Shown here: positions 1-2,676 of the stretch, piece by piece
Numbering within the stretch: the first letter of the stretch is position 1
Layout of the letters: the number at the start of each line of letters is the position of its first letter
Source: Escherichia coli
GTDB lineage: Bacteria > Pseudomonadota > Gammaproteobacteria > Enterobacterales > Enterobacteriaceae
Assembly (NCBI RefSeq): GCF_003334355.1
Contig: NZ_QOWP01000072.1
Reading direction: 5' to 3' (one strand)
Length of the DNA: 2,676 nucleotides
Translations under genes and position numbers: made by a program
Notes under the pieces: generated by a model
The model's input: the letters and a program-made list of their open reading frames with translations, nothing else
Told to the model about the DNA's origin: nothing
Databases searched by the model: none

Positions 1-394
1 TTTCTTCCGCCTCCCGGATCCGGAACAGTTTTTCTGCTTCCGTATCCTTCACCCAGGCTGTGCCGTTCCACTTCTGAAACTCCCCTTCCGGCGATAACCA
101 GGTAACATTTTTCGGTAACGGACCGAGTTCAGAAATAAATAACGCGTCGCCGGAAGCCACGTCATAAACCGTTTTACCCCGATGATCTTCAACGAGATGC
201 CACGATGACTCATCACTGTTGAAAACAGCCACGAAGCCAGCCGGAATATCTGGCGGTGCAATATCGGTACTGTTTGCTGGCAGACCTGTATGAGGCGGAA
301 TATATGCATCACCTTCACCAATAAATTCATTAGTTCCGGCCAGCAGATTATAAATTGTTATGGTCCGTGGTTGTTCACTCATTCTGAATGCCAT
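1..394 (-). CDS. tfa: Tail fibre assembly protein / fibre chaperone (Tfa family); 3'-partial (first 131 codons, 394..2, plus one base of the next codon; C-terminal part outside window)
   Basis: ATG at 394..392 on the minus strand. Hand translation gives [131 protein letters not shown] with no stop down to position 2. From memory this is near-identical to the N-terminal domain of lambda Tfa and E. coli prophage Tfa paralogues. Sits directly 3' of stf with a 1-nt overlap. The track's 49..330 minus ORF is a different frame of the same DNA. Confidence 0.93.
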
Positions 395-2676
395 TATGCA
401 AGCCTCACAATATAGTTAAATGCGATGTTTTTGACGGTGTTTTCCGCGTTACCAGCAGCGTTAACGGTGATGGTGTGTCCATGTGAGCCAATCGCAACGG
501 AGTGCGTATGAGCACCAATACCGACAGTATGTGCGTGTGCACCTGCGCTTGCAGCAGTACCCGATACAGAGTGCGTATGAGCGCCTGCAGAAGAAGTGTT
601 AACACTGTATTTAGAATAATCAGGTGATCCACTTCCCGGAGCACCACTGGAACCACCTGAAACAAATGTCATCGAATGGGTATGTGCACCGGCTGAAGCA
701 GCCGTACCGCTAACACTATGGGTATGTGCACCAGTGTTATTCGTGGATTTAGTGCCGTAATCAAACGATGATGTGGTTTTCGTCCCCAAATCCGTACTGG
801 ATGCGCTGGCGCTGTGGGTGTGCGATTTAATGCCGTCCTGTTCCTGAGACAATACGGCACGACCACTGGCGGGCTTGCCCTTAATCGTCCAGCCACGCAT
901 ATCAGGAATAACGCCTGACGGATAAGCCACTGCAAGTTTCGGGTATGCAGATTTGTCAAAAGTCTGCCCCTGCATCAGGGCATAGCCAGACGGAACGGTA
1001 TCTGATGGCCACGGGATTGGTGCGCCGACTGGGTAGCTTTCTGGTGGAAGATTTTTCGAGGTATAAACTTCTGCCCAGTCATCCTCAAAACCATAACCGT
1101 CTCTTGAAGAACGGTAGAACAGACCACCATTTCTGTAATGCGCCTTCATCTGCAGGGTCCGGCAACTTCCGACTCCGGTATAGAAGTTAACCAGAATATA
1201 GCTGTCGCCAGAGCGAGTGACATTGTAAGCGCCTGATTCGGCATTCCATGGAACGCCACCATCCGCATCGGCATATGTATCCGTTGCCCTTCTGGCAAAA
1301 GCAGCCACATGCGCGGCGGTTAAAGTAATATCTTTGGAACCATCAAACTCAACACCAGAAACCCGTCTTGGCGTTTGCAGCTTTGTTGCTGTTAATGCAT
1401 TACCGTTCAGACTTGCGGACAGTTTGGTTCCAATAACCAGTTCGCCGGTTGCGTTATCAATAGCAAACGGTCTTAATGTATTCCAGCCACCATAAACATC
1501 ACCTTGATTGGTAAGCAGCAGGTAAGTTTTAGCGCCATCATTACGCCATAATGCACCATACTCTCCACCTATCATTCGAATCTGATTACCACCACGCGCT
1601 ACAATTTCGTCTGTGGCAAAAAGTTTTTTGCACGACAAGTTATCGTTAACGATTAACGAATGAGACTCATAAAAACCACGCCCACTCTTAAAATCAAGGA
1701 TAACGTCCGCCGCGATACATTCAGTCGCTGGATTTGTTGCCCCAAACTTATAGGTCGTATCATTAACAACGAGATCAGCACCAGGTGCGGATATTGACAG
1801 GCCATCTTCGATAAACGCAAAAACAGGGAAAGCAGCGCCATCAACATAGAACACAGAGCGCAAATCATCGCCCTTATTACTCATCATTATTGAGTGGATG
1901 GCTCGTTCATTGTTTTGATATTGCCAGAACATTCCATAAGCATAACGCCCCCTGTCAGTCCAGCCACCAGGCATAACAAATCCATTAAACTCGCAGTTAT
2001 TCATCGGATCGCCTGCGGTTCGCGTTGCCGTGGTGATAATGACCCTTGATGCCAGTTCGCTTACTGAGCCAGCAGAACGCATAACAACAACAGGGTAATA
2101 TTTTCCAGATGTTGCACCTGCAGGAGCGTTAACCCGCACATAACGCATACCACGCTTATCAGCAAAGTCTGTTTTACTGACCGCGTTAATGTTGTTCAGG
2201 AAGCGTCCCTTATCGGGTATATCAGCGCCGTTCTGGTCTTTCTGCAGACGTTTCTCTGCATTGTCATAGGCTGATTTTACTGCCTTTGGCGTTGCCGCCA
2301 GCGTTTCAGACGTACTGTTGGTCGCACTGCTGAGCTGTACTATCCCCTTTTTCGTCGTGCTCGCATCCTCAAGCGCCACGGCGGATGCAATATCCTCTGC
2401 CCGTTTTGCTGCTGTCTCGGCGCGCGTTGCCGCGGATTCCGCCGTACTTTTGCTCTGAGCTGCCGCTGCCGCACTGCCAGCAGCCTCTGTCGCCTTCGTG
2501 GATGCCGTCGTGGCGCTGCCCTTCGCTGCTGACGCCTGTCTGGTCGCCTCATCTTTTGAAGCAGACGCAGATGATGCCGATGACGCTGCCGAACTGGCGG
2601 ACGATGCGGCTGCCGTTTTTGAGGATTCTGCACGGGTTTCCGACGCTTTCGCGTTCGTTTCGGATGTCTTCGCTGC
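394..2676 (-). CDS. stf: Side tail fibre protein, lambdoid Stf family; 5'-partial (N-terminus beyond window end 2676); 760 sense codons in window plus stop TAA at 396..394
   Basis: Hand translation of the minus strand from 2676 down is continuously open in one frame to TAA at 396..394. The track's 661-aa ORF (394..2379) is this frame cut at an internal GTG; upstream in frame reads [46 protein letters not shown]... with no stop or start codon. Contains the conserved tail-fibre motif [30 protein letters not shown], a collar-like motif ([39 protein letters not shown]) and a C-terminal HxH array ending ...[11 protein letters not shown]. Followed immediately by tfa, the canonical stf-tfa order. 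Family call is from recalled similarity to lambda/Rac-type Stf, not a search. Confidence 0.93.
403..407 (-). promoter_or_regulatory. Probable Shine-Dalgarno element for tfa (TGAGG) inside the last codons of stf
   Basis: Minus strand upstream of the tfa ATG reads TTGTGAGGCTTGCATAATG: GAGG at 406..403 lies 8 nt upstream of ATG (394..392). The stf stop TAA (396..394) shares its last A with the tfa ATG (TAATG). Confidence 0.5.
472..825 (-). repeat. Protein-level repeat array within stf: seven His-X-His motifs (SHTHS, AHTHS x4, AHAHT, SHGHT) in Gly/Ser/Ala-rich context; predicted metal-binding fibre-tip (needle) region
   Basis: Direct translation of the last 143 codons of stf: [10 protein letters not shown]...[27 protein letters not shown]...[66 protein letters not shown]. 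Visible on the + strand as recurring gtgcgtatgagc / atgggtatgtgc motifs. This is a sub-region of the stf CDS, not a separate gene. Confidence 0.75.
826..1041 (-). other. Collar-like segment of Stf ([63 protein letters not shown]), immediately N-terminal to the HxH array
   Basis: Direct translation. The pattern (aromatic/Ala-rich stretch followed by IPDMRG-W-KG) resembles the 'phage tail collar' motif recalled from T4-type and lambdoid fibre proteins. The domain call is from pattern memory only. Confidence 0.4.
2263..2352 (-). other. Conserved tail-fibre motif ([30 protein letters not shown]) shared among tail fibres of otherwise unrelated phages (P2 H, Mu S, lambda Stf, T4 gp34/37 class)
   Basis: Direct translation. 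From memory the motif closely resembles the conserved segment described in comparisons of P2, Mu, lambda and T-even fibre genes. Position is within stf, just C-terminal of the Ala/Ser-rich segment. Confidence 0.55.
2380..2676 (-). repeat. Ala/Ser/Thr-rich low-complexity segment of Stf (includes the [12 protein letters not shown] motif and a [15 protein letters not shown] tract); presumed extended fibre shaft/linker
   Basis: Hand translation of the same frame as stf: [97 protein letters not shown]. The DNA is GC-rich and dominated by GCN/TCN/ACN codons. Sub-region of the stf CDS. Confidence 0.7.

Follow-up and report, generated by a model that had tools for sequence, protein, structure and literature searches.

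A predicted StfR/Qin-type side tail fibre gene from a lambdoid Escherichia coli prophage is a mosaic relative of lambda stf

The window, by which we mean the whole 2,676-nt stretch of E. coli DNA analysed here, contains parts of two overlapping genes on its minus strand, the second preceded by a likely ribosome-binding sequence:

397..2676, minus strand: stf, side tail fibre gene, C-terminal 760 codons of about 1116, with stop codon TAA at 396-394; assigned from its open frame, its identity to StfR and its PHROG match
2..394, minus strand: tfa, encoding the tail fibre assembly chaperone, codons 1-131 of about 191, open to the window edge
403..406, minus strand: GAGG Shine-Dalgarno motif for tfa, separated from the ATG by an 8-nt spacer

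Translation of the minus strand from 2676 to 394 yields 760 sense codons (2676..397) and then TAA at 396-394. Counting stops across the window in all six frames gives 4 for the stf frame, every one of them past the stf stop, and 30-57 for each of the other five; given the base composition, 760 stop-free codons would arise by chance with a probability of about 2e-17. The ATG of tfa (394-392) overlaps the stf stop in the sequence TAATG and opens a frame of 131 codons, and in the lambda imm21 record a ribosome-binding site is annotated ahead of tfa at the same spacing as the GAGG motif. An initial annotation of this DNA had proposed an intact stf frame over all in-window codons, an intact tfa start, and Ala/Ser-rich sequence still running at the window edge, and all three observations are confirmed. 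We regard the other open reading frames of the window as artefacts, since they are short, lie in stop-filled frames or overlap stf out of frame; among them, an Arg/Gln-rich frame of 97 aa (2340-2633) results from reading the Ala-rich repeats in frame +1. An Rfam scan of the window returned zero RNA families.

Comparisons with databases and genomes place the two genes among known prophage genes. All 760 residues of the in-window Stf align with K-12 StfR (residues 357-1120), at 95% identity, and the top PHROG hit is the tail fiber protein family phrog_295 (E 1e-240). The Tfa product matches phrog_105 (tail fiber assembly, E 1.5e-98) and is 98% identical to K-12 TfaQ and 95% identical to lambda Tfa (orf-194), and its C-terminus, which falls past the window edge, is similar to U, the assembly protein of Mu (5yvq_B). 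An NCBIfam search with Stf and Tfa assigned no family to either. At the DNA level, the window differs by one nucleotide from a 1116-aa stf in a Qin-site prophage of E. coli PSS-12, where tfaQ (191 aa), pinQ, ydfK and ynfT follow stf and a truncated ydfJ marks the Qin site. A 99.6%-identical copy with the same layout lies within a nearly complete 48-kb prophage of ETEC1732, and the gene order in both genomes is J, lom, stf, tfaQ. Since stf and tfa are full-length in these nearest genomes, we infer that stf is probably complete upstream of the window and tfa downstream of it. The suggestion that the full protein would be longer than that of lambda and of prophage type is thereby borne out. We therefore read the window, with a probability of roughly 0.9, as an intact StfR/Qin-type stf of a lambdoid E. 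coli prophage, present here in its 3′ two-thirds, together with the first 131 codons of tfa. Such stf genes are common in E. coli and already known: 4605 of 5426 complete E. coli genomes match some part of the window, and 1278 match at least 80% of it.

The stf product can be divided into successive structural regions, from the N-terminal to the C-terminal end of the in-window part:

2377..2676, minus strand: end of the Ala/Ser-rich heptad repeat, proximal coiled-coil shaft (window aa 1-100), from periodicity
2275..2376, minus strand: conserved junction motif (window aa 101-134), the last lambda-shared block, with a mosaic breakpoint directly after it, from blastn and protein alignment
1042..2274, minus strand: central module of the shaft, of StfR type and 411 aa long (window aa 135-545), without lambda homology
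397..1041, minus strand: distal tip resembling T4 gp37 (window aa 546-760), comprising collar, needle with seven HxH motifs and distal head, from PDB 2xgf and Pfam
883-1026, minus strand: Pfam Collar domain, within the distal tip
586..672, minus strand: hypervariable loop of the head, window aa 669-697, flanked by the third and fourth HxH motifs, from multi-sequence comparison

In the proximal shaft, 14 of the 15 heptads carry Ala in one and the same register, the Ala autocorrelation peaks at lags of 7, 14, 21 and 28, and the spacings of the DNA repeats are multiples of 21 nt; the proximal coiled coil of lambda Stf comprises residues 102-393 (PMC12617516). In a PDB phmmer search, the Mu tail fibre protein S (5yvq) matches full-length residues 440-521, including the junction motif. 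The central module is identical to that of K-12 StfR in all but 2 aa, has PDB matches to T4 gp34 and Mu S/S', and contains a Pfam Gp34_trimer domain at full-length residues 663-762 (window 1459-1758, E 3e-27). The distal tip carries Pfam Collar and Phage_fiber repeats, and matches the T4 gp37 tip (2xgf) with an E of 1.9e-88 over full-length residues 901-1116. Its seven HxH motifs lie at window aa 619, 651, 665, 700, 714, 723 and 732, and the gp37 needle has the same number of metal sites. Outside the window, residues 1-134 of the PSS-12 copy form an N-terminal anchor of family PF08400 (phage_tail_N, E 5e-71), a domain that spans residues 1-91 in lambda (StfN). Residues 1-94 of the PSS-12 copy align with chain 9e7m of lambda Stf (E 1e-50). 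The gene thus has an anchor domain, a position after J/lom with an overlapping tfa, a heptad shaft and a gp37-like tip, as expected of a lambdoid Stf.

It is textbook knowledge that StfR/Qin-type stf genes are related in mosaic fashion to lambda stf and T4 gp37, and the present protein follows this pattern. With StfR (b1372, encoded with TfaR in the K-12 Rac prophage) it shares the coiled-coil end, the central module, the gp37-like tip, the gene order stf-tfa-pin and nearly the same length (1120 aa for StfR, 1116 aa here). However, the present copy has another, shorter allele of the head loop that HxH motifs 3 and 4 enclose, and StfR lies at the Rac site, whereas the window-type copy lies at the Qin (ydfJ) site in the nearest genomes. 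With StfQ (b1547, K-12 Qin) the chromosomal site, the downstream genes tfaQ, pinQ, ydfK and ynfT, and a 98%-identical Tfa are shared, but the two fibre proteins part in a segment of the distal shaft and in the head loop, and across 262 aligned columns they are 76% identical. K-12 StfQ is annotated at only 320 aa and overlaps nohA, and we read it as a deletion remnant. The similarity to T4 gp37 extends over 216 aligned residues (collar, needle and C-terminus), while the head region differs and elsewhere the protein has no kinship with gp37. T4 relies on gp57A/gp38 in place of a lambda-type Tfa.

By homology to Ur-lambda Stf and T4 gp37, the roughly 1116-aa Stf would trimerise, and each virion would carry four such fibres. 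The N-terminal domain, which the window does not reach, would make up a collar on the tail tip, the long Ala/Ser heptad coiled coil would be the proximal shaft of the fibre, and the central module, composed of gp34-like and Mu-S-like segments, would be the distal shaft. The tip would consist of a collar, a needle held by the HxH motifs through metal binding, and the head loop, which would contact an outer-membrane receptor, likely OmpC or LPS. Tfa would aid the folding and trimerisation of the tip, and the side fibre would quicken reversible adsorption, after which the central fibre J would bind its own receptor. Trimers, the domain plan and OmpC binding have been described for Ur-lambda Stf (PMC12617516; bioRxiv 10.1101/2022.09.30.509847), and fibre assembly in the virion and faster adsorption have been shown only for Ur-lambda (PMC12617516). 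The full-length stf and tfa of the nearest genomes, the low dN/dS against stfR, the seven HxH motifs and the isolated phages with long intact Stf proteins speak for a working gene. A functional side tail fibre is accordingly a reasonable prediction for the protein and a more tentative one for a virion.

The alternative that fares best is that the gene looks intact but is dead, a relic in a cryptic prophage that makes no virions, in which decay has not yet arrived. The PSS-12 prophage lacks integrase, immunity and replication genes, IS1 and IS1203 occupy the place where its early region would be expected, and its Q gene is truncated, so stf there is probably silent and would probably need a helper phage or recombination to enter a virion. 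Likewise, the K-12 Rac prophage retains a full-length stfR although it is heavily deleted, and in E. coli H37 and H48 the gene is interrupted by an IS1 or IS3 insertion. Against this, stf and stfR differ by 36 synonymous and 7 nonsynonymous changes, and the resulting dN/dS of about 0.06 points to purifying selection along the lineage. Moreover, the copy in ETEC1732 resides in a nearly complete prophage, the isolated phages 2H10 and PhiR34_1 carry intact long Stf proteins of the StfR/Qin type (1117 and 1134 aa), and infecting lambdoid phages can capture stf and tfa genes from defective prophages through recombination (PMC3945230). We therefore consider a mere relic possible, if rather unlikely.

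A second alternative, that the stf C-terminus and tfa form a Pin-invertible host-range switch like those of Mu (G), P1 (C) and e14 (P), derives from the presence of pinQ, which encodes a Pin-type serine invertase, 97 bp downstream of tfa in PSS-12, ETEC1732, 2H10 and PhiR34_1. However, no second, opposite-facing set of stf C-terminus and tfa lies between tfa and pinQ, and a repeat search of the stf-tfa-pinQ region found no convincing flanking inverted repeat, the best pairs being of 14-24 nt at 71-88% identity. The sequence AAACCNNGGTTT, which we assume to be the core of the invertase crossover site, is also unmatched near the locus. We therefore rejected an invertible tail-fibre segment as very improbable.

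To return to the reading as a StfR/Qin-type gene, its relation to lambda stf bears on the central claim of the initial annotation, namely that the locus is not the frameshifted allele of laboratory (PaPa) lambda. Just 39% of the window aligns to lambda, at about 90% identity, and megablast and blastn give no more than three blocks of homology; the coiled-coil end, the tip and tfa are 82-93% identical in DNA. At the coiled-coil end, the blastn homology stops at position 401 of the reverse complement, or window 2276. Protein alignment to the 774-aa lambda Stf, whose length the initial annotation gave correctly, pairs only window aa 1-147 and 547-760 and leaves the central approximately 400 aa unaligned, and no lambda homology was detected in the central 411 codons (2274-1042) at either the DNA or the protein level. 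The two loci have in common the N-terminal anchor, the Ala/Ser heptad coiled coil up to ...TPKAVK, the gp37-like collar and needle, the C-terminal 46 aa, the closely similar Tfa and the position after J-lom. The coiled coil is about 70-85 aa longer here than in lambda, the head loop also differs, and lambda Stf has 8 HxH motifs (counted from its translation) in comparison with 7. Where lambda has its hinge and distal coiled coil (147 aa, from lambda aa 386 to about 530), the alignments place the unrelated central module in their stead. On these comparisons the window stf is related to lambda stf as a mosaic and not as an allele, with the two exchange breakpoints just after ...TPKAVK and just before GAPIPWPSD. 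The reading implied by the framing of the initial annotation, in which this would be Ur-lambda stf, the ancestral lambda gene unaffected by the PaPa frameshift, is thus virtually excluded despite the similarity of the shared blocks and of Tfa, since the low coverage and the non-homologous central module refute it and the full protein length (1116 versus 774 aa) and the Qin site with pinQ downstream, where lambda has ea47, also speak against it.

The frameshift of PaPa lambda can nevertheless be assigned a positional equivalent in the window:

2242..2247, minus strand: positional equivalent of the PaPa site, codons L144-Q145 (CTG CAG), from ungapped protein alignment

The lesion is CCC in place of CCCC at J02459 20833-20835 (CCCC run 20833-20836), in Stf codons 395/396 (A395/P396). 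In a sequence alignment, PaPa and HK630 have CCC, and Lambda_AGU and lambda imm21 have CCCC. Loss of the C leads to a stop 7 codons on (orf-401) and a separate orf-314. For mapping, window aa 121-147 were paired without gaps with lambda aa 372-398. At 2247-2242 there is no C-run and the frame is open; the point lies 10-11 codons beyond the homology breakpoint, and the PaPa C-run is in a part of lambda that is non-homologous to the window. A frame break had been anticipated near coordinate 1340, about 315 codons before the stop; this was wrong by about 900 nt, and lambda's own break is 379 codons before its stop. In the window, a net gain in length (a much longer central module and a slightly shorter tip) puts the equivalent point 616 codons before the stf stop. 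As the locus is a different mosaic, its open frame is uninformative about the PaPa lesion, and 'not the laboratory allele', though correct in that no frame break is present, follows trivially for a locus that was never a lambda stf allele. The absence of the laboratory frameshift is true but ordinary.

The most variable part of the fibre is the head loop, which presumably sets receptor specificity. It has six differing sequences and lengths in the window, 2H10, PhiR34_1, StfR, StfQ and lambda, with invariant flanks, and the loop of the window is unlike those of lambda, StfR, StfQ and T4. This allele (query 560-730) is present in 623 of the 5426 complete E. coli genomes (about 11%) and in none of the lambdoid phage records of the searched collection; the closest phage sequences, at 81% nucleotide identity, belong to AV116 and AV118, which are phages of about 168 kb. 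The short allele could tentatively be taken to confer a receptor specificity unlike that of lambda Stf and T4 gp37, which bind OmpC, although we think this doubtful.

The significance of these results lies mainly in the correct annotation of the locus, with little beyond it. The kinship with AV116 and AV118 would suggest, on that doubtful reading, that head modules are exchanged between temperate and virulent phages, and the head-loop alleles are candidate parts for engineered chimeric lambda fibres. More generally, intact fibre genes of defective prophages form a reservoir for lambdoid phages (PMC3945230).

Translation of the minus strand confirms the open stf reading frame reported in the initial annotation: from 2676, 760 sense codons are followed by a TAA at 396-394. 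This frame contains four stops across the window, every one beyond the stf stop, and the remaining five frames contain 30-57 stops apiece over the whole window. Given the window's base composition, the chance of 760 codons without a stop is roughly 2e-17. The ATG of the assembly gene tfa (394-392) overlaps the stf stop (TAATG), has a GAGG upstream at 406-403, and starts a frame that stays open for 131 codons, up to the window edge. Out of frame with stf (+1, minus strand), an Arg/Gln/Pro-rich ORF of 97 aa at 2340-2633 overlies the Ala-rich repeats; it appears to be a side effect of the recurring GCN codons and was not counted as a gene.

The gene encodes an StfR-type side tail fibre, in its full-length version from the Qin prophage family. 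The in-window Stf is 95% identical to residues 357-1120 of StfR from the K-12 Rac prophage, is 76% identical to K-12 StfQ (320 aa) in the tip alone, and can be aligned to lambda Stf only at amino acids 1-147 and 547-760. For the part of Tfa in the window, identity is 98% to TfaQ and 95% to lambda Tfa. Of the 5,426 complete E. coli genomes searched, 4,605 match at least part of the window and 1,278 contain 80% or more of it. The best match, in strain PSS-12 (NZ_AP027697.1, 557600-560275), differs by one base at window 2309, in a conserved motif: TCT (Ser) in the window is TTT (Phe) in PSS-12. Ser is also found at this codon in lambda and K-12 StfR, so the window holds the conserved state and is not PSS-12 DNA itself. 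The PSS-12 stf has 1116 codons, which, together with the identity to StfR, bears out the earlier guess of a longer, prophage-type Stf.

The same annotation had framed the locus in terms of lambda, and this framing fails: in a comparison with 50,697 phage records, lambda and the phages closest to it align with just 39% of the window, at roughly 90% identity. Other lambdoid phages give full or near-full coverage, namely 2H10 (95.4% identity) and ev099, mEp332, PhiR34_1 and Kati (97-98%). An Ur-lambda allele is rejected on this partial coverage and on a central module that has no lambda counterpart. The parts of the fibre, in full-length residue numbering, are as follows.

Features of the side tail fibre
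Residues 1-134, outside the window: Pfam phage_tail_N, matching the solved lambda Stf N-domain
Residues about 115-456, of which the last 100 aa are window 2676-2377, minus strand: Ala/Ser-rich heptad repeat (periodicity analysis)
Residues 457-490, window 2376-2275, minus strand: conserved motif, the last block in common with lambda (DNA and protein alignment)
Residues 491-901, window 2274-1042, minus strand: central module of 411 aa without lambda counterpart (DNA and protein alignment)
Window 1459-1758, minus strand: Pfam Gp34_trimer, inside the central module
Residues 902-1116, window 1041-397, minus strand: T4 gp37-like tip (solved tip 2xgf, E 1.9e-88)
Window 883-1026, minus strand: Pfam Collar domain, in the tip
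Window 586-672, minus strand: hypervariable loop between HxH motifs 3 and 4 (comparison of six fibres)

In the heptad repeat, Ala occupies one register in 14 of 15 heptads, with Ser or Ala three to four residues on; Ala autocorrelation has maxima at lags 7, 14, 21 and 28, and at the DNA level the repeats are spaced by multiples of 21 nt. The repeat continues upstream in PSS-12 (locus L002, 19270-20300), reaching about 340 residues in the full protein. This periodicity suggests a coiled coil whose core is made of small residues, and the repeat corresponds to what is called the 'proximal coiled coil' in Ur-lambda Stf (PMC12617516). The distal end of the central module resembles Mu S/S' (PDB match), and the tip carries seven HxH motifs. 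The gp37 needle of 2xgf reportedly binds seven metal ions through motifs of this type. The mosaic exchange points sit at well-known conserved fibre motifs.

We mapped the lesion of laboratory lambda (PaPa) by aligning J02459 (PaPa) and HK630 with Lambda_AGU and lambda imm21. The single difference found is CCC in PaPa and HK630 versus CCCC, following AAAAG, at J02459 20833-20835. With the extra C, lambda stf encodes 774 aa; without it, the frame stops seven codons on, giving orf-401, and orf-314 simply begins at a later ATG. The lesion therefore lies at Stf codons A395/P396, at a distance of 379 codons from the stop rather than the roughly 315 previously supposed. It is thus located at the start of the lambda Stf hinge, which is modelled as residues 394-422 in Ur-lambda (PMC12617516). 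In an ungapped protein alignment (window 121-147 versus lambda 372-398), A395/P396 pair with L144-Q145 (CTG CAG) at window 2247-2242, 616 codons ahead of the stf stop, so the frame break expected near 1340 was misplaced. The equivalent site is nevertheless inside the window and in frame, so the refuting case named in the initial annotation, a frameshift position outside the window, does not apply; there is no C-run at 2247-2242. Since lambda DNA homology ends at window 2276, this site falls 10-11 codons inside the non-homologous module; and as the gene is not a lambda allele, the laboratory-lambda frameshift test carries no information.

Over 656 codons, the gene differs from K-12 stfR by 36 synonymous and 7 nonsynonymous changes (dN/dS about 0.06), and it has all seven HxH motifs as well as the conserved C-terminus. 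Isolated phages carry intact Stf of this type (2H10, 1117 aa; PhiR34_1, 1134 aa); in both, stf is followed by tfa and a gene for a Pin-type invertase. Both nearest genomes examined, PSS-12 and ETEC1732, have stf (1116 codons) and tfa (191 codons) annotated as intact. ETEC1732, whose copy matches the window at 99.6% identity, has kept nearly all of its prophage, which spans some 48 kb between int and pinQ. The PSS-12 neighbourhood is the K-12 Qin prophage site: downstream of J and lom comes stf, and after it tfaQ, pinQ, ydfK, ynfT and a truncated ydfJ. For some host genomes it is plausible that the gene is a silent relic in a cryptic prophage, as the PSS-12 prophage is without integrase, immunity and replication genes, and its Q is cut beside IS1203 and IS1. 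Upstream of the late genes (PSS-12 locus L008, 19000-21600), IS1 and IS1203 occupy the place where the early region of a Qin-type prophage would be expected; the late operon, annotated as intact from the lysis genes through tfa, is probably silent. However, a silent relic would still be the same StfR-type gene, and stf/tfa of defective prophages can enter virions through recombination with infecting lambdoid phages (PMC3945230).

Lesions were seen in relatives. In E. coli VG888-46E9 (H37) and TOE3 (H48), stf is broken by IS1 or IS3, and natural IS inactivation of the gene therefore occurs. The StfR-type stf of phage ev099 (locus L009, NC_049953.1) has an in-frame stop at 3599-3601, equivalent to window 1578-1576. 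The sequence reads ...ARGGNQI*MIGG there, against R367 (CGA) in the window, and the gene is cut into two ORFs of 724 and 410 codons in the same frame. Barring a sequencing error, this sequenced lambdoid phage would carry an independent lesion that inactivates stf, reminiscent of lambda PaPa.

The Pin-type serine invertase gene pinQ lies 97 bp downstream of tfa in PSS-12 (L002 22956-23546), and such a gene also follows tfa in ETEC1732, 2H10 and PhiR34_1. Despite this invertase gene, we rejected a host-range switch by Pin inversion: no second fibre-tip/tfa set was found near pinQ, and a repeat search of stf-tfa-pinQ gave no convincing inverted crossover sites. TTTCCATTTACGGCAAGGAA, in the intergenic stretch, could represent one degenerate crossover site.

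By homology with Ur-lambda, Stf would be trimeric and make up four fibres that extend beyond the central fibre J, held at the gpV-gpM junction by twelve N-domains arranged as a collar. Tfa would serve as the chaperone for fibre assembly, and at its C-terminus it is similar to protein U of Mu, which has been crystallised together with Mu fibre S. The fibres may bind an outer-membrane receptor reversibly and so speed adsorption. In Ur-lambda, reversible binding to OmpC raises the adsorption rate 10- to 30-fold, and the side fibres are dispensable for plaque formation (PMC12617516; bioRxiv 10.1101/2022.09.30.509847). Since the distal shaft is longer than in Ur-lambda and the head loop is unlike those of lambda, StfR, StfQ and T4, OmpC or the LPS core can be given only as the obvious candidate receptors.

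By homology with gp37, the loop at 586-672 would be the distal head that contacts the receptor. Six fibres (window, 2H10, PhiR34_1, StfR, StfQ and lambda) have six loop alleles, varying in sequence and length between invariant flanks. With a 171-bp query (window 560-730), the window's allele was found in 623 of the 5,426 genomes and was absent from lambdoid phages among the 50,697 phage records, where the nearest are AV116 and AV118 (about 168 kb each, 81% nucleotide identity). The kind of gene and its place are already known and hold no surprise for a phage biologist.

Follow-up and report, generated by a model that had tools for sequence, protein, structure and literature searches.

The side tail fibre gene (stf) and the tail fibre assembly gene (tfa) of an Escherichia coli prophage meet in a one-base TAATG overlap, with the ribosome-binding site of tfa embedded in the end of stf. 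Our analysis of the window, a 2,676-nt stretch of E. coli DNA, confirmed that this arrangement is real, conserved, already annotated and ordinary. Both genes lie on the minus strand, where, within 460..340, the last fibre codons read AAC TAT ATT GTG AGG CTT GCA TAA and the strand continues TGG CAT TCA GAA TGA. The stf stop and the tfa start have the A at 394 in common, as the sequence-only reading had described. The GAGG core lies within the stf codons GTG AGG (Val-Arg) and is separated from the A of the tfa ATG by 8 nt (402..395), which bears out the placement of a Shine-Dalgarno site inside the last fibre codons. TAATG occurs seven times on the minus strand of the window.

The junction is already known and typical of phage late operons. 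The earlier remark that such overlaps are common there was correct, the lambda late operon containing four 4-nt and two 1-nt overlaps. This junction establishes which codon starts tfa and backs both gene calls, adding little beyond confirmation of the annotation.

Gene identities and source locus

At 100% identity, the window matches a Qin-type lambdoid prophage carried by E. coli PSS-12 (locus L001), in which pinQ and ydfK adjoin the stf/tfaQ pair. RefSeq annotates stf in this locus at 4933..8283 (1116 aa) and tfaQ at 8283..8858, including the one-base overlap. The stf frame is without a stop from 2676 down to its TAA, and the tfa frame, whose translation begins MAFRMSEQ, is open from its ATG down to window position 1; tfa is a co-directional gene directly downstream of a fibre-domain gene. 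Stf matched Phage_fiber_2, Gp34_trimer, Collar and Phage_fiber repeats in Pfam and phrog_295 (tail fiber protein) in PHROGs. Tfa matched Caudo_TAP (PF02413; E = 8.8e-43, residues 72-191) and phrog_105 ('tail fiber assembly'; E = 1.5e-98, residues 1-191) and is 94% identical to lambda orf-194. Its residues 127-191, which lie outside the window and were taken from L001, matched PDB 5YVQ chain B, the 'Tail fiber assembly protein U' of Mu (E = 4.7e-8). NCBIfam gave no match for Stf or Tfa.

Judged by these matches, the products are a tail fibre (Stf) and a tail-fibre assembly protein (Tfa), and tfa is the last gene of the lambdoid late tail operon. The two gene calls and the tfa start proposed from the window agree with RefSeq on L001, with lambda orf-314/orf-194 and with the annotation of lambda imm21.

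Table 1. Coordinates of the junction features in the 2,676-nt window
Feature	Position	Strand	Description
tfa 5' part	1..394	-	tfaQ-type tail fibre assembly protein; first 131 of 191 codons
Predicted weak hairpin	377..416	-	GAGG paired with tfa codons 2-3; -10.4 kcal/mol
Met5	380..382	-	second in-frame ATG, 12 nt downstream of ATG1; the one other possible start, rejected
TAATG stop/start overlap	392..396	-	stf TAA 396..394 and tfa ATG 394..392
stf 3' part	394..2676	-	side tail fibre; 760 codons plus stop TAA; gene runs past the window end
GAGG Shine-Dalgarno core	403..406	-	putative; in stf Val-Arg codons
In-frame TAA upstream of tfa	416..418	-	24 nt before the ATG; position 8259 of L001

The embedded Shine-Dalgarno site and the tfa start codon

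Pairing of GAGG with the 16S rRNA tail is predicted at -5.6 kcal/mol. Sites that pair equally well or better precede 9.5% of all positions and 18% of the 55 minus-strand ATGs, so that the match is within chance and not significant in a single sequence. An argument from codon rarity inside stf alone was likewise rejected: AGG serves at five of the 43 stf Arg codons, four of them besides the junction, and the junction AGG therefore proves nothing in one sequence; the argument holds only across many. Both observations are compatible with GAGG being a mere by-product of a conserved Val-Arg pair and shared ancestry, with no functional ribosome-binding site.

The comparative data, not the single sequence, are what place the arrangement beyond chance. 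Among 114 distinct junctions that code for the conserved C-terminal end of the fibre, 110 bear Arg at the junction position, encoded by AGG in 87, by AGA in 23 and by CGN in none, whereas AGR accounts for 20% of the 1802 Arg codons in the rest of these genes (raw counts, without phylogeny). AGG and CGG are one synonymous step apart, yet that step is absent from all 110 junctions. The preceding Val is enriched too, being GTG in 103 of 112 cases (92%) compared with 29% elsewhere in the same genes. Synonymous sites neighbouring the Val-Arg pair are well mixed, and the AGG/AGA choice, together with the third positions of the adjacent Ile, Asn, Tyr and Ala codons, has turned over many times. Shared descent does contribute to the AGR statistic: in 20 junctions no ATG-started ORF of 90 codons or more opens within 80 nt of the stop, and 16 of these 20 still carry AGR, five with a possible GTG or TTG start close by. 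These counts show that the embedded Shine-Dalgarno site is under selection at the nucleotide level. GAGG is very probably a functional Shine-Dalgarno site, and the by-product reading is scarcely credible.

The tfa start is almost certainly ATG1. The tfa frame is stopped by the upstream TAA (Table 1), which makes a start further upstream impossible, and it holds no ATG, GTG or TTG between that TAA and ATG1. The phrog_105 alignment begins at Tfa residue 1, and the junction is identical to that of the window in 80 of 84 close relatives. Initiation at Met5, with the TAATG overlap a coincidence, is very improbable, although this in-frame codon lies close behind ATG1 and Met is frequent at that position among lambda-type relatives. 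Met5 has no Shine-Dalgarno site in range (predicted pairing -1.5 kcal/mol) and is replaced by Ile in the natural variant MTFKISEQAQ. Phe3, ahead of Met5, is kept while its codon switches synonymously between TTC and TTT, and N-termini one codon shorter (MFRM, MFEM) keep the frame and still lie directly against the stop. Exchange of the upstream fibre gene points the same way: in four IMG/VR loci the same Tfa follows a different fibre gene with the same ATG start, its own GAGGTGA and an 8-nt gap, the new Shine-Dalgarno site being placed for ATG1 and not for Met5.

Several other features of the junction were considered. A Stf-Tfa fusion by frameshift or read-through is contradicted by the TAA in the tfa frame 24 nt upstream, and no slippery heptamer was seen in the last eight stf codons. 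Inversion of a fibre segment by the nearby pinQ was discarded, with no meaningful inverted repeats flanking the stf 3' end or tfa. A consensus scan of the minus strand near the junction gave no promoter- or terminator-like site, its counts equalling the shuffle expectation; such a scan cannot prove co-transcription. RNA structure masking the Shine-Dalgarno site is predicted without statistical support: the hairpin (Table 1) is no better than shuffled sequence (z = -1.07; 28 of 200 shuffles fold equally well), the fold of the 111-nt junction context gave z = -0.06, and the structure is only weakly recurrent. The paired probability of the Shine-Dalgarno core is 0.84 here and averages 0.60 across 80 junctions, a slight excess over the 0.42-0.53 of neighbouring stretches.

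Conservation of the junction across phages

In lambda, orf-314 (stf, 21029..21973) and orf-194 (tfa, 21973..22557) have the same one-base overlap. Lambda and the E. coli K-12-type stfQ/tfaQ and stfR/tfaR pairs have the same junction sequence, GTGAGGCTTGCATAATG, and the same spacing of the ribosome-binding site, and the lambda imm21 record annotates this site 8 nt before tfa, as in the window. The prophage position beside pinQ and ydfK is held in common as well. Lambda DNA is 93% identical to window 1..543 and has no counterpart of 1027..2275 (fibre shaft, with the Gp34_trimer domain), but the junction itself is the same.

The P2-like H/G-type pairs of STYP1, SEN1, ESSI2_ev040, EtG and SKA5 encode the same fibre C-terminus, ...NIAFNYIVR(L/A)A, and have the same AGR-containing Shine-Dalgarno site and GCATAATG overlap, which is annotated in these five phages as it is in lambda. 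These phages differ in their contractile tail and in chaperone N-terminal domains that are just 34-65% identical or unrelated; the overlap is kept with Tfa proteins of only 34-65% identity. Across the 114 distinct junctions the overlap measures 1 nt in 75 and 4 nt in 17, an ATG overlap in 92 (81%), and 72 different chaperone N-termini follow the overlapping junctions.

Homologous chaperones also follow gaps, of 8 nt (the four IMG/VR loci), 12 nt (Yersinia P744) and ~27 nt (T4-type). In the T4-type gene 37/gene 38 pair, a homologous chaperone (29-32% identity) is encoded directly after the distal fibre gene, as here, with a Shine-Dalgarno site adjoining the fibre stop codon. That junction differs in having no overlap: TAA is followed by GGAG, a GC-rich hairpin, GGGGCTTCGGCCCC, and then ATG.

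Probable translational coupling and its alternative

The geometry suggests a termination-reinitiation route in which tfa would be translated from ATG1 by way of the embedded GAGG. On ending stf, a ribosome would release the fibre chain right at the tfa ATG, 8 nt past the Shine-Dalgarno site, and could then reinitiate at tfa, so that Tfa synthesis would track Stf synthesis on the same mRNA. Such coupled supply would suit a chaperone that attaches to the fibre tip at a set stoichiometry. Chaperones of tail-fibre assembly do bind the tip, in a 3:3 ratio in phage Pam3, and remain in Ur-lambda and Mu virions (PMC9608196). Coupling requires that two genes overlap or lie very close together, and gene pairs of this kind are over-represented among the subunits of heteromeric complexes (PMC10666635).

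The closest measured systems are the overlapping pairs (ATGA, TGATG, TAATG) of Huber et al. (PMC6728339, PMC10666635), which resemble stf/tfa: the genes are co-directional with a -1 overlap, the upstream gene contains a Shine-Dalgarno site and the products form a complex. Coupling is a measured property of those pairs and a predicted one of stf/tfa. Translation was strictly coupled in 13/14 tested overlapping pairs, 5 from E. coli (PMC6728339). Our literature search, which did not cover lambda ribosome profiling, found no paper on the stf/tfa junction or its coupling; in a tetracycline start-site study tfaS was the only tfa gene mentioned.

We consider it probable that translation of stf and tfa is coupled, and a dependence of tfa translation on stf translation is a reasonable inference from the published E. 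coli tests of such overlaps. A possible, though doubtful, alternative retains the same start and Shine-Dalgarno site but has tfa initiated mainly by ribosomes binding de novo; Tfa output would then be independent of stf translation, and the overlap would reflect genome compaction and a fixed fibre C-terminus. De novo initiation needs just such a selected, well-spaced Shine-Dalgarno site, homologous chaperones are expressed with the 8-, 12- and ~27-nt gaps described above from Shine-Dalgarno sites of their own, and the hairpin that might mask the site is not significant. Lambda PaPa points in the same direction: its stf is split by a frameshift into orf-401 and orf-314, and the phage is nevertheless reported to supply Tfa activity. 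Against de novo initiation stand the strict coupling of almost every native 1-nt or 4-nt overlap that was tested (PMC6728339) and the retention of the overlap in 81% of diverse junctions whose downstream genes are completely different. Moreover, a terminating ribosome physically covers the tfa start site, which makes some interaction of termination and initiation unavoidable. If coupling is true, it would explain how a phage matches chaperone production to that of the fibre with no regulation of its own for the chaperone.

More speculatively, and on balance improbably, the last four fibre codons and stop (GTG AGR GCN/CTN GCA TRA-TG) could form a portable 'junction cassette', kept by RNA-level selection and common to lambda-like, P2-like and other phages ahead of at least 72 different chaperone N-termini, that might serve as a fixed joint for exchanging fibre tip and chaperone as a coupled unit. 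In that case a translation signal, and not fibre function, would in part account for the strict conservation of ...VR(L/A)A at the fibre C-terminus. A practical caveat applies to tail-fibre engineers who swap receptor-binding tips: since the last fibre codons carry the putative ribosome-binding site of the chaperone, recoding them (for example AGG to CGT in codon optimisation) or splitting the two genes may cut chaperone supply.

Layout and origin of the stf/tfa junction

The side tail fibre gene stf and the tail fibre assembly gene tfa meet on the minus strand within 460..340 as ...AAC TAT ATT GTG AGG CTT GCA TAA TGG CAT TCA GAA TGA GTG..., and re-reading confirmed all coordinates that the sequence-only reading had assigned to the stf stop, the tfa start, the shared A and the GAGG with its spacing.

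Coordinates of the stf/tfa junction in the window
Feature	Position	Strand	Basis
stf frame	open from 2676 (window end) to TAA at 396..394	minus	ORF reading
tfa frame	ATG at 394..392, open to position 1	minus	second frame
Stop/start overlap	A at 394, common to stf stop and tfa start	minus	sequence
GAGG	406..403; spacer to ATG 8 nt	minus	sequence

The downstream product belongs to the Tfa family, matching Pfam Caudo_TAP (E = 8.8e-43) and PHROG phrog_105 'tail fiber assembly', the latter in an alignment beginning at residue 1, with its 65 C-terminal residues matching the solved structure of the Mu tail-fibre assembly protein (5YVQ). The upstream protein, Stf, contains Phage_fiber_2, Gp34_trimer and Collar domains and weak Phage_fiber (GAHxH) repeats. 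Relative to lambda, stf is a mosaic: window 1..543, 748..1026 and 2276..2531 are 93%, 87% and 82% identical, and the shaft (1027..2275, minus strand) is without a lambda counterpart and includes the Gp34_trimer domain, known elsewhere from the proximal long fibre of T4. A 20-nt direct repeat, present four times in 497..732 with 70-100% identity, is the DNA of Gly-Ala-His-x-His-Ser repeats near the fibre tip, a weak Pfam Phage_fiber match. Where stf encodes its Ala/Ser-rich part, another frame of the minus strand holds an Arg-rich ORF of 97 codons (2340..2633), which is apparently no gene and seems to arise from the GC-rich, repetitive coding sequence.

The E. coli PSS-12 chromosome is 100% identical to the window, parts of which are found in 4605 of 5426 complete E. 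coli genomes. The PSS-12 locus is a lambdoid prophage in the Qin-type position, its genes running J, lom, stf, tfaQ, pinQ, ydfK, ynfT. RefSeq annotates the identical one-base overlap in this prophage (L001; fibre gene 4933..8283, tfaQ 8283..8858), phage lambda has the same layout (orf-314 21029..21973, orf-194 21973..22557), and in the lambda imm21 record the tfa start (21961) is preceded, at a distance of 8 nt, by an annotated ribosome-binding site (21949..21952). Public annotation thus already covers the arrangement, which is known. The lambda junction recurs here in a Qin-type prophage, behind a different fibre shaft. The sole addition of the present analysis is cross-family codon evidence for selection on the embedded Shine-Dalgarno site, together with a four-codon junction that recurs before many different chaperones.

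A pinQ-type serine recombinase gene lies outside the window (L001 8956..9546), ~100 nt downstream of tfaQ, an arrangement also seen in phages whose fibre segments can invert. Neither the stf 3' end nor tfa is flanked by convincing inverted repeats in L001, so the locus seems to be without an invertible segment.

Codon choice at the embedded Shine-Dalgarno site

From the window sequence alone, the embedded ribosome-binding site is not beyond chance: 9.5% of all positions and 18% of ATGs on the minus strand are preceded by a site of at least equal strength, and AGG is used for five Arg codons in the window stf. Comparison decides the question. A scan of viral contigs for DNA that codes for NIAFNYI, the conserved C-terminal peptide of the fibre, left the downstream sequence unconstrained and yielded 114 distinct junctions with four further codons and then a stop. 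The Arg codon is AGG in 87 and AGA in 23 but never CGN, with Lys (AAR) in 4 sequences, against 20% AGR among 1802 Arg codons elsewhere in the same fibre genes. The preceding Val is GTG in 103 of 112 (29% elsewhere) and the last Ala is GCA in 83 of 102 (31% elsewhere); adjacent synonymous sites are mixed (AAC 71/AAT 43, ATT 56/ATC 55, TAC 62/TAT 52). AGG to CGG is one synonymous step and is never seen, so selection on nucleotides is indicated, as an embedded Shine-Dalgarno site predicts, and the junction codon choice points to such selection. The raw counts overstate this evidence, since the 114 sequences are related by descent and AGR is kept in 16 of the 20 junctions in which no ORF of 90 codons or more opens with an ATG at most 80 nt from the stop.

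Shine-Dalgarno-like tetramers are scarce on the coding (minus) strand of the whole window, at about half the frequency expected from base composition: GAGG, GGAG and AGGA occur 7, 4 and 6 times, with ~13 expected for each.

Recurrence of the overlap and probable translational coupling

A 1-nt overlap (TAATG or TGATG) occurs in 75 of the 114 junctions and a 4-nt overlap (GCATGA) in 17. In the 20 junctions lacking an ATG-started ORF of the kind defined above, GTG stands at the ATG's position in one (TAGTG), and in four an ORF of 152-170 codons opens with TTG 8-10 nt past the stop. Chaperone N-termini vary widely, with 72 distinct N-terminal decapeptides behind the overlapping junctions. The P2-like phages STYP1, SEN1, ESSI2_ev040, EtG and SKA5 share GCATAATG with the window, their Tfa being just 34-65% identical. 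The lambda late operon, with four 4-nt overlaps (A/W, W/B, Z/U, H/M) and two 1-nt overlaps (M/L, orf-314/orf-194), bears out the earlier remark that this layout is common in phage late operons, and the geometry is thus typical of them. Unlike the window, Yersinia P744 has a 12-nt gap, and T4-type phages have a ~27-nt gap holding GGAG and a GC-rich hairpin. The T4-type gene 37/38 junction (L091, L092) is GCATAAGGAGAGGGGCTTCGGCCCCTTCTAAATATG, with the Shine-Dalgarno site immediately after the stop and the hairpin occupying the spacer up to the ATG, and is a different solution for a homologous chaperone.

Several matches to the fibre C-terminal motif were observed in each of L095, L110, L134, L163, L177, L180 and L200, some contigs having 2-4 copies, on both strands in L095, L177, L180 and L200. 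Several copies have no chaperone gene after them, an arrangement that hints at duplicated fibre-tip cassettes or multi-segment invertible ones.

In its sequence features the stf/tfa junction fits a coupled overlapping pair, and termination-reinitiation is probably its best reading: ribosomes ending stf would reinitiate at the overlapping tfa ATG, aided by the embedded Shine-Dalgarno site, which would tie chaperone supply to fibre supply. Coupling was strict in 13 of 14 native overlapping pairs tested, five of the 14 from E. coli, with a Shine-Dalgarno contribution that differed between genes (PMC6728339). Coupling collapses at a gap of ~20 nt, and subunits of heteromeric complexes are enriched for such overlaps (PMC10666635). 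In tail-fibre assembly chaperones, a variable N-terminal domain binds the fibre tip and a conserved C-terminal domain mediates trimerisation; phage Pam3 shows a 3:3 ratio, and the chaperones are retained in Ur-lambda and Mu virions (PMC9608196).

Coupling through unmasking of a structured tfa start site is not really supported: a hairpin in which GAGG pairs with tfa codons 2-3 (-10.4 kcal/mol) has z = -1.07, the wider 111-nt junction context has z = -0.06, and in 80 junctions pairing of the Shine-Dalgarno core exceeds that of neighbouring stretches only slightly. Initiation of tfa at the same site and ATG, independently of stf, is still live because relatives function with short gaps between fibre stop and chaperone start, and we regard it as rather unlikely beside termination-reinitiation. 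No promoter-like or terminator-like sites above chance were found at the junction.

The tfa start codon

The overlapping ATG is very probably the tfa start. A TAA at 418..416 closes the tfa frame 24 nt upstream, and the intervening codons include no ATG, GTG or TTG. Among the first 40 codons Met5 (382..380) is the sole alternative; it has no Shine-Dalgarno site and a best 16S-tail pairing of -1.5 kcal/mol versus -5.6 for the overlapping ATG. The N-terminus in lambda-type relatives is M-x-F-(R/K/E)-M, in which the Phe codon switches between TTC and TTT with the residue constant, so these codons are translated. Shorter N-termini (MFRM, MFEM) likewise abut the fibre stop, and Ile replaces Met5 in the variant MTFKISEQAQ. 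Four IMG/VR loci (L045, L054, L007, L063; about 2990..3003) encode a near-identical Tfa (MDFRMSEQ...) after an unrelated fibre C-terminus (...KQYSVSDIK, stop TAG), with a new GAGGTGA within the 8-nt gap placed for the same ATG. In these loci another fibre tip has become linked to the chaperone gene. The unrelated fibre C-terminus before Tfa is ...GAHTHTLNKQYSVSDIK, and the exchange point lies at Tfa codon 2 (MAF versus MDF).

Follow-up and report, generated by a model that had tools for sequence, protein, structure and literature searches.

Identical 15-residue repeats in the gp37-type tip of an Escherichia coli prophage side tail fibre are probably equivalent strand segments with saturated silent sites

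The side tail fibre (Stf) gene in the window, i.e. the whole 2,676-nt stretch of E. coli DNA that was analysed, encodes the same 15-residue peptide twice in two DNA copies that share few codons. The two units very probably correspond to equivalent structural segments of a tip of the T4 gp37 type, an iron-clamped needle in which one of them would lie on the outgoing and the other on the returning strand, and the difference between their DNA copies would be the result of silent drift to saturation. This is ordinary behaviour for a well-known family, and the pair is an old internal repeat rather than a new phenomenon.

Results

Judged by its sequence, the window gene is the side tail fibre gene of a lambdoid prophage with a receptor-binding tip of the T4 gp37 type (Table 1). 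Its open reading frame matches the PHROG 295 tail fiber protein family (E=6e-198), and the tip segment 394..900 matches the final part of a 1116-aa CDS in a prophage of E. coli GB089 with 100% identity; the gene order there is gpJ, Ail/Lom, the 1116-aa fibre and tfa, corresponding to J-lom-stf-tfa. In RefSeq the full GB089 fibre protein is named 'prophage tail fiber N-terminal domain-containing protein'; the window does not reach as far as the N-terminus. Caudo_TAP genes follow the tip in relatives, and members of the same tip family are labelled stfR/tfaR and tfaQ in other E. coli genomes. The family is widespread, being present in 3908 of 5426 complete E. coli genomes.

Table 1. Coordinates of the features in the window, with strand assignments and residue equivalences as given by homology and alignment to T4 gp37
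Feature	Position	Strand	Remarks
stf-type side tail fibre gene	394..2676	(-)	760 codons and stop (396..394) visible; 5' end outside the window
Collar domain	883..1026	(-)	aa 551-598 of the visible frame; Pfam Collar PF07484, E=7.5e-11; within the 2XGF match
His box 1 (H-T-H in KSHTHS), outgoing strand by homology	814..822	(-)	aligns with the first HxH of T4 gp37
Repeat copy 1 (His box 2 and 9-residue small-residue linker), outgoing strand by homology	688..732	(-)	aligns with T4 gp37 913-927
His box 3 (AHTH)	676..687	(-)	equivalent of T4 gp37 H929/H931 by alignment
Variable head insert, 30 residues, presumed to contact the receptor	586..675	(-)	hypervariable between lineages
Repeat copy 2 (His box 4 and linker), returning strand by homology	541..585	(-)	aligns with T4 gp37 964-978; first Gly on T4 G964
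His box 5 (AHAH)	529..540	(-)	
His box 6 (AHTH)	502..513	(-)	14-nt run GCTCATACGCACTC in common with box 4
His box 7 (SHGH)	475..486	(-)	
tfa (tail fibre assembly chaperone), 5' part	1..394	(-)	ATG overlaps the stf stop in TAATG; PHROG 105 tail fiber assembly, E=1.5e-66

Both repeat segments were re-translated and gave the same 15-residue peptide. The codon lists of the first-pass annotation, the synonymous differences at 11 of 15 codons and the three switches between serine codon families (AGT/TCT, AGC/TCG and TCA/AGC) were all borne out. Altogether the copies differ at 16 of 45 bases and at no amino acid. When 16 substitutions were placed at random the peptide remained unchanged in 0 of 300,000 trials, demonstrating that the peptide repeat is far beyond chance. 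At silent sites the divergence between copy 1 and copy 2 amounts to a pS of 0.73, with a pN of 0 outside the three serine switches, and the longest in-register run of identical bases shared by the two copies in the window is 5 nt. A DNA-level search of the window for repeats detected 20-nt His-box families and missed the 45-nt units; TRF found no tandem repeat in the window.

Two codon sets encode the AHTH boxes, GCA CAT ACC CAT at 729..718 and 687..676 and GCT CAT ACG CAC at 582..571 and 513..502. The first-pass annotation had described the same two sets, with two of its four coordinate pairs displaced by one base, and had taken them for the trace of a two-step duplication. This history finds no support: which boxes share codons varies by lineage, the pattern seen here (box 2 like box 3, box 4 like box 6) runs counter to what would remain if duplication of the pair had come last, and the seven-box layout already exists in T4 gp37. 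The codon sets were also rejected as a duplication signature of the whole family, each lineage having its own pairs.

A phmmer search against the PDB matched aa 545-760 to residues 26-242 of the 2xgf_A chain (E=8.7e-89), with about 65% identity over 216 residues, and the seven H-x-H motifs at aa 619, 651, 665, 700, 714, 723 and 732 each align with a T4 box. The 2XGF structure is that of Bartual et al. 2010, as cited in PMC11705849 and PMC6957217. The T4 gp37 tip is a homotrimer in which each Fe ion is coordinated by six His residues (PMC6957217, PMC11705849). Its needle holds seven irons along its length, H929 and H931 are essential, with plaque formation being abolished by both H929A and H931A, and G964 packs on H929 (PMC6957217). 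In tips of the gp37 type the chain doubles back at the head, so that the needle consists of six strands and bears conserved HxH motifs (PMC12609058).

From this homology and the literature, the window fibre would likewise be an iron-binding trimer with out-and-back geometry, and the identity to 2XGF is what suggests which strand each unit belongs to. The chain would leave along the trimer axis, make a small receptor-touching head and then double back, so that the needle of the trimer would be a six-stranded barrel in which each G-x-H-x-H box and its two symmetry mates would coordinate one iron ion through six histidines. Copy 1, comprising box 2 and the linker VSGTAASAG, would form the final outgoing stretch before box 3 and the head, and copy 2, comprising box 4 and the same linker, would form the initial stretch of the returning strand. 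Each copy would thus bridge two consecutive iron sites, which are 14 residues apart. As both would traverse one and the same section of the narrow barrel, both would be held to the same small-residue consensus.

Relatives of the tip were collected from 196 fetched loci, giving 64 distinct copy pairs. The two peptides are identical in 14 of the 64, at 10-20 base differences each, and these pairs include unrelated head inserts as well as distant metagenomic lineages. Near-identical DNA copies, which the first-pass annotation had named as evidence against long-term recoding, occur in none of the 64 distinct pairs from the 196 loci; the minimum is 6 of 45 bases, and the copies of L096 and L113 differ at only 6-7 of 45 bases. 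Comparing the same copy between lineages yields equally saturated values (pS of 0.73 for copy 1 versus copy 1 and 0.72 for copy 2 versus copy 2), and across the relatives the identical peptide is encoded by 19 DNA versions at copy 1 and by 10 at copy 2. Together with the absence of nonsynonymous change outside the serine switches, these values uphold the earlier claim that the peptide has been under strong purifying selection during a long divergence.

The serine at position 6 is encoded by AGY in all 19 copy 1 versions and mostly by TCN in copy 2, which speaks against concerted evolution of the copies. In relatives, position 6 can be Thr, Asn, Ala or Pro, and position 8 can be Thr; as these residues are tolerated, the switches between serine codon families probably went through tolerated intermediates. 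The present identity of the peptides is therefore probably a return to a shared optimum and not unbroken invariance.

Between lineages the nucleotide identity is 93-100% in the scaffold, 57-87% in the repeats and about 40% in the insert, and at least seven unrelated inserts occupy the head position in relatives. The first codon of copy 1 marks the onset of divergence, which ceases within copy 2 or at box 5. Since divergence is bounded in this way, the repeats appear to frame a swappable host-range cassette, and the comparison of the lineages shows them as the edges of what is, by sequence, a horizontally exchanged unit. The edges are placed to the codon, at the start of copy 1 and in the middle of copy 2 or at box 5, and they tell where chimeras can be joined, which is useful for host-range engineering of fibres of the Stf/gp37 type.

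Discussion

The repeat unit would be old, as it occurs in both strands of T4 gp37 and of lambda-type Stf. As the copies do not homogenise at the DNA level, their silent sites would have drifted to saturation while the peptide was kept or restored by stabilising selection, and the DNA of the copies would differ because silent sites are saturated while the peptide is constant. Exchange between the copy 1 and copy 2 positions may occur occasionally: one lineage, L022/L024, has a copy 2 whose DNA is 6-11 differences away from the copy 1 type and 15-18 from other copy 2 versions.

Since the repeats lie at cassette edges, the copies within a single gene can differ in their history. Mosaic recombination is a serious candidate to which we give somewhat less than an even chance. 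Copy 1 would have arrived with the head cassette from a donor, copy 2 would wholly or partly belong to the resident scaffold, and the DNA of the copies would differ because the donors differed. The exact start of divergence at copy 1 fits such separate origins, as do four lineages (L039, L033, L042 and L067) in which the divergent stretch reaches no further than codon 8-9 of copy 2, the remainder of this copy being the same as in the window. L046 and L060, moreover, have a common copy 1 and near-identical inserts, yet different copies 2. Mosaic recombination accounts for the DNA difference, but not for the peptide identity, which still calls for purifying selection at both positions, and the donor and recipient lineages cannot be named. 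It is compatible with silent drift on equivalent strand segments, of which it would be a component. Convergence or co-evolution, by contrast, would mean that the strands were never copies of one another, the same peptide and its tracking between strands resulting from side-by-side packing in the barrel. We consider this unlikely, even though position 7 is usually matched in partners (V-V in 31, L-L in 14 and I-I in 5 of 64 pairs, the remaining ones being 8 mixed V/I/L pairs and 6 with W, G or F), the DNA of the copies is unrelated, and the saturated DNA shows no trace of common descent. The 19-residue spacing G-x-H-x-H-9-G-x-H-x-H is found on both strands in every lineage examined, including T4, for which an old duplication is the simpler explanation, and the matching at position 7, counted by pairs, may reflect shared ancestry of the cassettes. 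On the evidence of 45 saturated bases, ancient duplication and convergence cannot be told apart. Chance similarity within a low-complexity segment rich in Gly, Ala, Ser and Thr has a negligible probability. The peptide does consist of only six residue types, and GAHTHS occurs four times in the tip; however, 15 of 15 residues are identical, and no fewer than 14 distinct DNA pairs and several head types show such identity again. We rejected chance similarity on the basis of this recurrence and of the random-substitution trials, none of which kept the peptide.

The first-pass annotation had also proposed selection against nucleotide homology. According to this idea selection drove the DNA copies apart, as homology would let recombination or slippage delete the head. 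Deletions indeed occur where stretches of the tip DNA resemble each other: in L081 and L082, which represent two different backgrounds, exactly 69 nt are missing between boxes 4 and 6, which have 14 identical bases in common. The scarcity of in-register identity between the window copies and the lack of near-identical copies among the 64 pairs point in the same direction. Yet the difference observed does not exceed that given by random synonymous coding. For independent synonymous encodings of the peptide, drawn with the gene's own codon usage, the expected difference is 10.4±1.7 codons or 12.6±2.5 bases, and P(>=16 bases) is 0.13 for the 16 observed; encodings drawn with uniform usage revealed no excess either. 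Partner copies show no excess difference (14.2 bases, versus 13.1 for non-partner copy 1 x copy 2 comparisons), and the comparisons of the same copy between lineages are just as saturated. Furthermore, identical runs of 15 nt between boxes 2 and 3 and of 14 nt between boxes 4 and 6 are kept, indicating that homology is not being purged; the presence of two runs of at least 14 nt between window boxes is mildly unusual (P about 0.01), but points to no consistent history. In E. coli, RecA-dependent exchange is efficient only above some 20-25 identical bases, so that a 45-nt repeat would be harmless after a few silent changes. Selection for divergent DNA cannot be demonstrated by these comparisons and is very unlikely. 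A related and rather improbable idea is that the frame repeats are kept unlike as DNA and alike as protein, which would block loop-out of the head and force incoming cassettes to recombine in register (copy 1 with copy 1, copy 2 with copy 2), while the strands co-evolve, e.g. with V/I/L at position 7. If this design were true, the deletions between boxes 4 and 6 would be its visible cost where homology has not been erased. For engineers these deletions are a warning that boxes with at least 14 identical bases in common can delete. Overall, the comparisons show a very common E. coli prophage fibre tip whose frame is fixed and whose head is swappable; the practical value of this is modest.

Comparison with known systems

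The closest structural counterpart is T4 gp37, with which the window Stf tip shares the layout of collar, needle and head, the seven HxH boxes at aligned positions, the same 15-residue C-terminal sequence and the presence of the G-x-H-x-H-9-G-x-H-x-H unit on both the outgoing and the returning strand. In contrast to the identical window units, the two T4 units (GGHTHSGSGSTSTNG and GNHSHTFSFGTSSAG) differ at 9 of 15 residues; the window head insert has an unrelated sequence, and the tip is carried by the distal half-fibre in T-even phages, but by the Stf shaft of a lambdoid siphovirus here. Lambda Stf and the K-12 StfR/StfQ proteins with their Tfa partners resemble the window in the J-lom-stf-tfa order and in the tail fibre assembly gene that overlaps the stop codon, and lambda covers 39% of the window at the DNA level. 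In tips of the lambda type, by contrast, the copies have diverged (GAHAHSLSGSTGAAG and G[NS]HSHSLSGTAVSAG), the head is longer and there is one more box, and the copy pair of lambda Stf differs at 6 of 15 residues. As the pairs of T4 gp37 and lambda Stf are both non-identical, the fold does not force identity, and a lineage-specific factor would keep the window copies alike.

The 14-residue tail fibre repeat family Phage_fiber (Pfam PF03335) models exactly the His-box repeat, the Pfam unit being the box and not the 15-residue combination of box and linker. It gives six weak matches on the window boxes, individually below significance (E=0.043 to 5.6), and is present in the precomputed annotation of homologues.

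Switching between the AGY and TCN serine codon sets is a general evolutionary phenomenon with Thr as the classic intermediate. The window conforms to it in that three conserved serine positions use different sets in the two copies, and differs in that the switches separate two repeats within one gene instead of orthologues.

Recombination at conserved motifs of the T-even tail-fibre adhesins gp37 and gp38 was reportedly described by Tetart et al. in 1996 and 1998, as summarised in PMC3157838. In these adhesins, conserved motifs frame variable specificity segments and exchanges take place at the motifs, just as the edges in the window lie at copy 1 and within copy 2, and a natural deletion joining two boxes is found in Stf relatives. 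The Stf events are deduced from the comparison of prophages and were not selected in the laboratory.

The repeats lie in the tip of a lambdoid tail fibre

A single long frame (760 codons visible) runs on the minus strand from the window edge to its stop codon, and encodes a tail fibre (PHROG 295, E=6e-198). It is followed by tfa, whose product serves tail fibre assembly (PHROG 105, E=1.5e-66) and whose ATG overlaps the stf stop codon as TAATG, suggesting translational coupling of fibre and chaperone. The tip segment is 100% identical to a chromosomal prophage of E. coli GB089, in which the complete fibre gene has 1116 codons and the order is J - lom - fibre - tfa, as in lambda. The nearest isolated phages, at 95-98% DNA identity, are the lambdoid 2H10, ev099, mEp332 and PhiR34_1; coverage of the window by lambda itself is only 39%. 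The PHROG matches, the gene order and the lambdoid relatives thus show that the first-pass annotation was right to label this region the Stf tip. Upstream of the tip, the shaft combines, as a mosaic, modules that also occur in other phages.

Features of the window and of its fibre gene (positions in the window; residues of the visible fibre)
Feature	Position	Residues	Match or remark
Shaft	1026..2676 (-)	1-551	
Ala/Ser/Thr-rich low-complexity stretch		1-100	
Phage Mu tail fibre protein S-like stretches		84-165 and 456-551	PDB 5YVQ, 8JU3
Phage_fiber_2 repeat		106-146	
T4 gp34 trimerisation-like domain		307-421	PF21446; PDB 4UXE, 5NXF
T4 gp37 receptor-binding tip match		545-760	PDB 2XGF, E=8.7e-89
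Collar domain		551-598	Pfam
Segment identical to GB089 prophage	394..900		tip segment
Copy 1	732..688 (-)		15 residues
AHTH of copy 1 (box 2)	729..718 (-)		corrected
Position 7 of copy 1	712..714		
36 nt absent in L011	about 652..687 (-)		in frame
Head insert	586..675 (-)		box 3 to copy 2
Copy 2	585..541 (-)		15 residues
AHTH of copy 2 (box 4)	582..571 (-)		corrected
Position 7 of copy 2	565..567		
69 nt absent in L081, L082	513..582 (-)		23 residues, in frame
18 nt absent in L083	544..561 (-)		TAASAG, in frame
stf stop codon	396..394 (-)		
TAATG overlap	392..396 (-)		

The peptide is conserved and its DNA is saturated

Re-translation of copies 1 and 2 yielded the same 15-residue peptide, with the codons reported previously. 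The copies differ at 11 of 15 codons and 16 of 45 bases with no amino acid difference; three serines are AGY in one copy and TCN in the other. The silent-site difference (Nei-Gojobori) is 0.73, i.e. saturation, and the sole 'replacement' steps are hidden within the three Ser switches. A repeat finder run on the window DNA did not detect the 45-nt units, returning only 20-nt His-box families, and Tandem Repeats Finder reported nothing for the window.

When two encodings of the peptide were drawn randomly from the codon usage of this gene, they were 10.4±1.7 codons and 12.6±2.5 bases apart. By this measure the observed difference is ordinary (P=0.13 for at least 16 bases), and recoding beyond drift was rejected. 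By contrast, none of 300,000 trials of 16 random substitutions kept the peptide, so that its identity, not the DNA difference, is far from chance. With silent sites saturated and the peptide kept, the proposal of purifying selection on the peptide is supported.

From viral contigs, metagenomes and genomes we fetched 196 related loci and extracted from each tip the first and last G-x-H-x-H-9-G-x-H-x-H unit, giving 64 distinct DNA pairs. In 14 of these both copies encode the same 15-residue peptide, 10-20 bases apart, and these 14 include unrelated head inserts (the variable segment between box 3 and copy 2) and distant metagenomic lineages. Over all pairs the median difference is 15 bases and the minimum 6 of 45 (L096, two amino acid changes); as no pair has near-identical DNA copies, the reading of long divergence rather than recent duplication stands. 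Across relatives the window's peptide is spelled in 19 ways at copy 1 and 10 ways at copy 2, and comparing lineages within copy 1 or within copy 2 gives the same saturation (pS 0.72-0.73) as copy 1 against copy 2.

The serine at position 6 is AGY in all copy 1 versions and mostly TCN in copy 2, indicating that the two positions have long evolved separately. The Ser switches probably went through tolerated intermediates, since in relatives position 6 can be Thr, Asn, Ala or Pro and position 8 can be Thr; at position 8, TCC, ACC and AGC make up a complete two-step path. The present peptide identity thus probably reflects a shared optimum, not strict invariance. In three loci (L022, L024, L031) copy 2 is nearer to the copy-1-type DNA found in other lineages (6-11 differences, AGY serines) than it is to the remaining copy 2 versions (15-18 differences), which hints that a copy-1-type unit was once transferred to the place of copy 2. 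At position 7 the aliphatic residue is usually the same in partner copies (V-V 31, L-L 14, I-I 5, mixed V/I/L 8, and six with W, G or F, as raw pair counts and not independent events), which could reflect strand co-evolution or merely shared cassette ancestry.

The repeats frame an exchanged, probable host-range cassette

Comparison with eleven other lineages revealed 93-100% DNA identity ahead of copy 1 and past box 5, the boxes being the seven His-x-His motifs of the tip; identity between lineages is 57-87% in the repeats and about 40% in the head insert. Codon by codon, the first divergent codon is codon 1 of copy 1 in every lineage. In four lineages the divergence stops within copy 2, past codon 8-9, and in L022 it does so past codon 13; in the remaining ones it ends at box 5 or a little beyond it. 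The repeats thus frame a swappable, presumed host-range cassette, and with boundaries at copy 1 and at copy 2/box 5 the two copies of one gene may have separate histories.

Of 5426 complete E. coli genomes, 3908 carry the tip family, at up to 6 places per genome and at 160 places on plasmids, providing plenty of partners for cassette exchange. Several database proteins (P0027, P0043, P0046, P0048, P0093, P0106, P0107) have the tip fused to unrelated sequence, including a terminase small subunit, a tail tube and a tRNA ligase C-terminal domain; such fusions probably arose as chimeras during assembly or gene calling, the prophage sequence being very widespread and repeated.

Duplication history and avoidance of homology

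The first-pass annotation had sorted four AHTH boxes into two codon sets, which holds, with two of the four coordinate pairs shifted by one base, and had derived from them a two-step duplication. The latter is not supported: a final duplication of the pair would leave box 2 like box 4 and box 3 like box 5, and the window shows a different pattern. The pattern of box 2 matching box 3 and box 4 matching box 6 is peculiar to the window's lineage, the pairings elsewhere being 3 with 6, 3 with 4, and 2 with 4 or 6. The window's two identical runs of at least 14 nt are mildly unusual (P about 0.01) and may stem from a short local exchange. Duplication, if any, preceded the split of the fibre families, since T4 gp37 has the same seven-box layout.

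Homology-linked deletion, which recoding had been proposed to prevent, does occur in this gene, providing indirect evidence that homology can matter. L081 (ENA metagenome) and L082 (GCA_025250525.1, NCBI assembly), whose protein clusters have 11 and 2 members, lack exactly 69 nt, joining box 4 to box 6, which have the 14-nt run GCTCATACGCACTC in common; the deletion lies on two different head-variant backgrounds. In L083 the missing stretch within copy 2 is flanked by GGT...GGT. L011 lacks box 3, whose T4 equivalent (H929/H931) is essential, yet its fibre gene stays open over a long stretch (649 codons visible). The L081 fibre gene has only about 200-240 codons and directly follows a gene with J-type tail-tip domains, for which reason it is probably a remnant. 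Selection for recoding is not shown by these deletions. Identical runs of 15 and 14 nt persist between boxes and the copy difference is within drift, so such selection is unneeded and cannot be shown; moreover, partner copies are on average 14.2 bases apart versus 13.1 for non-partner copy 1 x copy 2 pairs, and no excess difference of partners was found among the relatives. Anti-recombination recoding is thus possible but unsupported, and drift under a conserved peptide accounts for the copies.

Comparison with the T4 gp37 tip

All seven His-x-His boxes align with those of the T4 gp37 tip and the C-terminus is the same; the 14-residue Pfam 'Phage_fiber' repeat matches six boxes weakly. The T4 tip consists of a collar, a long needle and a small receptor-contacting head, at which the chain doubles back, making the needle a six-stranded barrel with iron ions along its axis held by seven di-histidine motifs (PMC12609058; PMC6957217; PMC11705849). 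Copy 1 aligns to T4 residues 913-927, box 3 to H929/H931, which tolerate no alanine replacement (PMC6957217), and the first Gly of copy 2 to G964, which packs against H929 of the neighbouring chain (PMC6957217). Based on this alignment, copy 1 would be the final stretch of the outgoing strand ahead of the head and copy 2 the opening stretch of the returning strand, each reaching from its iron box to the following one 14 residues away. In two relatives (L037, L038) box 5 is EHKH instead of AHAH, a charged pair at the presumed metal site that is unusual in this family.

The observation was correct and careful and the phenomenon is ordinary: the repeats, which border a horizontally exchanged, probable host-range cassette, are the His-x-His needle repeats already known for a gp37-type tail fibre tip, constant in protein while their DNA has drifted to saturation.

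Follow-up and report, generated by a model that had tools for sequence, protein, structure and literature searches.

The needle at the tip of phage T4 gp37 contains seven coordinated iron atoms along its length (Islam 2019; PMC6957217). Seven irons are also given for gp37 in PMC11705849, where HxH motifs are reported for lambda as well. A structural role, critical to folding, is ascribed to the ions of the T4 needle, and exchange of H929 or H931 for alanine abolishes plaque formation (PMC6957217). Receptor contacts of gp37 are made by residues of the tip loop, with LPS and OmpC as receptors (PMC6957217). The HxH iron site is octahedral and is formed by six histidines from three chains, an arrangement described for gp37, R-pyocin fibres and the spikes of P2 and phi92 (Buth 2018; PMC6116203). 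T4 gp37 and the Stf of Ur-lambda have been placed in one receptor-binding family, defined by a stretch of about 215 residues together with an adjoining chaperone, and this gp37-like family spans temperate and lytic enterobacterial phages (Magaziner & Salmond 2022; PMC9659904). The chaperones, the Tfa proteins, combine a fibre-specific N-terminal domain with a conserved C-terminal one; T4 gp38 is absent from the virion, and the chaperones of Ur-lambda and Mu are reported to stay in the particle (PMC9608196). According to the part of PMC9659904 that cites Montag 1989, lambda Tfa can replace gp38 in the folding of gp37. That lambdoid Stf is homologous to gp37, that the needle holds seven irons and that gp38 and Tfa are linked as chaperones has been on record since 1989-2010, and the family was re-described in 2022.

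Here we analyse a 2676-base stretch of Escherichia coli DNA (the window). Positions 397-1044 of this window very probably encode a receptor-binding module of the T4 gp37 type, including a metal-stapled needle, at the C-terminus of the Stf of a lambdoid prophage.

Genomic Setting and Domain Organization of Stf

The window is 100% identical to positions 557600-560275 of the E. coli PSS-12 chromosome (NZ_AP027697.1), where it belongs to a lambda-like tail operon beside ydfJ and ydfK, genes of the Qin locus. The annotated order in PSS-12 runs from the tape measure gene to J, Ail/Lom, stf, tfaQ and pinQ, and stf thus occupies the place of a side tail fibre gene, between lom, which follows J, and tfa (NZ_AP027697.1 annotation). 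In the window, stf occupies 394..2676 of the minus strand, on which all features described below are located. It comprises the C-terminal 760 codons (2676..397) and the stop codon (396-394); the reading frame is open at the window edge and the N-terminal 356 codons lie outside. Residue numbers refer to this 760-residue fragment. Its translation is 100% identical to the PSS-12 protein WP_338388996.1, an intact open reading frame of 1116 aa whose RefSeq name is "prophage tail fiber N-terminal domain-containing protein" and whose flanking tail genes carry no pseudogene or interruption flags. PHROG 295 (tail fiber) matches stf with E=6e-198. The adjacent gene had been predicted to be tfa. Indeed, the first 131 codons of tfa (1..394) follow directly, with an ATG at 394-392 that shares one base with the stf stop codon (TAATG), before the gene runs off the window at base 1. 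Searches against NCBIfam gave no match for either Stf or Tfa. The remaining six-frame open reading frames are short antisense or out-of-frame artefacts.

The shaft of Stf is built from modules known from several other phages. A Phage_fiber_2 repeat at residues 106-146 (2239..2361; Pfam PF03406, E=9e-21) is common to the S fibre of Mu, and residues 90-172 match PDB 5YVQ_A. Residues 307-406 (1459..1758) form a trimerisation module of the T4 gp34 type (Pfam PF21446, E=2e-27), and residues 350-421 match PDB 4UXE/5NXF. An upstream fibre module at residues 456-551 (1024..1311) is related to the fibre S/S' of phage Mu (PDB 8JU3, domain E=1.5e-20). The C-terminal part was divided by transferring the domain limits given for gp37 (Islam 2019; PMC6957217). 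Here, the first part of the Collar, T4 domain D10, covers residues 546-617 (826..1041), corresponding to T4 gp37 811-881; it has 85% amino acid identity to T4 and contains a match to Pfam Collar PF07484 at residues 551-598 (E=7.5e-11). It is followed by an ascending needle arm at residues 618-667 (676..825; T4 882-931; 74% identity), a tip or head subdomain of 26 aa at residues 668-693 (598..675; T4 932-959) and a descending needle arm at residues 694-743 (448..597; T4 960-1009; 68% identity). The second part of the Collar takes up the last 17 residues, 744-760 (397..447; T4 1010-1026), which are 94% identical to T4 and 100% identical to lambda Stf. As in the tip of T4 gp37, the Collar domain is thus split by the insertion of the needle.

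The HxH Motifs and Their Register with T4 gp37

The Stf fragment contains exactly seven HxH motifs, and all of them fall within its last 142 residues. Three lie on the ascending arm, at residues 619/621 (window 814-822), 651/653 (718-726) and 665/667 (676-684). The other four are found on the descending arm, at residues 700/702 (571-579), 714/716 (529-537), 723/725 (502-510) and 732/734 (475-483). The original prediction had placed seven such motifs at 472-825, in the last 143 residues and in a Gly/Ser/Ala-rich context. All motifs do lie inside these limits, at window 475-822, with the first one 142 residues from the C-terminus, and S, A, T and G predominate in the last 143 residues (S26, A22, T20, G18, H14), a context best called Gly/Ser/Ala(/Thr)-rich. 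The motifs account for 14 of the 18 histidines of the fragment. Seven motifs were never reached in 20,000 shuffles of the whole fragment (mean 0.40, maximum 4), and once when the His-rich tail was shuffled by itself 20,000 times (mean 1.26). Chance or His-richness alone is thereby ruled out as the source of the motif count.

Residues 545-760 match PDB 2XGF (T4 gp37 785-1026; chain 26-242) with E=8.7e-89 in phmmer. In the MAFFT alignment, 153 of 215 residues (71%) are identical to the T4 gp37 tip, and identity to lambda Stf is 78%. This direct homology supports the earlier suggestion that the fibre tip is built like that of T4 gp37, and the seven metal sites given there for gp37 agree with the seven irons reported (PMC6957217). 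The seven HxH motifs correspond one-to-one to T4 883/885, 915/917, 929/931, 966/968, 980/982, 989/991 and 998/1000. Motif spacings are 32/14/35/14/9/9 in Stf and 32/14/37/14/9/9 in T4, and differ only at the tip. Stf and the gp37 tip (D10 collar and D11 needle in 2XGF) thus have in common a 216-residue module, the register of the HxH motifs, an implied collar-stem-tip-stem-collar topology and, directly behind it, a chaperone gene of the gp38/Tfa type. Unlike in T4, however, the module sits on the shaft of a siphovirus side tail fibre instead of a distal half-fibre.

Among the described systems, Ur-lambda Stf (orf401/orf314) with its Tfa has the same J-lom-stf-tfa order and a stop/start junction of the TAATG type, with 78% identity in the C-terminal module and 94% in Tfa. 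Lambda Stf differs in having eight HxH motifs, the additional one being located on the descending arm and accompanied by a duplicated FDYGTK on the ascending arm, and in a longer, unrelated tip. Furthermore, alignment to lambda DNA covers only 39% of the window (megablast, 90% identity), and the Stf shaft is therefore a mosaic. The family defined on T4 and lambda (PMC9659904) fits without substantive difference, having the same gp37-like C-terminus of about 215 residues and an adjoining chaperone. The R1/R2 pyocin fibre shaft, P2 gpV and the phi92 spike likewise bind iron octahedrally through six histidines, supplied by the HxH motifs of three chains, but they have one site on an unrelated fold where Stf has seven colinear motifs. 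No sequence homology of Stf to the R1/R2 pyocin fibre, P2 gpV or the phi92 spike was detected.

Conservation of the Histidines and Paired Length Changes

Conservation was assessed in a set of 97 relatives that represent clusters at 90% identity. Every one of the 14 motif histidines is kept in 95-100% of these representatives, while the residues between and beside them vary. DNA identity to T4 gene 37 is only 61%, and 100 of the 153 identical residues are encoded by other codons in the two genes, as are 10 of the 14 histidines. This low DNA identity and the synonymous turnover of the His codons indicate that the histidines have been held through a long divergence, and point to purifying selection on His itself.

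The length of the two arms varies in a coordinated manner. Three ascending and four descending HxH motifs with a single FDYGTK unit are found in 79 representatives. Where a fifth descending motif is present (+9 aa), a second FDYGTK is found on the ascending arm (+10 aa), in all six such representatives. This fits with arms that lengthen together, as pairing in a hairpin needle would demand.

A Hypervariable Tip Between Two Protein Repeats

The tip, residues 668-693, has 19% amino acid identity to T4 and 16% to lambda, in contrast to 68-94% in the flanks. Across residues 668-696 the query residue occurs in only 10-30% of the 97 representatives. Motifs 3 and 4 are 35 to 56 residues apart in relatives with seven motifs, and the query, at 35 residues, is in the shortest class. 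This hypervariable tip is presumably the loop that contacts the receptor. Since it is dissimilar to that of T4 in sequence and two residues shorter, the receptor specificity of this Stf probably differs from that of T4.

Exchange of the tip can be seen by comparison with phage PhiR34_1, which is 98% identical to the window in DNA over 1-546 and 711-2676. Between these stretches, PhiR34_1 carries an unrelated segment of 213 bases, compared to 164 in the window; a more sensitive search narrows the divergent core to window 581-706. The breakpoints lie inside the two copies of a 17-residue repeat that brackets the tip. Copy A (residues 649-665, 682..732) includes motifs 2-3 on the ascending arm, and copy B (residues 698-714, 535..585) includes motifs 4-5 on the descending arm. 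As protein the copies are identical, whereas the corresponding flanks of T4 are only about half identical to each other. At the DNA level, identity between the copies is 63%, with 6 of 19 third positions in common (19 codons, the repeat plus one flanking codon on each side). The repeat is therefore no recent duplication, and a recent internal DNA duplication is excluded as its origin. Tétart and Krisch reportedly proposed a "His-box" recombination model for T-even adhesins, and the pattern of tip exchange in PhiR34_1 matches this model. A more speculative reading, which we consider unlikely, is that such a minimal tip binds a receptor other than LPS or OmpC, to which T4 and lambda are directed, and that the flanks have been kept identical as protein but divergent in DNA specifically so that tips can be exchanged between phages while deletion of the tip within the gene is blocked.

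The Adjoining Tfa Chaperone

The full-length Tfa (191 aa) shares 94% of its residues with lambda Tfa, and PHROG 105 (tail fiber assembly) matches the gene product with E=1.5e-98. Its residues 12-131 align to T4 gp38 with 35% identity over 121 residues (E=7e-17), and the C-terminal residues 127-191 match Mu TfaU (5YVQ_B, E=4.7e-8). The protein thus has two domains, an N-terminal one matched to its fibre and a conserved helical domain at the C-terminus. Folding of T4 gp37 additionally needs gp57A. The lambdoid prophage lacks gp57A, and the assembly route of the two fibres is therefore not identical. The homology to lambda Tfa and gp38, together with the literature (PMC9659904, PMC6957217), supports the proposed role of Tfa as fibre chaperone, and there is good reason to expect that the folding of this Stf would depend on its own Tfa.

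A Predicted Metal-Stapled Needle and Its Alternatives

From the homology to gp37 we infer the trimeric geometry of the Stf tip as well as the identity and number of its metal ions. Three chains would build the collar domain. Each chain would run outward along the ascending strand with HxH 1-3, pass through the variable tip and return along the descending strand with HxH 4-7, such that the three chains together would form a needle of six strands. On each of seven levels, six imidazoles, contributed by two histidines from each of three chains, would octahedrally hold one buried metal ion on the threefold axis. In T4 this ion is Fe(II), and in Stf such ions may likewise keep the Gly/Ser/Ala/Thr-rich strands in register. 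Because T4 has seven motifs and seven irons, with one motif corresponding to one site, seven metal sites per trimer are predicted for Stf. The tip of 26 residues that separates motif 3 from motif 4 would set receptor specificity, and recombination within the conserved flanks, which contain the histidines, could swap it between phages. The C-terminal end would be the starting point of folding and trimerisation, aided by the adjoining Tfa.

Structure prediction gave low scores and no usable model. An AlphaFold2 monomer of the 216-residue module, modelled as a template-free single chain with a 40-sequence alignment, reached a pLDDT of 54 and a pTM of 0.21; its Foldseek comparison with 2xgf_A (TM 0.27, rmsd 23 Å) is a sequence-driven match. 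A linker-joined trimer, in which three copies of the 216 residues were connected by 30-residue Gly/Ser linkers and modelled with an alignment of 9 rows, had a pLDDT of 36. Template-free prediction of a single chain is ill suited to a trimer that is interdigitated and depends on metal, and these scores are neutral toward the needle model.

It is highly improbable that the motifs are a mere conserved repeat without a role in metal binding, or that stf is a silent remnant in a defective prophage. The generic phage tail fibre repeat PF03335 (Phage_fiber) does match six of the HxH motifs, albeit weakly (E 0.04-5.6). However, the histidines stay constant while the residues between and next to them vary, and their codons have turned over synonymously relative to a T4 homologue with 61% nucleotide identity. 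As to a remnant, the Qin locus, where this prophage is located, is the site of a defective prophage in K-12. The present prophage may be defective as well, in which case its stf would go unexpressed. Against this stand the intact reading frame of 1116 aa, the unflagged tail genes on either side and the near-identical genes that are present in plaque-forming lambdoid phages.

A different question is which ion occupies the needle and what it is for. The fold and the axial His sites could be the same while Zn, Ni or Co, or a mixture set by their supply, takes the place of iron in vivo. The sequence contains nothing that specifies the metal, and the HxH site of T4 gp12 holds Zn in crystals, possibly as a result of the refolding conditions (PMC6116203). 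Iron was nevertheless found in the gp37 needle, to which the module is 71% identical, and in all the other HxH fibres and spikes listed in that study that had been purified in native form, and we regard a metal other than iron as quite improbable. Next to no credence is given to a "Ferrojan horse", in which the iron of the fibre would itself act in recognising the host or in delivering iron to it, for instance as a mimic of siderophore-iron bound by a receptor in the outer membrane. This idea is discussed for HxH fibres in a section of PMC11705849 that cites Bonnain 2016. In T4, however, the needle ions are structural and critical for folding, and the contacts to LPS and OmpC are made by residues of the tip loop (PMC6957217). 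A needle with seven iron-type sites that act as structural staples therefore stays our preferred reading.

Distribution and Use

The Stf described here is an ordinary, widespread member of an already described family. For its annotation, the gain consists of the collar, the predicted seven-site metal-stapled needle and the putative 26-residue receptor-binding cassette, and the mapped limits of this cassette (window ~547-710) are of use for engineering the host range of lambdoid particles. Of 5426 complete E. coli genomes, 1278 have a match that spans 80% or more of the window. The search with the tip module found 1716 proteins with E<=0.001, and relatives of the module occur in 644 phage records.

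A repeat-bracketed tip, replaced in phage PhiR34_1

The tip of the Stf fibre, a hypervariable segment of 26 residues between HxH motifs 3 and 4, is bracketed by two copies of a 17-residue repeat on the minus strand, one in the descending arm (window 535-585) and one in the ascending arm (window 682-732). The copies are perfect at the protein level. Across a 19-codon window around each copy, the DNA is only 63% identical and just 6 of the 19 third codon positions are common to both. In T4, the corresponding two segments match each other at only about half of their positions. Comparison of the window with phage PhiR34_1 revealed that the tip cassette has been replaced (window 547-710 versus 747-959 of the phage locus), while the rest of the phage gene is 98% identical. 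The breakpoints of this exchange fall within both repeat copies and, consequently, HxH motifs 3 and 4 move along with the tip.

Members of the family do not always have seven HxH motifs. In the family alignment of the 216-residue C-terminal module, seven motifs were found in 82 of 96 representatives, eight in 6/96 and four to six in the remaining 8/96. Lambda Stf carries eight, and the fibre of Salmonella phage SI7 only five. In the same alignment, wherever the descending arm has an extra motif, the FDYGTK unit of the ascending arm is duplicated.

Several database proteins (P0006, P0075, P0098 and others) join the module to a terminase, DUF1441 or C40 peptidase domain, but such fusions are probably chimeras of assembly or gene calling and not real architectures.

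Shaft, chaperone junction and neighbouring genes

Upstream of the tip, the shaft is a mosaic (window 1024-2676, minus strand). It combines a stretch of low complexity rich in Ala and Ser (residues 1-100), a Phage_fiber_2 repeat that also occurs in Mu S, a trimerisation module of the T4 gp34 type and a module resembling Mu S/S'. Even lambda can be aligned to only 39% of the window. Strain VG888-46E9 (NZ_CP128581.1) has this same stf gene, but with an IS1B element interrupting it.

At the other end of the gene, the stf stop overlaps the tfa start by one base (TAATG, window 392-396), suggesting from the sequence that translation of fibre and chaperone may be coupled. Likewise, the lambda stf reading frame stops at the base where tfa starts (coordinate 3241 of the lambda locus, L003). 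In the E. coli PSS-12 prophage locus (L001), the site-specific recombinase gene pinQ lies about 100 bp past tfaQ (11131-11721), outside the window, but the locus contains just a single tfa and a single fibre C-terminus. Judged from this gene content, it seems to lack any Pin-invertible host-range segment or to have it only in reduced form.

Follow-up and report, generated by a model that had tools for sequence, protein, structure and literature searches.

What structure does a long Ala/Ser/Thr-rich stretch of a phage tail fiber gene encode, and is its length prone to change? This question is raised by the window analyzed here, a 2,676-nucleotide stretch of Escherichia coli DNA (contig NZ_QOWP01000072.1) that breaks off inside such a region. 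An initial annotation had described a low-complexity segment of a fiber shaft, with a tandemly reiterated 12-residue unit encoded by slippage-prone DNA. Our analysis assigns the segment, with a probability of roughly 90%, to the distal end of the proximal rod of a lambda-type side tail fiber (Stf). This rod would be a parallel trimeric alpha-helical coiled coil of 49 Ala/Ser heptads, a structure known as PCoil. The expectation of a fiber shaft was thus borne out in the form of a heptad rod.

Locus and layout of the fiber gene

The minus strand of the window holds a single open frame that runs from position 2676 down to a stop codon at 394-396 (Table 1). Only one mismatch, at window position 2309, separates the window from the corresponding DNA of E. 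coli PSS-12 (NZ_AP027697.1), where the frame is annotated as a 1116-aa "prophage tail fiber N-terminal domain-containing protein." According to the annotation of NZ_AP027697.1, the gene order is J, lom, stf, and tfa, which is that of a lambdoid tail module, within a Qin-like prophage. The stf gene is flanked by J/lom on one side and by tfaQ/pinQ on the other, and the site is Qin-like (tfaQ, pinQ, ydfK, and ydfJ). The start of tfa falls inside the window.

Table 1. Features of the window, with positions counted from its first nucleotide
Feature	Position	Strand	Basis or remark
Stf coding sequence in the window	394..2676	(-)	Residues 357-1116 plus stop codon of a 1116-aa side tail fiber
tfaQ (tail fiber assembly gene), first 131 codons	1..394	(-)	ATG shares one base with the stf stop codon
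C-terminal 101 residues (357-457) of the predicted 49-heptad rod tract	2374..2676	(-)	Heptad layout, period-7 z, last heptad DIASAVA, AlphaFold2 helix 336-455
12-residue unit, residues 357-368	2641..2676	(-)	Fourth, non-tandem AAK(T/S)SET(N/S)A copy; right breakpoint of the 16-heptad deletion (33-heptad class)
16-residue Ser/Ala (SSA) run, residues 381-396	2557..2604	(-)	Keeps the heptad phase; P0051 is without one imperfect 9-nt unit
Rod end and conserved junction, residues 440-521	2182..2427	(-)	Homologous to phage Mu tail fiber protein S (5yvq)
Arg-rich 97-aa ORF	2340..2633	(-)	Other frame of the same strand (2633 mod 3 = 2 versus 2676 mod 3 = 0); not a gene

Domain assignments were made on the full protein. 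Pfam places phage_tail_N (PF08400, E = 5e-71) at residues 1-134, upstream of the window edge, followed by Gp34_trimer at 663-762 and Collar at 907-954, and it detects no domain over residues 135-457. A PDB sequence search matched residues 1-94 to the N-domain of Ur-lambda Stf (9e7m, E = 1e-50), residues 440-521 (5yvq) and 812-907 to the Mu tail fiber protein S, residues 706-777 to T4 gp34, and residues 901-1116 to the T4 gp37 tip (2xgf, E = 1.9e-88). The same search returned no solved structure over residues 115-440. Seven HxH motifs occur in the translation, in keeping with a C-terminal gp37-like tip. Judged from these sequence matches, the protein is a mosaic lambda-type side tail fiber (Stf/StfR-like). 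Assembly as trimeric side fibers on the virion is known only for Ur-lambda, and it would extend to the present protein by analogy.

Repeat unit of the tract and of its DNA

Positions 2380-2676 (minus strand) encode residues 357-455, and these 99 residues include 37 Ala, 22 Ser, and 12 Thr. The three amino acids make up 72% of the segment compared to 30% of the remaining 661 residues in the window, which confirms the compositional bias that had first drawn attention to it. GC content is 0.61-0.65 in the segment and about 0.61 in the tract versus approximately 0.49 in the rest of the gene, because the segment is built from GCN, TCN/AGY, and ACN codons. Two smaller features named in the initial annotation were also located. 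The 12-residue unit is found at the window edge, and the near-homopolymeric run exists as well, but the 15-residue string quoted for it is wrong at one residue.

Written out with seven residues per row, the full protein shows 49 uninterrupted heptads in a single register over residues 115-457, with the consensus [T/S]-S-A-[S/T]-A-A-A. Ala is found at position 6 in 47 of the 49 heptads and at position 3 in 34, and Ser at position 2 in 37. The tract begins at residue 115, about 726 nt past the window edge. A column-entropy test strongly supports the period of seven, both for the whole tract (z = -25.5) and for the part inside the window (z = -8.5), with harmonics at periods 14 and 21 for the whole tract. 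The window part was taken as residues 356-454 for this test, a shift of one residue that makes no material difference. Apart from 7 and its harmonic 14, no period between 2 and 20 is significant in this test. A phase-aware Viterbi model detected no phase break in the tract, and the spacings of direct repeats in its DNA are mostly multiples of 21 nt.

The 12-residue unit behaves differently. Its core, AAKTSETNA, recurs at residues 203, 273, and 357, and a degenerate AAKSSETSA is found at residue 245. Further copies upstream of the window had been predicted, and they are indeed present. Tandem arrangement had been predicted as well, and this is refuted: successive AAKTSETNA copies are separated by 70 residues (10 heptads) and 84 residues (12 heptads), and a period of 12 is not significant either for the whole tract (z = +0.5) or for the window part (z = +1.8). 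The true repeating unit is the heptad.

Nor is the DNA a reiterated, slippage-prone tract as had been supposed. Tandem Repeats Finder reports zero repeats in the window and in the whole gene, and there are no high-identity head-to-tail repeats. The motif copies are 64-73% identical over 59 nt, and DNA copies within the tract are only 60-73% identical overall. No exact direct repeat in the 1029-nt tract exceeds 11 nt, a length at chance level given values of 12.2 after codon shuffling and 12.7 +/- 1.8 after synonymous shuffling. Every Ala codon (four) and every Ser codon (six) occurs, and their thorough mixing is the reason why the DNA does not form a tandem repeat. With mixed codons and neither tandem nor long repeats, the tract offers no substrate for classic slipped-strand events or for homologous unequal exchange. 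Short repeats are somewhat commoner than in controls, with 102 repeated 9-mers versus 65 +/- 16 after synonymous shuffling. We also considered whether codon choice avoids DNA repeats and rejected this, since 26% of the synonymous shuffles have a longest repeat at or below the observed 11 nt.

Length classes and their junctions

Tract length in relatives was measured between an N-terminal anchor (RRFELMVEEVARNA) and a 13-residue anchor in the C-terminal junction. In this protein the two anchors lie 361 aa apart, and a direct check of two other complete genomes gave the same value. The corresponding distance in phage lambda is 256 aa, which is exactly 15 heptads (105 aa) fewer. Among the 120 closest protein clusters, a sample that is biased toward full-length matches to the query, 79 have the 361-aa distance, four have 249 aa (-112 aa, or 16 heptads), and three have 256 aa (-105 aa) with at least two different endpoints. 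One cluster each shows a change of -28 aa and -14 aa. In the former (P0094), residues 349-376 are gone, and with them the 12-residue unit at 357-368. Another five singletons have out-of-phase lengths (-30, -29, -18, -5, and -3 aa), and the C-terminal anchor is missing in 27 clusters. An anchor-free detector of heptad runs found the 49-heptad run in 102 of the 120 close homologs.

This greedy detector misses segments that lie beyond a phase break, and the phase counts for the wider family were taken from the Viterbi model instead. Among 83 phage_tail_N family representatives with a measurable tract (clusters at 50% identity), in-phase runs behind the N-domain are as short as about 3.3 heptads and as long as 49.4, with no class exceeding that of 49 heptads. 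No phase break was detected in 72 of the 83.

The first 1,560 nt of the gene also served as query against 5,426 complete E. coli genomes, of which 3,555 matched 80% or more of it, and the 49-heptad rod is present in about two-thirds of such genomes. From 60 evenly spaced matches that were tabulated, 41 cover at least 90% of the query at 88-100% nucleotide identity, and all 41 have an unchanged tract length. Three of the 41 match in two pieces. Two of these (ECO20 and Esc10) were fetched and rejected as length variants, as each carries a tract of standard length and the extra sequence lies downstream. A probe for the lambda-type junction matched 97 of the 5,426 genomes, and the eight matches shown include laboratory strains and strains of the lambda(DE3) type. 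The equivalent probe for the 33-heptad junction is confounded, because its two halves find matches in the 49-heptad form as well, at a distance of 336 nt, and these are merged into a single hit.

The initial annotation was thus correct that homologs differ in the length of this segment, as lambda (-105 aa) and a second class (-112 aa) demonstrate, but the hypervariability implied by slippage is not seen in close relatives. The differences of -105, -112, -28, and -14 aa are all multiples of seven residues. Whole-heptad change is a strong tendency rather than a rule, because the five singletons and one copy with a -22 aa deletion are out of phase. This last copy, in the complete genome of strain a7, is probably a decaying gene because its 5' end has been cut off by IS3.

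The junctions of several variants indicate how these lengths could arise. In the 33-heptad class (-336 nt), AAKSS|ETSA at residue 245 is joined to AAKTS|ETNAKAS at residue 357, at a shared GAAACGA with similar flanks. The sequence of this junction identifies the class as a product of recombination between two dispersed AAK(S/T)SETNA copies. The 84-nt deletion in P0094 is flanked by two imperfect 12-nt matches. P0051 has lost 9 nt within the SSA run, where only one is left of the two imperfect 9-nt units TCATCGGCA and TCATCTGCG. The lambda junction has no clear microhomology.

Some of these observations could be read as signs of a slippage-prone tandem repeat (a VNTR, or contingency locus) of the 12-aa unit, whose frequent changes in copy number would alter fiber length. 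The recurrence of AAKTSETNA at three sites, the 16-heptad-shorter class with its junction inside two motif copies, the loss of one imperfect 9-nt unit from the SSA run in one sequence, and the excess of repeated 9-mers all agree with such a model. We nevertheless regard the VNTR model as very unlikely, and it is already largely refuted by the spacing of the motif copies and the insignificant period of 12, by the low identity of the DNA copies and a longest exact repeat at chance level, by the empty Tandem Repeats Finder output, and by the constancy of length, both in all 41 sampled complete genomes and in the 102 close homologs that have 49 heptads.

Under the preferred reading of a heptad rod, the tract would join the N-terminal collar domain, which fixes the fiber to the tail, to a distal module that ends in a T4 gp37-like receptor-binding tip. 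The heptads would be structurally equivalent, such that an in-phase deletion, duplication, or crossover yields a shorter or longer rod that still functions, and out-of-phase indels would be selected against. Relatives may differ by whole heptads (about 3 to 49 across the family) since the equivalence of the heptads makes in-phase change tolerable. Likewise, the dispersed AAK(T/S)SETNA motifs could act as occasional recombination points because an in-phase crossover keeps the rod functional. Given the non-tandem DNA, rod length would be expected to change rarely, through illegitimate or short-homology recombination, and not through frequent slippage. Rod length would in turn be expected to affect the reach of the fiber.

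A more elaborate version of this proposal can be formulated, in which the AAK(T/S)SETNA motifs are recurrent in-register recombination points that generate the 49-, 34-, and 33-heptad classes together with swaps of distal modules. Rod length would be matched to how thick the surface layer of the host (O-antigen or capsule) is, and the coiled coil would constitute an evolvable "ruler and adaptor" instead of a passive spacer. We consider this version rather unlikely.

The rod as a probable coiled coil and its relation to known fibers

An AlphaFold2 monomer model of residues 95-475 (mean pLDDT 73, up to 91; pTM 0.30) predicts helices at residues 99-319 and 336-455, separated by a low-confidence break at 320-335. 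We regard this break as a probable fold-back artifact of the monomer model, because it coincides with the region that is missing from shorter homologs. If heptad positions 3 and 6 are taken as a and d, respectively, their Ala residues would form a slim core resembling an alanine zipper, flanked by Ser and Ala. Lys or Glu occupies the presumed a position in 12 of the 49 heptads, which counts against this assignment of the core. At the standard coiled-coil rise of 0.148 nm per residue, or about 1.04 nm per heptad, the tract would be approximately 51 nm long, and the 34 heptads of lambda would span about 35 nm.

In parallel trimeric coiled coils of the alanine-zipper type, such as engineered Lpp-56 variants, the core positions a and d are both filled by the small residue Ala. 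There is no sequence homology between these proteins and the present tract, which is far longer, and the comparison is offered as an analogy only.

The trimeric coiled-coil state is carried over from published work on homologs. CD and SEC-MALLS measurements have shown PCoil to be a helical trimer (Ghosh et al., PLoS One 2012, PMC3368898), and the same study described its Ala-x-x-Ala/Ser-x-x-Ser heptad pattern and length differences in multiples of seven. In Ur-lambda, the side fiber is a trimer attached through its N-domain collar; its proximal coiled coil comprises residues 102-393 of gpStf and is connected to the distal part by a hinge (Yu et al. 2025, PMC12617516). The equivalent region of lambda is a rigid rod by cryo-ET (PMC12617516). 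The tract examined here is this known PCoil, or proximal coiled coil, of Stf-family fibers, and its heptad nature, trimeric state, and multiples-of-seven lengths were already published in 2012 and 2025. Our additions are descriptive only: the 49-heptad longest class and its frequency, the motif-recombination origin of one class, and the finding that the DNA is non-repetitive without any codon-level avoidance of repeats.

These homologs also bear on a different reading of the segment, namely that it is an intrinsically disordered, low-complexity flexible linker without defined structure. Its 72% Ala/Ser/Thr composition would suit a linker, as would the lack of a Pfam domain or solved structure over the tract. 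A linker is difficult to reconcile with a strict period of seven in one register over 343 residues, with the near-invariant Ala at heptad position 6, or with the helix predicted by AlphaFold2. The helical, trimeric nature of the homologous PCoil (PMC3368898) and the rigid rod of lambda (PMC12617516) argue in the same direction, and we judge the disordered linker to be highly improbable.

Several known fibers are useful points of comparison for the coiled-coil rod. The protein resembles lambda Stf in its N-terminal collar domain, its Ala/Ser heptad tract with AAKTSETNA motifs, its KKGIVQLSS junction, its gp37-like tip, and the tfa gene downstream. It differs from lambda Stf in having 49 rather than 34 heptads, which adds 105 aa and about 15.5 nm of rod at 0.148 nm per residue, and in carrying a gp34-like trimerization module (residues 663-762) in place of the lambda middle segment. 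The total length is 1116 aa compared to 774 aa for lambda Stf. The collagen-like tail fiber proteins EPclA/B of E. coli O157 prophages likewise have PCoil after the same PfN (phage_tail_N) domain. Their PCoil is short and is followed by a collagen triple helix, whereas 49 heptads are followed here by Mu-S-like, gp34-like, and gp37-like modules. Another related group comprises StfR of the E. coli K-12 Rac prophage and other proteins annotated as "prophage tail fiber N-terminal domain-containing." Many of the matched genomes label the gene stfR, and the first 1,560 nt are 95-96% identical, with equal tract length. Unlike Rac StfR, the copy studied here is located at a Qin-like site, and the alleles are mosaic downstream of the tract.

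The annotation logic for this locus is corrected by these results, in that the segment is best described as a structured coiled-coil rod and not as a disordered linker, a VNTR, or an overlapping gene. For the construction of Stf chimeras, they suggest the rule that proteins be cut and joined in heptad phase, with about 1 nm of rod per heptad. The practical value is modest, and current understanding is unchanged.

The initial annotation had also dismissed an Arg-rich ORF as the same DNA read in another frame, and this view holds. That the ORF is a real overlapping gene, with dual coding as the source of the unusual composition, is extremely unlikely. Its frame does stay open over 97 codons, but it is annotated in none of the matched genomes and an Arg/Gln/Pro-rich reading is what a one-base shift of GCN, AGC, and ACG codons is expected to produce. 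Substitutions in the tract between alleles follow the Stf frame: 40 of 53 and 43 of 62 fall on its third codon positions, with synonymous-to-nonsynonymous ratios of 33:14 and 35:20. This third-position bias indicates that the Stf frame is under selection.

Divergence and apparent mosaicism among stf alleles

The side tail fiber gene (stf) does not vary evenly along its length. When the PSS-12 allele was compared with the ECO20 allele and with the allele of a further region (L003), nucleotide divergence reached 5-6% in the Ala/Ser-rich heptad tract versus only 1.2% in the N-terminal domain. BLAST matches to other alleles end at discrete points (nt 350, 842, 1460, 1482, and 1530), one of them directly after the second AAKTSETNA motif, and these endpoints look like mosaic boundaries. 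The Stf protein of strain ECO20 has 1160 aa, 44 more than that of the window. Because its heptad tract is of standard length, the additional residues are placed downstream of the conserved KKGIVQLSS junction. The window differs from E. coli PSS-12 at a single position, which encodes Ser in the window and Phe in PSS-12 and falls within the highly conserved motif SSATNST(S/F)ETLAATPK.

Coordinates of the features discussed
Feature	Region	Position (nt)	Remark
stf/tfa overlap	window	392-396	
gp37-like tip	window	397-1044	C-terminal 216 residues
Ser/Phe difference	window	2309	
Stretch compared among alleles	L001 (PSS-12)	4933-6303	
pinQ, site-specific invertase	L001 (PSS-12)	8956-9546	just downstream of tfaQ
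stf, strain ECO20	L002	2501-5983	
stf, strain a7	L008	1750-2943	IS3-truncated

The fiber tip and its gene neighborhood

The C-terminal end of Stf matches the receptor-binding tip of T4 gp37 (2xgf; E 1.9e-88) and carries seven His-x-His motifs (SHTHS, four copies of AHTHS, AHAHT, and SHGHT). The reported iron sites of the gp37 needle are also seven in number. The stf stop codon and the tfa start codon share one base (TAATG), and this overlap suggests that the fiber and its assembly chaperone may be translationally coupled. The position of pinQ in PSS-12 resembles the invertible tail-fiber segments of Mu, P1, and e14, where an invertase likewise lies beside the tail-fiber genes.

Copy number, disrupted copies, and annotation

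Complete E. coli genomes carry a median of 2 stf places, with as many as 14. Most of the 120 database proteins closest to Stf are labeled “partial.” The gene seems to be a place where draft assemblies break, and the presence of several copies per genome is the probable reason. In several genomes, including two nucleotide search matches (H7 and H18), stf is split by IS1 or IS3 insertions. The truncated gene of strain a7 has in addition lost 22 aa from its heptad tract, out of phase, as would fit relaxed selection on this copy. In strains Z226-5 and Z226-6 (matches H121 and H122), the feature annotated at the stf probe match is named “phage terminase large subunit family protein,” which is either an odd annotation or a fusion.

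Follow-up and report, generated by a model that had tools for sequence, protein, structure and literature searches.

The closest described relatives of the fibre gene in the window (the whole 2,676-nt stretch of Escherichia coli DNA analyzed here, contig NZ_QOWP01000072.1) are StfR of the Rac prophage and the side tail fibre Stf of phage lambda (UniProt P03764), which belong to the same gene family and lie in the same J-lom-stf-tfa order. Lambda Stf carries the same motif at residues 354–385 (its core is given as 378–385), at the end of the proximal rod; residue 393 is the last of the proximal coiled-coil segment, and a hinge has been assigned to residues 394–422 (PMC12617516). It differs from the window in the sequence that follows AATPKAVK (VVMDETNRK...) and in a different, shorter central part, and at the DNA level the two resemble each other only in the proximal part, the tip and tfa. 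The stf gene of laboratory lambda is also split by a frameshift. The gpH fibre of P2 and the fibres of P2-like prophages harbor one or two copies of the motif, together with a related tip and tfa, and they share post-motif continuations with lambdoid alleles, including AAYDLANGKYTAQ followed by TVMDETNKK. Their N-terminal part, which binds a myovirus baseplate, is however unrelated, and similarity to the window begins at the N-terminal edge of the motif (position 2353).

Gin and Cin are the invertases that switch the S fibres of Mu and P1, and in these fibres the border between constant and exchangeable parts lies just behind the motif. Mu differs from the window by its programmed site-specific inversion at gixL, which spans S codons 166–174 and lies 25 codons after AATAKAVK. 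Another relative is the 'Pf2' domain (PF03406) of the collagen-like fibre proteins of EHEC prophages; these proteins are described as built of shuffled domains, with Pf2 as a conserved non-collagenous element that separates segments of the stalk (PMC3368898). Its profile is matched at full length in the window, where, unlike in those proteins, a single copy is flanked by a coiled-coil-like rod and a distal part of gp34/gp37 type, and collagen segments are absent. In a working lambda–P2 STF chimera (Brodel et al., Nature 2024; PMC11338833), lambda residues 1–393 are followed by P2 H starting at residue 251; the joint lies 8 residues behind AATPKAVK in lambda and 8 residues behind the second AATPKAVK in P2 H. 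This chimera is man-made and of the VMDETN(R/K) continuation class, whereas the window represents another class at the same natural joint. Shared fibre segments have been proposed as routes of horizontal exchange (Haggard-Ljungquist 1992; Sandmeier 1992, 1994, as cited by De Paepe 2014, PMC3945230), as the original prediction for this locus also stated.

The stf locus

Of the stf gene of a lambdoid prophage, the window covers the distal two thirds, with an open frame unbroken from the stop codon (394–396) to the right end. It differs from E. coli PSS-12 by a single base, the region being the J-lom-stf-tfa-pinQ end of a prophage, and shares 97.7% identity with stfR of the K-12 Rac prophage. The full gene has 1116 codons in L001, a near-identical locus where the order J-lom-stf-tfa is annotated at the end of the lambdoid tail module; the same order was found in lambda and 15 other fetched loci. 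The ATG of tfa (394–392) and the stop of stf (396–394) overlap by one base (TAATG on the minus strand), and in L001 the serine invertase gene pinQ adjoins tfaQ, 97 bp beyond it. The N-terminal collar domain that binds the tail tip (PF08400) lies beyond the window; the L001 gene is annotated as 'prophage tail fiber N-terminal domain-containing' and homologues 93–98% identical have a precomputed PF08400 match, the assignment to L001 resting on these homologues and the annotation. Gene order and this domain place the gene among the lambda-type side tail fibres (Stf/StfR).

The motif and the layout of the fibre

The 30-residue peptide from which this analysis started is the exact translation of positions 2263–2352 on the minus strand. 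It lies between the Ala/Ser/Thr-rich low-complexity segment and the central domain, and falls within a Phage_fiber_2 repeat unit that is not a chance match (Table 1), covering model positions 1–41 of 42 (window-protein residues 106–146) and thus effectively full length. Together with its extension it also aligns with residues 90–172 of Mu S (64 bits; PDB 5yvq, 8ju3). The window has one copy of the motif and sister alleles have one to three tandem copies at an exact spacing of 44 codons. Literature searches with the motif peptide strings returned nothing relevant, and those on Mu and PF03406 structure nothing usable on the motif fold.

On the proximal side, the low-complexity region corresponding to the rod is considered a putative coiled coil in prophage collagen-like fibres (Ghosh 2012, PMC3368898), and this part of lambda Stf has been assigned to the proximal coiled coil in the structural study of Ur-lambda (PMC12617516). 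The distal end is a tip of the T4 gp37 type by its match to the solved needle, His-x-His boxes included (PDB 2xgf, 302 bits, window-protein residues 545–760 against chain residues 26–242); matches to PF03335 (Phage_fiber) are weak.

Table 1. Features of the fibre gene and its neighbor in the window, by position
Feature	Position	Strand	Basis or remark
tfa 5' part, tail-fibre assembly chaperone	1..394	-	annotated tfaQ in L001 (locus 5819-6394 = window -181 to 394)
stf, side-tail-fibre gene	394..2676	-	distal 760 codons and stop; single open frame, gene runs past the right end of the window
Receptor-binding tip, T4 gp37-like	397..1044	-	PDB 2xgf; Pfam Collar and Phage_fiber
Collar domain in tip	883-1026		Pfam; tip also has His-box repeats
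Further junction cluster	1014-1035	-	fetched alleles and control DNA tiles
Central exchangeable cassette	1036..2184	-	all-or-none in E. coli genomes; unrelated DNA instead in most fetched alleles
Gp34_trimer domain, inside central cassette	1459-1758		Pfam PF21446, E 2e-27
Motif extension	2185..2262	-	common to P2-like H genes and Mu S; second junction at its distal end
Second junction	about 2185-2215	-	distal end of motif extension; near GC3 change-point (~2180)
Phage_fiber_2 repeat unit (PF03406)	2239..2361	-	Pfam 73.6 bits, E 9.3e-21
Main junction cluster	2258..2285 (28 nt)	-	loss of DNA similarity with most other lambdoid stf alleles, at ...AATPKAVK or immediately behind it
Near-invariant motif core KKG...AATPKAVK	2275-2352	-	conserved in 32/32 copies from 21 aligned loci
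Putative crossover interval in the motif	2320..2326 (core nt 30-36)	-	informative-site patterns
Proximal rod end, Ala/Ser/Thr-rich low-complexity, 'PCoil' in the literature	2371..2676	-	A 39%, S 24%, T 12%, GC2 0.80

Distribution of the motif

The motif had been said to be common to the tail fibres of phages with otherwise unrelated genomes, and this is borne out. By tblastn it was found in 427 phage records from many unrelated lineages, including lambda-like siphoviruses, P2/186, Mu, P1, Haemophilus HP1/HP2 and Stx podoviruses, with further carriers among Halomonas, Yersinia and Pasteurella phages. An exhaustive protein search with the motif gave 1705 clusters at 50% identity, with up to 20 matched stretches per protein. 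At the DNA level, megablast (which seeds on 28 identical bases) reported matches limited to the motif in genes with unrelated flanks (H189 and H190; 69 nt at 87% and 165 nt at 84%). Near-unchanged motif DNA in unrelated fibre genes would therefore act as a portable patch of homology. The matches listed by the full-length protein search were all near-identical alleles from E. coli and Shigella, of no help for breakpoints, which were mapped instead by the exhaustive motif-only protein search and by DNA tiles.

Where similarity breaks

A module boundary at the motif, where similarity among homologues should break, is supported at both the DNA and the protein level. Only 31% of the 3992 matching E. 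coli records are colinear across the motif; in an evenly spaced sample of 60 of these ranked records, 19 are colinear, 35 break within 2258–2285 and 6 more within 80 nt on the distal side, and since prophage alleles are related by descent these breakpoint counts do not represent independent events, the firm minimum being about five distal continuations plus the switch between lambdoid and P2 N-termini. Among the fetched lambdoid alleles, 14 of 17 break at 2258–2276. AATPKAVK is followed by at least five unrelated distal sequences (25–40% nucleotide identity, ungapped, vs. 92–99% in the proximal flank), and identical continuations occur behind lambdoid and P2-type N-termini. In 143 diverse representative proteins, 390 of the 398 motif alignments start at residues 451–461 and 297 end at residues 489–503; the N-terminal region is shared by only 2 of these proteins and a distal module by 30. 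Thus a segment present in the fibres of unrelated phages is also the place where similarity starts and stops, as expected of a mosaic joint of the kind proposed by Haggard-Ljungquist (1992) and Sandmeier (1994).

As a module boundary, the motif stands as predicted in that the dominant junction directly follows AATPKAVK, but the conserved unit is longer than the 30 residues proposed: it is extended by about 25 residues, at the end of which the second junction is found. Here the colinear alleles L004 and L015 drop from at least 95% to 45–70% identity with the window. Both had been reported as truncated by megablast and are actually colinear at 86% identity, so that the megablast truncations at query 224–253 were rejected as an exact-base junction in the case of H150, which is L015, a diverged colinear allele. 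H152 (L016), of the same truncation class, carries two copies, the distal one of which follows the window as far as 2216. Besides those at the motif, the control tiles showed junction clusters at 1014–1035 and about 698–719 only, and none within 1414–1962 of the central region. The central tile matched 1603 E. coli records, vs. 3992 for the motif tile, and 85% of the 1603 matches were full length.

Base composition across the motif

A composition shift, noted by eye in the original prediction as fitting a mosaic junction, exists and brackets the motif, and its visible part is mainly an effect of amino-acid composition. Total GC over the full gene in L001 is 0.61 in the rod, 0.505 in the motif with its extension and 0.464 in the central domain, and in the window it is 0.64–0.67 at 2351–2550 vs. 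0.41–0.47 at 1500–1900. The change-point of GC2, which falls from 0.80 to 0.51, precedes the motif by 15 codons (codon 449, about window 2398); as the drop lies mostly at second codon positions, it reflects the amino-acid content of the Ala/Ser/Thr rod and not origin, and the visible GC drop alone was rejected as proof of foreign DNA. A smaller synonymous shift (GC3 about 0.5 to 0.4) is nevertheless present and is significant at four-fold sites (0.57 vs. 0.39, Fisher p 2e-4). Maximum likelihood places it at codon 522 (about window 2180), at the motif or closely behind it; the support interval covers codons 475–544 (window 2113–2322), and 1 of 300 permutations attained the observed value. GC3 is 0.58–0.67 in J, lom and proximal stf vs. 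0.39–0.45 in distal stf and tfa. The compositional argument for a junction therefore stands at synonymous sites and is weaker than it looked by eye.

These data also bear on the idea that there is no real junction, the composition change being the end of the low-complexity segment and the partial matches ordinary divergence. The predominance of second codon positions and the colinearity of the two truncated alleles would suit it; the unrelated sequences that follow AATPKAVK behind a nearly identical proximal flank, the deficit of central-tile matches relative to the motif tile and the significant GC3 shift contradict it, and we consider it extremely improbable.

Probable crossover within the motif and proposed mechanism of exchange

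In comparisons with two-copy alleles, the 5' side of the window's motif follows 'copy 1' and the 3' side 'copy 2' (e.g., informative-site pattern 111111112122222222222), with Fisher p of 3e-5 to 1e-3 in four comparisons, the split having been chosen after viewing the alignment among about 20 possible split points. The single copy in the window thus appears to be a hybrid of two repeat-copy types that may record a past crossover. Three P2-like H genes match the window only at 2192–2353 and in the tip and tfa, and near window 2301 their identity steps up from about 71% to about 97%, a level kept from there down to 2192. The hybrid copy and this step are indirect signs of crossover in the motif in vivo. 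Moreover, in alleles whose N-terminal flank agrees at 93–99%, the motif itself is only 83–90% identical.

The motif is where receptor-binding ends of different kinds are fixed to one and the same fibre base, and we favor, with a probability of about 0.8, an exchange through homology at this joint. The motif is one copy of the Phage_fiber_2 structural repeat, and it would close the virion-proximal constant part of the side tail fibre, a trimer, immediately ahead of the bend towards the distal receptor-binding part. The unit is kept nearly unchanged, with stretches of identical DNA, in fibre genes of otherwise unrelated phages and prophages that come together in enterobacterial cells. The identity and spread of the motif, the clustering of breakpoints at it, the hybrid pattern and, from published work, the function of chimeras joined here are observations; we infer both the main cause, homologous recombination rather than selection on random joints, and the recombinase: general or phage-encoded homologous recombination would cross over inside the motif or at its end, and a second crossover might fall in the conserved tip/tfa region. 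The distal cassette would be swapped, sometimes with the chaperone gene, and the proximal attachment part would stay. Unequal crossover between tandem copies could account for their varying number (1 to 3 in the alleles compared), and the single copy of the window may be such a hybrid. In the laboratory, lambda recombines with the stf/tfa of Rac and Qin by relaxed homologous recombination (PMC3945230). [quoted passage not shown]

It could be argued that the motif is merely a structural repeat and that illegitimate joints arise anywhere, only those at the domain border being foldable, so that clustering reflects selection and the motif DNA is irrelevant. Selection on foldable chimeras would indeed cluster junctions at a domain border whatever the recombination mechanism, the motif stands at the proximal rod end before the hinge in Ur-lambda (PMC12617516), engineered joints 8 residues after it are functional (PMC11338833), and some proteins carry as many as 20 repeats of the unit, which is also found in distant taxa, where no DNA identity is to be expected. 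Against this, identity switches within the motif in homologous register and not at its borders alone, as in the copy-1/copy-2 hybrid and the 71% to 97% step against P2-like genes; genes with unrelated flanks share motif-only DNA matches (H189, H190); and copy number changes in exact 44-codon steps. This explanation seems unlikely to us.

In the opposite direction, the motif DNA could be a coding 'shuffling linker', homogenized or selected at synonymous sites, which would make fibre exchange quasi-programmed and not a by-product of structural conservation. The hybrid motif hints at this, as does the use of the same codon at 0.4–0.8 of identical residues between copies with unrelated flanks, against a rough codon-usage expectation of about 0.35 that is itself a guess; we hold this to be quite unlikely.

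A further possibility, proposed by Sandmeier in the summary given by De Paepe (2014; PMC3945230), is that exchange is driven by fibre-associated DNA invertases (Gin, Cin, Pin, Min) at crossover sites, or relics of them, beside the motif. An adjacent serine invertase gene is present in the source locus, where pinQ adjoins tfa, and the distance of gixL from AATAKAVK in Mu invites comparison: the window residues LNNINAVS (2176–2199) align with the Mu S residues encoded by gixL, and the second junction and the GC3 change-point coincide with them. The DNA does not follow, since only one of the nine codons is kept by inspection, and no 26-bp crossover site (core AAACCNNGGTTT) was found anywhere in stf with up to 2 mismatches. 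Likewise, the search for an inverted second site with an alternative distal part and chaperone gave only weak inverted repeats (71–88% over 14–24 nt, compared with a 43-nt pair of arms in Mu) and a single tfa in L001, and thus neither a convincing partner site nor an inverted second cassette. In addition, the dominant E. coli junction follows AATPKAVK immediately, about 25 codons short of the position that corresponds to gix, and the putative crossover in the motif is in homologous register. For this allele the invertase mechanism was rejected in view of the missing crossover site in stf, despite the position equivalent to that of Mu, and as a general explanation of the joint we regard it as very unlikely.

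Implications

The joint at the motif is a long-known feature of phage tail fibres, and its reading in this allele is therefore correct but ordinary. No new principle is involved: Pfam has a curated family for the motif, a part for it in horizontal transfer was already under discussion in the early 1990s, and working chimeras joined at this site have been published. This locus nevertheless provides a worked example, with two close junctions (after AATPKAVK and about 25 codons further on), a probable hybrid motif, and an exchangeable central cassette between the motif and the start of the collar domain. The exchange of tail-fibre cassettes sets phage host range, and this joint is where nature, and now engineers too, re-target lambda-, P2- and Mu-type particles.

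Identity and distribution of the motif

The 30 residues of the motif are the exact translation of window nucleotides 2263–2352 on the minus strand (residues 465–494 of the full protein), and they give a full-length match to Pfam family PF03406 (E 9.3e-21), so the resemblance is not due to chance. The original prediction held that the motif is common to the fibres of phages with otherwise unrelated genomes, and tblastn bears this out, with the motif present in 427 of 50,697 phage records, among them lambda-like and P2/186-like phages, Mu, P1, Haemophilus HP1/HP2, Stx-converting podoviruses and phages of Halomonas, Yersinia and Pasteurella. Among 1.84 billion representative proteins, searched exhaustively, the motif forms 1705 clusters (E ≤ 0.001), often with several copies per protein and up to 20, which makes it a repeat unit, in keeping with its Pfam name, rather than a one-off linker. 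Four motif-bearing representatives (P0130, P0140, P0149 and P0224) reach 2958–3377 residues, with 5–20 matched stretches. The proposal of a linker for horizontal exchange goes back to work of 1992–1994 which, as cited by De Paepe et al., 2014 (PMC3945230), places the motif in lambda Stf, P2 H, Mu S and P1 S and links it to such exchange. The same paper reviews earlier work on the passage of fibre genes from one phage to another, unrelated one, and shows relaxed homologous recombination to be the route by which lambda takes up stf/tfa DNA of Rac and Qin.

The gene and its domains

The minus strand holds a single long open frame of 760 codons, running from the right window edge to a stop at 394–396, which the start of a second gene overlaps by one base (TAATG) before leaving through the left edge. 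Against stfR/tfaR of the Rac prophage in K-12 the window shows 97.7% identity, and against several lambdoid phages 95–98%. It differs by a single base (position 2309) from the prophage end of E. coli PSS-12, where the genes annotated are, in order, J, lom, a gene of 1116 codons for a 'prophage tail fiber N-terminal domain-containing protein', tfaQ and pinQ. By identity and gene order, the long frame is thus stf, a side-tail-fibre gene of the lambda type, and the second gene is its chaperone gene, tfa. The differing base is G in the window and A in PSS-12, changing Ser to Phe within the motif (STSETL versus STFETL); Ser stands there in all other alleles examined. Strain GB089 is 100% identical over two 690-nt tiles (583–1272 and 1273–1962). 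The name 'short-chain fatty acid transporter', given to this fibre protein in many database entries, looks like a misannotation that has propagated.

Features of the window and of the fibre protein it encodes
Feature	Window position	Window-protein residues	Evidence or remark
tfa	1–394		chaperone gene
stf	394 to beyond 2676		minus strand
Motif	2263–2352		core at 2275–2352
Extension	2185–2262		~25 residues after motif
Second junction	~2185–2215		
Central cassette	1036–2184		
Phage_fiber_2		106–146	Pfam
Gp34_trimer		307–406	Pfam
Collar		551–598	Pfam
His-box repeats			Pfam, weak
T4 gp37 tip (2xgf)	397–1044	545–760	solved structure, 302 bits; final 216 residues end to end, His-x-His boxes included
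Mu fibre protein S (5yvq, 8ju3)		84–165 and other segments	solved structure
Mu fibre, distal to motif	1303–1590	363–458	further match
Mu fibre, distal to motif	1024–1311	456–551	further match; positions 321–415 of 8ju3 chain, deposited as Mu S fused to S'
First of these two, aligned to Mu S 268–336		354–422	overlaps gp34-like trimerisation domain
T4 gp34 and gp12			solved structures

The fibre of this temperate prophage has its receptor-binding tip in common with gp37 of the virulent T-even phage T4. Judged by these matches, the central cassette is itself pieced together from modules of both Mu-type and T4-type fibres.

Position of the similarity breaks

With the motif at its centre, a DNA query of 690 nt hit 3992 E. 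coli records, 31% of them at full coverage. Sixty rows were sampled at even steps down this ranking: 19 were colinear, 35 kept the proximal side and lost similarity at window 2258–2285, and 6 lost it at 2185–2215, so that homologue alignments do break at the motif as anticipated. The 21 fetched loci, compared by local blastn, give the same picture. In 14 of 17 lambdoid alleles proximal similarity (88–95% identity over ~1.5 kb) ends at 2258–2276 and returns only at ~1014–1067 or 1356–1404, within the tip and tfa; matches to three P2-like H genes are confined to 2192–2353 together with the tip and tfa. Beyond the motif query, two control tiles were placed in stf. The central part proved all-or-none (1603 records match, 85% at full length), with no junction cluster within 1414–1962, and the other clusters lie only at 1014–1035 (start of the Collar domain) and ~698–719 (His-box region). 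This pattern makes the motif the proximal edge of a cassette that can be exchanged; stf has about three such discrete joints, the motif among them. Further breaks and indels occur among the tip His-box repeats (698–719 and 580–707), probably through changes of repeat number in the needle domain.

The full Stf was also compared with its 150 best representatives, 143 of which gave alignments. Motif alignments start at residues 451–461 in 390 of 398 cases and never earlier, and 297 of the 398 end at residues 489–503; the N-terminal domain is also common to only 2 of the 143 proteins, and 30 have some distal module in common that is not contiguous with the motif.

Every lambdoid allele carries a stretch of 32 residues followed by (T/S)LAATPKAVK, after which at least five unrelated continuations are found: (S/A) plus a 19-residue sequence; AAYDLANGKYTAQDATTAQKG..., leading to another motif copy (1 to 3 copies, spaced by 44 codons); (V/A)VM(D/G)ETN(R/K)K...; AANDNANGRVPS...; and TVKDSSVQKTGD.... 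P2-type fibres have an unrelated N-terminus (IAEHEQSRRHPDA...) yet the same continuations. For most lambdoid alleles, ungapped nucleotide identity to the window is 92–99% over the 40 codons ahead of the motif core and 25–40% over the 40 codons past it.

Probable crossovers within the motif

Compared with two-copy alleles, the window motif is identical to copy 1 through core nucleotide 30 and to copy 2 from nucleotide 36, bar one base unique to the window among the aligned alleles. The informative sites read 111111112122222222222 (best split, Fisher p 3e-5 to 1e-3 in four comparisons), placing the switch at about window 2320–2326; such a hybrid is the pattern expected of an unequal crossover between tandem copies. 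With P2-like H genes, the motif is ~71% identical over its first half; from LAATPKAVK through the end of the extension the figure rises to ~97%, and similarity ends at 2192. Two colinear alleles (L004, L015) keep at least 95% identity to about 2215 and 45–70% past there. Selection for foldable joints surely contributes to the exchange pattern; alone it is not sufficient, because the identity switches sit within the motif and in register. Otherwise similar stf alleles (L006, L007, L008, L012, L013, L018 and L019) carry 1 to 3 motif copies in steps of exactly 44 codons (132 nt) with a constant linker, AAYDLANGKYTAQDATTAQ, which suggests that unequal crossing-over adjusts fibre length.

Composition across the motif

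Upstream of the motif lies an Ala/Ser/Thr-rich rod (340 residues with 39% Ala, 24% Ser and 12% Thr). Total GC is 0.61 in this rod, 0.505 in motif plus extension and 0.464 in the central part. At second codon positions it drops from 0.80 to 0.51; the change-point, codon 449, lies 15 codons ahead of the motif and simply marks where the Ala/Ser/Thr-rich sequence ends. The drop in third-position GC at four-fold sites is more modest (0.57 to 0.39, p 2e-4). The composition shift of the original prediction is thus real when computed and stf is not uniform, although the part visible by eye is mainly an amino-acid effect. The best GC3 change-point is codon 522 (support 475–544, window 2113–2322; equally good in 1 of 300 permutations), coinciding with the break of the two colinear alleles. 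GC3 is 0.58–0.67 in J, lom and proximal stf versus 0.39–0.45 in distal stf and tfa, a contrast that fits a separate history of the distal part.

Relation to invertase-switched fibres

In Mu, distal fibre parts are switched by programmed inversion. The inverted repeat bounding the G segment begins TTATCCAAAACCTCGGTTTACAGGAA at S codons 166–174 (FIQNLGLQE), 25 codons past AATAKAVK, and window residues LNNINAVS (2176–2199) align with this region; the Mu switch therefore stands at a position equivalent to the second junction of the window. The locus further resembles invertase-switched fibres in that a serine invertase gene, pinQ, adjoins tfaQ in the PSS-12 prophage (5131–5721 of that locus, ~280 bp beyond the left edge of the window), where it looks like an orphan invertase. 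An invertase origin of the second junction is plausible historically but unsupported for the window allele: stf contains no crossover-site core at up to 2 mismatches and the locus neither a convincing inverted partner site nor a second tfa, so site-specific inversion at work in this allele is rejected. In five other alleles (L005, L011, L017, L020 and L022) additional tfa genes, complete or partial, lie downstream; these may be what is left of invertible segments.

Significance of the joint

The account best supported, at roughly four chances in five, is that of a structural repeat, conserved at the proximal/distal border of the fibre, whose conservation at the DNA level would let homologous recombination swap distal cassettes. 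In lambda Stf, AATPKAVK occupies residues 378–385 and VVMDETNR residues 386–393, and Ur-lambda Stf consists of a proximal coiled coil (102–393), a hinge (394–422) bent by ~107–124 degrees and a distal part (PMC12617516); the motif thus sits at the fibre's knee, where it closes off the proximal rod. A P2-like H protein of 669 residues has its second AATPKAVK at 235–242 and TVMDETNK at 243–250, and the working lambda-P2 fibre of Brodel et al., 2024 (PMC11338833) joins lambda residues 1–393 to P2 H from 251. By these positions the engineered joint is the same as the natural joint after the motif. The motif is an ordinary, explained feature: a curated Pfam family whose link to exchange was already known and whose joint is already in engineering use.
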